From assembly GCA_965238275.1 (NCBI GenBank), contig OZ250186.1, positions 576,001 through 640,000 on the forward strand: 64,000 nucleotides of DNA. The letters run 5' to 3'. The notes under the pieces are model-generated. The model ran no database searches. It saw only the letters and a list, made by a program, of their open reading frames with translations, and was not told the origin of the DNA. The position numbers and the translations under genes are program-made. This DNA is from Nitrosopumilus sp. (GTDB lineage: Archaea > Thermoproteota > Nitrososphaeria > Nitrososphaerales > Nitrosopumilaceae). Positions 1 through 64,000 of this stretch are shown here, in pieces. Every line of letters begins with the position of its first letter. Position 1 is the stretch's first letter.

Positions 1-285
1 ACCGGGACAAGGATGGCACTGCTCCAGATGATGCTGCTTGGGTTTGCAATAATTACATTCTATGAGGTGTTGTACAATTTTACGGTGCTAAACGCGCAGA
101 TTACAGCGGGGATAGTCAACGGAGTGGTTCCGGACATTGACAGGCTGGCAGTGGCATATCCGGATCCTGACAGGCCGTGGAATCTGATCTTTGCGACAAA
201 GATCTTTCTTGCGTGTTTTATCATCAGCGCCCATGCATTCTACCTCAGCGTAAAGCCCAGAAAGAGCATAGACCCGGAGAACTAG
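1..285 (+). CDS. Hypothetical membrane protein (probably 5'-truncated by the window edge)
   Basis: Frame is open from base 1; two hydrophobic segments (LLQMMLLGFAIITFY, LIFATKIFLACFIISAHAFY). Confidence 0.7.
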   Translation, partial: TGTRMALLQMMLLGFAIITFYEVLYNFTVLNAQITAGIVNGVVPDIDRLAVAYPDPDRPWNLIFATKIFLACFIISAHAFYLSVKPRKSIDPEN

Positions 286-374
286 GGCCGGACGGCGCGT
301 ATCTTGCAGAACCCAACAGGTACAACGCATCCAGGTGCCGGAGACGTTTTGGACGGGCAGCCGGCGAATTTTAA

Positions 375-1740
375 CACGTGAGCGGGAAATCCCACACCAT
401 TCATGGGTTGGATGAAAGCGAACAATGCAACTGCCATGCGGGCTATATTCAACGCATGCGTATAACAAACATGTGTGGTTTTGTCTCGACCCACAACCAT
501 GCCACCAAGAATAATGTGGAGGTGGGGCAGAAATGAAGAGCTTCAAGTTTCGCCTGTATCCGACAAAAACACAACAGGCACGTATGGACGAGTCCTTGGA
601 GGCGTGCCGCAGGCTGTACAATGACTTTGTATATGAATCACGTTTGGCATACAAGGAAGGGTACAAGATGAAATTTGACGAGATGCAAAGGATGATTCCT
701 GCCATGGTTCCTAAAAATACGCCATTGTACAGCAAGGCGGCTCAGATGGTTCTGTGGCAGTTCTATAACAACATCAAGGTCCTGTCTTCGGCATCAAAGA
801 AGGGCAAAAAAATTGGCAGGTTACGATTCAAGCCAGGATCAAGGCACAGGAGCATAAACTACAACCAGTCCGGGTTCTGTTTTCTGCCAGACGACACCCT
901 GAAACTCTCAAAAATCGGCAAGATCAAGTGCGTGATCCACCGCAAAACAGCCGGAAAGACAAAGGGTGTCGTAGTGAAAAAGGATCTTACAGGCAAATGG
1001 TCTGCGACTGCAGTCTGTGAGGACGTGCTGCTGACTGACAGGTGCTCACTGGAAAGAAAGAAAATAGTCGGCATTGACGTTGGCCTGACCAACTTTGCAT
1101 GTGATTCTGACGGCCACAAGATTGACAATCCACAGTTCCTGAAAAAGTCAGAAAAGAAACTCAAAAGGGCGCAACGACGCCTGTCAGGAAAGACCAAGGG
1201 CTCTTCCAACAGGCACAAGCAGAAAAACAGGCTTGCTGCCATCCACAAGAAGATAGCAAACCAGCGGCGTGACCTTGAGCACAAGGCATCAAGGGCGTAC
1301 GTTGACAAATACGACACCATATTCGTCGAGGATCTCAGCATACGAAACATGCTGAAAAACCACAAACTTGCAAAATCAATCTCAAACGCATCATGGTACT
1401 CGTTTTTTCAAAAACTGGAATACAAAGCTGCAAACGCTGGTGTTCTGTTTCGCAAGGTACCACCGCACCAGACAAGCCAGGGATATTCAGGCTGCGGCAA
1501 GACAATCAAAAAAACCCTGGCACAAAGAACGCACGTTTGCGACTCCTGCGGTCTAGTCTTGGACCGGGACCACAATGCTGCCATAAACATCAGGCAGAAA
1601 GGGATTGCAACACTGCTACTACCTATGGTACATAGGGAAGTTACGCCTCCGGAGAGGCTGCCTCTAATCATGGCAAATGGTCATGGTCAAGCAGGCTCGT
1701 TGAACGAGGAAGCCAACGGCTTTAGTCGTTGGTAGTTCAC
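375..1740 (+). mobile_element. IS200/IS605-family (IS1341-type, tnpB-only) insertion sequence
   Basis: TTTAA at 370-374; imperfect left-end hairpin 389-413; tnpB; right-end hairpin CCAACGGC-TTTA-GTCGTTGG 1713-1732; terminal TCAC 1737-1740; no tnpA. Confidence 0.8.
533..1735 (+). CDS. tnpB: RNA-guided endonuclease TnpB
   Basis: N-terminal FKFRLYPT; RuvC motifs GIDVG, FVEDL and DRDHNAAINI; zinc finger TSQGYSGC..CDSC with the first Cys replaced by Tyr. Confidence 0.95.
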   Translation: MKSFKFRLYPTKTQQARMDESLEACRRLYNDFVYESRLAYKEGYKMKFDEMQRMIPAMVPKNTPLYSKAAQMVLWQFYNNIKVLSSASKKGKKIGRLRFKPGSRHRSINYNQSGFCFLPDDTLKLSKIGKIKCVIHRKTAGKTKGVVVKKDLTGKWSATAVCEDVLLTDRCSLERKKIVGIDVGLTNFACDSDGHKIDNPQFLKKSEKKLKRAQRRLSGKTKGSSNRHKQKNRLAAIHKKIANQRRDLEHKASRAYVDKYDTIFVEDLSIRNMLKNHKLAKSISNASWYSFFQKLEYKAANAGVLFRKVPPHQTSQGYSGCGKTIKKTLAQRTHVCDSCGLVLDRDHNAAINIRQKGIATLLLPMVHREVTPPERLPLIMANGHGQAGSLNEEANGFSRW

Positions 1741-1777
1741 ATAACTTTATACATTTGAATTCAAGAATTGACTTGGC

Positions 1778-2812
1778 TTGGATGTTAAAGAGAAGGTAGC
1801 CCTGATTGAGAGGAATGGTACGGAGGTGGTAACCCGCGATGAGCTGGTCAGCCTCTTTGAGACAAACCAGTCCCCAAGGCACTACATAGGACTGGAGATA
1901 TCAGGTTTCCTCCACCTTGGCAGCCTGATCAGCACCGGGTTCAAGATTAATGATTTTATGAAGGCCGGTGTGCGGTGTACAGTCTTCCTTGCAGACTGGC
2001 ACACCATGATTAATGACAAGCTGGGCGGGGACTGGGATACCATCTCAAGGGTTTCAGGATACTATCAGGATGCCTTTAAGGTGATCTGTCCCGGTGTGGA
2101 GATCGTCTTGGGATCCAAGCTGTACGAGGAGAGGCCCGAATACTGGTCTGATCTTCTCAGGCTTACAAAGCACATGTCGCTTGCCAGGACAAAGAAGACG
2201 CTGACCATAATGGGCCGCTCTGAAAGCGAGAAGATAGAACTTGCAAAACTGCTCTACCCTCCGATGCAGGCAGTCGACATTCACACGCTGGATGTGGATA
2301 TTGCCCATGCCGGAATGGATCAGAGAAAGATCCACATGCTGGTAAGGGACGTCTTTCCCAAGATGGGGTGGAAGGTGCCGGTGGCAGTCCACCACGGCCT
2401 GCTTCCCGGGCTTGGAAGGCCTGCAGAGGCAGGCTCCCAGGCAACAAAGATGAGCAAGTCGGATCTGAACTCGGGCATCTTCATACAGGATACCGATGAC
2501 GAGGTGAAAAGAAAGATCAACAAGGCATGGTGCGAGGAGGGGAGCATACAGGACAATCCGCTGCTGGAGATTGCAAGGACCATAATCTTCCACAAATTTG
2601 CAGAGATGAGCGTGGAGAGGCCCGCAAAGTACGGCGGCAACGTCTCGTATGCAGGGTACGGCCAGCTCGAATCGGATTTTGAGTCTGGAAGGCTCCATCC
2701 GGGGGACCTGAAGCGGACAGTCGGCGAGTATCTTGTAAGGGTAACGGCCCCGATCAGGGAGAAACTAACCATGGATCCCGAGCTGTACGAGATGATAAGG
2801 GGAACCTATTAG
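1778..2812 (+). CDS. tyrS: Tyrosine--tRNA ligase
   Basis: YIGLEISGFLHLGS (HIGH-like), YPPMQAVD, GMDQRKIH, KMSKS. Confidence 0.95.
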   Translation: MDVKEKVALIERNGTEVVTRDELVSLFETNQSPRHYIGLEISGFLHLGSLISTGFKINDFMKAGVRCTVFLADWHTMINDKLGGDWDTISRVSGYYQDAFKVICPGVEIVLGSKLYEERPEYWSDLLRLTKHMSLARTKKTLTIMGRSESEKIELAKLLYPPMQAVDIHTLDVDIAHAGMDQRKIHMLVRDVFPKMGWKVPVAVHHGLLPGLGRPAEAGSQATKMSKSDLNSGIFIQDTDDEVKRKINKAWCEEGSIQDNPLLEIARTIIFHKFAEMSVERPAKYGGNVSYAGYGQLESDFESGRLHPGDLKRTVGEYLVRVTAPIREKLTMDPELYEMIRGTY

Positions 2813-3609
2813 ACTTTGAGGCTTTCGTTGGTCTGCTCCTCTAGGTTGTACTTTGACTTGTACCCCCTTGGATTGATCATCAGATCCTTGTAGGTGTATG
2901 TCGCAGAGTTCCCGACTATGACGGTACTGATCATGCCTAGCTTGTCTGAGTGGTTTGGCAGATTCTCAAGGTCGGTCAGAACCACGGTCTCAGAGGATCT
3001 AAAGGCACCCTTTATGATTGCAACGGGGGTGGCAGGTCTCCTGTACTTTAGGAGAATCCTTCGGGTGTCCTGAAGCTGGTGGATCCTCTTCTTGCTGGCA
3101 GGATTGTATATCACGATTACAAAGTCGCCCTGCGCTGCGGCCTCGACCCTCTTTTCGATGATCTCCCACGGAACCAGCAGATCGCTCATGCTGACTACTG
3201 CAAAATCAGTCATCAGGGGGGAGCCGACAATGGAGGCGCATGAGTTGAGCGCAGACACGCCCGGAACGATCTCAATCTGCAGGCCGTCTTTTGGGTTCCA
3301 GCCGGTCTCGGCAAGCGTCTCATATATGAGTCCGGCCATCCCGTAGATGCCCGGATCCCCGCTTGACACCAGCGAGACTGTCCTGCCGGACTTTGCAAGA
3401 TCGATGCACTGGTGGGCCCTCTCAACCTCCTGCGTCATTGCGTAGCGGTATACGGTCTTTCCCCCTATGAGATCCTGGACCAGGTTTACATAGGTCTCGT
3501 ATCCGACGATCGTGTCGCTCTGTTCGATTACCTGTTTTGCCCTAAACGTCATGTGGTCATGGTGCCCGGGTCCGACGCCGACTATGTACAGCTTGCCAGT
3601 CAATTTCAA
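2809..3609 (-). CDS. cobJ: Precorrin-3B C17-methyltransferase (CobJ/CbiH)
   Basis: LYIVGVGPG, SSGDPGIYGMAG, SMSDLLVPWEIIEKR, YNPAS, PRGY. Confidence 0.92.
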   Translation of the reverse strand: MKLTGKLYIVGVGPGHHDHMTFRAKQVIEQSDTIVGYETYVNLVQDLIGGKTVYRYAMTQEVERAHQCIDLAKSGRTVSLVSSGDPGIYGMAGLIYETLAETGWNPKDGLQIEIVPGVSALNSCASIVGSPLMTDFAVVSMSDLLVPWEIIEKRVEAAAQGDFVIVIYNPASKKRIHQLQDTRRILLKYRRPATPVAIIKGAFRSSETVVLTDLENLPNHSDKLGMISTVIVGNSATYTYKDLMINPRGYKSKYNLEEQTNESLKV

Positions 3610-3691
3610 GACAGCTCTCCGTCCAAGTAATTTATCCCTTTAGAGGAGATCCCAGTCAGGAGATGCCGGCACGGCCTCACGCCTGTACACG

Positions 3692-5155
3692 CTACTGGAA
3701 TGGATCTATGAAGGGGCAGTTGACTATGTAAATGCTGTTTGTGGGACGTGCAATGCTTACTGTGACCATGTCTGCATCGCGGAATGCATCTATGTCGGCC
3801 GTAGTCTCCATTATTTTTGCGGATTCCTCGTCATGCCACTCGACCAGATAAATCCTCCACATCGGGCTGTAGTTCTCGTAGCCCAGGGCTGCAGCGGATA
3901 TGCCTGCCTGGAATCCCAGCGAACCCGGACCCCTCACCCCGTTGTTGAACTGGAAGAGGTCCACTGCGCCGGAACTGGTTATGAGGCCTGCAGAGATGGG
4001 CGAGTAGACTACTCCCATTGTTCCGGCAGGTGCCGGCGGCGTTGCACCAGTAACGATATAGTATACGGTTCTTCCGTCAGGTCCCCAGCCCCTGTGGGCC
4101 ACAAACGTCACAGTCATGGATTCCGTGTCGATCTCAGTTATCTGGCCTCCCCCGTACGGCGTGTCGTCGGTAATCTCCGGATCCTCCCGCACCGTCATCT
4201 GACCGTCAGGCCAGACAATCTGAGGTGCGTTGATAACCACGCCGGTGTCGTCAAGCGTGATTCTTCCGCCCTCATGTGCATCCAGGATGTCCTCGACTGA
4301 CTCCAGCACAGACTCCCTCTGCCCGTTCTTCCATGCAACCTCTATGACGGAGTTCAGGGCGCCGTACTCGGACTCTTGCGACGGGGTGTTGGAGAATACC
4401 TCGCCTTGGAATCCGTATATTCCGTCACCATCCACACCGTTTGTAAAGACATACAGATCCTGCAGAATGCCTGCAGAAATATTCTGGAGCGGGGGCGCAA
4501 GCTCGACTCTCCACCCCTGCATCTCTGAGAGGGTGTCGGCATATTCCTCATCGCTTCCGTCGGTAATAATGTAAAGGATCTCTCCCCCGTCATACATTCC
4601 CGTGTGGAGGGGGATGGTGGCAGGAACGTTTGCCCTTGAGAGTCGTGTGGGGGGATCCTCTGTTTCCACCAGGATCTCCTGCGTCATCACAGGCGTCGGC
4701 TCGCCCCGGGTCCATCCGTCAACTGACAGGGTCGCAACAAACTTGTCTGATGCAGGAGAGTACAGTCCGAGGGCGGCTCCGGTAAACTCGACGGTGCCGG
4801 TCATGTCAGAAGGTTCAAGCAGCGTAAGGGCATAGTATGTGATATCATCGACGGTCCAGACTGCCTGACCGCCGGAATCATCCTCCTGTATCTCATGCAG
4901 GATCATCACCTGGACAGGCATGCTGGAGGTAAATGTCATGGAGCCGTCATAGATGGTTCCCTCGTTGGGCGGGAGGACAAGGGACAGCTGGTGGTCTTCC
5001 TGGCCCAGGCCGGGAGAGGGCAGGGATGTGACAGTCTGGGTAAAGTGGATCTTTTTGATGGAGCCGGCAGCGGCAAACTGATCCGATGCCGAGGATACGG
5101 CAACGATGCCTGCTGCAAGGACTCCGATTATCACGATTATTATCAGCAGCTTCAA
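3692..5155 (-). CDS. Secreted or membrane-anchored thaumarchaeal protein with two repeated domains (DUF7482-like)
   Basis: N-terminal hydrophobic signal; internal repeats YIITDGSD..INAPQI and YYIVTGATP..VNCPFI. Confidence 0.7.
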   Translation of the reverse strand: MKLLIIIVIIGVLAAGIVAVSSASDQFAAAGSIKKIHFTQTVTSLPSPGLGQEDHQLSLVLPPNEGTIYDGSMTFTSSMPVQVMILHEIQEDDSGGQAVWTVDDITYYALTLLEPSDMTGTVEFTGAALGLYSPASDKFVATLSVDGWTRGEPTPVMTQEILVETEDPPTRLSRANVPATIPLHTGMYDGGEILYIITDGSDEEYADTLSEMQGWRVELAPPLQNISAGILQDLYVFTNGVDGDGIYGFQGEVFSNTPSQESEYGALNSVIEVAWKNGQRESVLESVEDILDAHEGGRITLDDTGVVINAPQIVWPDGQMTVREDPEITDDTPYGGGQITEIDTESMTVTFVAHRGWGPDGRTVYYIVTGATPPAPAGTMGVVYSPISAGLITSSGAVDLFQFNNGVRGPGSLGFQAGISAAALGYENYSPMWRIYLVEWHDEESAKIMETTADIDAFRDADMVTVSIARPTNSIYIVNCPFIDPFQ

Positions 5156-5203
5156 TAGGTATCCACGCCGCCGCGCACATAATTAATTTTCTGTTGAGGC
5201 ATG

Positions 5204-6607
5204 CTAGTTGATCCGGTCCAGCTCAAAGGCATCGTGCAGTGCCCGCACTGCGGCGCTGGCGTCGGCATTCTTGACTACAAAGGCAAGGTTAAGCTCAGAG
5301 GAGCCCTGGGTGATCATCGACACGTTGAGTCCCTTTCTCTCTACTGCGCCAAAGACCCGTGATGCAACGCCGACTGTTCCCCTCATCCCGGAGCCTATCA
5401 GTGCAATTATGGCCATGTTCGTGGTGATGTCCAGCTTCTTGATGATCTTGCCCAGAAGCTCTATCTCCAAGGTGGTCACAGCCCTGTCAAGATCATCATT
5501 CCTTACCACTATTGTAATGCTGGACTCAGACGGGTTCTGGGAGATCATCATCACGTTGACTCCTATTTTTGCAAGAGTGGTAAATATCTGGGCTGCGTTG
5601 CCCGGAGTTCCCACCATGTTGCCGCTATGTATGTCGATCAGCCCGCTGTCACGTATGCTGCTCACGCACTTTACCGTGTTTGTAGCGTGTATGGAGGGCG
5701 ATGCGGTGACCAAGGTTCCCTCGTTGGCAGTATTGGTAGAGCTTCTAATCTTCATTGGAATGTTCGTTGAGAGCAGGGGTTCAAACGTTCTGGGATGTAT
5801 CTGCTTTGCGCCAAACAGGGCCATCTCAACTGCCTCGCTGTAGGAGAGCTCCTTGAGCAGTTTTGCGTTCCTGACTATCTTCGGATCCGCAGTCATCAGG
5901 CCATCCACGTCACTCATCAGCCATATCTGGTCGGCCTTGATGCAGGATCCTATTATGGTTGCAGTATAGTCAGAGCCTCCCCGGCCAAAGGTGGTCACGT
6001 GTCCGTGCTGATCTGCGCCTGCAAAACCACCGACTATTGGAACGATCTTTTTTGAGAGGACAGACTCTATGGTCTTTGAGACCCTCAGCCGGGTGGTATC
6101 CATGAGGGGTTTTGACTCGCCGAAGTTGGAGTCAGTCACGATTCCCACATCCTTGCCTGTAAGTGGGACTGCACGCCGGCCATGGTCAGAGACGGAGGAG
6201 GCCACCAGTTGTATGGACAGCCTCTCTCCAAACGAGAACAGATAGTCCATTGTTCTTGGCGTGATCTCCCCGAGCAGCATCATCCCGTCAATCAGTGCAT
6301 GGAGCTGTGCAAAGTCCCTCTCAAGACTCTCCAGCAGTTTTTTGCGCACGGCCGGTCTCTTTATGGTCTTCCTTGCAAGATCCATGTGCCTGCCGATGAT
6401 CCTTGATTCAATCTGTCCTGCCTTGGGCCTGTTTTCCTTTTTGATCGATTCTGAGATTCCTATGAGATCATCAGTAGTTCCGTCTGTTGCAGAACATACG
6501 ACGACGACGTGGTTCTTGGCAGACAGCGAACCGACGTAACTGGCCACATTTTGGATGTCTATGGGGGAGGAGATTGATGTCCCGCCATATTTTACTACGA
6601 GTCTCAA
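5204..6607 (-). CDS. lysC: Aspartate kinase
   Basis: VVKYGGTS, TTFGRGGSDYTA, DVDGLMTADP, two ACT domains. Confidence 0.95.
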   Translation of the reverse strand: MRLVVKYGGTSISSPIDIQNVASYVGSLSAKNHVVVVCSATDGTTDDLIGISESIKKENRPKAGQIESRIIGRHMDLARKTIKRPAVRKKLLESLERDFAQLHALIDGMMLLGEITPRTMDYLFSFGERLSIQLVASSVSDHGRRAVPLTGKDVGIVTDSNFGESKPLMDTTRLRVSKTIESVLSKKIVPIVGGFAGADQHGHVTTFGRGGSDYTATIIGSCIKADQIWLMSDVDGLMTADPKIVRNAKLLKELSYSEAVEMALFGAKQIHPRTFEPLLSTNIPMKIRSSTNTANEGTLVTASPSIHATNTVKCVSSIRDSGLIDIHSGNMVGTPGNAAQIFTTLAKIGVNVMMISQNPSESSITIVVRNDDLDRAVTTLEIELLGKIIKKLDITTNMAIIALIGSGMRGTVGVASRVFGAVERKGLNVSMITQGSSELNLAFVVKNADASAAVRALHDAFELDRIN

Positions 6608-6643
6608 TTCAAGATACCTGAAAAGTCAGTCTTTAAATGCTTT

Positions 6644-7390
6644 TTAGCTCTCCACCCTTGGGGCCAGATAGAAGTGAATTCTTCCCATGTTTGCAACCTT
6701 GAACTCAATGCGAAGTGGTTTTGAGGTGGAAAATTCACAGGTAATGTTGCCTACGGTGTTTCCTACGGCCTTGACCACAGGGTTGAGATACTCAAGGCTG
6801 TATGTTCCGGTGCTCTCGTCCTGCGAGGATATCTCCTCTATGGCATCATCAGCAGTGTCAATATCGATTATAACCTCGCCTGAGTCGCCCTTGCCTGAAA
6901 AGTCGCCTTTGGATTCAGCCGTGTGTACTGTGAGATATTCTGATACGACCTGCACATCGCCGAGAATCTTGTCAAACTTTGAGGAGGCAAGAACGATCTT
7001 CGAGTCGTATGGGATCTTTGGCAGTGGCGTGTCGGTGGCAGAACTCTCAATCAGGCGCATCTTGTACTTTTTGTTTCTTCCAACCGTAACAAGCAGCATG
7101 TTCTGATCAGAGATACTGATCTCTATGTCGTCTTTCTTGTCGGCCCTCTTGATGATCTTTGAGAACTCTTCTATTCTTACTCCGAACTTTATGTCACTGT
7201 CGCACTCGTACATCTCAAACGCAGAGTTGGGCCAAGATATGTCGATGAGTGCCACATGGGACGGATCCATTCCACGGAAGGTTATTCCCTCAGAAGTGGC
7301 AACAAAGGTGGCCTCCTCGACCAGCGTGGAGATGGCAGATATGATTGCCTTAAGATCGTCTGATCCGCTGGTCTTTGTAGCAAATGTCAA
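6644..7390 (-). CDS. pcn: DNA polymerase sliding clamp PCNA
   Basis: GMDPSHVALID, YSLEYL, FYLAPRVE; true start probably TTG at 7390, since the longer ORF runs into MITE sequence. Confidence 0.95.
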   Translation of the reverse strand: MTFATKTSGSDDLKAIISAISTLVEEATFVATSEGITFRGMDPSHVALIDISWPNSAFEMYECDSDIKFGVRIEEFSKIIKRADKKDDIEISISDQNMLLVTVGRNKKYKMRLIESSATDTPLPKIPYDSKIVLASSKFDKILGDVQVVSEYLTVHTAESKGDFSGKGDSGEVIIDIDTADDAIEEISSQDESTGTYSLEYLNPVVKAVGNTVGNITCEFSTSKPLRIEFKVANMGRIHFYLAPRVES

Positions 7391-7441
7391 GTCAAGACTT
7401 CTAATTTTGGTACCAAATAAAACGTTATTGCAGAATGGCAC

Positions 7442-7716
7442 GTATGCACTCAGTATGCGTTCACCTCCCCCCATCCAACTAGGTCAGAACATGTCATGCA
7501 GTTTGCCTATTCCCGCAGATTCGGATTTTTGATGAGGATTTCATGACTGTCCGAGTCTTTTGGTCTGATAACCGTGGACGGCGACCGACTGAGTGTGGAA
7601 TTGGTAAGGGGGGAGGTGAACGCGTACTGCACTCAGGTCCCGTTTGAGACTAGGCATGGTTTTGCAGGACTGGATACAATTTTGTGCCTAGACAAGTCAC
7701 CGACCTGAGTGCGTAC
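7442..7716. mobile_element. MITE A (92 bp once the nested insert is removed), 8-bp target duplication
   Basis: Reconstructed left end GTATGCACTCAGGTC vs right end GACCTGAGTGCGTAC (14/15 inverted); AATGGCAC at 7434-7441 and 7717-7724. Confidence 0.8.
7451..7629. mobile_element. MITE B (179 bp, ISH3-like CAGTA ends) nested in MITE A
   Basis: 22-bp TIRs at 7451-7472 and 7608-7629 (1 mismatch); CACT duplicated at 7447-7450 and 7630-7633. Confidence 0.88.
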
Positions 7717-7718
7717 AA

Positions 7719-7758
7719 TGGCACTGCAGGTGTTCTGGCACTGCAGGTGTTCTGGCAC
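7719..7758. repeat. 17-bp tandem repeat, about 2.3 copies
   Basis: TGGCACTGCAGGTGTTC twice, followed by TGGCAC. Confidence 0.9.
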
Positions 7759-7759
7759 A

Positions 7760-8095
7760 TCAGGCGTAGTTGCGCCAGGTATGCTTGCACTTTGTGCACC
7801 GGTAGAACTGGGTGGTGGGCTCGTCTGCACTTCTGGTCTGTAGCATCCACCAGACTGCCTCGTCGTTTCCGCACTTTTCGCAGTCGATCTTAATTGTAGG
7901 GTGTGACTCCTCGCCCTCGTTGCCCTCAAAGACGTTGAACGGCGTGCCTGATTCGGTGGTGGGCTCGTCTTCTGCTTTCTTTGGTTCTGTCGTTTGGGAC
8001 TCTACAGTCTGGGAATCCACATAACCGCACTTGGCACACTGGAGCTCAGAATCGATCTTCTTGAGTTTAGCTTCACATTCGGGGCAGAACTTCAA
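7760..8095 (-). CDS. tfs: Transcription factor S (RpoM/TFS)
   Basis: MKFCPEC N-terminal zinc ribbon; C-terminal CEKC..QTRSADEP..CTKC. Confidence 0.93.
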   Translation of the reverse strand: MKFCPECEAKLKKIDSELQCAKCGYVDSQTVESQTTEPKKAEDEPTTESGTPFNVFEGNEGEESHPTIKIDCEKCGNDEAVWWMLQTRSADEPTTQFYRCTKCKHTWRNYA

Positions 8096-8096
8096 C

Positions 8097-8375
8097 CTAC
8101 TCTACCTTGATCTTTGAGTTGAGCAGATCCTTGAACTGCCCGGCCAGCTCTATTGCAGAATCTGTAGCCTTTTTGATCTTGTCAAGGGGTTTTGTGTCGG
8201 AGTTTATCCTCATCCAGCATTCATTGGTGAGGGGGTGTTTTACGATGACGCCTGCAAAATTGATGTTTGGGTTCTTTAAAAGCTCGTGCTGAATCACATA
8301 CAGGATGCCGATGTCAGCCTTCTCTACTGAGAGGCTGATCTCGCTGGATTCTGAACTGATCACGCTGGCCTTCAT
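8097..8375 (-). CDS. rpoL: RNA polymerase subunit L (Rpo11)
   Basis: 92 aa; FAGVIVKHPL motif; directly upstream of tfs. Confidence 0.85.
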   Translation of the reverse strand: MKASVISSESSEISLSVEKADIGILYVIQHELLKNPNINFAGVIVKHPLTNECWMRINSDTKPLDKIKKATDSAIELAGQFKDLLNSKIKVE

Positions 8376-8421
8376 ATGATCGGAAAAAGAACTTATTGTG
8401 GATATAAATCATTGTGAGCAG

Positions 8422-8958
8422 ATGGTAGAAAGTAGAATTTCCGAGATCACGCTGGAAAAATCAAACGAAGAGTACTCAGATAACGGCAATATCGAGATTA
8501 ATGTGAGGTTCTCAATAGAGGGGGACATCAGGGAGGTATTTAATGAGGCAAACTGGACTGAGGCATACAACGCAAACGACGTTTCATTCAAGATAAAGTA
8601 TGGCATAAAACTGACAACCGGCGGGTTCAGGAAGAAGGAGCTTGGCCGCACCATCGACACATACAGAAAGGCTTCGATCTTTTGGACTAGGAATCCAAAA
8701 CTCGTCAATCCCATGAAGGAGAGAAAGATATGGGTGCAGGTGGCCAAGAATTTTGAGCCGTTCATCAGGCTCTCTGAGGACGAGACGAGGCAGGAGCTCT
8801 TTGATTTTAACGAAAGATTCGTCTTCAAGGCCTCGGATCTAGGCGAGGGCAGCCACAAGATAGGGGCAGAGGTGTATGCGTCATGGCAGAAACACCACTA
8901 TACGGAACCAGGCAGCATCAAGAACCGATCAGAAGAGATCGAAGTTGCAGTAGTCTAG
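8422..8958 (+). CDS. Hypothetical protein
   Basis: Long ORF with typical codon usage, divergent from rpoL; ATG at 8422 preferred as start. Confidence 0.7.
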   Translation: MVESRISEITLEKSNEEYSDNGNIEINVRFSIEGDIREVFNEANWTEAYNANDVSFKIKYGIKLTTGGFRKKELGRTIDTYRKASIFWTRNPKLVNPMKERKIWVQVAKNFEPFIRLSEDETRQELFDFNERFVFKASDLGEGSHKIGAEVYASWQKHHYTEPGSIKNRSEEIEVAVV

Positions 8959-9062
8959 TAACACAGCCATAATGCATTCAGGTTCAGGATGCGAATATGA
9001 TCGATTCTGTGAATAGTCATGCTGGCTCAAAGGGATATAAGGAACTTGTATCAACCCCGAAT

Positions 9063-9215
9063 ATGGCAAAATACGACGGTCTGCTGGGACAGCCGGTGCT
9101 TGAAGTCGAGGAACCTGACAAGGAAGGTGGAATCACATTCATCTTCAAGGACAACAGGTTTCTGTTCATCAAGGCCGTGGGCGGCAAGATCGAGACCGTG
9201 TCGATTCCAGAGTAG
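9063..9215 (+). CDS. Small hypothetical protein (50 aa)
   Basis: MAKYDGLLGQ..EPDKEGGITFIFKD; similar to the next ORF. Confidence 0.6.
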   Translation: MAKYDGLLGQPVLEVEEPDKEGGITFIFKDNRFLFIKAVGGKIETVSIPE

Positions 9216-9225
9216 GTGCAGATGA

Positions 9226-9456
9226 ATGGAAAAGTTTGAGCCTGTACCAATCAAGATGCAGGAACTGGTAAGGGTCATTGACCCCGACCCGGACGGCGGA
9301 ATCACCATGGTGTTCCAGGAGGAACCAATCAAGATGCAGGAACTGGTAAGGGTCATTGACCCCGACCCGGACGGCGGAATCACCATGGTGTTCCAGGAGG
9401 ACAAGACCTTGAAGATCAGGGTCGTCGACGGGCAGCTGGTCTCAGAGTTTGCCTAA
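9226..9456 (+). CDS. Small hypothetical protein with an internal 26-aa duplication
   Basis: PIKMQELVRVIDPDPDGGITMVFQE twice; paralogous to the upstream ORF. Confidence 0.65.
   Translation: MEKFEPVPIKMQELVRVIDPDPDGGITMVFQEEPIKMQELVRVIDPDPDGGITMVFQEDKTLKIRVVDGQLVSEFA
9246..9401. repeat. Exact 78-bp tandem duplication
   Basis: 9246-9323 is identical to 9324-9401. Confidence 0.95.
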
Positions 9457-9944
9457 TTCGAACACTTTTCATAATATTTAATTGCCGTCTCCTGTGCCTC
9501 GGACTGGACGGAGCCTGGTCTCTTCTCTCGGATCATCGTAATTGCCGCATCGGCAGAATAACCATGGTGTCTTACAAAATAGCATGCAAGGACGGTACCG
9601 GCCCTGCCCAAGCCGGCTGCACAGTGGACCATCACCGGTCGGTTCTGCTGGATCTGCTCATGGATAAAAGACACAGCCTCATCCAACCGGTCCACATCAG
9701 GGGCCGTAAAATCCGGCGTGGGGACATGCAGGTAGTCCATGTCGCGTGTCCAGTCTTCTGGCAGAGCCCTTTCAGTCATGGTGACTACGGCCTGCACGTC
9801 TTGGTGCATGATCCAGTCAATCTCAGAGCGGCTTGTTGGCATCCCGGAACCGGCCAGCCTGCCTTCCAGTAACCAAGAAAAGTTTGTGGGTCTCTTTGTA
9901 ATCCTGCCGTGAACCTTTCGCCATATGTTTCCAGGTTTGCTCAT
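9453..9944 (-). CDS. Dual-specificity protein phosphatase
   Basis: VHCAAGLGRAG (CX5R); PDFTAP general-acid loop. Confidence 0.9.
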   Translation of the reverse strand: MSKPGNIWRKVHGRITKRPTNFSWLLEGRLAGSGMPTSRSEIDWIMHQDVQAVVTMTERALPEDWTRDMDYLHVPTPDFTAPDVDRLDEAVSFIHEQIQQNRPVMVHCAAGLGRAGTVLACYFVRHHGYSADAAITMIREKRPGSVQSEAQETAIKYYEKCSN

Positions 9945-9985
9945 ATTACTTGTCTAGCAGGCACCATATTTTTAGCATTGCAACA

Positions 9986-10630
9986 TTACAGGGCTACGGC
10001 TCTTACCGGGGAGCCGGTCGCGCCTTTGAGGTTTAGCGGGAGGACGGCAAAATCAAACTCCAGGGATGGAATCTTGTCCAAGTTTGCCAGATTCTCTACG
10101 ATCAGAATATTCTTCCTGGAGAATATGCAGTGGGTGCCAAATGATTCATCGCGTCCAAGGTCTATGCTCGGAGAGTCTGTTCCGACCAGGTTGACTTTCT
10201 TTGATGCAAGATATCTGGCAGCGGATGTGTCCAGTCCAGGATTACGCGTGAAATAGCTTCTGTCCTCCAGATTTTTCTGCCATCCAGTAAAAAAGAAGAC
10301 TGACGAACCGTCGGGAATCATTCCGTTCTCCTTTTCAAAAAGCATGATGTCTGCCTCCGTTATGGCAGAGTCAGCGTCCCTTGGAAGTTTGAGGAGAATT
10401 CCCCTCCTCCCGATCAGCCTGTCAAGCGGGATTTGGTGGATTGCAAGGCCGTCGGATGCAAAGTGGTACGGCGCATCAATATGCGTACCTGTGTGGGAGC
10501 TTAGGAACAGCAGTTCAAGGTTGTACCCGTCGTCTTTGATGTCAGACCACGGTATCAACTGTGGCCCCGGGGATCCTGGAAAGACAGGCAGGGTGGGAGA
10601 TATGGCAAGCGTAAGATCTATTGGTTTCAT
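9986..10630 (-). CDS. Cyclase/KynB-like metal-dependent hydrolase
   Basis: HTGTHIDAPYH, GTDSPSID, GSPVRAVA. Confidence 0.9.
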   Translation of the reverse strand: MKPIDLTLAISPTLPVFPGSPGPQLIPWSDIKDDGYNLELLFLSSHTGTHIDAPYHFASDGLAIHQIPLDRLIGRRGILLKLPRDADSAITEADIMLFEKENGMIPDGSSVFFFTGWQKNLEDRSYFTRNPGLDTSAARYLASKKVNLVGTDSPSIDLGRDESFGTHCIFSRKNILIVENLANLDKIPSLEFDFAVLPLNLKGATGSPVRAVAL

Positions 10631-11132
10631 ACCAACGTGACAGAATGGCAGTTAATCAGTTTTTCAGTATGCGCACAGGATGAAAATTTATCAGATAAAT
10701 GGCTCCAGATCTGTTGCCCTCACGGTTTGGCTGTGTTTTTTGGATGGAAGGTGTGGGTTTGTTCCCGCATGTATGTCGTAGTATTCTTCACGGTCTTGCG
10801 CGGCATTCCGGACTAAAAAATACGCGCCTCCGGTAATGGGTATGGTTCGTGGGTGTGTTTCAAAATATCAACGCCGTCTTGTTTCTTCAGAATGTCGTAT
10901 CCCAATCCCAAAAAAGATGTCGGCTTTCGGTATTTTAAAAAATTATTTTGCGGACAGGAGGATCATATCAGACGGCGAGCCGCAGAGTCATCAGGATAGG
11001 CGTAAGGCTGTCTGCCAAAAAATAGGCGTAAAATTTGTGCAGGTGTGCGGGCTGGTCCATTGAACAAACAGCACTAATTTCGTATCCGGGCGGACTATGA
11101 AAGGTTAAATACTCTTTGGGGGGAAAACTCTT

Positions 11133-11390
11133 GTGCCAACTGCATATGTTCTATTGAATTCCGATTTGGGATCCGATGAATCAGTAATCAACGAGGTAAA
11201 GCAGGTTCTAGTCAGCGAGGAGCTTAAGCACGAGGTTCAGGGGGTCTACGGGGTCTACGACATAGTTCTGAAGATATCCTCTGAGGACGGAGAGAAGCTA
11301 CGCGCAGTCATTACCAACAGGATCAGGAAGATCGGCAAGGTTCAGTCGACGCTGACCATGATGGTAATAGAAGAACAGGAGAACCTATAG
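11133..11390 (+). CDS. Lrp/AsnC ligand-binding domain protein
   Basis: AYVLLN..VYGVYDIVLKI..IRKI..STLTM. Confidence 0.88.
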   Translation: MPTAYVLLNSDLGSDESVINEVKQVLVSEELKHEVQGVYGVYDIVLKISSEDGEKLRAVITNRIRKIGKVQSTLTMMVIEEQENL

Positions 11391-12536
11391 CTTTCTTAGC
11401 GCATCGGCCACTTCAAGTATCTGCGACTCGGTGTTGAAGAAGTGAGGCGATGCCCGTACGGTTCCGGTATTCATTACGCCCCTGACTGCCAGTATGATGC
11501 TCTGTTTTTCCAACCGGGTCACGACGTCGCGTGGATCAATCCCGGATATGTTGAAGGACACGATGCTGGTTCTCTCCTCTTCACTGTCAGGCCCGTACAG
11601 TATGACGTTTGGGATGCAGGCCAGCTCGTCACGGAGTAGTGTCGAGAGGCTCCGGTTCTTTTTGCAAATGTTGTCCATACCAAACTTTTGCAGATACCTT
11701 GCAGACGATTCAAGTCCGACTGCTCCAGCATAGTTTCGAAACCCTGTCTGAAACCTGTCGGAGAGTTCCTTAAAGGCAGGGTCTGTCTCATCGTAGTGCG
11801 AAACAGACGCTCTGCTGACGGTTGCAGGCTCAAGCAGGTGGTTTGAGTCCCGGCTACAGTAAAACACGCCAATGTCCATCGGGCCACAGAGCCACTTGGA
11901 ACCGTTAAAGGACATAAAGTCGCATCCGATTCGGGAGACATCGACATCGTCCAGACACCCTACGGTCTGGGCACCGTCAACGAGGAACGGGGCCCTTCCA
12001 TGGATTATTCGTCCGGCCTCCCGTACCGGGAGTATCGAGCCTATGTTGTACAGGGCATGGCTGAGGGTCACAAGTCCGGTATTTTCGTCCAGCATGGGCC
12101 CCAGATCATCAGGGTCAAAGAAGCCATTCTGGTCTACTGGAAGACTTCTAATCTCGGTTCTGTCGCCAAGTCTGAGCCACGGACGCAGGTTGGATTGATG
12201 CTCGTGAAGCATTTGACGCATTATCATATTGGAGCCTGCACCAAGCGGGAGCCTGTCTGCCACTATGTTGATTCCCTCGGTGGCGCTCCGGGTAAAAACC
12301 ACCTCCTCGGGCCTGCAGGAGATTATCTGTGAGATGGCTTGTTTTGCACTGTGAAGCTTCTCAGTGACAAACGACAGGGACTCCTTCGAGTCAGGGCCGA
12401 CGGAGTTGTATGATATTAAAAACTCCCTCATGGCATCTATGCTCTGGGATGGCATGATGGAGGCAGAGGCGCTGTTCAGATAGATCTTTTCAGAGTCTGG
12501 AAAGTCGCCGGAGACGTCCCTTGATGCAAAGTTCAT
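11385..12536 (-). CDS. Class V PLP-dependent enzyme (cysteine desulfurase-like fold)
   Basis: IYLNSAS, VDGAQ, GSKWLCGP, RASPHFFN. Confidence 0.85.
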   Translation of the reverse strand: MNFASRDVSGDFPDSEKIYLNSASASIMPSQSIDAMREFLISYNSVGPDSKESLSFVTEKLHSAKQAISQIISCRPEEVVFTRSATEGINIVADRLPLGAGSNMIMRQMLHEHQSNLRPWLRLGDRTEIRSLPVDQNGFFDPDDLGPMLDENTGLVTLSHALYNIGSILPVREAGRIIHGRAPFLVDGAQTVGCLDDVDVSRIGCDFMSFNGSKWLCGPMDIGVFYCSRDSNHLLEPATVSRASVSHYDETDPAFKELSDRFQTGFRNYAGAVGLESSARYLQKFGMDNICKKNRSLSTLLRDELACIPNVILYGPDSEEERTSIVSFNISGIDPRDVVTRLEKQSIILAVRGVMNTGTVRASPHFFNTESQILEVADALRKL

Positions 12537-12559
12537 TATTATATCTGTGAGATGCTAGT

Positions 12560-13153
12560 GTGGTGTTGGATAAAAGTCCTAGACAGGTCTCGGAGAGTCC
12601 GTCATCTGTAATGGAGGAGCTTGGCAGGTGCATGCCCGGGGTAGTGCTCTGCTCGGAGCCGTTTGACAAAATGGAATTTCTTGACATGATGATCAGGTGT
12701 ACTAGATATCCGGTAATCTTTGTAGACATGGATCTGCTTTACACAGGATATGTCGAATCAGGCATGATTCACAGAAGGAGTGATGTGACGGTATTTCATC
12801 CCGGCAGACAGGACTGGATGACGGAGTTTTCCAGGATAGTCTCGGCAGCATCCAGGAAGAGAACCCTTGTAGTTATAGACTCGCTTAACGGGATACATGG
12901 CACGTTTGACGACATAGAGTCGGCTGGATTCGTCAACTCCTGCATAATGCTGCTTGCCTCACTTGGAAGGCAGGCAGGCTCTCCGGTCATAGTTACAGCA
13001 AGGGCAAGAACAAGGAACAGCCGGGGATGGGTCCTGTCCCCAGGGGGAAGGCAGATTATCAGATCAAGGGAGGCAGGCTGCTACCTTCTCAAGAGGGTGG
13101 ACGACAAGCTTGTGTTGGAGCAGGTTCGAAGGGATGAAGTCGATCAGTCATGA
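12560..13153 (+). CDS. Hypothetical protein (degenerate RecA-like fold)
   Basis: VIFVDMD and LVVIDSLN Walker-B-like strands; no clear Walker A. Confidence 0.6.
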   Translation: MVLDKSPRQVSESPSSVMEELGRCMPGVVLCSEPFDKMEFLDMMIRCTRYPVIFVDMDLLYTGYVESGMIHRRSDVTVFHPGRQDWMTEFSRIVSAASRKRTLVVIDSLNGIHGTFDDIESAGFVNSCIMLLASLGRQAGSPVIVTARARTRNSRGWVLSPGGRQIIRSREAGCYLLKRVDDKLVLEQVRRDEVDQS

Positions 13154-13162
13154 TGCGATCAG

Positions 13163-13199
13163 TTTTAAACGCCGTTATAAAATTTCAAACGCCGTTATA
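13163..13199. repeat. Direct repeat with 20-bp period upstream of the ferredoxin
   Basis: TTT(T/C)AAACGCCGTTATA at 13163-13179 and 13183-13199. Confidence 0.8.
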
Positions 13200-13253
13200 G
13201 CCAGATTTTTTTAGGCAAGTTATATTAAGCACAAATTCAGATTCAATTTCGAT

Positions 13254-13553
13254 ATGCCAGTAGGAATTATTCCGGACATCAGCGAACAAATGTGCATTGG
13301 ATGCGCATTGTGTGTAGAGATCTGCACCACGTTGGGACCAGATGTACTTAGGGTAAAACCAGTTGAAGGCTGGAAGAGGGGTAAGGCATTTGTCTTCTAC
13401 CCAGAAAGATGTATCTCTGACGGTGCATGCATAGGTGTATGCCCAACAAAGGCAATTTTCTGGATGAGGCCAATGGACTTTACCGTAGGACAACCAGTTC
13501 CACTCTACAAGGACTCAGTCTTCGTCAAAGGTTGGACCGAACTGATCGATTAG
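13254..13553 (+). CDS. 4Fe-4S dicluster ferredoxin
   Basis: CIGCALCVEIC and CISDGACIGVCP. Confidence 0.92.
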   Translation: MPVGIIPDISEQMCIGCALCVEICTTLGPDVLRVKPVEGWKRGKAFVFYPERCISDGACIGVCPTKAIFWMRPMDFTVGQPVPLYKDSVFVKGWTELID

Positions 13554-13627
13554 ATTCGTTCAACCATTTTTAATTTCTTTTTTGTTTTCTTAGAATGTCA
13601 ATGGGTGTGCCTTGCTGTCAAAAGTGT

Positions 13628-14773
13628 TCATTTTCCAAAGCCAAACCTTAAGGTCCAGCGGCTCTTGGGCGTGGACGGCTTCCTTGAGAGATTGGCAAGC
13701 ATGTCATATGTGATGGTAAATCCGGCACCCACCATAGTGGCATCCTTGCCGTAGATCTCCCTGTCAGGTACGAACTCGTCGGCTAGACTCCGAATCTTCC
13801 TAGTCTTGAGATCAAACAACCGGATCCTCATGCCGTCCTCCAGCTGGATTATTGCATCTCCGCTAAGGCCCTGAATTGAGAATTTTTCAAAGAACCGTAT
13901 CAGGCCGCCGCGCCGCAGTTCTATTACCGAGTCGTATGTGAGCTTGCCCCCGTAGAACAATACCTCCCGTGCAGAGATCCTCACATCATCCTCCACGTTT
14001 AGGACTATTACCGTATCAGCCTCAAGGGAGACTGTGTTTACAACGTTTTCGGCTATGATCTTTCCCTTCGGGGCCGATATGCGTGTCCGGTGTTCCCGGG
14101 TCTGGTATATCCCGACTCTTCCTTCTGCGTCATCAACCCTGTATTTTCTGCCAAAGATGTTTCCCACTACTGCGTTTCCGTCATCAACGGTAAGCCAAGC
14201 ACCGTTTTCAATCTTGTACTTGTTTTCCAGCGGATCTATGAACCTGAAGTCGCCGCGGACCAGATGTATGTGGGTCCGGTATTCCTCTGTCCATGAGGGG
14301 CTTGTGATGTTGCCTTGCATGACGACAGGTCCGTCATAGGTAAGGGACCCGGCCATAAAGTTGCCCTTTATTGACAGGGCGCCTGACGCCTTCCTTTCAA
14401 GCTCAATCTCGCCAAGCGTCTTTGAGCCAAACAGTCTTGTTGCAGTTGCCCCGGCCCTGTTGAGCGCTGCGGCCCACTCCTCTGCAGTCTTCATCTCCTT
14501 GAAGATCTGTTGTCCTAGAATCTGGTTCCTTCTTCTGGCATCAGTGTCTAGATCCTCTGCATACACCCGGGTGTTCTTTATCTTTTCAAGATCCGTATCG
14601 GGGTACTTTTTGTCTATCTTGAGATCCTCGTATGCCTGCTTGATCTCGATGAACTGTTCGTTTTCGCCGCCCCGGTCCGAATGGAGTTGGAGAGCCAGGC
14701 GTCGGAACGCGTCCCTGATCTCTCTTTGTGTGGATCCCTCTGCAATTCCCAGTATGTCATAGTTGTTCTTCAT
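13628..14773 (-). CDS. J-domain-containing protein
   Basis: NYDILGI..IRDAFRRLALQLHSDRGG..FIEIKQAYEDL (HSD instead of HPD). Confidence 0.85.
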   Translation of the reverse strand: MKNNYDILGIAEGSTQREIRDAFRRLALQLHSDRGGENEQFIEIKQAYEDLKIDKKYPDTDLEKIKNTRVYAEDLDTDARRRNQILGQQIFKEMKTAEEWAAALNRAGATATRLFGSKTLGEIELERKASGALSIKGNFMAGSLTYDGPVVMQGNITSPSWTEEYRTHIHLVRGDFRFIDPLENKYKIENGAWLTVDDGNAVVGNIFGRKYRVDDAEGRVGIYQTREHRTRISAPKGKIIAENVVNTVSLEADTVIVLNVEDDVRISAREVLFYGGKLTYDSVIELRRGGLIRFFEKFSIQGLSGDAIIQLEDGMRIRLFDLKTRKIRSLADEFVPDREIYGKDATMVGAGFTITYDMLANLSRKPSTPKSRWTLRFGFGK

Positions 14774-15039
14774 GTCATGCCAACAGAATTAGTGTGTGGG
14801 GTTTCCCTACTTTTAGGTTATCAGGATTGGGGGAGAATTGTGAAGCCGTGGTGTTTCCTGCCAAGCATTCCTGAGACCTGACCCCAGAAGGAGGGTTCCT
14901 CTGAAAGGTATCATTGCAAGGATCGCCAAATCCCCAATGCCAGGAAATGTGTAGGACTTGCAAGTGCCGTTATCATTGGCATTGCAAGCATCAGTCTTGA
15001 CCGTCTGGACTCCTCATAACTATGCTGTAAATATGACAT

Positions 15040-15738
15040 TCATGCTGGAACGGGATCCTGCTTTTTGGATCTTGCAAGTGCTGTTGCAGCAACGGCAATA
15101 CCTACTAGTCCAAGAACGATGCCGGCATAGCCGATCGTCTGCGCAGATTCCGCACCCGTGACGGACTGCTTGAGATCTTCAACGTCGGCTACAAGTGCGT
15201 CATGATCCGTGCCCGTGACGGACTGCTTGAGATCTTCAACGTCGGCTACAAGTGCGTCATGATCCGCACTTAGCAGGTTTAATGTAAGATCCAGGAGTTG
15301 GGGAAATTCTATTTGGGTGCGGTCGTTTACCTTTGGCGGATGCATGGACAGACTGATAGGGGCGTCGTGTATTTGCCCTAGAATGTTTGCCTGATAGAAT
15401 CCTGATACTGTCGGGGTTACAAACGCATAGTACTTGCCAGGTATGTCGTGGTCAGCCGCAAGTGGGAGTATGATGTCGTTACCTTTGAAGACCAGTTGAA
15501 TCTTGATGTCCTTTCTCAGTCCATCTATGCCGTTTTGGAACACCTGTTCTTCAAGTTCCAGACCGGGCTCAAGCGGGCTCACATAAAACTCAATGCCATT
15601 TGTTTCGCCGGAGACGACAGGTTCATTCAGCCAGCCGATCTCAACCCTGTACTCTCCGACAGAATCTACTGTATGTGCGTGAGCAGTCCCAAGCAACCCC
15701 GGGACGACAAGCAGGAGAACCAGATATTGAGATCTCAA
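15040..15738 (-). CDS. Exported, C-terminally membrane-anchored hypothetical protein
   Basis: Signal peptide ending AHAH; IGWLNEP; coiled-coil linker; C-terminal TM helix. Confidence 0.75.
   Translation of the reverse strand: MRSQYLVLLLVVPGLLGTAHAHTVDSVGEYRVEIGWLNEPVVSGETNGIEFYVSPLEPGLELEEQVFQNGIDGLRKDIKIQLVFKGNDIILPLAADHDIPGKYYAFVTPTVSGFYQANILGQIHDAPISLSMHPPKVNDRTQIEFPQLLDLTLNLLSADHDALVADVEDLKQSVTGTDHDALVADVEDLKQSVTGAESAQTIGYAGIVLGLVGIAVAATALARSKKQDPVPA
15155..15266. repeat. In-frame tandem duplication with 57-bp period
   Basis: Identical 55-mers at 15155-15209 and 15212-15266; encodes DHDALVADVEDLKQSVTG twice. Confidence 0.95.
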
Positions 15739-15987
15739 TAATTACACGACGCAGAAGAGAATAAAGAATGTTTGGAGTTTTTGGGTATTATACCATGTTT
15801 CATGTTTGTGTGTGATGGATTTTGCAGGTTGGCATACCTGCATTGTAAAGTCCGCTGAGAATGCCCACAGAACAGAAACCAAAGAATATGTTTTGATCAT
15901 TGATGGTCTGTAGAGCCTGCTCTGCATCCAACGTGTAGTTCTAGACAGGGTGGTTTGTAATACTGAATGGTAACAGGAGTAAAGGGA

Positions 15988-17334
15988 TCAACTAGTCTTT
16001 GCAGACTTGATGCGGGCCAGTTCCTCTTCAAAGAAGAACTTGTCACCAGATATAGGCTTTAGATCGTCAAGCCAGATTGCGTCTGCATCATACTTTGCGA
16101 AGAATGGGTTGCGTGTCCAGTCAGGATTCCTGCCCTGCAGGAATCTCAGAACCAGCAGCTTCTCACCGTTAATCTCTGTGGTTCCCACTACCTGTACCTT
16201 ACCAGGTGTTGCAGACATGCTTGGTCCACGAACCGTCCTTCCCAATCCGCTTACAGTAGAGTATGCCTTGCTGAATATCTCGTATGCCCTTACCAGAGGG
16301 ACGCCAAAGTAGTGCTGGGCGCCGGTATCTCTGACTACAAACATGTAGTATGGAATACAGCCCATCTGAACCTGCTTTCTCCACATCTCGGCCCACATAT
16401 CTGCATCATCGTTAATGTGGGCAAGTAGCGGTGACTGTGTCCTGATTTGGGCACCAGTCTTTCTGACCTCTTGAATTGCTGTTTTTAGGGAACCAGTCGA
16501 CATCTCGTTGAGGTGGTTAAAGTGGGCCATGATTGCCAGATGCAGCCCGCTGTCAGTAATCCTACTAAACGTCTCCAACATCTCTTGGGAATCTACATCG
16601 GTAAGAAATTTGTACGGCCAGTAGGATAATGCCTTTGTTCCAATCCGGATCGTCTTGAGATTTGGAAGTTTGGACTCTATGAGGGCATCAACGTATTTTG
16701 CAAACATCTTTGCCCGCATAATCATCGGATCGCCTCCCGTGAAGAGCACGTCGGTAATCTCGGGATGTTCTGAGACATACTGCACCAATTGTTCGCCTTC
16801 CTGCATGGCAAACTTCATCTCATCCATTCCCACAAACTGCGGCCACCTAAAGCAAAAGCTGCAGTATGCGTGACATGTCTGGCTCTGACTTGGGAAGAAC
16901 AGGCAGGTCTCCTTGTATTTGTGCTGCATCCCAAACAGCTTGGTTCCGTCTTGGAGTGTTGGAACGTTGAGCTCCATCTGGCCTGCCGGGTGGGGGTTCA
17001 GCTTCAGACGAATATCATTTGCAACGGCGGCAATCTCCTTTTTATCAGAATTGTTCTTTAATGCAGTCTCCATCATGGTGTAATGCTCCGGTTTGAGCAT
17101 CCCCCTCTGAGGAAATGTCAGGACGAACATGGGATCGTTTGGGATGTTGTTCCAGTCAATCAGTTGTTCTACGACGTAGTTGTTTGCCTTGAAGGGCAGA
17201 ACGTTTCCCACCACCTCCATCTCAAATTTGGCCTCCTCGGTCATCCCTTCAATTTGCGGAAGCTTGCGAAAATTAGACAGCGTATATGACTTTAGTGAGG
17301 GTCTACTATCCCAGACAGATTCTTGATGTGTCAT
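15988..17334 (-). CDS. KamA-family radical SAM aminomutase (lysine 2,3-aminomutase-like)
   Basis: HKY..CHAYCSFCFR, LFTGGDP, IRIGT, HFNH, PYYMF. Confidence 0.88.
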   Translation of the reverse strand: MTHQESVWDSRPSLKSYTLSNFRKLPQIEGMTEEAKFEMEVVGNVLPFKANNYVVEQLIDWNNIPNDPMFVLTFPQRGMLKPEHYTMMETALKNNSDKKEIAAVANDIRLKLNPHPAGQMELNVPTLQDGTKLFGMQHKYKETCLFFPSQSQTCHAYCSFCFRWPQFVGMDEMKFAMQEGEQLVQYVSEHPEITDVLFTGGDPMIMRAKMFAKYVDALIESKLPNLKTIRIGTKALSYWPYKFLTDVDSQEMLETFSRITDSGLHLAIMAHFNHLNEMSTGSLKTAIQEVRKTGAQIRTQSPLLAHINDDADMWAEMWRKQVQMGCIPYYMFVVRDTGAQHYFGVPLVRAYEIFSKAYSTVSGLGRTVRGPSMSATPGKVQVVGTTEINGEKLLVLRFLQGRNPDWTRNPFFAKYDADAIWLDDLKPISGDKFFFEEELARIKSAKTS

Positions 17335-17437
17335 GCATTGTATAGGAGCCCTGTAATTTTAAATGTATGGGTTTATGACGATTATAATTTCTATTGAATG
17401 GTTCCTTTGGAATTAAGAATGAATGGTTTGGGGCAGG

Positions 17438-17547
17438 AGTTTGCAGTGGTTTTGAGAATAATATATAAAGAAGTTTGCAGTAGTTTTGAAAGTAATATAT
17501 AAAGAAGTTTGCAGTAGTTTTGAAAGTAATATATAAAGAAGTTTGCA
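17438..17547 (+). repeat. 34-bp tandem repeat, about 3.2 copies, each with a TATA-like box
   Basis: AGTTTGCAGTAGTTTTGAAAGTAATATATAAAGA; copies start at 17438 (3 mismatches), 17472, 17506 and 17540 (partial). Confidence 0.92.
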
Positions 17548-17558
17548 ATATCAAAAAT

Positions 17559-19073
17559 ATGATCAAGGAAAAAGATCTACGCGATCAAAATCCATGGTGG
17601 AAGGGAAAAAGAAAAATTTCCAAGGATAAAAAAATCAAAGAATGGGAAAGGACCGAGATAAGATATGATCCCAGACTCAGACATACGATTAGGTATGATT
17701 TCGAATCAGATAATACGGTTGTTTACACATTGTGTGGACCAAGACAGGTTGGTAAAACAACACTTGTTAAATTACAGATCAGGGATTTTCTGGGAAAGGG
17801 AATAAACCCATGGAACATCCTGTATTATTCACTCGACTTGGTCAGAACCCCAGAAGGTATTGTTGAACTAATTGAACTGTATCTGAAACTTAGCGCCAGA
17901 CAAAGAAAAAACAAACGTTATTATTTATTTTTGGATGAAGCCTCACCAATTACTGACTGGCAAAATGGAATCAAATGGTTGGTGGATTCAGACAAATTAA
18001 TCAATTGTACAATAATGGCTACAGGCTCACAGGCCATTAACATTAAAAATGCTACGGAAAAGCTACCAGGACGAAAAGGAATAATCGATGACAATTATGA
18101 CAAAATCCTACCTCCTATGAAGTTTGTAGAATATGCATCATTGTTAAATCAGGATATGGGGGAACTGATCGAACAGAATGGCTTGCTTAGATGCGAGAAC
18201 AGAAGACGTGTTCTAAAAAAATTATTCACAGGAGAGATGGATGAAAAACTGGATAGATTACGTGCGTATCAGAACGAAACTGATGATTTGCTTGAGGAAT
18301 ACATGCTGACGGGTGGAATTCCAAAAGTAATTGATGGAAAAATCAAAACAAACACCATTCATGAGAGTGTCTATACAACTTATCTGCACGGTATTACAGG
18401 ACAATGGAATAAACTGTCAAAAAATGAAGGGTTGTTAAAGCAGTTTGGAGCTTCCATGATCAAAAGTCAAGGCAGTCATGTCTCGTGGAACAGTCTTGCA
18501 AAAAACGCCGCACTGGGAAATTCGATCACAGCAATAGATTATGCAGCCACTTTGGAGAATATGCTTGTCCTGTTAGATATTCCTCGATATTGTGACAAGC
18601 AGAAGACATTAATGAGTATCAAGGATAAAAAGTTCTATTTTCATGATCCGTTCTTTTTGCATGTTTTTAATGGATGGACAAGCCCAAATGCCAATTTTGA
18701 GACTGCACTAACATATCTTGAGGACGAAATCAATCAAAGCAAAATTGTAGGGGGTATTGTAGGGGATCACCTGGTTAGATTGGCGTTTGCAACCAGTAAG
18801 AAAAAGCAGACATTTGACTATCATGATCACGTATTCTACTGGAAGGATGACAAAAACAGGGAGGTGGATTTTGTTTTATACAACGGGAGTGATATTGAGG
18901 TTCCCATTGAAATAAAATACCGAAACAAGATCAATCACAAGGAACTGGCACCCTTGGTAAATTTTCTTGACCGTACAGGGAACAGTGCAGGAATAGTAAT
19001 CTCAAGGTCAACATGGGATGTAAGGACAGATTATGTGATTATCCCCGCGTCCATATTTTTATTGCTGATATGA
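17559..19073 (+). CDS. AAA+ ATPase with C-terminal PD-(D/E)XK-like domain (AAA_14/DUF4143 type)
   Basis: QNPWW, GPRQVGKTT, LFLDE, TGS, LPGR, GGIP, KFYFHDPF, REVDFVL..IEIKY; visibly AT-rich. Confidence 0.88.
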   Translation: MIKEKDLRDQNPWWKGKRKISKDKKIKEWERTEIRYDPRLRHTIRYDFESDNTVVYTLCGPRQVGKTTLVKLQIRDFLGKGINPWNILYYSLDLVRTPEGIVELIELYLKLSARQRKNKRYYLFLDEASPITDWQNGIKWLVDSDKLINCTIMATGSQAINIKNATEKLPGRKGIIDDNYDKILPPMKFVEYASLLNQDMGELIEQNGLLRCENRRRVLKKLFTGEMDEKLDRLRAYQNETDDLLEEYMLTGGIPKVIDGKIKTNTIHESVYTTYLHGITGQWNKLSKNEGLLKQFGASMIKSQGSHVSWNSLAKNAALGNSITAIDYAATLENMLVLLDIPRYCDKQKTLMSIKDKKFYFHDPFFLHVFNGWTSPNANFETALTYLEDEINQSKIVGGIVGDHLVRLAFATSKKKQTFDYHDHVFYWKDDKNREVDFVLYNGSDIEVPIEIKYRNKINHKELAPLVNFLDRTGNSAGIVISRSTWDVRTDYVIIPASIFLLLI

Positions 19074-19389
19074 TAACTCTAAGTTTGTTTTTTACCGTGT
19101 TTCTGGAGATATCCTGAAAGGGTTAGGCCTGTTCGGCTCCCGGCCGCAGGAACCGGCCAAGAATTTCTGCCAATCTGCCGGACAGCTGTCAGACGGAGGG
19201 TAACTTTCTGTTCAGGCATGCAGCCAGCAATGCCAGATACGCCCGGCCATCTCCAAAACCAGGCATGTTATTTGCAGAACCTGCATTCCAGGGAGCAGGG
19301 TACATGCAAGTCATGGATTTTAACAAAATTATAATACGTCCCGACACCTGTTGTAAGGAGTATGACTCTAGATGGAACCGTGACTAACC

Positions 19390-21117
19390 ATGGCTGAGGA
19401 ACTAGCGCAGGTGCCGATAGGTGAGTTTGAGGCCGCATCACATCTGCTGACTACGTCAGAATCATTGCAGATATCATTCATCATTATGATTCTTGGGGTT
19501 GCCGGGATTGCCATAGGGTACAGAAAGTTTTCGTTCTGGGTTATGTCACGAAGATTCTACTATCAAAGACCGCACATCTCAAGATTTGTAAGGAGGGCCG
19601 TCCTGCCGTTCTTTGCCATTGCGCTAATTACGGTAATCAATGCCCACATACAGGGAAACGTCCTGTCAGATGATGCAATCAGCAGCGAGGATCTACAGGC
19701 CCAGGAGATATTTGCAAAGATTCTCAACACGTTCAACATCATAGTAATCGGATACACCGTGGCGCATCTGATTCCAATCATCCTGACCAAGCGTGAAAAA
19801 TCAATCCAAGAGAAGAGTGATTTTGATGCCTGGTTTGATATGAGGGGGTTTGTAGATGATACAGAAGATCTTTTTCACAGGCTGTACAAGTGGGTTCCAC
19901 CAAAGAACAGACCCGAGGAGATCGAGGAGGAGGAGTTTAGGGAGTTACTCAAGACTGAGGAGGGGGTCAGACGCCTAGAGGGGTTTCGTACCACAAAGGG
20001 AACCCCGATCGGGGGGTATGAGAAACTAACCAAGGAGCCCTTCGAGAAATGGAAAAAGTCAGAGCGTGTAAAGTACGACAAGTACTATCAGAGCTGCATC
20101 ACAGGGGAGAACCAGTCCGGCAGGAAACTAAATCCGAGTGCAAGGCCCGAGGAGATATTTCCAATCGATACGTGGAGGGAGGAGAAGAGGACACACGGGT
20201 ATGCGCCGATCATTCCAAGCTCCCGTCCTCCGGGATACACAAGAAAAAAGAGGAACGAGATGCCCAAGTCCATAAAGCAGATCCTTCCTGTGGGAATATT
20301 TGTGGCAATAATTCTGGGGGTCATGGCATGGTGGGGAGTCGATCTGTTTGTGCTTGCCACTGCAACCGGCGGCTTTTCAATCGGTCTGGGACTGGCGCTG
20401 CAGGAGACCATGCAGAATTATTTTGCATACATTATGATCAGAAAGGACAAGATCTTTACGGAAGGAGACAGGGTACAGCTGGAGACAGGATACAACGGAT
20501 ACGTGCACAAGATTACCCCTAGGGTCACGTACATCAAGGACGCCCTGTACGAGTCAATCGCAGTCATACCAACCAGGCAGCTGGTTACTGCACAGATCAT
20601 AAACTACACCAGGGATAACAAGCTTGTTCCGGCCGTGGTAAAGGTGGGAGTGTCATATCTGAACGACCCCAAACAGGTCGCATCAATACTGACCAAGGTC
20701 GGAAAAAGGGGGATGACAGAGATCATCGATGGCAAGAAAAGGCACTTGGTAAGACAGAGCAGGTGTCCGTATCTGAACAAAAACAGGCCAAGCTGCGGCT
20801 GCGATGCAAATCTCCATGTGGATCTGACGCAGCCCGTGGTCAGGTTTGACGGTTTTAATGACTCGTCGCTTGATTTTTCAATGTGGTTGTGGGTCAGGGA
20901 TTACGGCGCACAGTTCAAGACAAAGACTGACCTGAGAATGATGATATACGAAGAGTTCAAGAGGTACGACATCAGGATTCCGTGGCCGATACGGACGATA
21001 TACCAGGGAGACGAGAACAGGGAGAATGAGGAGATTGCCAGGCACGAACAGGCCAGGAAGAAGGTGATTGACGAGTACGGTGTCGGGGATATCGGGCACG
21101 GCGGGGAGGATGAATAA
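19390..21117 (+). CDS. mscS: MscS-family mechanosensitive channel with large soluble insert
   Basis: GLGLALQETMQNYFA, GDRV, VGVSY, FNDSSLDF, IRIPWP. Confidence 0.88.
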   Translation: MAEELAQVPIGEFEAASHLLTTSESLQISFIIMILGVAGIAIGYRKFSFWVMSRRFYYQRPHISRFVRRAVLPFFAIALITVINAHIQGNVLSDDAISSEDLQAQEIFAKILNTFNIIVIGYTVAHLIPIILTKREKSIQEKSDFDAWFDMRGFVDDTEDLFHRLYKWVPPKNRPEEIEEEEFRELLKTEEGVRRLEGFRTTKGTPIGGYEKLTKEPFEKWKKSERVKYDKYYQSCITGENQSGRKLNPSARPEEIFPIDTWREEKRTHGYAPIIPSSRPPGYTRKKRNEMPKSIKQILPVGIFVAIILGVMAWWGVDLFVLATATGGFSIGLGLALQETMQNYFAYIMIRKDKIFTEGDRVQLETGYNGYVHKITPRVTYIKDALYESIAVIPTRQLVTAQIINYTRDNKLVPAVVKVGVSYLNDPKQVASILTKVGKRGMTEIIDGKKRHLVRQSRCPYLNKNRPSCGCDANLHVDLTQPVVRFDGFNDSSLDFSMWLWVRDYGAQFKTKTDLRMMIYEEFKRYDIRIPWPIRTIYQGDENRENEEIARHEQARKKVIDEYGVGDIGHGGEDE

Positions 21118-21173
21118 CATGGTCCCAGGCGTCCTTCCTCTCAAAACTTAAGAGACCCGTCAATACAAGTCAT

Positions 21174-22058
21174 TTGATGAATGCCTCAGTGATTGCAGGA
21201 GCGGCATCAGAGGGTCTGGCAGAAAGTATTGCAGAGAGGCTGGATGCAGACCTGATAAGAACCAGCACCAAGGTGTTTCCAGACGGCGAGACCAGGATAA
21301 CGCTGGACGGTACGATATCAGAGGGAATGGCAGTTGTGGTACAGTCAACACACCCGCCGGTTGATACAAACCTGATTGCAGCACTGTCGCTGATCTCAAA
21401 GGCAAGCCAAAAGTCGGACAATGTGGTTGCCGTGGTTCCGTACATGGGATATGCAAGGCAGGACAGGGAGTTTCTGCCGGGGGAGATAGTCACGATGAAG
21501 ATGCTTGGCAGGCTGTTTGAGGGTGCCGGTGCCTCAAGGATCATCACCGTTGACATTCACAGTATGGTGGGACTGGAACACCTTGGCAGGGCAGACAATG
21601 TGAGTGCAATTCCAGGTCTTGCACGGTACTTTGGCGGTTTGAAGTTAAAGGAGCCCATGGCCGTATCGCCGGACCAGGGCGGACGGGACAGGGCAGAGGA
21701 GTTTGCAGGAGTGATGGGAATTCCGTGGATGGCCCTGGAAAAGTCAAGGGACAGGAAGACAGGCAGGGTGCGGATCAACACAGGCACGGCAGAAGAGGCC
21801 AGTGGCAGGGATCTCATACTGGTTGATGACATGATAAGTACGGGTGGAAGTATGATCAAGGCAGCGCAGTTCCTAAAGAGGAACAAGTGCAGGAGAATGT
21901 TTGTTGCGTGTACGCATGCGCTCCTGATAAATGACGCATACAAGAGGATAAGGCAGGCAGGGGTGTCAAGGATTGTCAGCACAAACACCATCCCCGGAAG
22001 GACATCGGCAGTTGACGTCTCAGACGTGGTTGCAGATGCAATAGCTGCCAGGACATAG
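21174..22058 (+). CDS. prs: Ribose-phosphate pyrophosphokinase
   Basis: FPDGE, PYMGYARQDR, SPDQGG, VDDMISTGGS. Confidence 0.95.
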   Translation: MMNASVIAGAASEGLAESIAERLDADLIRTSTKVFPDGETRITLDGTISEGMAVVVQSTHPPVDTNLIAALSLISKASQKSDNVVAVVPYMGYARQDREFLPGEIVTMKMLGRLFEGAGASRIITVDIHSMVGLEHLGRADNVSAIPGLARYFGGLKLKEPMAVSPDQGGRDRAEEFAGVMGIPWMALEKSRDRKTGRVRINTGTAEEASGRDLILVDDMISTGGSMIKAAQFLKRNKCRRMFVACTHALLINDAYKRIRQAGVSRIVSTNTIPGRTSAVDVSDVVADAIAART

Positions 22059-22091
22059 GCATAAAAGCCTGAGAAGGGCAATTTTGATGAA

Positions 22092-22991
22092 ATGAGACTT
22101 GTATTCCTTGGAACATCGGCTGCTCAACCCACCAGAAGGAGGGGGCTGTCATGCCTGTGCCTGGAGAGGGAGGGGGAGATTTTGATGTTTGACGCAGGAG
22201 AGTCTGCACAGAATGCCTACATGCGGGCTGGCCTTGGATGGAACAAAAAGATGAAGGTGTTCATAACGCATATGCACGGAGACCACTGTATGGGGGTTCT
22301 GGGGCTGCTGCAGACAATGACGATGCAGAAGAGAACCACGCCTCTGGAGATATTTGGGCCCGATGGGATAGAGGAGTTTATTGCAGCAAACATCAGGATG
22401 CTGAACTTTGGTCTGTCGTTTCCGGTTATGATCGAGACTGCCAGGGAGGGAAAGGTTCTTGACGGTTCGGGGTATGTCATCAGGGCGTGCAGGGCAAAGC
22501 ATTCCGTTGTCGCCTTCTCGTACCTGTTTGAGGAAAAAGACAGGCCGGGCAGGTTTAATGTGGCAGAGGCCAAAAAGTTGAAGATACCGGAGGGGCCGCT
22601 TTGGGGAAGGCTGCAGGACGGCAACGAGATTACAGTGGACGGACAGGTGATAAGGCCAGAACAGGTGCTTGGGAAGAACCGACCGGGCGCAAGGATAGGG
22701 ATCTCAGGGGATACGAGGCCCACGCAGGAGTTGGAGAGGTTCTTTGAGGGGTGCGACTATCTGGTGTTTGATTCGACGTTCCTGGATGAACATAGGGAAC
22801 GGGCGCATGAGACATCGCATTCCACCGCGGGGGAGGTAGCGATGCTGGGAAGGAATGCGGGGGTAAAGAACCTGGTGCTGACGCACTTTTCTGCAAGATA
22901 CAAAGACGAGTCAGGGCATCTGGCAGAGGCGTCCAAGATTCATGGTTCGGTGATAGCCGCAAGGGATCTTCTGGAGATTGAGATCAGATGA
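22092..22991 (+). CDS. rnz: Ribonuclease Z
   Basis: [27 protein letters not shown] exosite, [12 protein letters not shown]. Confidence 0.95.
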
Positions 22992-23707
22992 GTTTTGAGG
23001 GAATGCAGGACAGGATCCGGTCGGCCAGGAGAATAGTGTTTGTGACAGGCGCCGGGGTCTCGCAGGAGAGCGGCATCCCGACATTCAGGGGAAAGGACGG
23101 GTTGTGGAGGAGATACGATGTCATGAAGCTTGCAACGATTGATGCATTTTATGAGGATCCCGTGCTGGTATGGGAGTGGTACAATGAGAGAAGGGAGGGG
23201 ATTCTTGCCGCAGAGCCAAACCCTGGACATGCAGCCATTGCCGAGTTGGAGAGGTATGTCGATGTACGTGTCCTTACACAGAACATAGATGGGCTGCACC
23301 AGAGGGCCGGAAGCTCGCACGTGTCGGAGCTGCACGGGAGCATTGTAAGGGTCAGGTGTGTCTCATGCGGTAAAGGCGGGGAGAGGACAGACGAGTTTAC
23401 CAAGGTTCCCCCAATGTGCGGCTGCGGCTGCATGCTCCGGCCAGATGTGGTGTGGTTTGGAGAACCGCTGCCGCAGGACGTATGGGGGGAGGCTATCATC
23501 CAGGCAGGCAGGTGCGATGTAATGGTGGTTGCAGGCACGTCCCTTGAGGTATCCCCGGCAAACACGCTACCATACCATGCACGGCAGGGCGGCGCTGCCA
23601 TAATAGAGGTGAATCCGGTAGAGACTTGCATGTCATCATACATGGATCACATCGCAAGGGGGACGTGCGCCGGCATCCTTCCGGGGATGGTATCGCTGTT
23701 CAGATAA
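22988..23707 (+). CDS. cobB: Sir2-family NAD-dependent protein deacylase
   Basis: [39 protein letters not shown]. Confidence 0.93.
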
Positions 23708-23769
23708 GGTCAGGGCAGCATATACGTCAGGGAGGAAATATTCGTAAATAATACGGCATAAAATCATAA

Positions 23770-24153
23770 TTATGGCGAGGTGTTCTCGAATTCACCACCG
23801 GTATGGTTCTGCGGTCTCTGGATGACATCCTCGATGAACTTGAGCGGATTGATGTTTGAGAGCACGTCAGCAGCCGTGTCCTTTGAGGACTCGCCCACTT
23901 CATGCAGTGTGCCGGAGACCTGCTGGCCGGTGTTGTTGATTCCCTCGGTTATGGCGCTGCCTGCCATGTCAAGGGAGTCATCTAGTCGCTCCTGCAGGGA
24001 GTTGGCCGTTCTGTCGCCGAGGCTGTTTATGTCGTCTGTCAGGGCATCATTTACGACGGTGGTGGTGGAAGGGAAGATGTTGCCGATCTCGTTGTAGAAT
24101 ATCAGGCCGCCCAGTATTACAATACCTGCAATTATGCCCAGTTTTATCAGCAT
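23770..24153 (-). CDS. Hypothetical protein with N-terminal TM anchor
   Basis: MLIKLGIIAGIVILGGLIF followed by an amphipathic helical region. Confidence 0.65.
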   Translation of the reverse strand: MLIKLGIIAGIVILGGLIFYNEIGNIFPSTTTVVNDALTDDINSLGDRTANSLQERLDDSLDMAGSAITEGINNTGQQVSGTLHEVGESSKDTAADVLSNINPLKFIEDVIQRPQNHTGGEFENTSP

Positions 24154-24223
24154 CGAAAGAATTTCATGAATTAACGATTTTACAGTAAAACTAAAAAAAA
24201 TACTCAGAGATGATTGAATTTTA

Positions 24224-24628
24224 TTAACCATCCATACCAGAGACCATCCAGGCTGTAACCCTGCCAATGTCCCGGGATGTTATGGTTACAGTGATTGGCC
24301 CCAAGGGGGACTCTGAGGCGCTCTCACAGATTGCGACCTTGCCGGCAAGGGCCGCCTGCCTGTTGAGGTAGAACCAAGTGGAGTTATCCTGCGTGTTCCC
24401 CAAAAGACATCGCCTGTATGTACCCTGCGACTGTCCCGCCTGAATCGTCTTGCAGATCTGTTCAAGGGACTGCAGGTTGACAGACTCTGCGTTGATGCAG
24501 GATGTATCAAGCTGCGTTGTAGAGTATGGGAATATTCCGGATACTGCCTGCCTGACCTTTTGGGGATCCTCAGACGGGTTTATCCTGGCAGACATCCGTA
24601 CCCGGCAATCCAGAACGGGGGTCTTCAT
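24224..24628 (-). CDS. UPF0201/DUF54 RNA-binding-like protein
   Basis: INPSEDPQKV, FYLNRQAALAG, SPLGPI. Confidence 0.82.
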   Translation of the reverse strand: MKTPVLDCRVRMSARINPSEDPQKVRQAVSGIFPYSTTQLDTSCINAESVNLQSLEQICKTIQAGQSQGTYRRCLLGNTQDNSTWFYLNRQAALAGKVAICESASESPLGPITVTITSRDIGRVTAWMVSGMDG

Positions 24629-25170
24629 GTCCAGCCCCGGATGACCCGGAGGGCGTCTGCAATCAATGCCTCCTTTGACACGCCTATGTTTGACAGGGTA
24701 TAGTCAGAGAGTACGATGGAGTTGCTGATGCCCACGTTGAGTTCGCGGCCGTCCCGCTCGTCAAAGTGCTGCCTTGTCTGGGGATCGTCTGATCTTGCCC
24801 TCTTTTGCAGAAAACCAAACCGGACATCCGTTGAGGCGTGTACTGCCAGCAGCCTTACTTTGCCAAACCTCTGGAGTACGGCCACCTCGTCGTTGGATCT
24901 TACCCCGTCAACCAGTACGACATCAGATGCAGACGACTCGATCTTGGGCCTTATCAGTTCGGCTACGGCGCCCGGGCCGCCGTCCTCCCTGAGTTCAAGC
25001 ATGAGTCTTCCAAGGCTTGTCCGGGTAGGCTCAAGACCGCGCCGGGCCGCCTCGTCCCTTACGGCATCGCCCATGCTCAGTGCCTCATACCCCTCCGTCT
25101 TCAACCCGTCTACGATGGTGGTCTTTCCGGCACCGGGCATCCCAGTCAGACATACGATCAGTTTTGGCAA
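24625..25170 (-). CDS. P-loop kinase (UPF0200, dephospho-CoA kinase-like)
   Basis: TGMPGAGKT, SMGDAVR, VDGVRS, RSDD. Confidence 0.85.
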   Translation of the reverse strand: MPKLIVCLTGMPGAGKTTIVDGLKTEGYEALSMGDAVRDEAARRGLEPTRTSLGRLMLELREDGGPGAVAELIRPKIESSASDVVLVDGVRSNDEVAVLQRFGKVRLLAVHASTDVRFGFLQKRARSDDPQTRQHFDERDGRELNVGISNSIVLSDYTLSNIGVSKEALIADALRVIRGWT

Positions 25171-25245
25171 TGTGTGGGATTGGTGGAGCCGGTATATGGG
25201 AGTTGGGAGATATCATTATAGCAAGTCCCTCCCGGAGGTGAAGTT

Positions 25246-25785
25246 GTGAGAACCTTCGTGGCAGTCCAGATATCAGACGCAGGCATAATTGACTGGATAG
25301 GAAGAATCCAGTCGGGGATTGGTGCAGGCCACAGGCATGTAAGGCCGGAGAATCTTCATTTTACGCTACAGTTTCTAGGAGAGATCCCAGAGGATGTCCT
25401 TGGGAAAGCAGTCAGGGCCGTTGAGGGCATCAGGTTTTCAGGGTTTGATGTGTCGCTAAGGGGGATCGGCGCGTTTCCCAGTGCAAGACGCCCAAGGGCA
25501 GTATGGGTGGGCACTGACAGTGCAGGAGGCGACATGCTAGTCGGGCTGTCAGGGAAGGTGCGAGAAGCACTTGAACCGTTGGGACTGTCTCCGGACAAAC
25601 CGTTCAGGCCGCACCTGACAATATTTAGAATTAAAAAGAAGACAGACAATATGACAGAGGAGATGAAGGGGTATGATGGAATGTGTCTTGGGACACAGAG
25701 GATAGAGAGCATCAGGCTCAAGAAGAGCGTGCTGGGACCGGACGGTCCGGCTTATTCGGATCTGGCAGTAGTGGGTGCCGTATGA
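25246..25785 (+). CDS. thpR: RNA 2',3'-cyclic phosphodiesterase (2H family)
   Basis: Two HxT motifs (HFTLQFLG, HLTIFR); GIGAFP. Confidence 0.92.
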   Translation: MRTFVAVQISDAGIIDWIGRIQSGIGAGHRHVRPENLHFTLQFLGEIPEDVLGKAVRAVEGIRFSGFDVSLRGIGAFPSARRPRAVWVGTDSAGGDMLVGLSGKVREALEPLGLSPDKPFRPHLTIFRIKKKTDNMTEEMKGYDGMCLGTQRIESIRLKKSVLGPDGPAYSDLAVVGAV

Positions 25786-27110
25786 AGGAGATCATCTCGG
25801 AGGTTGCCAAAAGATCCGTTCCCTCAGAGGAGGATAGCCAGGAGATGGATAGTATTGCAGACAGGGTGCTTGCCAAGGTGCAAAAGGCGATCGAGGGGTT
25901 TCCAGATATTGTCGGACTGGAGTTTGGCGGGTCGTTTGCAAAGGGGACGTGGCTGCCATCGGATGCGGATGTGGATATATTCATCAGATTCAAGGAGTCC
26001 GTTACGGACAGCGAGTTTGAACGAATCTCAAAGGCGGTGGGCTTTGAGGCCCTGAAGGATTATTTCCCGTATGTCAGATACTCTGAGCATCCGTATGTGG
26101 AGGCCAGGGTTGGTGAGACAAAGATCAATGTGGTACCATGCTATGACGTAGAGGCAGGCAGGTGGAGGAGTGCTGCAGACAGATCCACGTTCCATACCAA
26201 GTTCATGAAGGATGCGCTGAGTGCGGAGATGAGAAACGAGGTCAGGATTCTAAAGATGTTTCTAAAGGCAAACAGGATTTATGGTGCGGAGATAGCCAGG
26301 CAGGGCCTGAGCGGGTACCTGACGGAGGTCTTGGTGCTGGAGTTTGGCAGCTTTGAGGGCGTGGTAAGAGCCGTTTCGGAGATTGAGGAGGGGCAGGTTA
26401 TTGGAAAGGCGTCAAGGAGTTTTGACAGTCCGGTAGTGATAGTGGATCCGATTGACGGGGACAGGAATCTGGCTGCGGCAATCTCCGGTGAGAATCTTGG
26501 AAGGCTGGTGATGGCGTGCAGGGCCTTCATGGAGAGACCCTCGCGGGGATTCTTTGAAAGCAGGATGCCGGCGGCATCAGAGGAGTACTGGAAGAACATA
26601 CTGGTGGTAGGATTTGAGGCCGAGGCAAGGGGTTCGGACATACTGTGGGGACAGATAAAGAGGGCCGCATCCTCGCTGTCAACGCAGCTGGGACAGGGTG
26701 GGTTCAGGGTGCTGAGAAGCAAGGCCCATACCGATGGGCAGGGAGAGGCGCATCTCTTCTTTTTGCTAGAGTCGCCAAGTATTCCGCAGGTGTATGCAAA
26801 GGAGGGGCCGGAGTTTTTCAGAAGGGATGGTTCGGACAGATTCATCCAAAAACACCTCAAGGGTTCGGAGTTTGTGTGGATTGGGGACGGAAGGATCAAT
26901 GCGCTCAAGACAAGAAGTCATACGGAGGCAGAGGCATTCATGAGGGATCTGCTGGAGAACAGTCTCAAGACCTGTGTGCCGCAGGGTCTTCAGAGGGATT
27001 TCAGTCGCGGCTTCCGGATCAGTATGGGTGATAAGGACATGGACAAATCAATTAAAGAGGCCGCAGGGGAGTTGATCGCGACTGATGATGCACTCCTTTA
27101 TTTCAATTGA
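25782..27110 (+). CDS. cca: Archaeal class I CCA-adding enzyme
   Basis: GGSFAKGTW..DVDIF, YSEHPY, SAADRSTFHT, DPIDGDRNLAAA; ATGA overlap with thpR. Confidence 0.95.
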   Translation: MKEIISEVAKRSVPSEEDSQEMDSIADRVLAKVQKAIEGFPDIVGLEFGGSFAKGTWLPSDADVDIFIRFKESVTDSEFERISKAVGFEALKDYFPYVRYSEHPYVEARVGETKINVVPCYDVEAGRWRSAADRSTFHTKFMKDALSAEMRNEVRILKMFLKANRIYGAEIARQGLSGYLTEVLVLEFGSFEGVVRAVSEIEEGQVIGKASRSFDSPVVIVDPIDGDRNLAAAISGENLGRLVMACRAFMERPSRGFFESRMPAASEEYWKNILVVGFEAEARGSDILWGQIKRAASSLSTQLGQGGFRVLRSKAHTDGQGEAHLFFLLESPSIPQVYAKEGPEFFRRDGSDRFIQKHLKGSEFVWIGDGRINALKTRSHTEAEAFMRDLLENSLKTCVPQGLQRDFSRGFRISMGDKDMDKSIKEAAGELIATDDALLYFN

Positions 27111-27846
27111 AAAATTTGCAGACAAGCCCTACTCGGGTATTCTGGGGTATCCGAGGGCCACCAGACGCCAGCTGAATGCAAGGATCAGGGAGCTTGAAGG
27201 GCTTCAGGTAGGTACAATCGCACTGTCAGGTCCCACCATGCTTGGAAAGCTTGCGGTTCTGGGGAAGGGATATGCAGGGGTGGTGGTACTTGCAAGAAGG
27301 GACGGGCTGCAGGTGGCCCTAAAGATCAGAAGGACTGATTCCCAGAGAAGCAGCATGAAGGACGAGGCCGTACTGCTGGGACTGGCAAACTCCATAGGCG
27401 TCGGGCCGGAGAGGCTGGCTGCAAGCAGAAACTTTTTGATCATGGAGTTTGTCGAGGGGGTTATGATAGGCCAGTGGGTGGGCTCGCTGAAGGGTGCAGG
27501 TAGCGTGAAGAGGCTCAAGGGGACAATCAGGAAGATTCTGGAGGAATGCTACAGGTTGGATAGGATAGGAGTTGACCACGGCGAGCTGAGCAACATTACC
27601 AAGCATGTCATAGTAGGAGAGGCAGGACCGGTTCTGATTGATTTTGAGAGTTCAAGCACCGGCAGGAGGCCGTCAAATGTCACATCCATAACCCAGGCAA
27701 TCTACATCGGCTCTGGAATTGCAAAGAAGGTGCAGAGGATCTATAGAAGCCCGTCCAAGGAGGAGATTATCACAGCGCTAAGGAAGTACAAGCGTGAAGG
27801 AACGCAGGAGAGTTTTGACGGACTCCTCAGAGTGTTGAAACTGTAG
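27085..27846 (+). CDS. Atypical Ser/Thr protein kinase (RIO-like)
   Basis: LGKGYAGVV, VALK, DHGELS, IDFES. Confidence 0.85.
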   Translation: MMHSFISIEKFADKPYSGILGYPRATRRQLNARIRELEGLQVGTIALSGPTMLGKLAVLGKGYAGVVVLARRDGLQVALKIRRTDSQRSSMKDEAVLLGLANSIGVGPERLAASRNFLIMEFVEGVMIGQWVGSLKGAGSVKRLKGTIRKILEECYRLDRIGVDHGELSNITKHVIVGEAGPVLIDFESSSTGRRPSNVTSITQAIYIGSGIAKKVQRIYRSPSKEEIITALRKYKREGTQESFDGLLRVLKL

Positions 27847-28000
27847 TGCCGGGTCTGGCGCAGACAGGATCTTTGCCGGCGTGATTCTTGAAAGTACGGG
27901 ATCGCCTGATTCCTGCGTTGTCGCCATTGGGTAGATGTTCAATCCACACATGGAAACAAGATCCAAACAAGCTGCCAGGGTGGGAAGATGTCAGGTTGCA

Positions 28001-28077
28001 TGGTGGGATCGGCAGGATTTGAACCTGCGACCACTAGTCCCCCAGACTAGTATCATACCAAGCTAGACGACGATCCC
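28001..28077 (-). tRNA. tRNA-Pro(GGG), intronless, CCA encoded
   Basis: GGGATCG acceptor stem; anticodon arm CTAGT-CTGGGGG-ACTAG; T arm GCAGG-TTCAAAT-CCTGC; 3' ACCA. Confidence 0.96.
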
Positions 28078-28130
28078 TGTATGGGGGCAGTAGGTGAAAT
28101 TATTAAATCGTCGTATTGTATACAGAACAC

Positions 28131-28337
28131 ATGAAGATCTGCAGTATCTGCAACAAGGTGTCTGCCACCGATGAGGACCACACAGACTGCATCCAGATGA
28201 GGAGGGTCGAGCTGGAAGATGATGACTTCAAGGACAGTATTCCAGAAAGGATGGACGTGACCGGTAACCCGCAGGATCTGGGCGTCGAGATCAGGGCTGT
28301 TCTGGAGCACCTTGCAAGAGAAAAGACAGAAGACTAG
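28131..28337 (+). CDS. Small hypothetical zinc-binding protein
   Basis: MKICSIC..HTDC. Confidence 0.6.
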   Translation: MKICSICNKVSATDEDHTDCIQMRRVELEDDDFKDSIPERMDVTGNPQDLGVEIRAVLEHLAREKTED

Positions 28338-29074
28338 CGTTCCTGTGTTGTGGGCCTTATCAGAATCTCGTTTACATTGACGTAAGGGGGAGCACTTACC
28401 GCATACAGAATCGCCTCTGCTATGTCCTTGGCGCGCAGCGACTGCATCTTCTTTGCCTTCTCTACAAATCCGTGCAGGGACTCGTCAGTAATGGTGTCGT
28501 TGAGCTCCGTATCCACAACGCCTGGCTCGATGCTGGTAACCCGGATGCCCAGGCGCGTGCTGAACTCCTGCCTCAGTCCCTCGCTTAAGGCGGTAACTGC
28601 GTGCTTTGTGGCACAGTAGACGCTTCCGGATGGAAAGACTATCCTGCCTGCCACCGAGGAGAGGTTTACAATGTGTCCGGACTTTTTCTCCTTCATGTGG
28701 GAGATTACTGCAGCAGTGCAGTACAGCACGCCCTTGATGTTTACATCAATCATCTGATCCCATTCATCCACCTTGAGGCTCTTGAAGAAGCTCAGTGGCA
28801 TCAGCCCTGCATTGTTTACAAGTATGTCAATGGAGCCCCATCTCTCCAGAACCGCCCTGGCAAAGTCCTCACACTCGGATCTTTTTGTCACATCCAGTTT
28901 TTGATAGAATGCTTGGCCGCCGCCAGCAGAGATCTTTTCTGCAAGGTCTGCCAGCCTGTCAACCCTTCTGGCACCTATGGCAACCTTGGCACCTGCCTCA
29001 GACAGTGCAAGGGCAGTCGCGAGTCCTATGCCACTGCTTGCACCTGTCACTATTGCGACCTTGTCTTTAATCAT
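28334..29074 (-). CDS. Short-chain dehydrogenase/reductase
   Basis: TGASSGIG, NNAG, YCATK. Confidence 0.93.
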   Translation of the reverse strand: MIKDKVAIVTGASSGIGLATALALSEAGAKVAIGARRVDRLADLAEKISAGGGQAFYQKLDVTKRSECEDFARAVLERWGSIDILVNNAGLMPLSFFKSLKVDEWDQMIDVNIKGVLYCTAAVISHMKEKKSGHIVNLSSVAGRIVFPSGSVYCATKHAVTALSEGLRQEFSTRLGIRVTSIEPGVVDTELNDTITDESLHGFVEKAKKMQSLRAKDIAEAILYAVSAPPYVNVNEILIRPTTQER

Positions 29075-29168
29075 CTAGATTCACAGTTTCCAGACATCGT
29101 AAAAATGTTTATACGCCAGATCCGCAGGCCACTGGTAACTTTATTAGAAGAAAAGAACAACATGTCAC

Positions 29169-29390
29169 GTGAAGGCTGAAAAATGTGCCTATTGCGGCGA
29201 TATGACGGACATGCCGTTCCATTGTAACTACTGTAAGGATCCGTTTTGTGCAGAACATCGACTCCCAGAAGAGCACAGGTGTGTCAAGCTCAGCCAGATC
29301 AGGGCAAACCGGTTTGGAGAGAAGAAGGTCATTCGGGACGGCGGACCAAACAAACCAAGTATCTTCAAGCGTATGTTTGGACGATCCTAG
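29169..29390 (+). CDS. AN1-type zinc finger protein
   Basis: CAYC..CNYC..FCAEHRLPEEHRC. Confidence 0.9.
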   Translation: MKAEKCAYCGDMTDMPFHCNYCKDPFCAEHRLPEEHRCVKLSQIRANRFGEKKVIRDGGPNKPSIFKRMFGRS

Positions 29391-29392
29391 AC

Positions 29393-29677
29393 TCAGTACG
29401 GAGTCTTGTCAGGAGATATCTTTGCCCTCTTGCCCTGGTATAGCAGTGCCACGGCAAGTGCAAACAGTACAAGGGCCGTAAGCGGAAAATTCTGTGGCTC
29501 CGGCAGGATGAACCAGTAGTATACGCCGAACCCTATTGAGACTGCCGCCTGGGTCCACAGCTTTGCCCACTTGGGTGCCCTTACCAGCCTGCTGGCACCC
29601 TCGACTATGAATATCCCAATCACCGGGTAGATGGTATAGAACAAAAAGTCAACAACGTCAACTCCTGTATGGGACAT
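29393..29677 (-). CDS. Hypothetical membrane protein
   Basis: Three hydrophobic segments in 94 aa. Confidence 0.7.
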   Translation of the reverse strand: MSHTGVDVVDFLFYTIYPVIGIFIVEGASRLVRAPKWAKLWTQAAVSIGFGVYYWFILPEPQNFPLTALVLFALAVALLYQGKRAKISPDKTPY

Positions 29678-29707
29678 ACCATGTCAAGAGCAGGGCATAA
29701 TTTCTAT

Positions 29708-30265
29708 CTAATCTTCCCAGCGGACCTTGGCTGCAACATTCTTTACAATCAAGGCCTGGGCGTTCTCGTATGGGATCGTTGCAATGTCTTCTGCCTCAAA
29801 CGGACCGTACATCTCAAGGTCCGCCCCGACGATCTTGTCGACCTTTTGCAGGAACCGGACTACAACCGTCCTTGTCTTGTGGTTCGTGGTAATGGATTCA
29901 AGAAGCTTGGATCTTCCGTTGATGGTAGTCGAGAGGATCATCTCCATCCTCTCCTTTTGCTCCTCCCCGGAGTCCAGAATGAACTTTTCCTCGTCCAGAA
30001 GACGGTTTGTCACGACGTCTGCGGATCTTGATATCTTGTCAAGCCTGGTTCGTATCAGCAGGGTGATCAGCTCCGTTGCAGTCTGTATCATGGTGTCCTT
30101 AATCTGACCCTCCACACCGTCGTACTCCTGCCTATTCAGATCCCCCATAAAGTCAGACAGGCTCCGATAAAAGTCTGGGGCAGCCTCCAGCAGGGAGTCG
30201 TCTTCTGTCTCTCGCTGAACCATGTGGTGGAGGGAGTTGATATCTAACTTATTTGGTTCTGACAT
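29708..30265 (-). CDS. GINS complex subunit
   Basis: DFY..RLDKI..LLDEEK helical domain plus C-terminal VGADLEMYGPFEAEDIATIP beta domain. Confidence 0.85.
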   Translation of the reverse strand: MSEPNKLDINSLHHMVQRETEDDSLLEAAPDFYRSLSDFMGDLNRQEYDGVEGQIKDTMIQTATELITLLIRTRLDKISRSADVVTNRLLDEEKFILDSGEEQKERMEMILSTTINGRSKLLESITTNHKTRTVVVRFLQKVDKIVGADLEMYGPFEAEDIATIPYENAQALIVKNVAAKVRWED

Positions 30266-30306
30266 TTCCTACCTAATCCTTAAATGACAGTCTTATTTGT
30301 GTTTGA

Positions 30307-31776
30307 TTGAAGCAGTTGCCCTATAAAGTAAGTCACGGAAAAGCAGTCCGGGTTGCGTACTCGTCTGATGAGATTTTTGCCAAAATCGCACACGAAGAAA
30401 TAAAATTCATTGATCTCCAGTTTACCGGGCTGACCGGCCACTTTCACCACACCACAATCTCAGCCGATACATTTACCCCGGATCAGATGAAGGACGGACT
30501 CCCAAAGCTGGACGGATCCTCCATTGTGGGATTTACAAGCATAGACGATTCTGACCTTCTTCTAAAACCGGATCCCAACACGTTTGCAATAATTCCATGG
30601 ATGACGGAGCACAAGACGGCAAGGATGCTCTGCGATGTCTACTGGGGAGTGAACAGGGGAAGACTGTCAAGGGATCCCAGGGGGATTGCCCAAAGGGCCG
30701 AGGAATACATCAAGTCGCATGGGTTCGAGTACAGTACGTGGGGGCCGGAGGTGGAGTTCTTTGTGTTTGACAAGGTGCGCTGGGATGTCCTGACGCCGTA
30801 CAAGGGACAGTCCTATTCCATTGAATCAAAGGAGGCGCCATGGAACCAGGAGGGGGATGGTTACCCCATGGGGCTCCAGGAGGGGTATTATCCAAGTACG
30901 CCGTCTGACACCCTTACGCCATACAGGAACGAGTGTGTGGATATTCTCCAGAAAAACTTTGGGATTCTGTGCGATAACCATCACCACGAAGTGGCCACGG
31001 CCGGGCAGTGTGAGATTGACATCAGGTACGATCTTCTGACAAACTCGGCAGATGCTGCACAGTCATACAAGTATGTCATTAGAAACGTGGCCACAAAACA
31101 TCACAAGGTTGCAACCATGATGCCAAAGCCGCTTGCAATGGACTCCGGTTCTGGTATGCATGTAAACGTCAGCCTCTGGAACGGAAAGAAGAATATGTTT
31201 TTTGATCCTGATGATGAGATCGAACTCAGTCAGACTGGAAGATACTTTTGCGGAGGGATAATCAGCCATGCCAAGGCTCTCTCGGCAATATGCAACCCTA
31301 CGACCAACTCGTATCACAGACTGGTTCCAGGGTATGAGGCCCCTGCATATATTGCATGGAGTTCTGGAAACCGTTCTGCGATTGTGAGGGTTCCAAAACA
31401 CCTTACAGGAACAAAATATGCATACCTGAAGAGGTTGGAGTTTCGGGCACCGGATCCCTCATCCAATCCGTACTTGGTGTTTGCCGCAGTCACGGCGGCC
31501 GGAATGGACGGGTTGAAGAGGAAGATCGATCCGGGGGACATGATTCACGAGGACATCTTCAACATGACAAAGTCGGACAGAAACAGGAAGGGAATTGGAA
31601 TGCTTCCAAAGAATCTGGGAGAGGCACTTGACGAGCTGGAAAGCGACAAAAAGTTCCTCAATACGATATTTACCAACGATGTAATTGACAAGATAGTGGA
31701 ACTGGAGAGAAGGGATCAGCGGGAGATATCCATCAGGCCGCACCCTCACGAGTTCTACATGTATTTTGATGTCTAG
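30307..31776 (+). CDS. glnA: Glutamine synthetase type I
   Basis: DGSSI, GPEVEFF, HHEVA, GSGMH, RLVPGYEAP, NRSAIVRVP, RLEFRAPD. Confidence 0.97.
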   Translation: MKQLPYKVSHGKAVRVAYSSDEIFAKIAHEEIKFIDLQFTGLTGHFHHTTISADTFTPDQMKDGLPKLDGSSIVGFTSIDDSDLLLKPDPNTFAIIPWMTEHKTARMLCDVYWGVNRGRLSRDPRGIAQRAEEYIKSHGFEYSTWGPEVEFFVFDKVRWDVLTPYKGQSYSIESKEAPWNQEGDGYPMGLQEGYYPSTPSDTLTPYRNECVDILQKNFGILCDNHHHEVATAGQCEIDIRYDLLTNSADAAQSYKYVIRNVATKHHKVATMMPKPLAMDSGSGMHVNVSLWNGKKNMFFDPDDEIELSQTGRYFCGGIISHAKALSAICNPTTNSYHRLVPGYEAPAYIAWSSGNRSAIVRVPKHLTGTKYAYLKRLEFRAPDPSSNPYLVFAAVTAAGMDGLKRKIDPGDMIHEDIFNMTKSDRNRKGIGMLPKNLGEALDELESDKKFLNTIFTNDVIDKIVELERRDQREISIRPHPHEFYMYFDV

Positions 31777-32045
31777 ACCTGGCCTGCAACATTCATGATG
31801 AGGAACAGCGAGGTTCCCATCAGGACAAACCCGCATCCAAGAAGTATGGGTTTCTTATTCCAGGATAACGTGGCCCTGTAAAGCAGAAATCCGCCTCCAA
31901 GCCCTATAAACAGCACAAAGACCCCGTAGATGACGATGTTAAAACTTGTGTCGGTAATCAACGGATAAAAGAATCCGGCAAGCAACGTAAAGAATATGAT
32001 CAGATAGATGTACTTGAGACCCGCCAGAATGGATGATTTGTTCAT
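31773..32045 (-). CDS. Hypothetical membrane protein
   Basis: Three TM-like segments. Confidence 0.65.
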   Translation of the reverse strand: MNKSSILAGLKYIYLIIFFTLLAGFFYPLITDTSFNIVIYGVFVLFIGLGGGFLLYRATLSWNKKPILLGCGFVLMGTSLFLIMNVAGQV

Positions 32046-32087
32046 TGTTATGTTCTGTATGTAACTAAGGGTTAAAGGGTTTCAGAT

Positions 32088-33800
32088 CTACATCATGCCG
32101 CCCATGTCAGGCATTCCACCCATACCCGGTGGCATGCCGCCCATGCCGGGGGGCATTCCACCCATACCCGGTGGCATGCCGCCTTCGCCTCCAGGTGGCC
32201 CGCCTGCGGATTTTTGTGTTGCAATTACGTCGTCAATTCTAAGAATCATGCAGGCAGCCTCAGAGGAAGCCGAGACGACTTGGAGTTTTACTACGAGCGG
32301 TTCGATAATGTCGCTGCTCTTCATGTTGGATATCTTTCCCTTCATCACGTTGATTCCGGTCCACTTTTCACCCCTTTGCTGTTTTGAACGTAGAAGGGTT
32401 ATGGTGTTTATTGGATCCATTCCGGCATTCTCTGCCAGCGTCAGCGGAATTGATTCCAGGGCATCTGCAAATTTCTCGGCGGCCAGCTGCTCTCTTCCTT
32501 CCAGCGTCTTTGCCCAGCCCCTGAGTTTTGTTGCTGCAAACGTTTCAGGAGCGCCTCCGCCTGCAACAATAAATGGACTCTGTATTACATCCTTTACAAC
32601 CATGAGTGCGTCATGAATAGAGCGTTCAACCTCGTCTACCACTCTTTGCGAGCCTCCCCGGAGAAGTATGGTAACGGATTTTGGATGCTTGCATCCCTCC
32701 ACAAACACCCATCGGTCCTCTTCGATCTTTCTCTCTTCTACCAGTTCTGCGGCTCCAAGATCCTTCTCAAAGAGGTCGTCCAGATTTGTAACTACTCTGG
32801 CACCTGTTGCCTTTGCAAGTTTGGTAAGATCACTTTCCTTGATTCGCCTGACGGCAATCACGCCGGCCTTGGCAAGATAGTGCTGTGCCATGTCATCAAT
32901 CCCCTTTTGGCACAAAACCGCGTTTGCGCCGGAACCGATAACCTTGTCAATCATGTTCTTTAGCATACGGTTCTCCTCGTCAAGGAACGATTTGAGCTGC
33001 TGGGGGTTTGAGATGTTGATCTTTGCATCAGTCTCGGTCTTGTTGATCTCCAATGCAGTATTGATTAGTGCAATCTTGGCCCCAGATATCTTCTTTGGCA
33101 TGCCACCGTGGACGATCTCCTTGTCAAGCACGATTCCCTGTACAACTACAGAGTCCTTGATCGAGCCGCCGGCCTTCTTCTCCACCTTTATGTCATCAAT
33201 ATCGATGTTGTAGGCGTCGCCATCCTTCTCAATCACGGACAGAATGGAGTCTACTACCATGTCGGCAAGCTGGGCTGAATCCTTTCTGACAAGCTTAGTC
33301 TGCATTGAGGTCTTTGCTATCTTTGTCAGGATGGTCTTGTCGCTTACGGAGACTGCAGTTGCAATGCTTTCGAGAAATTCCTTGGCCATCTTTCCGGCCT
33401 TTCGATATCCGTCAACTATGATTGTGGGGTGTACGTTCTGATCTATCAGTGATTCTGCGTTTTCAAGCAGGGCTCCTGCAAGAACCACAGCAGAGGTGGT
33501 ACCGTCGCCTACCTCGTTGTCAGTTGTCTTTGAAATTTCAACTAGCATCTTGGCCGCAGGGTGCTGGACATCAATCTCCTTGAGAATTGTAGCCCCGTCA
33601 TTTGTAATGGTAACATCTCCCAGAGAGTCCACCAGCATCTTGTCCATGCCACGCGGACCCAGACTCGTATGAATAATCTCTGCAATTATCTTGGATGCGG
33701 CAATGTTGTTCTTTTGTGCATCCCTGCCTTTTGTCTCAGAACTGCCCTCTTTTAACAGAACCACTGGCATGGTTCCCTTTGAAGTTGCCTGTATCGCCAT
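32088..33800 (-). CDS. ths: Thermosome (group II chaperonin) subunit
   Basis: [32 protein letters not shown]-rich tail. Confidence 0.97.
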
Positions 33801-33845
33801 ATCCAATCAGTCATAGGATCCCTTATTATATTTTAAGATCGGTTG

Positions 33846-34991
33846 GGGGTTGTCGCGTAAATCAGTCAAATCATGATCTACCTTGCCTTTGGGTTCCATC
33901 TGACGTAGACGGCATTCATCGTGGCTTTTTGGTGTCATGCATAGACTACCTTGACTCCCAGATCCGCAGTATGCTCCAGCCTGTTGAGAACCTCAAGATT
34001 CCAACCTATCGCCTTTAGCAACCCAAACCTTCTCTGGTTCACGCCTTTGCGGAACCTGCAGTACAGCTGGTGGTGTTCTGCCTCCTCGGCCCCGAATATT
34101 CCCTCGATCATCCCGCGCTGCTTGTAGAGGACAGCATCAAACAGCCCGGAGGCTTTTTTCCGATGCTTTTTGCCCCTGCTCCTTGCGTTCTTTCTCTGCT
34201 TGATGTTGGGAACCATGCCCAGCGCAAAGAGGGCCTCGCAGTTGCTGTCCGAATCGTATCCCTTGTCGGCGTCAAACACCCACCCGTCAAAGACCCTCTT
34301 TATTCCGGTAATGCGGTTCAGCATCGTCTTAAGCACGACCGTGTCAGTCGTGCGGTTGGAAGTGATTCTGCAGGACAGTATGATCTGCAGTCCCGGTATC
34401 ACCGTCACGTGCCACTTGAGGTACCTCTTTATCCTTTTTGGGACAAATTCGTGCCTGGTTTTGTCCGGCCTTTCGGCTGTTTCGTACCTGTCCGTCTCCA
34501 CTCCCGTGCTGTCTGCGGCCAGTATCCCTTCAGTCGCACCGGCCGCCTCCATGCATTGGCGCGCAGTCTTCGTCAGGATTCGTTCCAGCCACAGGATTGG
34601 AATTGTTTCGAGGAATCGTGCTATCGTCGAATGGTCCGGGACCGGCTCATGCCACGGAAGGTTCCATCCGGGCACGCAGTTTTGCGCATCCCTGGACGTG
34701 AGGCCCTCAAAGATCATGATGGCGCATACGCAAGTCATCTTCTCTACAGAGTGGATTCTGGGTCTTCCGTGTCTGCCCTTGCCTTGTTTTGCAGGCGGCG
34801 GGTTCTTCATTACCAAAGACACGATGGTTTTTATCCGAAAGTCGCGTTCTGTTGTGTGTGCCCTGTGATAACTATTCCAGTAGTTAGCCCTTCTCTTGTG
34901 TTTCATTGAAGGGGGCACACTTTATGATCTTTAGCAGGTATGAGTCAAATGTGCGCGATCACACGCTCAACGTGATTTACGCGACAACCCC
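33846..34991 (-). mobile_element. Complete IS5-family insertion sequence (IS903-like ends), 1146 bp
   Basis: Perfect 19-bp TIR GGGGTTGTCGCGTAAATCA (33846-33864 and 34973-34991); 9-bp duplication GATCGGTTG (33837-33845 and 34992-35000). Confidence 0.93.
33935..34918 (-). CDS. IS5-family DDE transposase
   Basis: PDHSTIARF, AADSTG, YLKWH, DADKGYDS, YKQRGMIE. Confidence 0.92.
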   Translation of the reverse strand: MPPSMKHKRRANYWNSYHRAHTTERDFRIKTIVSLVMKNPPPAKQGKGRHGRPRIHSVEKMTCVCAIMIFEGLTSRDAQNCVPGWNLPWHEPVPDHSTIARFLETIPILWLERILTKTARQCMEAAGATEGILAADSTGVETDRYETAERPDKTRHEFVPKRIKRYLKWHVTVIPGLQIILSCRITSNRTTDTVVLKTMLNRITGIKRVFDGWVFDADKGYDSDSNCEALFALGMVPNIKQRKNARSRGKKHRKKASGLFDAVLYKQRGMIEGIFGAEEAEHHQLYCRFRKGVNQRRFGLLKAIGWNLEVLNRLEHTADLGVKVVYA

Positions 34992-35593
34992 GATCGGTTG
35001 CGGTGAGTCGGATTCAGACACGATCCGTAAAACCAAGAGTGCCGATCGACAACGCAATCATGTCAAGATTCACATATATCGTGCATGCCTGACAATTCCA
35101 GAACAGGCCTGTGGAATCATGCATCCGTAGCGTCCAATGTCCGGTCTGGCGCATGCACTGATTCTGTATGTCAAGCGTACTATCTGACCAAACGCAGCAT
35201 CCTGTAATTTAAAAAATAACACGGTTAAAATATAAAAATTTTCAAAAAACTGCTGATAGTTTGATTGATTTGAAATGTAGATCGTCTTATAATGAAAAAT
35301 GCTTCAGCCGTTCAACGGGGGTAATATTTAGCGGGCCAGATCTTCAGAACGTGATGGAAGAGCAAACAAATTCCCAAGTAGAAAAATACGGTACGCCTGT
35401 CTCTATTCTGTCACTTCGGAATTTATTGAAGAAAGTGCAGGTTCTTGCATTTCTGGCAATGCCATTCCACTATAAAACATCGCAGGCATTGCCGTATATC
35501 AAAGAATGTATAGTTTAAAATGAAAAATTTGTTTGGCGGGTTGGTTGATCTTTGTCACGGGGGCGGATCCCAAACCATGACCTTGTAGTCACT

Positions 35594-36517
35594 CTACAGG
35601 TCGAGGGATTCCTTGAGGCCCTTGTACCTGTTTCTAATGGTAACCTCGGTGACGTTTGCCGCCTCGGCAATGTTGTGCTGTGTCTGGTTCTCGCCGTTCT
35701 TCACGCAGGACAGGTATAATGCAGCCGCTGCAAGCCCCATTGGATCCTTGCCTGCAGAGATCTCATTCTCTTGGGCCTGTCTTAGAACCGTGACTGCGTA
35801 TCTCTTTGTCTTTTCTGCGATGCCGATTCTGCTTGCAATTCTTGCAACGCATTGGATTGAGTCGGTTACAGGCATCCTCAGATCAAGCTCCTTGACAAGC
35901 AGCCTGTAGCATCTTGCAATGTCCTTCTTTTTGATGTTGGCAGCCTGTTCCACATCCTTGAGGTTTCTAGGGGTCTCCGTGTCACGGCACGAGGCATATA
36001 ATGAGGATGCCATCAGTGTTGATATGGAGCGGCCCCGGACAAGGCCCTTCTCAGGGGTCTTTCTGTAAATGTATGCTGCCTTTTCAATCACGGCATCAGA
36101 GATTGCAAGCTTGTCCTTGAGCCGGTTCAGCTCGCCAAATGCCTGTCTAAAGTTCCGATCAATGGGCTCCTGAACCTGGCTTCTGCTGTCCCACGTTCTC
36201 AGCCTCTCAATGTTATTTCTCATAGTAGCCGAAAGCGGCCTGCCTGAGGCATCCTTATTGATGGGGTTGATTATGGTTGCCAGTCCCATGTCATGCATTG
36301 TCAACGAGGTTGGCGCGCCGGTTCTTGCCCGGTCGCCGTGCTCGTCTGATGCAAACGATCGCCATTCCGGGCCTGACTCTTGCAGTTTTTCGGTGATCAC
36401 GAATTCGCATCGGGGACAGAACGTCTCCCCTGATTCGTTATCTGTGACCAGTTTTTCCCCTGCACATCTGGAACAAACCATCGCCGCCTTAATTGACATA
36501 ATTGTTTCTAGAATCAT
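35594..36517 (-). CDS. tfb: Transcription initiation factor IIB paralog
   Basis: Zinc ribbon CSRC..CPRC, GPEWRSF, HDMGLAT, GKDPMGLAAAALY, TEVTIRNRYK. Confidence 0.93.
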   Translation of the reverse strand: MILETIMSIKAAMVCSRCAGEKLVTDNESGETFCPRCEFVITEKLQESGPEWRSFASDEHGDRARTGAPTSLTMHDMGLATIINPINKDASGRPLSATMRNNIERLRTWDSRSQVQEPIDRNFRQAFGELNRLKDKLAISDAVIEKAAYIYRKTPEKGLVRGRSISTLMASSLYASCRDTETPRNLKDVEQAANIKKKDIARCYRLLVKELDLRMPVTDSIQCVARIASRIGIAEKTKRYAVTVLRQAQENEISAGKDPMGLAAAALYLSCVKNGENQTQHNIAEAANVTEVTIRNRYKGLKESLDL

Positions 36518-36644
36518 GAATTTTGTACTATTTATGAATCAACAGGGCTTTTGCAGAGAAGCAGCCTCATACCATACTGTATGCATTTGGAGTTCTGCAC
36601 CGGACAGGATAATAGTCATAACGGAGTAACGTGGGTTAAGAGGC

Positions 36645-37577
36645 ATGAATCTGTTCTGGATCATACCACTGCTGGCAGTATTCCTGATGCTAGTCTCAGA
36701 TGCACACGCCAATACCGAAACCATGAATGTAGAGGGCGGGGTGGAAGTCGAGATTACGTATCCCGGCGAGATTGTCGCGGGAAGGGAGGGAATAGTCTCC
36801 ATCCTGGTAAGGAACAACGGATGGGAGGACAAGCAGGACATCTCGTTTGTCTTTTCACTGCCTGATGTTCCGTCGATCACCGTGGAACCGTCAGAGGGAA
36901 TCACCATAGACAGACTCGCACAGGGCGGGTCGTACGGCAAAAACGTCAGCCTGCAGGTTGCAGAGGAGACAAGGCCCGGCGTCTACTTTCTGAATATGAG
37001 GTACACGCACATCCTTGTTGCAAACAACGAGACGCCGCAGGATCCATTCATTCAGGATATAGCAATCTCGATCACCATAAAGGAGGATGCAAGCGTGACG
37101 GTCATCACAAAGACGCCCGAGTCAATCTTTGCAAATGCACAGTTTCCGATCGAAGTGGAGATACTCTCAGAGGACATAGACATTACAGATGTCAGGATCA
37201 GAATGGTTCCCCCCGAAGGTATCGAGTTTCTGGGTGAGACGCTTTACACATTCTCAAGGATTGAAAGGAATACGCCCGTTGGAATAACTGCACAGATAAT
37301 TACGCCTGCCACCGTGGACACGGAGTACAGGATTCCGTTTGGAATTGTTGTAGAGTATACAGATGACACCGGGGCCGAAAAGGCCGACTCGCAGACAGTC
37401 TCCCTGGTTTTAAGGCCCAGAACGTTCATGGAGCTTACCGGGGACGGGGGAATCTGGATTGGTGATTTTTTTATTGCGCCGTATGTCAGTATTGGAACGA
37501 TCATAGGAATACCGGCAGGCACGATAATGACGCTGCTGATAAAAAGAAGGAAGGATGGCAAAAAGTACGGTTCCTAG
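36645..37577 (+). CDS. Surface protein with Ig-like domains and C-terminal TM anchor
   Basis: Signal peptide ending AHA; beta-rich repeats; C-terminal TM helix plus basic tail. Confidence 0.75.
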   Translation: MNLFWIIPLLAVFLMLVSDAHANTETMNVEGGVEVEITYPGEIVAGREGIVSILVRNNGWEDKQDISFVFSLPDVPSITVEPSEGITIDRLAQGGSYGKNVSLQVAEETRPGVYFLNMRYTHILVANNETPQDPFIQDIAISITIKEDASVTVITKTPESIFANAQFPIEVEILSEDIDITDVRIRMVPPEGIEFLGETLYTFSRIERNTPVGITAQIITPATVDTEYRIPFGIVVEYTDDTGAEKADSQTVSLVLRPRTFMELTGDGGIWIGDFFIAPYVSIGTIIGIPAGTIMTLLIKRRKDGKKYGS

Positions 37578-37873
37578 GATTTCAGCATGTCTGTGATCGC
37601 CTGAATGTACCTTTCGTTGTACCTGTTGTACATCTGGATTTTGTCTTGGGCCAGAGCCATTGCGCCCGGCCTGCTGTTGATGTGTGCTCCTGCCATCCTC
37701 TGCTCATCCAGAATTCGCTCAAGACGCTCCCTTGTGTGTGATTCAAGTTGTGCAAGCAGGCCTGCAAGCTCCCTCTCAAGAATATCCCGGGTGTCGGGAA
37801 TCTCCGGAGGCCATGCGCCAATGATCTCCTTGACGGTGATCCTTCCAAGCACTCTTCTGTCCAGCTCCAACAA
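37574..37873 (-). CDS. Hypothetical protein
   Basis: 99-aa helical ORF (HINSRPGAMALAQDKI). Confidence 0.6.
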   Translation of the reverse strand: MLELDRRVLGRITVKEIIGAWPPEIPDTRDILERELAGLLAQLESHTRERLERILDEQRMAGAHINSRPGAMALAQDKIQMYNRYNERYIQAITDMLKS

Positions 37874-37928
37874 CAGGCAGGATTACGCCCTGCCATTATA
37901 AACCGAGCCTGTACGTGCGGCCTCCGGG

Positions 37929-38159
37929 TCAGGCACGTTCGCCCAGAAAATGAACGGCGCCGTCTGTCACGACAACTGTCCTGTCCTTTGGCACCCTGTA
38001 CAGTTTTTTTGTGTCGTTGGGAAACTGGATAATAACCTTGGAGAACGGATCCTTTAGCGACTTGTACAGAACGCCCCTGTCGACTACTGACTGTGACCAG
38101 TGCGTGCCCTGTACGAATGATATCGACTGAAATCTCACAACATGATACGAGTAGACCAT
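37929..38159 (-). CDS. Hypothetical protein
   Basis: 76-aa beta-rich ORF. Confidence 0.6.
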   Translation of the reverse strand: MVYSYHVVRFQSISFVQGTHWSQSVVDRGVLYKSLKDPFSKVIIQFPNDTKKLYRVPKDRTVVVTDGAVHFLGERA

Positions 38160-38204
38160 TCCCGATTAGGTAGTAGCGACGTTACGGATAAAGGATCTTC
38201 CAAT

Positions 38205-38333
38205 CAGATAACCCAGGTGTGGCTCATTCTGATAAACTTTCAACGCAAACAAGACTGGAGTCTCTTGCTAAGCATCATATCACCTGGACCACCGCCCGAT
38301 CCTGTCGCGCCGTGATCACGTCTGGGTTATCTG
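38205..38333. mobile_element. MITE C (129 bp), 6-bp target duplication
   Basis: TIRs CAGATAACCCAG (38205-38216) and CTGGGTTATCTG (38322-38333); TCCAAT at 38199-38204 and 38334-38339. Confidence 0.85.
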
Positions 38334-38563
38334 TCCAATCAAGGCTGCATGTAGGAGGAGTTCTGCAGAATTACAACAAATCGTTGCACATATGGTTCCG
38401 AGACATTTTGGACTGCGCCGCTGGCAGAGACGTGCCATGGTACGTTCGGTCATGCTTGTGGTGTTCTGTGCGCCATTTCGTTTTGCCCGAACCGTCTGAT
38501 TGTGGGTTAAAGCGCAGAATATTCAGGATAGGATTTTATAGTTTAGCGTATCCTTGATATTAA

Positions 38564-38755
38564 ATGGTTCTCAAATTGAGATGCGAGGAGTACGGTTTTG
38601 AATGCCCGTTTGTCATAGATGGCGAGGAGACGTTGGAGACGATCGGTATGCTAAGGAAACATTTTGACGATGTTCACGGTATCGACTATACCATAGAGGC
38701 AGTAACGCAGATGATTTCAAACCGGGGATATTCACTGCAATCAATAAAAAAGTAA
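38564..38755 (+). CDS. DUF1059-like small metal-binding protein
   Basis: LRCEEYGFECPF..HFDDVHG. Confidence 0.75.
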   Translation: MVLKLRCEEYGFECPFVIDGEETLETIGMLRKHFDDVHGIDYTIEAVTQMISNRGYSLQSIKK

Positions 38756-38921
38756 GAGGCCGATGCGGCCAGAAGGGTTGTAACAGACATCCATCTGGTG
38801 CGGACTCATCCCCAACAGGATTGTTTTTTGAGTCATATTTCATAATCCCGTCTGACTGCACGCATGCCATCGTGATGGGCAGGTGTGTTGAAAAAGGGAC
38901 ACGGGTCAAGGCGGGTCTTTT

Positions 38922-40463
38922 TCATATGTATAGCGGCGAGCGAAAATTCGTGCAAACAGATCTCTCTGTAGCGTGTCCTGGTGCTCTTTCCGGCGCTCTG
39001 TCAGACCTTCCAATATTGTCGTCGTTGTCGGGTCCAAGCCGACCTGTCGAATTGTTCATTCCAGAACCATCCGATCCGTGATCCTCGCGCCTTGTGACGA
39101 CCTCGACACCTGCAATGGTGCCTCCACGATTCCCGTGGGCTTGGCCGCCAGTCTCCTCCGTATGGAGACAGTCATTATCCAAAATGTTTTTTGCCGCGTT
39201 CTTGTCGGCATGGTGGCACCATCCGCATGAGACGCAGACAAATGATTCGCCGTTTCTGGACTTTTTGTCCACTATCCCGCAGGCAGCGCATCTCTGGCTT
39301 GTATGTGCGGATTCCACGCGTTTTGTAATTCCGCCCCTCTTTTTCATCTGCCATTCAACTTGGCTCCGAAACTCGCCCATTCTGGAATAGGCCATCTCGC
39401 GGTTCAACCCCGTCTTTGGGGCGGCCCCGTTGGATCTCCTCATCCTGGTCAAATCCAGGTCTTCCAGAGACGTAATCCGTAATTAGTCGTTAGGCACAAA
39501 GTGGGAATAGATGCTAGGCACGAAATGACCCAAAACTGCCTATTACGGATTATGTCTCAGGAACAATACGGACAGTCCTTTTGTTATCCGCCTGGCAATG
39601 TCGGCCTCGTTGTGTTTTTGCCTGTTTGATATCTTTTTCAATTCATGCGTTATCCTGCGGCCGATCTCTTTCCACCTTCTGGAGCCTGGCTGGCATCTTG
39701 ATCTAAATGATTTCAGCTGATCAATCCTGTCGCCGTCATGCCTCTTGCAGCCTCCGGGGACACTGTGCAGTTTTTCATTCCCATGCTCGTCTGCGACTGC
39801 CGCAAGGTGCCTGACTCCAAGATCCAGCCCTGCCTTGCATCCGCGGCCACCGCCTGTCGTGGGTTCGGGGTCTGGGACTTCTATCTGCAAATGCAGTTTG
39901 AATTCGCGATCACCATCCCTGGTCTTGCGCGTGACCTTGCCTGTGGTGTCAATCATCTGGAATGACACGAGCCTGCCTTCTGGAACCCTCGTGCGTGGCC
40001 TTACCTCCCCGAGTCCGGGCAGAAATACGGTGCCGTCGTCCCGCAGTTTTGGCTTTCCGCGTGAATTCAGCGAGCGCAGCCTGGTTGTTTTCCTGCCGCG
40101 CCTCATCAGGCTGGACGGCTCGGTCCACCTGTTGTGCTTGTACGTTTTCTTTTTCCCCAGCTTGATCTGTCTCTTGCGCCAGATGCGCTTGTTGTGCTTG
40201 AGCCGGTTTGCCTTGCGGAATTTGACTGCCGCCTGGAAAGCATGTTTTGAGGCGGCCTCATGCATGCGGACGCTGCTGGCCAGGTTGAATTCCCTGCGCC
40301 ATCCTGTTATCAGGTTGTTGACATCAAACTGTGTGATCCGTGAGTGTGCAAGTTTCATCATGATTGTCATGTCGTAAATGATGTCTGTTTCCCGGGAGCA
40401 TTTCACGATCTTGCGTGACAGTTCCCGAGATTGTGTTATCTTGATGATTTTACTGACAATCAT
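38922..40463 (-). pseudogene. tnpB: TnpB-family nuclease gene interrupted by a MITE (482 aa when restored)
   Basis: ORFs 39543-40463 (GLDLG) and 38922-39452 (TSQRCAACG..CVSCG..HADKNAAKNI) share a frame; removing 93 bp restores VLFLEDL. Confidence 0.88.
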
Positions 40464-40534
40464 ACCTGTAGTTGGGATTTATTTTCTTAAAAAAGGTGCC
40501 CAAAAAATTGCACGAACTTTCGCTTTTCACTATA
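38929..40534 (-). mobile_element. Putative TIR-bounded non-autonomous element carrying tnpB
   Basis: TATAG-N5-AGCGAAAATTCGTGCAA (38929-38955) is inverted relative to TTGCACGAACTTTCGCT-N5-CTATA (40508-40534). Confidence 0.65.
39468..39557. mobile_element. MITE D (90 bp) inserted in tnpB
   Basis: 16-bp TIRs AGACGTAATCCGTAAT and ATTACGGATTATGTCT (1 mismatch); CAG duplicated at 39465-39467 and 39558-39560. Confidence 0.9.
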
Positions 40535-40742
40535 GAAAAGGCCACAATCCCACGCGGATAGTTGTTAGTGTGTGCTTTTGTGTTTCCAGACAAGCCAATG
40601 TTTATTACATTGTAGATATACCAAATATTGCACCCGCGCTTGTTGCAAGGGAACAGGAATTTTTTGCACGCAGGAGCGTATTTTAATACCAAAATTACCT
40701 ATAAGATATTCCTTTTATTCTAAAAACGCCAATATAAGGTGA

Positions 40743-41657
40743 GTGATAATAGGGTATTTAGATAATTATGAAGGCAAGTGCGAAATTGATGCCTGCCAAA
40801 CCCAACCCACCATAACAGATTCTGAGAGAGGAGAGGTTGTGTGTGGGGGATGCGGGACCATCCTAGAGCAGAGTATGTCTGACATGTCGCATGAGGTGGG
40901 CGGTCACGGAGCAGACGAGTACATGAAACAGACAAGGACCGGACCCTCTTCATCACTGACGATGTACGACAGGGGGTTGTCAACGGTAATTGGCAGCAAC
41001 AAGGATTCTGCTGGAAACGTCCTGTCCAACGAGACAAAATACGAGTTTAGCAGGTTGCGGACATGGGATCAGAGAAGCAGGTCAAGAAGGACTGCCGCAC
41101 TGAGCAAGGCATTTACCCTGCTTCACGGAATGAAGACGAAGCTTGGAATCCCGGTCAATGTTGTGGAGTACTCAGCATACATCTACAGAAAGGCAGTCAG
41201 CGCAAAGCTTACCAGGGGAAGGACGATGGCATCGCTGGTTGCAGCGTCCCTGTATGCAGGATGCAGGGCCAACAACATTCCAAGAACGCTTGACGATATC
41301 GCAGATGCCGGGAACGTGGAGAGAAGGATACTTTCGCGGGATCTGAGAACCCTGATCAGGACGCTTGGTCTGAGCCTGAACCAGTATGACACAACGTCGT
41401 TTATCTCAAAGATTTCAAACAACATGAAACTCAAGGAGAAGACAAAGAGGGACGCATTTGATATACTCAAGCGGTGCGAGGAGGAACGGATCACGGCGGG
41501 AAAGCATCCCGTGGCACAGGCTGCAGCCTCGCTGTACATTTCATGTATTATGAACGGGGAAAAGATCAGTCAGAAAAAGTTTGCAACAGAGGCCGGGGTA
41601 AGTGACGTCACGATAAGAAACAGAATCATCCTTATCAAAAAAACGCTAAAGATCTAA
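40743..41657 (+). CDS. tfb: Transcription initiation factor IIB paralog
   Basis: GEVVCGGCG, DRGLST, RLRTWD, LTRGR, GKHPVAQAAASLY, SDVTIRNR. Confidence 0.93.
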   Translation: MIIGYLDNYEGKCEIDACQTQPTITDSERGEVVCGGCGTILEQSMSDMSHEVGGHGADEYMKQTRTGPSSSLTMYDRGLSTVIGSNKDSAGNVLSNETKYEFSRLRTWDQRSRSRRTAALSKAFTLLHGMKTKLGIPVNVVEYSAYIYRKAVSAKLTRGRTMASLVAASLYAGCRANNIPRTLDDIADAGNVERRILSRDLRTLIRTLGLSLNQYDTTSFISKISNNMKLKEKTKRDAFDILKRCEEERITAGKHPVAQAAASLYISCIMNGEKISQKKFATEAGVSDVTIRNRIILIKKTLKI

Positions 41658-41663
41658 AGGCCG

Positions 41664-41679
41664 ATGCCGGAAACGGCAT
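41664..41679. terminator. GNRA hairpin between convergent genes (possible terminator)
   Basis: ATGCCG-GAAA-CGGCAT. Confidence 0.3.
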
Positions 41680-41698
41680 GCAATTATGAGGGGGTGTA

Positions 41699-41917
41699 TC
41701 ATTTGTAAAAGCTGGGTTCCTGATTATTCTTTTGTTTCGGTAGATCATCCATAACTGCCTGGATCACCTCGTCGTGGTTGTATGTCAGGTGCCTGAGAAA
41801 TTTTGCCGACTCGCATGCACGGGTCTTATCATCACCGGACAATATCTTCGGGCTGCACAGTGCGGCCATCATAAAGTCGCATTGGGAGCACGGTTCAAAG
41901 TCAAGATAGAGCTTCAT
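41699..41917 (-). CDS. Small hypothetical protein (CxxC, HxxxxH)
   Basis: EPCSQC..LRHLTYNH. Confidence 0.6.
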   Translation of the reverse strand: MKLYLDFEPCSQCDFMMAALCSPKILSGDDKTRACESAKFLRHLTYNHDEVIQAVMDDLPKQKNNQEPSFYK

Positions 41918-42053
41918 TATACTGTATCAACATCCTCAGTATTTAGATTGTTGTATGATGCATCAGGGTGTACGGAGAACGCACTCTGTCGCCGGAAGGA
42001 GAATGTGTGTGACCCTTGGCAGGCGCGAGGGGTTATCGCATACTCCAGAATAT

Positions 42054-44186
42054 CTAGGATGCAACAGGTGCCACCTTTCTTCCGGGATCCACCGTGTACA
42101 CGGCATCCACCAGATCCTGTTGCGTAATCCGGATGTCTTTAATGCTCGGATGCCTGCCGCCTACATGTCTTCTCAGGGCTGCAATTGAGGCCCTGTTGGC
42201 CACTGCGGCAATCTCGGCCCCAGAGAATCCGTCTGTCAGATCCACAATGCCGGCAATGTCGGCATCGTCTGCAAGGGGCTTTTTCCGGGTGTGGATTTCA
42301 AGGATGTGGCGCCTTCCTTCGGCGTCAGGCGCAGGCACCCTGATTATCCTGTCAAACCGACCGGGCCTTAACAAGGCCTCGTCTATGATATCCAGCCGGT
42401 TTGTCGCACCCACCACCAACACATCGTGAAGCTCTTCAAGCCCGTCAATCTCGGTCAGAATCTGGGAGACTACGTTCTCTGTAACGTGTGAGCCGGAGCC
42501 GTCGCTTCCCCTTCGCGGAACAAGCGCATCGATCTCATCAAGAAAGACGATACATGGTGCTGCCTGCCGCGCCTTTCTAAAGATCTCCCGGACGCCTTTC
42601 TCAGACTCGCCAACCCATTTGGAGAGCAGTTCCGGACCCTTGATGCTGATAAAGTTGGACTCAGTCATGTGGGCAAGGGCCTTTGCAATCAGGGTCTTGC
42701 CTGTTCCAGGCGGGCCGTGCAGCAGTATTCCGTGCGGAGGCGCCGCATCAACATACTCAAAGGCCTCCTTGTACCTGACAGGCCACTCGACTGCCTCGCG
42801 CAGTTCATCCTTTAACTGATTCAGGCCCCCCACATCACCCCATGTCACATCCGGAATATGGGCCTGGACCTCCCGCAGGGCACTGGGGCCGATCTCCTTT
42901 AAAGCATCCTCAAAATCCTTGCCTGTGATCCGTATGTTCTGAAGAATCTCCGAGGAGACCTCGTCGTCGCCAAGATCAATTTCAGGAAGAATCCTGCGCA
43001 GGGATCTCATTGCGGCTTCCTTGGAGAGCATCTGCAAGTCGGCTCCCACAAACCCATGTGTGGTTCGGGAGAGGTGCTTAAAGTCCACGTCTTTGCCGAT
43101 TGGCATTCCGCGCGTGTGAATTGAGAGGATCTCCAGCCTTCCGTTTTCGTCTGGAATGCCGATCTCGATCTCCCGGTCAAATCTTCCCGGCCTCCTGAGT
43201 GCGGGATCTATTGAATCCGGCCTGTTGGTGGCAGCAATTACCACTACCTTCCCCCTGGACTTGATCCCATCCATCAATGTCAGAAGTTGGGAGACAATTC
43301 TCTTTTCAGTCTCGCCGGATACGTCGTCCCTCTTTGGCGCAATCGAGTCGATCTCATCAATGAAGATGATGCATGGGGAGTCTGCCTCAGCCTCTGCAAA
43401 GATCTTGCGAATTCTCTCCTCGCTCTCCCCATAGTGGCTTCCCATTATCTCAGGACCGCTAATCGAGATAAAACGGGCGTTGGTCTCCCCGGCCACTGCC
43501 TTTGCGATCAGGGTCTTGCCTGTCCCAGGCGGGCCGTAAAGAAGGACACCTTTCGGGGCATCCACGCCGATCTTCTTAAAGAGTTCAGGGTGTCTCATCG
43601 GCAGTTCGACTGTCTCTCGGATCTTCTGAACCTCGTTCTTCAACCCACCAAGTTCATCATATGTAATCCTGGGAACCGACGCATCCATGGTCTTGGTCAT
43701 TGTTCCAAGACGGAACACGGTATTTTCCGTAACAAGAACCGGTCTGGCAGGTCTTGTCCCGGTCACTATGAACTGTACACGGGCCCCCATCTTTGTATTC
43801 AGGGATACCGAGTCTCCCGTGGCAAACACGTGGTTGAGATAGTTGTAGGTCATAAACTCCTGCAGGCCCTCGACGGTAACCTTCTCTGTCGGGGACAGGA
43901 TGATCTGCTCGGCGTTGGCCGCCTCCACTGATCTCAGTGTGGCTTTGTCCCCTATCCCTGCGCCTAGGTTCTGTCTTGTAACACCGTCAATCTTGATGAT
44001 TCCCTCGCCGTACTCTTCGGGGGCTCCCGGCCAGAGCTTGACATGGGTCTTCCTGTTGCATGTCAGCTCCAAGATTTGACCGGTGCTCCACTTCTGCTCT
44101 TCAATGACCCGAGGATCAACGATTGCCCGCCCCCGTCCAACATGTTGCAGGGGAATCTCGCCTATCTTTAATGTGATTTCGTTCAT
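42054..44186 (-). CDS. cdc48: CDC48/VAT family AAA+ ATPase
   Basis: N-domain plus two AAA modules ([24 protein letters not shown]). Confidence 0.96.
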
Positions 44187-44214
44187 ACCATTACCTCAAA
44201 AAAAGGGGGGGAGG

Positions 44215-44700
44215 TTATTCCACCTCCACCTTGGTGCCGGTTGGTTTTTCTGCAACCAACTCAAACACGAGCTGCAGGATCCCGTTCTTGTAAGAGGCCT
44301 TTGCAGAGTTCTCATCAATCCTGCGTTTTATGGGAACCCTAGCATGGTATCTCATCTTGTCGCGGGCAGCAGAGATGTCCACTACTTTGTTGTCGACTAC
44401 GATCTGGATGTCAGTCTTTTCAACCCCGGGTATCTCGGCAATGAGTTTCACCGTGTTGTTCTTCTCGTCAACGATCGTGTCCACGACTGGCTCCCTTGCA
44501 AGATCTTGGCCGGGTGCCTTTTGGTCTGTCCCGTACTCCTTTAGAACGGGTCTTCCGTTGGGGCCGATACTCAGGGTATAACCATACCAGTATGGCCCGG
44601 TTTCAGAGTTGCCTCTGTTTCCTTCAAAGATGTCATCCGTGTCAAAAAAGGATCCAGACATTCTTTTGAAGGCTCTGTTGATCTCATTGTCAAAGAACAC
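44215..44700 (-). CDS. hsp20: Small heat shock protein
   Basis: AEIPGVEK, AKASYKNGIL; SD-like AGGTGA at 44708-44713 on the minus strand. Confidence 0.92.
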   Translation of the reverse strand: MFFDNEINRAFKRMSGSFFDTDDIFEGNRGNSETGPYWYGYTLSIGPNGRPVLKEYGTDQKAPGQDLAREPVVDTIVDEKNNTVKLIAEIPGVEKTDIQIVVDNKVVDISAARDKMRYHARVPIKRRIDENSAKASYKNGILQLVFELVAEKPTGTKVEVE

Positions 44701-44716
44701 GTCATATTCACCTATC

Positions 44717-44746
44717 TAATGTAATATACATTACATTATATAATGT
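44717..44746. promoter_or_regulatory. Palindromic operator candidate overlapping the hsp20 promoter
   Basis: TAATGTAAT-ATAC-ATTACATTA (44717-44738) overlaps ACATTATATAATGT (44733-44746), which contains a TATA box. Confidence 0.6.
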
Positions 44747-44860
44747 TTACTATGTTATATGGTAATATTTAACAGTACATAATTTTATTTATAAACAAAT
44801 GAAGAATCGGAGTAATTAATTACACAAACTAGTTATAAATGACATGGTGAAATAACCGTC

Positions 44861-45517
44861 ATGAGGACATCGGTGCCCGATGCAGTAAGGGGGATCATTA
44901 CCAGAAACCGCTCCATTTACGACTGCATGAGGATGGATCTGATAAACTACACGGCCCTTGCAGCAAGGATACGGCCCGAGGTTGAGAGGATCCTAGGAAA
45001 CGCAGTAAACCTCAACACCGTGGTGGTTGCAATCAAGAGATACGCAGACTCTTTTGACCTCAGAGAAGGGGTGGAAGATGAACCGGTTCTAAAGAATGCG
45101 CGACTGGTCCTGACAGGCGGAATCATGGATGTCAGGTTCTCAGCAAAGGAATCAGACGGGATGGATCCGGCTGACATACTAGACAAGTTCTCCAAGGTGA
45201 CTAGCAATTATGAGTTCTTCAGGGTGAGCGACTCTTTCCGGTTTCTTGCCGAGGACATGGATGATGTCAGGCAGATCTTTGAGAGTGTATCGGAAACCAA
45301 GGATATGTTCAATACCGGTCTTGTAAAGATCAGGATCATGATTCCAGATGCCAGAAACCAGTCAGGTGCAGTCTCGTATGTTGCCGAGGTGTTGCATAGA
45401 AACGGAATCGAGCTTGTAAATGCATTCTTCAGTCAGGACAGCATCACGGTCATCCTGAGGGAGAGGGACGCGCCAAGGGCATATGACATACTGCATTCAG
45501 ACATCACGGGCAACTGA
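44861..45517 (+). CDS. ACT-domain protein with possible N-terminal HTH
   Basis: INYTALAARI..VVAIKRYA; C-terminal ACT-like LHRNGIELVNAFFS. Confidence 0.75.
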   Translation: MRTSVPDAVRGIITRNRSIYDCMRMDLINYTALAARIRPEVERILGNAVNLNTVVVAIKRYADSFDLREGVEDEPVLKNARLVLTGGIMDVRFSAKESDGMDPADILDKFSKVTSNYEFFRVSDSFRFLAEDMDDVRQIFESVSETKDMFNTGLVKIRIMIPDARNQSGAVSYVAEVLHRNGIELVNAFFSQDSITVILRERDAPRAYDILHSDITGN

Positions 45518-45530
45518 CAGTATTATATTT

Positions 45531-46898
45531 ATGGCATATGCCAATAGAAAATCGAGATTGGTTAAAAAGAAGAACATGGTTGTGGTAGGAGGCGGTTTTG
45601 CAGGTGTAAAATGCGCCAAGCAGTTGGAATCCGAGTTTGGAGACGATCCGGAGATCAACCTGATAATGATAAGCGAGGACAACTATCTGCTGTTTACGCC
45701 GATGCTGCCCCAGGTGGCGTCAGGGGCAATCGAGACGAGGCACATTGTCACGCCCATCAGAGCCATATGCAAGAAGACAAAGTTCTACGAGGGAAGGATC
45801 AAGAGTATCGACCCCTATGGAAAGAGGGTTACGTTGTGGGGGACTGTCAACAGGAGAAGCGTATCAATCCATTATGATTTTTTGGTGCTTGCCCTGGGCA
45901 GCGAGACCAATTTTTTCGGGATGACAGATGTGGAAAAGAATGCATTCAGCATGAGAACGCTGAATGACGCAGTCTTGCTGAGGAACAGGGCAATCGACAT
46001 GCTTGAACAGGCAGAGAACGAGACGAACCCAATCCTTCGAAAGGGTTTTTTGCATTTTGTCATTGTGGGCGCCGGTTTTGCAGGAATAGAGACGGCAGGC
46101 GAGCTCATGGGGCTCCTACGGGATGCAAGAAAGCATTATCCAACAATCCACAAAGAGTATCTCAAGGTAACGGTGGTGGAGGTGGCCTCTGCCATACTGC
46201 CGGAATTCGACCAAAAACTGGCCCAATACGCAAAGGAGAAGCTCATAGAGGGTGGAATTGACATAAGGCTGAACACGGCCGTGACCAGTTTTGATGGAAA
46301 CGAGGTCACGTTGAAGCCCGCAAAGACAGACGACGAGGATGACATGGAGGGAATCATAACAAAGACTATGATCTGGACTGCAGGGGTGACGCCGGTAAAC
46401 ACAATCAAGAGATCGATGTTCAAGACCGAGAGGGGAAAGATCGTAGTTGACGACTATCTGGAGGCAGAGGGGTTTCCAGGAGTCTTTGCGATTGGGGACT
46501 GCGCCGGATTTACAGACCCGAATACAAAAAGACATCTCCCACCCACCGCGCAGGTTGCAGAATCCCAAGCAAAGACTGCAGCAAAGAACCTAAAGGCCAT
46601 AATTAAAAACACCCAAAAGGAAAAATTTGTCTTCAGGAACAGGGGGCAGATGGCAATAATTGGAAAGCGGTCCGGCATCGCCCGTATTAAAGGAATGAAT
46701 TTTACAGGTTTTCTGGCATGGGTCATATGGAATAATGTGTACCTGGCAAAGGTCGCTACCGTGGACAAGAGGGCCAGAATAGCCATCGACTGGGTGGTGG
46801 ATCTAATCTTTGACAGAGATGTGGCCCAACTCAAACTGATGAAGCGTGATGTAGAAAAAGAGTACAGGGCCGTCGATGATGTAGATGATGTCTGGTAG
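45531..46898 (+). CDS. Type II NADH dehydrogenase-like flavoprotein
   Basis: VVVGGGFAG, FTPMLP, IVGAGFAGIETAGE, WTAG, FAIGDCA, PPTAQVA. Confidence 0.9.
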   Translation: MAYANRKSRLVKKKNMVVVGGGFAGVKCAKQLESEFGDDPEINLIMISEDNYLLFTPMLPQVASGAIETRHIVTPIRAICKKTKFYEGRIKSIDPYGKRVTLWGTVNRRSVSIHYDFLVLALGSETNFFGMTDVEKNAFSMRTLNDAVLLRNRAIDMLEQAENETNPILRKGFLHFVIVGAGFAGIETAGELMGLLRDARKHYPTIHKEYLKVTVVEVASAILPEFDQKLAQYAKEKLIEGGIDIRLNTAVTSFDGNEVTLKPAKTDDEDDMEGIITKTMIWTAGVTPVNTIKRSMFKTERGKIVVDDYLEAEGFPGVFAIGDCAGFTDPNTKRHLPPTAQVAESQAKTAAKNLKAIIKNTQKEKFVFRNRGQMAIIGKRSGIARIKGMNFTGFLAWVIWNNVYLAKVATVDKRARIAIDWVVDLIFDRDVAQLKLMKRDVEKEYRAVDDVDDVW

Positions 46899-46919
46899 TA
46901 CAGGTTCGTTATAGTGCAG

Positions 46920-48515
46920 TCACAGTCTGGCGTTCTGGCCGGATGGCAGAATGCGCAGGCGGGGGGCTTTCTTCAGGCCGTATATGAGGGCTACGGGTGC
47001 TGCAACATACATGCCCACGTTTAACAGGATTACACCAATTCCATACCCTATCATCTCTGCCTCCGAGTCAATGCCGGCATGGTTGAGAAGCGACAGTGTT
47101 GTGAGGAGTGGGGTAATTGCCAGCCTGACGGTCTCTTTGAATACGGGGTTCTGACGCTCCATGTCAGCTATTGCAGGCGAGAATGAATAGTACAGTTGGT
47201 TGAATCCCGTCATGAACGCAGAACCGGATGCCGTTGCAAGCACCGTGCTGTCGCGCAGCTCACGCAGCTGTTGAATTTGGGGTGCAAACTCAGAACCAAT
47301 CGCTGCAGTTGCAATCAGACACCCGCCGCTGTCTCCATATACATTAGGTGGGGCGCTGCCATCAAACCCGGGCCGATCCTCTTCTGGGATGGGCGACTCG
47401 GAGAGGATCTCAAAGGAGTCCAAGGTTTCTTGGAATGCCGGAAGCTGTGAATCAAAATCGTCTATCCCGTTGACATAGGTAATGGTATAGATGTTGTCGG
47501 CACCATAAACTACAACCTCCTGGAATCTTATGTTGATTTCCGCACCGCCAGCCGTGGATGCGCCGTCGGCGACAGTAACGTATGCATAATGGTCGTTAAG
47601 GGTAAGAACCTCCTGCGAGACGGTGTCTATTATTCCCGCAGCCGCGATCTCATCAATCCGTAAAGAGGTCTCAGTAAAGATGTCGTCGGTGGTCCTCTGG
47701 TTGGTGTCCTCTATTATTATGGAGATGAAAGGGTTCGCAGCACCGGTCTTGGGTCCCACTGCGACTACGTTGGGGACGCCCTCGCCTGCGTTTGGAGGCT
47801 CCTGCAGCAACCAGCCGCCGGGCGCGTTGAAGGCAAACTGGTGTTCTTGGCTTTCAAATCTCTGACTGCCCGATGTTGGAGTCGTGGAGGGAACAGGGGA
47901 GGAGTCTGTGCGTTCGGGTTCTGGCAGTTCAAGAAGATCCCAGACATCAGAACGATCCACTATGCCTATTTTTATTATTCTTACCTGTTCCGGATCTAGT
48001 GGGGCGTCCCTGTTTCCGGTGGGGGCAGCGGCAATAAGATCCAGAGTCTCGAAGCTTTCCTCGGTTACAATCCTTCCAAACACAGTATATTGTTTATCAA
48101 GAAAGGCAGAGTCTTGGTGAACTATGAAGAATTGGGAACCTGCGCTGTTAGGATCAGCTGCCCTTGCCATGGACACGATTCCGCGGTTGTGTTTTATGGT
48201 GTTAAACTCGGCATCCACACTGTGCGGCGGGTCTCTCTGCCCCCAAGTTGAAGAATCGCCGCTGATTGTGTTGGGATCCCCTCCCTGAATCATAAAGCCA
48301 GGAATTATTCGATGAAAGACGGTTTCGTCATAGAATCCCGCCTTGGCCAGTTCTACAAAATTCTCAACGTGGTTTGGTGCGTCATCCGGAAAGAACTCCA
48401 GGGTTATGTCCCCAAGATCGGTCTCAATGACGGCCAGCGTTTCGGACTGTGCATATGCCTGAATGCCAGACAGTGTGAGAAGGAGTGGCACGATAAACAA
48501 CAATAATTTATTCAA
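46920..48515 (-). CDS. Secreted cyclophilin-type peptidyl-prolyl isomerase with CFI-box-CTERM anchor
   Basis: FHRIIPGFMIQGGD, SMAR, SQFFI, YTVFG; C-terminal GGCLIATAA..LRELRD plus TM helix; probable TTG start at 48515. Confidence 0.92.
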   Translation of the reverse strand: MNKLLLFIVPLLLTLSGIQAYAQSETLAVIETDLGDITLEFFPDDAPNHVENFVELAKAGFYDETVFHRIIPGFMIQGGDPNTISGDSSTWGQRDPPHSVDAEFNTIKHNRGIVSMARAADPNSAGSQFFIVHQDSAFLDKQYTVFGRIVTEESFETLDLIAAAPTGNRDAPLDPEQVRIIKIGIVDRSDVWDLLELPEPERTDSSPVPSTTPTSGSQRFESQEHQFAFNAPGGWLLQEPPNAGEGVPNVVAVGPKTGAANPFISIIIEDTNQRTTDDIFTETSLRIDEIAAAGIIDTVSQEVLTLNDHYAYVTVADGASTAGGAEINIRFQEVVVYGADNIYTITYVNGIDDFDSQLPAFQETLDSFEILSESPIPEEDRPGFDGSAPPNVYGDSGGCLIATAAIGSEFAPQIQQLRELRDSTVLATASGSAFMTGFNQLYYSFSPAIADMERQNPVFKETVRLAITPLLTTLSLLNHAGIDSEAEMIGYGIGVILLNVGMYVAAPVALIYGLKKAPRLRILPSGQNARL

Positions 48516-48618
48516 TGGTGTTATCGCACAATTCTTACTTAAAAGTTGTAACAGCTGACGCATGTTCCTGCAACCACACAAGCCAATAGTATTTAACAAA
48601 GACGCCTGAATCAGCAGT

Positions 48619-49110
48619 ATGCACCCAGACGAGAGGATTCAGGCGCATTTGGTCTCGGTTTGGAGGGAATCAAAAAAATTCCTTTCGATTGGAGGCAGGG
48701 AAGGGATGCTGGTACTCACAGACAGGCATCTGATGTTTGTTCATAAAACGGAGGCAAAGATAAACTGGTGGAAGGCCATAACCCAGAGGCAGGTGATTAA
48801 TTTTATCAGATCAAGAAATACGATGATCCGGCACGACGGTTATGATGAGGAAGAGTTGATGGACGATCTTGAAAATGAGAAGAATGTGGAGGTTGCCTTT
48901 GATGACATATCTGCCATAGAGTACGAGGAGAGGGTTTGGGGCAGCGTGCTGCAGTTTGAGTATGAAAAGGACGGAAAACGTGAGAGCCACCAATACACCA
49001 TAGCCCAAGACTGGGTAAAGTACCCGGCCAAGGAGCCCACAAAGTACATGAAGGTGGACTGGGAGCCCTTTGTACAATATATTAAGGAACGGCAGAGGTC
49101 TACAAGATAA
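48619..49110 (+). CDS. Hypothetical protein (PH-like)
   Basis: GMLVLTDRHLMF motif. Confidence 0.7.
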   Translation: MHPDERIQAHLVSVWRESKKFLSIGGREGMLVLTDRHLMFVHKTEAKINWWKAITQRQVINFIRSRNTMIRHDGYDEEELMDDLENEKNVEVAFDDISAIEYEERVWGSVLQFEYEKDGKRESHQYTIAQDWVKYPAKEPTKYMKVDWEPFVQYIKERQRSTR

Positions 49111-49112
49111 GA

Positions 49113-49832
49113 TTGGGAAGGGTGTTTGCCGTCGGCGTCGGTCCTGGTTCTCCAATGTATGTAACCGGGGTCGTAAGGGATATCGTGTTGAAGTGTGATG
49201 TGGTGGTTGGCTACAGATACACGCTGAGGACCATAGAGGATCTGCTTCGTGGAAAGGAGGTTCATGAGATTACCATGGGAAACCAAGAGGAGGTGTATCA
49301 TGGTGTTCTGCAGGAGCTTGGCGATAAGGTGTTGGTGGTTCCATTTACAGGAGATGTGAATTTTTCAGAGTCAGAGGTGGTCGACAGGCTGGTGGAGATC
49401 TTTGGTGCGGTGGAGATCGTCCCGGGTATTAGTTCAATCCAGGTTGCAGCTTCCAGGGCGCAGGTTCCCCTTGACAAGTCCAGGGTAATCACGATGCATG
49501 TAACTGCCCCGATCGAAGACAAGAAGGCTGAGATGAAGGAGGCGTTAGGTAGAGGCCTTAATGTTATTGTGGTTCCAAGGCCGTGGCCCAGACAGCCTGA
49601 CAAACATTTCATGCCCTCGGAGATAGCCAGATATCTCAGGGAGTCAGGCTTTGACACCGGAAGAATGACGGTGCATGTCTATGAGGCATTGACTACCCCC
49701 GATGAGACCAGTTTTAGTGGGATGGTGAGGGAGTTGGAGGGGAGGGAATTTTCAGATATGTCTATAATGGTATTCAGCCAGACAAAACCCGACTCGTATA
49801 TCAATTACAGGTGGCAGTGGGAGGGTCAGTGA
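49113..49832 (+). CDS. cbiE: Cobalt-precorrin C5-methyltransferase CbiE-like
   Basis: AVGVGPG, TGD, PGISSIQVAAS, EALT..E. Confidence 0.82.
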   Translation: MGRVFAVGVGPGSPMYVTGVVRDIVLKCDVVVGYRYTLRTIEDLLRGKEVHEITMGNQEEVYHGVLQELGDKVLVVPFTGDVNFSESEVVDRLVEIFGAVEIVPGISSIQVAASRAQVPLDKSRVITMHVTAPIEDKKAEMKEALGRGLNVIVVPRPWPRQPDKHFMPSEIARYLRESGFDTGRMTVHVYEALTTPDETSFSGMVRELEGREFSDMSIMVFSQTKPDSYINYRWQWEGQ

Positions 49833-49876
49833 TCCAGGTATGCCCAAAGCGTGGTGTTGTGTGCCGGCAGTCATGA

Positions 49877-50413
49877 TCAGTACAGTGGGGCATGAAGGCC
49901 GTCCTCTGCAATCAGGGTTATCAGGGCGTATTCGATGTATGCTCCTGCCAGAAGCAGTCCCAAGGCAGCCCCAATCTCCATCAATGTCGGTTTGAGGTGT
50001 TTGGAAAGGTCGGTTCTTTTAACAATCGCCCGTATTAGAATAAAGCTTCTGGATACTCCAAGGGTGTATGCAACCATCTCCATCAGTCCAAACGGGGTAA
50101 GAAACAGTATGGACAGCGGGGAGACTCCTGCAAGTTGGGGGGTTGTGGAGGCGATTGCCGCAAAAGCAAATCCGGTGGACCAGGCAGAGAACATTCCCCA
50201 CCCCACCCCAAACCCGGGAATAAACATGGGCAGGGCTATGGTTGCGTTGTGCTGGAAGATGCCAAACGCATCAATGCCCTCAACAAGATCCTTAAATTCA
50301 CTCATGAACATGTCTGCCTCCTCTGGACTTACCACAGTCATTGAGCCGATCTGATATATGGCGACAAAGGCTCCAAGAGATGCAAAAAATACAATTATCC
50401 TAGTACCGTCCAT
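49877..50413 (-). CDS. SpoIIM-family membrane protein
   Basis: IFQHN, PFGLME, LLAGAYIE. Confidence 0.8.
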   Translation of the reverse strand: MDGTRIIVFFASLGAFVAIYQIGSMTVVSPEEADMFMSEFKDLVEGIDAFGIFQHNATIALPMFIPGFGVGWGMFSAWSTGFAFAAIASTTPQLAGVSPLSILFLTPFGLMEMVAYTLGVSRSFILIRAIVKRTDLSKHLKPTLMEIGAALGLLLAGAYIEYALITLIAEDGLHAPLY

Positions 50414-50569
50414 GCTGGTCTGGTTTTGCGATGGTATTTGAGGGTTGAGGGGTGTTGGTGTGGGGCCATGTGTGTGGGGTTTTCCTGTTTGGTTGGTGTT
50501 TTTTCATCCTTCCGGCAAACATCAGTGTTGTGGGTGCGGCTCTGCATGCAGATTTAATTAAACCAGAAT

Positions 50570-52030
50570 GTGTTTGTTGGTGTGAATAGGGAGATCGCCT
50601 TTGTACTCAACTATGCGTTAAGCAAGGGTGTTCAGATTCACCCAGATGCCTTTAAGATTCTGACCGGAATGGGCGGCGGGGGACTTGAGAGGATCATCAA
50701 GGGGATAGTCAAGGAGAAGACCAGGCAGGGGCAGTTTCAGATCACCAAGAGTGATTTGGAGGATTATCTTGGAATTAGTGAGGATCCGTCGTTGCGGGGG
50801 GAGGTCAGGGTGCAGTCTGACCCTACAGGCAGTGTTGCCACTGGGGAGGGGGTTAGTGGGTATAACGCCCTGTTTGCCAGCAGATTCAACAAGTTAAAAC
50901 AGATAATCTCCATGAGACCGGAGGCCAGAATGCTCAAGACAATTGCAGCAGCCAAGTCCCTCAAATTCGTAAAGCCCAGCGACGATATCTATGTCTGTGG
51001 TTTGGTATCTGAAAAGAACGTCAGTAGGAACAGGATGGGGTTGGTTTTGGAGGATCCGACCGGAAGTATTAATGTGACAGTGTATGATAACGAACTGCAA
51101 AAGACTGCAGACACTCTCTTGTTGGACCAGTTTGTCATGGCTAGGATCGGTCTGGGTAAAACCGGTTTTGCCATGAGGGATTTGATCTTTCCAGACATCC
51201 CAGACCACGCCCCAAACAAGGCCGAGAGTGATGTTTACGCGGTATTTCTCTCGGATCTCCATGTAGGAAGTAAGTATTTCATGGAAGAGGAGTTTGTACG
51301 GTTTGTCTCTTGGCTTTCAAGCCCGGATCCGGTGGCAAGAAGGATTCGTTTTGTTTTGATTGCAGGGGACATAGTGGATGGTGTGGGGATATATCCAAAC
51401 CAGGACAAGGAGTTGGTCTGCCAGACCATTGAAGAACAGCTTGCAAAGGTTGAGGGTGTAATAGATAGGATTCCCAAAAACATCAAGGTTGTAATCATGC
51501 CCGGGAACCATGATCCGGGTAGGAGGGCGCTGCCCCAGCCGGCAATTCCGCAGAAATACAACTCTGGTCTGTGGGAGAGAGATAACGTCATAATGGTGGG
51601 CAACCCGTCTGTAGTCTCACTAAACGGAGTAAGGGTTCTGATGTTTCACGGACAGAGCATTGATGATATTGTAAAGACCACGCCTGGCCTCAGTTACGAC
51701 AAGCCTGCAAAGGTGATGAAACACTTACTCAAGGCGAGGCATTTAAGTCCAATTTATGGTAGCCAGACGCCGATAGCGCCGGAGGTGGAGGATTTCATGG
51801 TGATAGAGGATGTGCCGGACATATTCCATGCAGGGCACGTTCATAGGGCGGAATTGGATATGTATAGGGGAGTCTTGGTTATCAATTCCGGTTGTTGGCA
51901 GAGACAGACCCCTTTCCAAACCAGTGTTGGAATAACCCCCAACCCCTGCATAGCATTCATAGTCAACCTGAAGACGTTTCAGGTGCTCATGAGTGATTAT
52001 ATGGATTCAGATGATATCGTGAAGGGTTAG
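50570..52030 (+). CDS. polB: DNA polymerase D small subunit DP1
   Basis: OB fold LEDPTG; SDLHVGS, GDIVDG, PGNHD, HG, RHLSPIYG, GHVH. Confidence 0.95.
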   Translation: MFVGVNREIAFVLNYALSKGVQIHPDAFKILTGMGGGGLERIIKGIVKEKTRQGQFQITKSDLEDYLGISEDPSLRGEVRVQSDPTGSVATGEGVSGYNALFASRFNKLKQIISMRPEARMLKTIAAAKSLKFVKPSDDIYVCGLVSEKNVSRNRMGLVLEDPTGSINVTVYDNELQKTADTLLLDQFVMARIGLGKTGFAMRDLIFPDIPDHAPNKAESDVYAVFLSDLHVGSKYFMEEEFVRFVSWLSSPDPVARRIRFVLIAGDIVDGVGIYPNQDKELVCQTIEEQLAKVEGVIDRIPKNIKVVIMPGNHDPGRRALPQPAIPQKYNSGLWERDNVIMVGNPSVVSLNGVRVLMFHGQSIDDIVKTTPGLSYDKPAKVMKHLLKARHLSPIYGSQTPIAPEVEDFMVIEDVPDIFHAGHVHRAELDMYRGVLVINSGCWQRQTPFQTSVGITPNPCIAFIVNLKTFQVLMSDYMDSDDIVKG

Positions 52031-53209
52031 GTCGTCTTGGAATGCTTTTTTTACCATCTCAGAAGAGACCGTAATTTTGTATTTTTTTGTCCTTCCGTGA
52101 ATTCCCTGATGGATCAGCCTGCCTGAGATGATCCCAGACAGTTCAATCTCACTTAACATTTGGGTGATTCGTCTCTGGGTGAGGTTGTCCCTCCCGACAA
52201 CCTTGCAGAGGTTTTTGTAGGAGACGTATATCTCTCCAGTACTCGATCCGTTCGCCTTTATTATTGCCAGAATTAGTAGTTTTTCGTGTAGTGGGTAAGA
52301 TTTGAGTGATGCCTCCTCCTTGTTCTCCTCTATTTTTTGGGAGGCCTCCCGGACATTGTCTGCTGTAACGTGGCCGGACTGCCGCCGTTCTGCAATCTCG
52401 CCGGCTACACGAATTAGGTCTATCGCCCTTCTAGCATCCCCGTGTTCGCTTCCTGCAAGAGCGGCGCATAGGTTTAGTGCAGATTCCTCAACGGATCCGG
52501 CCACAAACGCCTTGTTGATTCTCTCCTGAAGGATTCTTTTGATCTGTTCTGTGTTGTAGTTGGGAAAGACGATCTCCTCCTCCCCCAGGCTGCTGATCAC
52601 TCTGGGATCCAGATTCTCTTTGAATGTTAGATCATTTGAGATTCCCACCACCGTGAGAAACCCCGTACTCAGTCTCTCGTTTGCCCTAGTTAGTTGATAC
52701 AAGATGTCTTTTTTGGTTTTTGTAATTAGTTGTGCTAGATAATCAATCTCGTCTATCACAAATATTGTGTTAAGTTTGTCTTGGTTGATTTTGTTTAGTG
52801 ATCTTTTAAACACCTCACTAATCGCAAGGCCGGTGGTTGGTAGTTCCCGTTCCTCGATACCAAGCTGCCTACCCATACTCACCAACAACCCATAAAGTGT
52901 AGTCTCTTCCTTGGCATTGGAGTAGATCAATTTGATCGGAAAGTTTGATTTTTCCACCCGGTCCCGAATCTTTGATATCACTTTTTTAACCACCAATGTC
53001 TTGCCGGTGCCTGGTTTACCATACACCAAAAGGTTTGACGGTCTTGATTGTCTTAGGATTGGGAGTAGTGATTGGGTAACCATCTCCTGTTCTGCATCTC
53101 TATGAAGGATGGTGTCTGGTATGTATGTGAGATGAAGGATGTCCCTGTTCTGAATGATCACATCTCCAGACTCGGCTGCATCAAGCAACCTGTCTATTGG
53201 ATCAGACAA
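52007..53209 (-). CDS. cdc6: Orc1/Cdc6 replication initiator
   Basis: YIP..HR, YGKPGTGKT, IDEID, GDARRAIDL, C-terminal winged helix (GRTK). Confidence 0.96.
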   Translation of the reverse strand: MSDPIDRLLDAAESGDVIIQNRDILHLTYIPDTILHRDAEQEMVTQSLLPILRQSRPSNLLVYGKPGTGKTLVVKKVISKIRDRVEKSNFPIKLIYSNAKEETTLYGLLVSMGRQLGIEERELPTTGLAISEVFKRSLNKINQDKLNTIFVIDEIDYLAQLITKTKKDILYQLTRANERLSTGFLTVVGISNDLTFKENLDPRVISSLGEEEIVFPNYNTEQIKRILQERINKAFVAGSVEESALNLCAALAGSEHGDARRAIDLIRVAGEIAERRQSGHVTADNVREASQKIEENKEEASLKSYPLHEKLLILAIIKANGSSTGEIYVSYKNLCKVVGRDNLTQRRITQMLSEIELSGIISGRLIHQGIHGRTKKYKITVSSEMVKKAFQDDLTLHDII

Positions 53210-53259
53210 CCCACACACCTTTGTTTCCTATCAACACCATCTAACCTATCCCCTTCTTG

Positions 53260-53650
53260 GTTTAGAGTGGAATGGTTATTCTAGTTAAGTTTGTAATTAA
53301 TTATTTTTGCTTTAAAAAAAATAAGAAAAGGGTAGAGTGGAAATATAGGTGTGTGGGTTGCCGCGGACCTACGGTTAACACCATGTTGGTTGTTTGTTAA
53401 GAAACACACCAAAAAAGGTATTTTTGACCCCTTCATTTCCACTCTAGGCGTTAAGACGAGCCTTAACAGAGTTAACATGTGGTTTCTGACCCCTTCATTT
53501 CCACTCCAGTCACAAACAAGGTAGTTTTCCGCCAATCACACCCACCAACATGTTAACAACGACGGCCACCTAGAACCCCCTAGGCAGTCAATGTTAACAA
53601 ACCAACTCATTAACAAATTTCAAAGGATCCATTAATCTGTTAACGGCAGA
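53260..53650. other. Probable replication origin (oriC)
   Basis: Upstream of cdc6; ORB-like TAGAGTGGAA at 53263 and 53333; inverted GACCCCTTCATTTCCACTC(T/C)AG at 53426-53447 and 53488-53509; AT-rich tract 53281-53330. Confidence 0.88.
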
Positions 53651-53663
53651 TCCATATGATCCC

Positions 53664-54044
53664 ATGACAAAGAAACGGATCCGGATAGACATGGAGGACT
53701 CTGATGGAGCCAGATACGACATAAAACTAGAAGGAAACGTCACCCGGGAGAAGATTCTGAAGATATTTGAGATGATGGATCTGATGAACATCGAGGAGGA
53801 ACCAAAAACACCCAACACAGATTCGACAGGATCAAAGATCTGGCACGTTGTGGATAAGTTCTTCCCTACAGGGAACTTTACCTCTACAAACATACTTGAA
53901 AAGTATGAAGACGAGTTCAACAAACCAATCAAACTAAGCATAATATCCACATACCTGTCACGGTTTTCATCAAAAGGGAAGATTAACAGAACCAGAACCG
54001 GCCGGGAATGGACCTACCAAACCATAAAAATCACCCAAAGATAG
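53664..54044 (+). CDS. Origin-adjacent protein with C-terminal winged HTH
   Basis: FTSTNILEKY..LSIISTYLSRF..GKINRTRTGREWTY. Confidence 0.75.
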   Translation: MTKKRIRIDMEDSDGARYDIKLEGNVTREKILKIFEMMDLMNIEEEPKTPNTDSTGSKIWHVVDKFFPTGNFTSTNILEKYEDEFNKPIKLSIISTYLSRFSSKGKINRTRTGREWTYQTIKITQR

Positions 54045-54305
54045 GCGCCCCCACCTGCAACCCCACACAAACCCACTGGGGTGCCGGCATTCTGATGATT
54101 ATGCGTAGGCGTAGTGAGGCCAGGAGACCCCAAGATCACAAATCCACAACCCAGTATCATTTTTGCACAACCCACGGGTCGGCGTTGTGCCTAGCGGTGG
54201 GCAAAAACCCACAAAGACGCTGACGCTCAAACCATTATTGGCGCGTTGATTGTGTGATCTTGGTTGGGCGATGCTTCAACCACACACAACACACGCCCTA
54301 CCACA

Positions 54306-54914
54306 CTATGTTTTGATCCTTACTACACCCTTCTCCGTTATGGAGTATGTGTATGGTTTTGATTCCATGTTTCTTACCACGTATCCCTCATCATACAACC
54401 TCTTCATTAACCGCGACGTGTGTTCCCTGCTCTTTTTTAACATGGTTTGTATATCACGTGACGTCATTGGATTGTTTGTGATTAAATGTAACACATAATC
54501 TGTGGAGTTGAGGTGTTTGTTGGTGATTTCTGGCGCCGTGGTGGTTTCTGGGCTGGTTGTGTTTGTTAGCTGGTGTGGTTTGGCGGCTGGCGTGATCTGC
54601 GCGTTTGGTGTGGTTTTTGCCCCCCCCTCCCCCCAATTGGTGCGGGGCCGCACCGAAGCCTGTTCCTGAACACTACTTTTTACATCCTGCACGCCTAAAC
54701 TATCCAAACGTATCTTCATGTCTATTAACTGCCTCTCATAATACTTGAGCAGTTCTGACGGCGCGTCGTTGCTGGTCTTGTTTTTAGATTTGAAGTGCGC
54801 GTTGATGACATAATACACATACACACCTCCCACACCCACCAAAAACGCAACAATCACACCAAGAATCACCTCCAAATTCGGAATCTCTACCAACATCACA
54901 ACATCTGTAACCAT
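54306..54914 (-). CDS. Membrane-anchored winged-helix (MarR-like) protein
   Basis: N-terminal TM (VILGVIVAFLVGVGGVYVYY); coiled coil; low-complexity linker; MTSRDIQ..SREHTSRLMKRLYDEGYV..PYTYSITEKG. Confidence 0.8.
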   Translation of the reverse strand: MVTDVVMLVEIPNLEVILGVIVAFLVGVGGVYVYYVINAHFKSKNKTSNDAPSELLKYYERQLIDMKIRLDSLGVQDVKSSVQEQASVRPRTNWGEGGAKTTPNAQITPAAKPHQLTNTTSPETTTAPEITNKHLNSTDYVLHLITNNPMTSRDIQTMLKKSREHTSRLMKRLYDEGYVVRNMESKPYTYSITEKGVVRIKT

Positions 54915-55019
54915 ACCGTGATTTATTGTAACCGAATTAGATGATTTTACATTTTACGTTGACAAATTACACATATAATCACAACCAACTCCAATAAAAC
55001 AGCCCCAGCAACCAAACCA

Positions 55020-55382
55020 TCACAACTTAACCATTTGTTGGATAAGCTTTTCTATCACGTCAATTACTTCTTTCTCCTTTTCTGGGAACACATCACCATC
55101 TTTTATCACACTAACCTGATCCGAAATTTGTAAAATCACATCAATGTTATCAGGCACGAGTATGCCCAACCCACGCAAAAGCACGACTGTGTAAAACAGC
55201 GCAACCACCTTGTCCCTTGACTGGCCCACCTGTCTGTAGTATGCGCCCTTGGTGATGGCAAACTGTGCGTGCTGCAGGCCCATCTGGTTTGAAATAATTT
55301 CAATTTGTCGTTCTGTAAACAAGGATTTTTTAATAATATGACGAACAACGCTGTTAAAATTGGATTGATTAGAATCGGCCAT
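55020..55382 (-). CDS. Hypothetical protein with HTH-like N-terminus
   Basis: SLFTERQIEII..ITKGAYYRQVGQSR. Confidence 0.7.
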   Translation of the reverse strand: MADSNQSNFNSVVRHIIKKSLFTERQIEIISNQMGLQHAQFAITKGAYYRQVGQSRDKVVALFYTVVLLRGLGILVPDNIDVILQISDQVSVIKDGDVFPEKEKEVIDVIEKLIQQMVKL

Positions 55383-55446
55383 AGCTATACAAATCTGTAT
55401 ACAGCACCACAATTAAACTTTAAAATGTCATCTACAAACCAACCAT

Positions 55447-56196
55447 ATGGCAGGCAGTGTGGAGTCATTCCTAAGATCCGAACTGAAGGAGAAGAACACA
55501 CTACTCTTTGTACTGATTGACTCTGAGATGTCAGATCTGGAGGCGTCTGCCAGCTTGGCAGTTGGTGTGGAGAAGATCGGGGCATCTGCAATACTGGTTG
55601 GTGGTTCCTCTGTTACAGACCAGATGGGGATGGATGGCGTTGTTGCAGGAATAAAGAAAGGGGTTAAGATTCCCATCATACTGTTCCCTGGCAACATAAC
55701 CGGGGTCGTGCCTAGCGCAGACGCAATCCTGTTCAGCTCGCTTATGAATTCTGAAAACCCATACTTTATTACACAGGCCCAGGCGTTAGGAGCCCCAACC
55801 GTTGCCAAGTTCGGCTTGGAACCACTACCAACAGCATACCTGGTGATAGGGGATGGAACATCTGCGTGGTTCGTGGGCTCTGCCCGAGGCATACCGTTCA
55901 ACAAACCCAAAATAGCCGCCGCGTATGCCTTGGCAGCTAAGTTTTTGGGCATGAGGTTTGTGTACCTTGAGGCAGGTTCGGGCGCCAAAACCAACGTGAC
56001 GCCTGAGATGGTTAGGATGGTTAGGATGGCGTTTGATGGTTTTCTGATTGTTGGGGGAGGCATTAAGGACGCTGAAACCGCCAAAAGCTTGGCAGAGGCG
56101 GGCGCAGACGCCTTGGTCATTGGAACATTCCTTGAACAGGGCGGTCGCCTGGACAAGCTTCAGGGGATGGTGGATGCCATCCAAAACAGGGCATAG
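55447..56196 (+). CDS. Geranylgeranylglyceryl phosphate synthase
   Basis: LID, ILVGGS, ILFPG, SLMNS, YLEAGSGA, VGGGI, GADALVIGT. Confidence 0.93.
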   Translation: MAGSVESFLRSELKEKNTLLFVLIDSEMSDLEASASLAVGVEKIGASAILVGGSSVTDQMGMDGVVAGIKKGVKIPIILFPGNITGVVPSADAILFSSLMNSENPYFITQAQALGAPTVAKFGLEPLPTAYLVIGDGTSAWFVGSARGIPFNKPKIAAAYALAAKFLGMRFVYLEAGSGAKTNVTPEMVRMVRMAFDGFLIVGGGIKDAETAKSLAEAGADALVIGTFLEQGGRLDKLQGMVDAIQNRA

Positions 56197-56203
56197 TCAC
56201 GCC

Positions 56204-59200
56204 ATGTCTGAAAACACATCAATCTCCAGAATCAGGAGCGTTCCAATGCCCGAACACTATCACAAGTACTACTCGGATCTCTCAACTAGGACATACACAA
56301 TATTTGAGAAGGCCGCAGCGGCAAAATCCCACCTTGTTGACTCTTCTGGGATGGTAGAACCAAAAATAGCATTTGATCTGGCTGATCGTGTAGCAAAAAT
56401 GCATGATATTGACATTGCCGACCCACTTAGGAAGCTGTTACAAACAAACGGCAAGGAGGTGTCGGCACTCATACTGTCTGAGAGGATCGCCCTTGGCAAA
56501 TACTCGCCCCCGGATGCCACCATTGAAGAGAAACTCGACCTTGCCGTACGTGTGGGCCTTGCAATTGTGACGGAGGGGGTAACGATTGCCCCCCTTCAAG
56601 GAATCAGCGAAGTTACAATCAAAAGAAACAAGGACGGTTCAGAATATCTGTCAGTATCGATAGCCGGACCAATGCGTTCTGCAGGGGGAACCGAATCTGC
56701 CGTGACAATGCTGATTGCAGACCATGTGCGAAAAAAGGCCGGACTGTCCAAATTTCAGGCCAACTCGTTTGATGACGAAACGGGCAGGTTTGTAGAGGAA
56801 CTGAGGATATATGAGCGGGAGGCAAGCAGCTTTCAGTTTCATGTATTGGATCGGGACATCGAACACGTCATATCAAACCTGCCAGTAGAACTTGACGGGG
56901 TTGACACTGATCCTTTTGAGGTAGTCAACCATAAATCCATGGCCCGTATCAAGACTGATCGGGTGAGGGGCGGCGCCCTGCGCGTGTTAAACGACGGACT
57001 AATCGGCAGATCCAAGAAACTCCTTAAAAGAATAGAACTGTACAAGTTGGATGGTTGGGAATGGCTTAAGGATCTCGAGGGTGCAGTCCAGGCAGGTAAC
57101 AACCAGGAGGACGCTGCCACAAAAAGGATGCGCGAGGTGATTGCAGGAAGGTCGGTACTGTCAATGTCCAACAAACCCGGAGGGTTTCGTCTTAGGTATG
57201 GACGCGCCTGCAATACTGGATTTGCCGCAATCGGGATACATCCCGTAATAGCAGAAATTCTAAACCACACCATCGTAGTGGGGACACAAATCAAAACTGA
57301 TATTCCTGGAAAGGGGGCAACTGTTGCCTTTGTAGACTCCATCGAGACCCCGACAGTATTACTCAACAACGGCAGCGTCGTCAAGATCCGGGATCTGGAA
57401 CACGGAACCAAGATAAAAAACGAGATCAAAAGAATACTGCACCTTGGGGACATCCTCATATCTTTTGGCGATTTTCTTGAGAACAACGCACAACTGGTTC
57501 CATCCGGGTACGTTGAGGAGTTCTGGGCGGAGGAACTGAGGCACAGGATTGAGGCGCAGGATCCTGGCTGTCAGAGCATGACGCAGTTTCTCCTCAGGGC
57601 CCCGACTGTACACGAGGCAATAAAAATATCCCTCGAGTGCGGCATATCACTACATCCCAGTTTTTTATACTTCTGGGATCTGATCTCAACTAGGGAACTT
57701 AAAGAACTCCTCAAACCCCTGACATCAGACGAATCCGTAATCCGATACCCTTCTGGAACAAAACGAACTCTTGAGATGTTGGGAGTACCGCACAGGCTTG
57801 ACGGGGAGGATGTGGTTTTGGAGGGCACGGAGGCCACAGTGTTCCACCACCTGTTGTTCCAGAAGAAGCCGGACGTTGATGGAGATTCGGTTCCTGAGAT
57901 CCTGTCTGACTCTTCGGGAATCCAAATACGGAACAAATCCTCACGTTCCATAGGCGTCCGTATAGGGAGGCCTGAAAAGGCTGCTGCAAGGCAGATGAAA
58001 CCTCCAACACACATGCTTTTTCCGGTAGGCGATAAAGGGGGCCCCACCAGGGATCTACTTCGGGCCTCAAGAAACGGGAACTTCTTTACCAACATCTCCA
58101 ACAGACGCTGCACCGGGTGCGGCCAGCTCTCAATTGGCATTAAATGTTCTATATGTGGTACCAAGACCGCAGTTACATACTACTGCCCAAACTGCAGGGA
58201 TGCAGTGGATGGTCCGAACTGCCCAAACTGCAGACGTGCGGCCCAGACCCACTCCCACAAGGAGTTTCCGCTAAAGGCAAGACTGATGCTTGCACAGGAA
58301 AGGATGAAGATACGTGCCCGCGAACCCCTCAAGGGGGTCAAGGATCTGATTGGGCAGGATCGAATTGCCGAACCCATCGAGAAGGGGCTGGCACGCCAGA
58401 GCTTTGGGCTTACCGTCTTCAAGGACGGAACTGTGCGGTTTGATGCCACAAACTCCCCGCTTACCCAATTCAAACCATCCTGGGTGGGAACCTCCGTTGA
58501 GAAACTGAAAGAACTTGGATACTCCTGTGATGTGGATGGGGAGCCGCTGAGTCGTCCCGACCAGATCCTTGAACTCCGTATGCAGGATGTGATACTTCCA
58601 TACGAGAGTGGGAGTTATCTGGTCCTGGTCACTAAATACATTGACACCCTTTTTGAGAGATTCTATGAAACCGAGCCGTTCTACAACGTCAAGGACCTGC
58701 ATGATCTCGTGGGCCATCTGGTGATAGGGCTGGCACCACACACCTCTGTTGGGATAGTGGGGCGCATCATTGGATTTACCAGCACCAATGTGTGTTTTGG
58801 AACACCCAACTGGCATTCTGCCAAGAGACGGGATGCTGATGGAGATGCCGACTCTGTCATGTTGTTGACAGACGCCCTGCTCAATTTTTCAAGACTGTTT
58901 CTCTCTGATCGGATAGGGGGGCTCATGGATGCGCCACTACTCATCCAGCCCTTGGTCCTGCCCCACGAGTCACAGCCGCAGGCACACAACCTTGAGGTGG
59001 TAAAGTCGCTACCGCTGGAATTTTTCGAATCCACCCTCAAATGTACCCGTGCCTCGGATGTCTCGTCAATAGAGATTATAAAGTCACGTCTGGATACTGA
59101 GAGGCAGTTCCATGATTATTTTTTTACCCACACCACCTCATCTTTGATTACATCAAAGACGCGTAGTGCCTACTCGACTCTTGGATCCATGCTTGACAAG

Positions 59201-59581
59201 TTTGACATGCAGATAAGGAACGCCGAGTTGATTGATGCCGTGGATACAACCGAGATCGTCTCAAACGTCATAACCACCCACTTTGTTCCCGACATAGTAG
59301 GAAACCTCAGGTCGTACGCCAAACAAAAATTCAGATGCATGGCATGTGGGCTTTCGTATCGGCGCACACCCCTTACCAAGACATGCCAGTGCGGCAACGA
59401 ACTGCTTCCCACCATTACAAAAGCCTCAATTGTAAAGTATCTAAAACTCGCAAAGAGGCTGGTTGTCACATATGACGTGGGCAGGTACCAGAGGGGAAGG
59501 ATACATGCACTCTCAGACGAGATTGAGCTGGTATTCGGGAAGAGTCGTGGGGATCAGTCCCTCCTTACCGACTACTCCTAA
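56204..59581 (+). CDS. polC: DNA polymerase D large subunit DP2
   Basis: AGPMRSAGGT, GGFRLRYGR, GRPEKA, FKDGTVRFD, HSAKRRDADGDAD; no intein seen. Confidence 0.97.
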   Translation: MSENTSISRIRSVPMPEHYHKYYSDLSTRTYTIFEKAAAAKSHLVDSSGMVEPKIAFDLADRVAKMHDIDIADPLRKLLQTNGKEVSALILSERIALGKYSPPDATIEEKLDLAVRVGLAIVTEGVTIAPLQGISEVTIKRNKDGSEYLSVSIAGPMRSAGGTESAVTMLIADHVRKKAGLSKFQANSFDDETGRFVEELRIYEREASSFQFHVLDRDIEHVISNLPVELDGVDTDPFEVVNHKSMARIKTDRVRGGALRVLNDGLIGRSKKLLKRIELYKLDGWEWLKDLEGAVQAGNNQEDAATKRMREVIAGRSVLSMSNKPGGFRLRYGRACNTGFAAIGIHPVIAEILNHTIVVGTQIKTDIPGKGATVAFVDSIETPTVLLNNGSVVKIRDLEHGTKIKNEIKRILHLGDILISFGDFLENNAQLVPSGYVEEFWAEELRHRIEAQDPGCQSMTQFLLRAPTVHEAIKISLECGISLHPSFLYFWDLISTRELKELLKPLTSDESVIRYPSGTKRTLEMLGVPHRLDGEDVVLEGTEATVFHHLLFQKKPDVDGDSVPEILSDSSGIQIRNKSSRSIGVRIGRPEKAAARQMKPPTHMLFPVGDKGGPTRDLLRASRNGNFFTNISNRRCTGCGQLSIGIKCSICGTKTAVTYYCPNCRDAVDGPNCPNCRRAAQTHSHKEFPLKARLMLAQERMKIRAREPLKGVKDLIGQDRIAEPIEKGLARQSFGLTVFKDGTVRFDATNSPLTQFKPSWVGTSVEKLKELGYSCDVDGEPLSRPDQILELRMQDVILPYESGSYLVLVTKYIDTLFERFYETEPFYNVKDLHDLVGHLVIGLAPHTSVGIVGRIIGFTSTNVCFGTPNWHSAKRRDADGDADSVMLLTDALLNFSRLFLSDRIGGLMDAPLLIQPLVLPHESQPQAHNLEVVKSLPLEFFESTLKCTRASDVSSIEIIKSRLDTERQFHDYFFTHTTSSLITSKTRSAYSTLGSMLDKFDMQIRNAELIDAVDTTEIVSNVITTHFVPDIVGNLRSYAKQKFRCMACGLSYRRTPLTKTCQCGNELLPTITKASIVKYLKLAKRLVVTYDVGRYQRGRIHALSDEIELVFGKSRGDQSLLTDYS

Positions 59582-59674
59582 CCATGATGCTCGGGGTGAC
59601 CAAGTACACGCTGTCCGCTCAAACCCGGCTACTACAAACCCCGTCTACTGGGGCCATTACAACAACTGTCCCGT

Positions 59675-60994
59675 TTATCTCAGCTTGACGTACTCGTAGG
59701 CGCCAAGACCGTCGTTAAAACAGAACCTGACCTTCTGGTAGTCTCTTCTGAACGCCTTAATCTTTGGGCGTATCCTCTTTGGATCCTTTCGGTCTATTAC
59801 TACCTGCTTGATGAATGAGGCAATCTCCTGCATCTGGTCCTTCTTCATTCCAAGGCGGGTGATCTCTGAAACCCCGAGCCTGATTCCGCCCGGGTGGAAG
59901 TAGTTTCTCCCCGCCTTTATATCTCCGGGAATGAGCTGCCTGTTTACTATTATGTTGGCCTTCTCCAACTCGGCCTCGACCAAACCCCCGTCTGAGTAGT
60001 TTAGAACGTTGACTGCAATCTGGTGTGACTCTGTAAACCCCCTGTCCTCGCCAAGTACCTTGAATCCTGCATTACTGAGTGATTCTGCAAGCACCCTTGC
60101 ATTTTTTATGACCTGGTCTGCATATTTTACTCCAAATTCCAGAGCCTCCGCAAAGGCGACTGCCTTTCCTGCCATGTTGTTGATGTGATGGCTGCTTGTA
60201 AGACCGGGAAATATCGTCTTCTTTATGGCCTCCTCATGCGTCTTGGAGCCCAATACCAGCCCGCCCTGGGGCCCAAACAGGGTCTTGTGCGTACTCATGG
60301 TCATGGTGTCTGCACCCTCCCTGAGCGGATCCTGAAACCTGTGGCCCGCTATCAGCCCTGCAACATGGGCAGCGTCATAATTGATGTGGACATTGTGGCT
60401 CTTTAGGACGTCTGACAGCTCCCTGACCGGGTGTGGAAACAGGAAGAGGGAACCGCCAAACATCGCAATTTTTGGAAGGCGGCCGTCCTTGTCCAACTGT
60501 GCGATCTTCTTCTTTGTCTTGTCAACATCAATTGTCATCTCCTCTGCATTAAACGGATAAAACTCGATCTCCAACCCGTGAACCAGCCCCGCGGTCCCCG
60601 AATGCTCCCTCTTGCCATGTGATATGTGACCTCCGGCAGGAATGGATGGCGCCAGCATCACGTCTCCGGGATTTGAGTACGCCGAGTAGATGGCAAGGTT
60701 TGCAATGACGCCTGAGATTGGCCTGACATCTGCGAATTCGGCCTTGTAGAGTTTCTTTGCCAGATCTGTACACTCTACTTCTACCTCATCAATGTAGGTG
60801 CATCCAGCATAGACCCTCTCCCCAGGCCATCCTTCCGCATATCTGTTGCCAAAGTCAGAGACCACCGCCTCCCGTACAGCCGGGCTGGGGACGTTCTCAC
60901 TTGCAATCAGCGGGATCAATTCTTCAAACCACCTGTGATGCTTCTTTAACTTTGAGAAGATTCTGTTGTATGATTCCCTGTTTTGGCCTGCCAT
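59675..60994 (-). CDS. glyA: Serine hydroxymethyltransferase
   Basis: LIASEN, YAEG, GGHISH, YDAAH, STHKTLFGPQGG, GIRLG. Confidence 0.96.
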   Translation of the reverse strand: MAGQNRESYNRIFSKLKKHHRWFEELIPLIASENVPSPAVREAVVSDFGNRYAEGWPGERVYAGCTYIDEVEVECTDLAKKLYKAEFADVRPISGVIANLAIYSAYSNPGDVMLAPSIPAGGHISHGKREHSGTAGLVHGLEIEFYPFNAEEMTIDVDKTKKKIAQLDKDGRLPKIAMFGGSLFLFPHPVRELSDVLKSHNVHINYDAAHVAGLIAGHRFQDPLREGADTMTMSTHKTLFGPQGGLVLGSKTHEEAIKKTIFPGLTSSHHINNMAGKAVAFAEALEFGVKYADQVIKNARVLAESLSNAGFKVLGEDRGFTESHQIAVNVLNYSDGGLVEAELEKANIIVNRQLIPGDIKAGRNYFHPGGIRLGVSEITRLGMKKDQMQEIASFIKQVVIDRKDPKRIRPKIKAFRRDYQKVRFCFNDGLGAYEYVKLR

Positions 60995-61076
60995 ATACGT
61001 CCGTGTAACGATTCCCAATTTAAAAACACCGTCGCGGGACTGGAATGCAGGCCGCATGCCCGTCTCGGGCCGTCAT

Positions 61077-62408
61077 TTACTTCCTTGTCACGAATCCGCC
61101 CCCTGTAGGGTCCGGAGGTGGTATGCGCTTGGATCTGCCCAACCCTATGGTTGTAATGACTACCGATGAAAGGATGATAAAGAATATGATCTGCGGATAT
61201 GCCTCTGCATTGGGCAGGCCCAGGGTTACAGGATATGTGGCAAGTACGGCAGCTGCCAACCCCCTTGGAATCATCGAAGTTGTTACCACCTTGTCCAGCC
61301 TTGAGAATCTCTTTGTCAGGGTAATCCGGACAATTATCGACCGCCCAAAGTATACTGCCACCGTAATCAGAACCCCAAATATGACATACTCTATTTGTCC
61401 AAAACTTGCCATCAACCCCACAAACACGAAGAAGAACGATCTTATCAGAAACGTCAGCTGGTTGTGCGTGGGATCGTCTGTCTCGATCTTTGGAAGCTTG
61501 AATCTGAGAACCCGGGCAAGATGGCTCTTGTTTCCAAGCATCAGACCAAACACCAGTGCCGTCAACGCCCCGGACTCTCCAAACGAGGTTGCAAAGAAGA
61601 ACAAGACAAACAGAATCCCCAAGGTAAGCATGTAGGCGTGCTGGACGTTTCCAAGCTTCGTGGTTATGTACATCCAGGGAACCCCCACACCCAACCCCAA
61701 GGCCAAGCCCACTACGACTGCCCTTCCAAACGTCTCCTGTATGGTCTGCAGGTCAAACTGTCCTGCAAGCACGGCCTCAAAGAGGACGAATGCAATTATC
61801 GTGGCCAGAATATCAGTCAGTGCCGATTCGAAGCTGAGCATGGACTTTGTCTCATCTCCAATCTTGATGTTCCTGACGAGGCCGAAGACTATGACCGAGC
61901 TGCTTCCGCCTACGATGGAGCCCAGCAGAATGCTGTCCAGAATGGGCCACGCCAGGATGTAAAAGGCAGCAGCAGCAATCATGGCCACTGACAGGATAAA
62001 ACCCAAAACCGCCAGAACCACTGAAAAATGCGCAGTCTTGATTACATGCTTGATGTCGAGATTCAACCCCCCGTCAAACATTATGATTATCAGGGCAAGT
62101 GCGGCAAAATAAGGCACGATCTGAATGACTGCTTCCGGCCCGATTATTCCAAGAACCGGCCCGATCAACACCCCGAAGATCATCAGGAATATGATGTCTG
62201 GGACTCCCGTCTTCTTGAAGAACGCCTCGCCTGCAACCCCCAGAAGAATTACGACCCCTGCAGTAAGCAGCAGCACCTCGGCTGAGGCTATCTGTCCATT
62301 CTGAACCGTCAGCGATTCCACTGTGCTGCGCAGATCCACAACCTTGTCTAGGATCATACTCACGCCTATATCTGGCAATTGGATCCTCTCAACCTGTTCG
62401 CTTATCAT
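61077..62408 (-). CDS. Cation:proton antiporter (CPA1/NhaP-like)
   Basis: Many TM helices; FDGGL, FESALTD, PRGLAAAVLA; start position uncertain. Confidence 0.88.
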   Translation of the reverse strand: MISEQVERIQLPDIGVSMILDKVVDLRSTVESLTVQNGQIASAEVLLLTAGVVILLGVAGEAFFKKTGVPDIIFLMIFGVLIGPVLGIIGPEAVIQIVPYFAALALIIIMFDGGLNLDIKHVIKTAHFSVVLAVLGFILSVAMIAAAAFYILAWPILDSILLGSIVGGSSSVIVFGLVRNIKIGDETKSMLSFESALTDILATIIAFVLFEAVLAGQFDLQTIQETFGRAVVVGLALGLGVGVPWMYITTKLGNVQHAYMLTLGILFVLFFFATSFGESGALTALVFGLMLGNKSHLARVLRFKLPKIETDDPTHNQLTFLIRSFFFVFVGLMASFGQIEYVIFGVLITVAVYFGRSIIVRITLTKRFSRLDKVVTTSMIPRGLAAAVLATYPVTLGLPNAEAYPQIIFFIILSSVVITTIGLGRSKRIPPPDPTGGGFVTRK

Positions 62409-62577
62409 ACCAAGAACTGTTAAGATTGTAGGATTCAACAGCTGTACCCACACAAGTACCGATAAAAATCAAACTCCGTTCACACCGGCATATACCTGTG
62501 CGTGCGACTGCAGTTCTGTTGCCAGCCCGTCCTGACTACGATACAGATAAAGTCAGCTGCGTCGGTGCACGTGTCAA

Positions 62578-63120
62578 TTGAGCGCTACAGAGACGCTAAG
62601 GGAGGATCACCGGCAGATCAAACGCTTGGACCGGATTATTATCCGGTGTTATACGGAGCTGTATGCAGGCAGGGAGATCCCCCTTGCAGACATTGAAAAG
62701 ATTGCAAAAATAATGGATGACTTTCTAGACTCGATCCACTATTCAAGGGAGGAGGATGCATACTTTCCGTGCGTTGCAAGCTACGATCACCTCAAAAACG
62801 AGATCAGGGGGCTGCTCATAGAACACGAGTTCTCTAGGCGCATTGCTGCGAAGATCAAAAAACACCTCCGGGCTTGGAGGGAGGGAACGGATGCAAGGGA
62901 GCCTGTGGCAAGGTACCTCAAGACATACTCCGTATATCTGGCAGACCACATGGCCAAGGAGGAGGCCTTCTTTGACAGGGCCGCATCAGAGGTTCTCTCA
63001 AAGGAGGAGGAATACGACATGTATGATCAGTTCAAGTCAGTCATGGCAGTATCGATTGGCGTGGATGCGATGATCAGGGAAATAGAATATCTGGAGATGC
63101 TGCCCTGGGCCCGTGACTAG
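62578..63120 (+). CDS. Hemerythrin-domain protein
   Basis: LREDH, HYSREE..FP, EH, HMAKEE. Confidence 0.88.
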   Translation: MSATETLREDHRQIKRLDRIIIRCYTELYAGREIPLADIEKIAKIMDDFLDSIHYSREEDAYFPCVASYDHLKNEIRGLLIEHEFSRRIAAKIKKHLRAWREGTDAREPVARYLKTYSVYLADHMAKEEAFFDRAASEVLSKEEEYDMYDQFKSVMAVSIGVDAMIREIEYLEMLPWARD

Positions 63121-63157
63121 CGCAAACTCTTTATGGGCTGTCTTGAGACTCGTTCCC

Positions 63158-63673
63158 ATGAAACCCTTCGTTCTCTGGATGACCGGCCTGCCATGCTCCG
63201 GCAAGACCACCATTGTAAAGGATCTGCAAAAGGACATTCCAAACCTTGCAATGCTTGACGGGGACGAGCTTCGGGAATGGTTCTCTCCCAAGGACTTTTC
63301 AAAGGCCGGACGGGACGAACACAACAAACGGGTTGCGCATCTGGCAAAACTACTGCTAAGGCATGGGGTTCCAAGCGTAGTCTCCTTGGTGTCACCGTAC
63401 CTAGAGAACAGATCAAGTGCTAGGTCGATTGTGGATGCAAGCAACCAGTTTGCCGAATGCTATGTGAAATGCTCGCTTGAAAAATGCGAGGAGAGGGATG
63501 TCAAGGGCATGTATGCCAAGGCAAGGAGAGGAGAGATCAAGGGGTTTACCGGAATTGATGATCCATACGAGGCTCCGGAGAACGCCGACCTCATAGTTGA
63601 CACCGAACACGAGTCCCTCTCAGACAGCGCAGACAGGGTAAGAGGCTTTCTCAGTGAGAGAGGCCTGCTTTGA
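63158..63673 (+). CDS. cysC: Adenylyl-sulfate kinase
   Basis: WMTGLPCSGKTT, LDGD, RDVKGMY, FTGIDDPYEAP. Confidence 0.95.
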   Translation: MKPFVLWMTGLPCSGKTTIVKDLQKDIPNLAMLDGDELREWFSPKDFSKAGRDEHNKRVAHLAKLLLRHGVPSVVSLVSPYLENRSSARSIVDASNQFAECYVKCSLEKCEERDVKGMYAKARRGEIKGFTGIDDPYEAPENADLIVDTEHESLSDSADRVRGFLSERGLL

Positions 63674-64000
63674 AATCCTTTAGAATCCTTTCATGAACCA
63701 GTCCGTTTGTAACCAGAATCCCGTTCCGATGCCGTACATCCATGTTGTTGTACGTGATGTCGTTCCCTGACATGTCAGTCATACTCCCCCCGGCCTCCAA
63801 TATGATGCAGTACGAAGCTGCAGTGTCCCACTCCTTCATCATGGTAGTGGTGGTAATGTATACCTCGGCCAGGCCGGAACCGATCTTTGCAACCTTTAGC
63901 GAGCTGCCAATACTTGTAAAATCATCAATACCCAGACTCCTGATAAACGCCTTCTCCGCCGGAGACAGATGGTGCCTTGAGCCCACCGCCCTGCACTCTG
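63651..64000 (-). CDS. cysQ: 3'(2'),5'-bisphosphate nucleotidase CysQ family (N-terminus outside the window)
   Basis: SRHH, IGSSLK, EWDTAA..EAGG..D, YN. Confidence 0.85.
   Translation of the reverse strand, partial: ECRAVGSRHHLSPAEKAFIRSLGIDDFTSIGSSLKVAKIGSGLAEVYITTTTMMKEWDTAASYCIILEAGGSMTDMSGNDITYNNMDVRHRNGILVTNGLVHERILKDFKAGLSH

Follow-up and report, generated by a model that had tools for sequence, protein, structure and literature searches.

A tnpB element with IS630-type inverted ends in Nitrosopumilus archaea, probably mobilized by transposases encoded elsewhere in the genome

The 1.6-kb element at 38931-40532 of the window (the whole 64-kb stretch of Nitrosopumilus DNA that was analyzed) has tnpB as its sole gene and is delimited by 25-nt terminal inverted repeats with a TA on either side (Table 1). 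It is most likely a non-autonomous tnpB element of the IS630/Tc1/mariner type that is moved in trans by resident IS630-family transposases and in which TnpB would perform omega-RNA-guided homing. The element in the window is one broken copy, and its IS630/mariner-type ends and TA duplication make it probable that transposases from other loci of the genome move it. The family to which it belongs is recently active and reaches up to ~21 copies per genome in archaea of the genus Nitrosopumilus.

Table 1. Features of the tnpB element and its flanks (window coordinates)
Feature	Coordinates	Strand	Basis
Flank beside the tnpB-3' end, predicted guide-encoding stretch (~16 nt)	38913..38928	-	Adjoins the conserved RNA scaffold and TA
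TA, target-site duplication copy, tnpB-3' (right) end	38929..38930	.	TA at 23/24 such ends in the own genome
Terminal inverted repeat, tnpB-3' end, TAGCGGCGAGCGAAAATTCGTGCAA	38931..38955	.	Like gene-distal ends of same-genus IS630-family elements
Putative omega-RNA scaffold, ~240 nt, overlapping the tnpB 3' tail	38931..39170	-	Covariation
tnpB 3' fragment	38925..39461	-	Pfam Cas12f1-like_TNB, 2e-17, 63.7 bits (cut-off 26.3)
90-bp MITE within tnpB	39468..39557	.	16-nt inverted ends; CAG duplicated at 39465-39467 and 39558-39560
tnpB 5' fragment, 306 aa, with RuvC-I Asp	39546..40463	-	Pfam OrfB_IS605, 5e-11, 43.2 bits (cut-off 30.5)
A/T-rich box, gene strand TTTTTTAAGAAAATAAA	40478..40494	-	~15-30 nt upstream of ATG; kept in copies
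Terminal inverted repeat, tnpB-5' end, gene strand TAGTGAAAAGCGAAAGTTCGTGCAA	40508..40532	.	Outer 21 nt + TA = 23 nt matching an IS630 end
TA, second target-site duplication copy, tnpB-5' (left) end	40533..40534	.	TA at 17/18 such ends
Flank T-T-C (gene strand), candidate TAM: T-N-C then TA	40535..40537	-	Flank conservation across copies

Ends, flanks and copies of the element

The inverted arms (38929-38955 and 40508-40534) are 27 nt long and complementary at 22 of the 27 positions (81%). As stated in a preliminary description made from the sequence, tnpB is bracketed by inverted ends with a 17-nt core that matches at 16 positions and with an equally spaced TATAG, and the element is flanked by TA on both sides. 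Two occurrences of the core pattern were found in the 64-kb window where 0.00 would be expected, and none of 100 shuffled sequences gave two. These ends are true inverted repeats, the 4-nt center of the core being complemented between the ends, not repeated. No second gene with a family match is present inside the window element, in agreement with the earlier observation that it encodes no transposase; an antisense ORF of 392 aa, taken from a sister copy of the tnpB element, gives no Pfam match. The flanks joined at one TA had been described as hairpin-like. They do form an 8-bp stem (dG -5.6; 2.4% of 500 shuffles fold as well), so that the description is literally true, but it is weak because in an 82-nt context the fold is unremarkable and is equaled by 59% of 300 shuffles.

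The own genome contains ~21 copies of the tnpB element that have the same boundaries and different flanks; 18 tnpB-5' ends and 24 tnpB-3' ends are recognized in this genome. Of 17 loci examined in a same-genus genome, 15 showed both ends, and the terminal arms are kept in all copies as well as in diverged subfamilies with 46-57% protein identity, so that the end conservation expected of homologous loci is indeed seen. Another copy, which lies 27 kb from the window copy and is 99.8% identical to it, has the same MITE and other flanks on both sides. A copy with a dead tnpB has thus moved, which implies action in trans.

The predicted duplication of TA and the corresponding empty sites were also found. 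An uninterrupted paralogous gene and, in a sister genome, the orthologous site have C-T-G at the point at which C-TA, the element and TA follow one another in the occupied sites, and two insertions of the same-genus genome have empty sites with a single TA in the own genome, among them one exact empty site (...ggataaac TA cgtcc...). In all four comparisons, the empty site has one TA and the occupied site has two, an outcome that is identical in sequence to that of a TA-ending element inserting 3' of C-TA and cannot be separated from it by sequences; the case for duplication over a terminal TA comes from the ends that are common to these elements and IS630 elements. At the position corresponding to the window copy, the closest genome of the genus carries 427 bp of intergenic sequence too diverged for a base-by-base alignment; the insertion-adjacent flanks of three other copies are not conserved in the sister genome, and one further insertion has no alignable site. 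A scan of JGI metagenomes returned only two distant relatives (28-32% identity) without useful context, and a scan of the genome collection returned only the same-genus genome and two relatives of 28-29% identity in a Cenarchaeum-titled record. DNA runs that contain the element were also found.

The flanks of the tnpB elements are asymmetric. The base before TA at the tnpB-5' end is C in 18 of 18 cases in the own genome and in 15 of 15 in the same-genus genome, and T is present two bases beyond this C in 14 of 18 own-genome cases; the mirror G at the tnpB-3' end is found only in 10 of 24 (own genome) and 7 of 15 (same-genus genome). The IS630 elements of a sister genome are symmetric in the respective flank bases (15/17 and 16/17). 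This asymmetry of the tnpB elements is not predicted by a symmetric transposase alone.

The one-sided conservation of C suggests that the TAM of TnpB is approximately TNC-TA. A possible, albeit rather doubtful, interpretation is that the one-sided flanks are a footprint of TnpB, such that the IS630 transposase would prefer T-N-C-TA-G-N-A and TnpB would use one half-site with the TA (T-N-C-TA) as its TAM. The C would then be fixed at the 5' end, with the other side drifting, because only insertions with a good half-site would be protected or copied by RNA-guided cutting of the empty allele. Should this be the case, RNA-guided homing would also serve a cut-and-paste DDE transposon in an archaeon, and the system would be a prokaryotic counterpart, and possibly a forerunner, of Fanzor in Tc1/mariner elements.

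The nuclease and its predicted RNA

In the window, tnpB consists of two in-frame pieces, both on the minus strand. The MITE interrupts the gene immediately before the RuvC-II Glu and introduces in-frame stop codons, and the 5' fragment ends at a TAA (39543-39545) within the MITE. The 3' fragment encompasses the RuvC-II Glu and everything that follows it, namely the zinc finger, the RuvC-III Asp and a tail of ~85 aa; it crosses the end of the element and stops at a TGA in the flank (38922-38924), just as previously noted for the long ORF tail. This tail is read-through of the RNA gene. Intact copies elsewhere have a continuous ...VLFLEDLDL... at the position of the MITE, which is present in the genome in 12 copies with 3-bp duplications of varied sequence. 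Contigs from two RNA libraries of two studies join 39466 to 39561, with the MITE absent; these are assembled contigs only and carry no information on transcription, strand or ends. In two contigs of one RNA run, T-runs adjoin 39039 and 39130. Being split by the MITE, the window copy is inactive as a nuclease gene; both of its ends and the RNA region remain intact.

In the own genome, the tnpB ORF is whole in 14 of the 21 copies, and the intact TnpB of the family is a protein of 481 aa. The protein is recognized by the NCBIfam model guided_TnpB (123.3 bits against a cut-off of 100) and has the RuvC Asp-Glu-Asp residues and the CxxC...CxxC zinc finger that define TnpB. In an alignment of 18 sequences, D215, D390, C362, C380 and C383 do not vary, and at least 90% of the sequences retain E304 and C365. 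Among the own-genome copies, pN/pS in the tnpB core is 0.23-0.28; the protein is under purifying selection. Solved TnpB, Cas12f and a viral TnpB-like protein give comparably weak matches (E from 1e-8 to 1e-15), and no special sequence closeness to Fanzor was seen among the matches to solved chains. In-frame TAG codons in homologues were considered as a hint of pyrrolysine and dropped, given the host genus, Nitrosopumilus, and the ORFs called at 463-466 aa; these TAG-containing ORFs end shortly before the end of the element.

A conserved RNA is encoded by the final ~240 nt of the element. In an alignment of 12 sequences from three genomes, 26 of the 55 predicted pairs show compensatory changes, 97.1% of the cells are paired as compared with 32-46% when the partners are slid, and the covariation score was reached by none of 500 shuffles. 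Synonymous divergence is depressed in the same region. The fold of the single sequence is unexceptional (z = -1.3), and no Rfam family matches the RNA region, with nothing near the gathering score in 38800-40600. Judging from the covariation, the conserved RNA at 38931-39170 is the omega-RNA scaffold, and the preliminary placement of an omega-RNA at about 38930-39170 coincides with this structure. The guide is predicted to be encoded in the flank that adjoins the right TA, its length and exact start being estimates; assignment of the guide to the adjoining flank follows the established pattern of TnpB omega-RNAs. On the other side of the gene, the A/T-rich box upstream of tnpB may be an archaeal TATA-type promoter.

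Thus assembled, the parts suggest a scheme in which the acting transposase, the guide, the TAM and the homing role are all putative. The element, with its two ~25-nt inverted repeats and a cargo of tnpB and the omega-RNA alone, inserts at a TA, which is duplicated, and its ends would be bound in trans by IS630-family (HTH + DDE_3) enzymes from ordinary 1.1-kb IS630 elements of the same genome. Reading of tnpB would proceed from the left inverted repeat, the stretch of ~240 nt that extends to the right repeat would serve as the scaffold, and transcription continuing into the flank would supply the guide. TnpB loaded with this RNA would cut the unoccupied insertion site, which consists of the TAM-like T-N-C-TA and then the flank, and recombinational repair would copy the element back, as in IS605 elements, for which such copying after cutting by TnpB has reportedly been shown.

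Transposases, shared ends and competing explanations

The TnpB clade was found in three genomes, each at least 99% complete (the own genome is 99.92% complete and in one contig). None of the three has a match to Pfam Y1_Tnp or to Pfam Resolvase (serine recombinase), for both of which control genomes gave matches; a link to a Y1 or serine-recombinase TnpA, which would have spoken for another type of element, is accordingly not seen in these genomes. DDE_3 matches number 35 in the own genome and 16 and 111 in the other two, and three representative IS630 ORFs of 337-354 aa combine HTH_32, HTH_23 and further HTH domains with DDE_3. No DDE_3 transposase is encoded within the tnpB element, where tnpB fills the 1.5 kb, so that this element can belong to the IS630/Tc1/mariner group only as a non-autonomous member. 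In one tnpB copy, a single DDE_3 gene (889457-889867) lies between the two halves; this gene belongs to a ~5.9-kb block that was inserted into the copy.

As anticipated in the preliminary description, IS630-like transposases with matching inverted repeats are present in all three genomes: the IS630 elements share the termini TA|TA(G/C)TG...AAAGTT with the tnpB elements. When up to 3 mismatches are allowed, a 20-nt end motif has 54 and 88 occurrences in the two sister genomes and the reversed control has none; the motif marks the tnpB and IS630 elements alike. Among 20 IS630 loci taken from one sister genome, both ends were recognized in 17; in 12 of these 17, the gene-proximal end is of the TATAGTGAAAAG... 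type, as at the tnpB-5' end. In one sister-genome IS630 element, the gene-proximal end is identical to the tnpB-5' end in 23 of 23 nt and the gene is equally oriented, and the own genome has an 89%-identical IS630 element (1873253-1874349) with an intact ORF of 354 aa; a candidate partner transposase of 363 aa is encoded in the sister genome. The boundaries of the tnpB elements, the TA duplication, the IS630 partners and the absence of Y1 and serine recombinases together support the original proposal of a non-autonomous DDE-type element; the word 'captured' in that proposal additionally presupposes a direction of evolution.

The shared ends could also reflect common ancestry or a host factor only, with the resident IS630 transposases not acting and the elements moved by another enzyme or by recombination alone. 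In favor of this possibility, which we regard as unlikely, none of the intact IS630 elements in the own genome matches the tnpB element exactly at its ends: the best-matching one differs in 3-4 of the first 20 nt, and the exact-match end is represented only by an 85-nt fragment at 1082170. Furthermore, 8 of the 20 multi-copy ORF families scanned in the own genome have no Pfam match, one of these being the antisense ORF in the tnpB element. Nevertheless, the insertions are found in unrelated flanks with precise TA duplications, and the dead copy has moved. IS630-type transposases act at the outermost 20-23 nt of the ends, and it is these nucleotides that are identical or nearly so across the tnpB and IS630 elements of three genomes; moreover, MITE-sized, cargo-less 154-bp pairs of the same ends exist in two sister genomes.

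Movement as single-stranded DNA, in the manner of tnpB-only, IS1341-like members of the IS200/IS605 type, would account for the gene content and the 3'-terminal omega-RNA, which are those of IS1341-type elements. In such a case, the element would insert 3' of a fixed C-T-A, the terminal TA would be its own, and the repeats would be incidental. Insertion 3' of a target is expected to give a motif that is fixed on one side only, and C-TA is indeed invariant on the 5' side in both genomes, with a variable 3' flank; the empty sites fit equally well, and yet TA is present on both sides, where duplication and a terminal TA are indistinguishable by sequence. This explanation is nonetheless very unlikely in view of the lack of Y1 transposases in the three clade-bearing genomes, of ends that are ~25-nt true inverted repeats, not similar one-strand hairpins, and delimit IS630 transposase genes as well, and of a score of 58.4 bits with NCBIfam IS200_TnpB against a cut-off of 425. 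Serine-recombinase crossover would leave a 2-nt repeat at both junctions, and the TA could be the crossover dinucleotide of an IS607-type element; in addition, IS607_TnpB is the best-scoring of the named TnpB profiles, with 89.5 bits as compared with the score for IS200_TnpB. This value is, however, far under the cut-off of 350 of that model, no Resolvase-domain gene occurs in the three genomes, and IS607 elements, as characterized in the review PMC13565253, lack inverted repeats and in most cases terminate in GG, all of which makes an IS607 origin extremely unlikely. A non-autonomous IS630-type element served in trans hence remains the preferred explanation.

Relation to known systems

The usual explanation for TnpB is the scarless single-strand transposition of IS605. 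Its role in a cut-and-paste DDE transposon is far less well understood, which also applies to eukaryotic Fanzors. The present family offers defined, testable parts, namely the 481-aa protein, the ~240-nt scaffold, the predicted position of the guide, the predicted TA-containing TAM and the candidate partner transposases. It also indicates that IS630-type transposons can have as passengers tnpB-only elements of the kind that is assigned to IS200/IS605 by default.

The element is a new archaeal case of a previously reported association. It is not the first of its sort: in 2023, Altae-Tran et al. (PMC10691335) reported elements with symmetrical inverted terminal repeats in which TnpB is associated with IS630 and other DDE transposases, and they also mention solo TnpBs that are bounded by the ends of transposase systems and presumed to be moved in trans; the background statement of the preliminary description, that prokaryotic tnpB normally resides in IS200/IS605 or IS607 elements, is therefore outdated. 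As in the IS630-linked branch ('DDE-6') of that paper, TnpB is carried by an IS630-type DDE element with symmetrical inverted terminal repeats, and its 3' end is near the end of the transposon. According to the description of that branch, on which the comparison is based, the DDE-6 transposase, a separate HTH protein and TnpB are encoded in one element, whereas here all copies are tnpB-only and the partner IS630 elements lack tnpB; the hosts here are archaea of the genus Nitrosopumilus.

The likeness to IS1341-type elements of the IS200/IS605 group is in the size of ~1.5 kb, in tnpB as the sole gene, in the many copies without a nearby transposase and in the omega-RNA, which overlaps the ORF at its 3' end and directly adjoins the right end of the element. 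What sets the window element apart from these are its 25-nt inverted repeats, the duplicated TA, the ends that it has in common with IS630 elements and a genome without Y1 TnpA. Fanzor1 in eukaryotic Tc1/mariner elements, as summarized in PMC13565253, is likewise a TnpB-family nuclease in a TA-duplicating element with inverted repeats, and in both cases the TAM may include the duplicated target; the protein described here, in contrast, is prokaryotic, with a compact core of ~400 aa and a read-through tail. Finally, similarly to MITEs of the IS630 family, the element is non-autonomous, has inverted repeats and a TA duplication and needs a transposase in trans, but differs from them in carrying a 1.45-kb cargo, a nuclease gene with its putative guide RNA, that is under purifying selection.

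Architecture and copies of the tnpB element

The tnpB gene of the window lies between outer inverted repeats that share a core of 17 nt. The two ends agree at 16 of these 17 positions, and the core occurs twice in the 64-kb window versus 0.00 expected occurrences. The arm comparison and the core count bear out the tightly bracketed tnpB of the preliminary description, and a further structural claim, an ORF tail that passes through the right end, is likewise confirmed because the 3' piece of the ORF has no stop within the element and ends at TGA 38922-38924 in the flank. The window copy is inactivated by an inserted MITE.

Features of the window copy
Feature	Position in window	Strand	Details and basis
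tnpB, two in-frame pieces	within 38929-40534	-	translation and Pfam
tnpB 5' piece	39546-40463	-	306 aa; Pfam OrfB_IS605, 5e-11
tnpB 3' piece	38925-39461	-	Pfam Cas12f1-like_TNB, 2e-17
Outer inverted repeats	38929-38955 and 40508-40534		27 nt each, 81% complementary
MITE splitting tnpB	39468-39557		90 bp; 16-nt inverted ends (22-nt inverted arms in the insert between the pieces); brings stop codons; duplication CAG
omega-RNA scaffold	about 38931-39170	-	helices mapped from a 12-element alignment

The genome holding the window is a single contig of 2.22 Mb (99.92% complete), and the 67 pieces that match the element correspond to about 21 element-spanning copies plus fragments. The usual copy is ~1516 bp long and lacks positions 539-629 of the window copy; the whole tnpB ORF is present in 14 of the 21, and the 481-aa product of an intact copy has the sequence ...GLSVLFLEDLDL... 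across the MITE site. The MITE belongs to a family of 12 copies in this genome, with 16-nt ends (AGACGTAATCCGTAAT...) and 3-bp duplications of varied sequence, and resides in three tnpB elements, namely the window copy, the sister copy at genome position 643115 and, near the 5' end, the copy at 1821558-1823163. A second MITE-bearing copy, 27 kb downstream, is 99.8% identical to the window copy but differs from it in both flanks. An element whose nuclease gene is dead has therefore relocated, which implies that movement is driven in trans.

Just outside the window (genome 642577-645963), the MITE-bearing sister copy carries a repeated element of ~1.8 kb inside its 5' inverted repeat, flanked by the 8-nt direct duplication CGAACTTT. 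Insertion sequences are very abundant in this genome, which has 298 merged repeated regions and multi-copy transposase families that include IS5-like (DDE_Tnp_4), IS66, rve and DDE_Tnp_1; in a Pfam scan of 20 multi-copy ORF families, 8 had no match. On visual inspection, the ORFs that flank the element in the window, 35594-36517 (minus strand, 307 aa) and 40743-41657 (plus strand, 304 aa), resemble paralogous transcription factors of the TFIIB type, with what appear to be a zinc ribbon and cyclin folds.

Shared ends with resident IS630 elements

The Pfam families Y1_Tnp and Resolvase have no matches in this genome or in either of the other two genomes with the same TnpB clade, whereas control genomes did match; the linkage to a Y1 or serine-recombinase TnpA, considered in the preliminary description as evidence against its reading, was thus found in none of the three. 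The clade is narrow: at E <= 1e-60, the 401 genomes of the taxonomic family include 3 that contain it, and the nearest proteins outside it share about 33% identity or less. IS630-family genes abound in all three genomes, where DDE_3 has 35, 16 and 111 matches. Three representative IS630 elements of 1.1 kb encode proteins of 337-354 aa that combine several HTH domains, including HTH_32 and HTH_23, with DDE_3, and their ends read TA|TA(G/C)TG(A/G)CG..CAAAAGTT... In the two sister genomes, a 20-nt end motif (<=3 mismatches) has 54 and 88 occurrences, against none for the reversed control, and it marks tnpB elements and IS630 elements alike. Both ends were recognized in 17 of 20 IS630 loci fetched from one sister genome, and in 12 of these 17 the gene-proximal end is of the TATAGTGAAAAG... 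type. The first 23 nt of one of these IS630 elements are the same as those of the tnpB element, and the repeat is likewise placed upstream of the gene. The genome holding the window contains an element 89% identical to this one, with an intact 354-aa ORF and a somewhat different gene-proximal repeat, together with an 85-nt fragment of the exactly matching end. In the same-genus genome, the ends of tnpB subfamilies with 46-57% protein identity to the window family are 0-1 mismatch away from those of resident IS630 elements.

IS630-family transposase elements with matching inverted repeats, a search target suggested in the preliminary description, are present in all three genomes. The shared ends, the TA pattern and the lack of Y1_Tnp and Resolvase matches support its interpretation of a non-autonomous element, here of IS630 type, whose cargo is TnpB and the omega-RNA. 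Judging from sequence, the tnpB elements look like IS630-type transposons in which tnpB and the RNA take the place of the transposase gene, and which would be mobilized via the common ends by IS630-family transposases acting in trans.

Inverted pairs of the IS630-type end motif that span 154 bp (G017, 820977-821130; G425, 1579621-1579774; both handles denote genomes) resemble MITEs of this transposon group that carry no cargo. A distant TnpB-like match is located at about 1067-1594 of the window on the plus strand (31% identity over query residues 212-398, E 1.9e-10, 406-aa open frame), and a scan around it found no inverted ends. Another TnpB family, 33% identical, is found at genome 1130185-1131612 and at loci L120 and L121, and has different inverted ends (GGGAATTATATAC...). 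These match at 18 of 24 positions here, and a Cenarchaeum-titled record has 23 of 24, so inverted-repeat ends may be a frequent feature of TnpB elements in this archaeal family.

The omega-RNA and the C-terminal tail

When 12 elements of the three genomes are aligned over their terminal 280 nt, column identity averages 75%, compared with only 46-57% between the proteins of the subfamilies. Of the 55 pairs that RNAalifold predicts, 26 show compensatory changes; 97.1% of cells pair in the named structure versus 32-46% with slid partners, and none of 500 shuffles reaches the observed covariation score. The first helix maps to about window position 39169 and the last ends within the right inverted repeat, in good agreement with the span of 38930-39170 that had been anticipated for the omega-RNA.

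The TnpB profile match stops at residue ~398. Synonymous divergence in residues 396-481 is 0.08-0.34 versus 0.24-0.46 in the core among copies of this genome, and 0.39-0.44 versus 0.73 towards another genome, whereas pN/pS of the tail (0.27-0.81) equals or exceeds that of the core (0.23-0.48) in all six comparisons. Accordingly, the tail does not look like a protein domain but like the product of translation that continues through the RNA gene. An in-element stop codon is absent from all 13 intact copies examined: the stop consists of the terminal TA and the first flank base in seven, comes 3 nt after the end in one, and is reached after 58-217 nt of flank in five. The terminal TA thus completes a stop codon only when an A or G follows it in the flank, and otherwise the frame enters host DNA. 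The core pN/pS of 0.23-0.28 among copies of this genome shows that the TnpB protein is under selection, and the D-E-D residues and four cysteines are conserved in the family.

The element is present at 92-99% identity in contigs assembled from four RNA libraries, which come from two studies, and in two of the four a contig joins 39466 to 39561, the MITE-less form; these contigs are evidence for presence of the sequence only and do not indicate transcription, strand or ends. In the size-fractionated RNA library X17, two short contigs stop at 39039 and 39130 in the omega-RNA region, with T-runs beyond, which does not imply RNA ends.

Target site, one-sided flank and relation to known systems

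Boundaries are common to the copies of this genome (18 recognized 5' ends and 24 recognized 3' ends), and in tnpB orientation every copy reads flank-C-TA-TAGTGAAAAGCGAAAGTTCGTGCAA...TTGCACGAACTTTCGCTCGCCGCTA-TA-flank. An uninterrupted paralogous gene has GGTA-CTG-GCTGTC where the interrupted one has GGTA-C-TA[...]TA-GCTGTC, the latter originally with CTA because the reading frame must be kept; an orthologous sister-genome site has GATC-CTG-GTGGCC versus GATC-C-TA[...]TA-GTAGCC. Two insertions of the same-genus genome have unoccupied sites in the genome holding the window, one of them exact (...ggataaac-TA-cgtcc... versus ...ggataaac-TA[...]TA-cgtcc...). In all four comparisons, a single target TA becomes two, consistent with the proposed TA duplication and equally expected from a TA-ended element inserting 3' of C-TA, so that the sequences cannot separate the two.

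The sister-genome IS630 elements have C before TA at both ends (15/17 and 16/17), that is, a C-TA-G target. In the tnpB elements, this C is found at all 18 5' ends here, with T two bases further out in 14, and at 15/15 in the same-genus genome, whereas the mirror G follows the terminal TA in only 10 of 24 3' ends (C in 9, A in 4, T in 1) and 7/15, respectively (18/18 vs 10/24, Fisher's test p = 4e-5). The C belongs to the target in both empty sites readable for it. A symmetric transposase alone does not predict such a one-sided pattern. The acting transposase could have a weaker target preference that combines with an orientation effect, which is the less preferred explanation. Our preferred reading, inferred from the flanks, is that T-N-C-TA may be the TAM of this TnpB. 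The nuclease would then cut the empty site, and the donor would be spared through the occupied 3' junction, where the bases before the flank, CTATA, depart from T-N-C-TA at the C position.

According to the review PMC13565253, IS200/IS605 elements are without inverted repeats or duplications, IS607 has neither feature and mostly GG ends, and IS630 duplicates TA; it also notes, after PMC10691335, prokaryotic TnpBs with DDE transposases (ISL2, IS630, IS1031) bounded by inverted repeats. As presented in PMC10691335, six DDE-associated TnpB branches all have inverted terminal repeats, the DDE-6 branch combines IS630 transposases and an HTH protein with symmetrical ends, and solo TnpBs have ends nearly matching those of transposase-bearing systems. 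Given these descriptions of IS630-linked and solo TnpBs, the general kind is already known; our literature search found no paper that joins TnpB, IS630 and Nitrosopumilus. The present clade differs in its hosts, archaea of the genus Nitrosopumilus, and in that no member has a transposase in cis whereas the partner IS630 elements lack tnpB. What is also particular here is that the data define the RNA, a candidate TAM and the TA duplication, and the interest lies mainly in fully defined parts and in a one-sided target motif that makes it possible to test what TnpB does in a cut-and-paste transposon.
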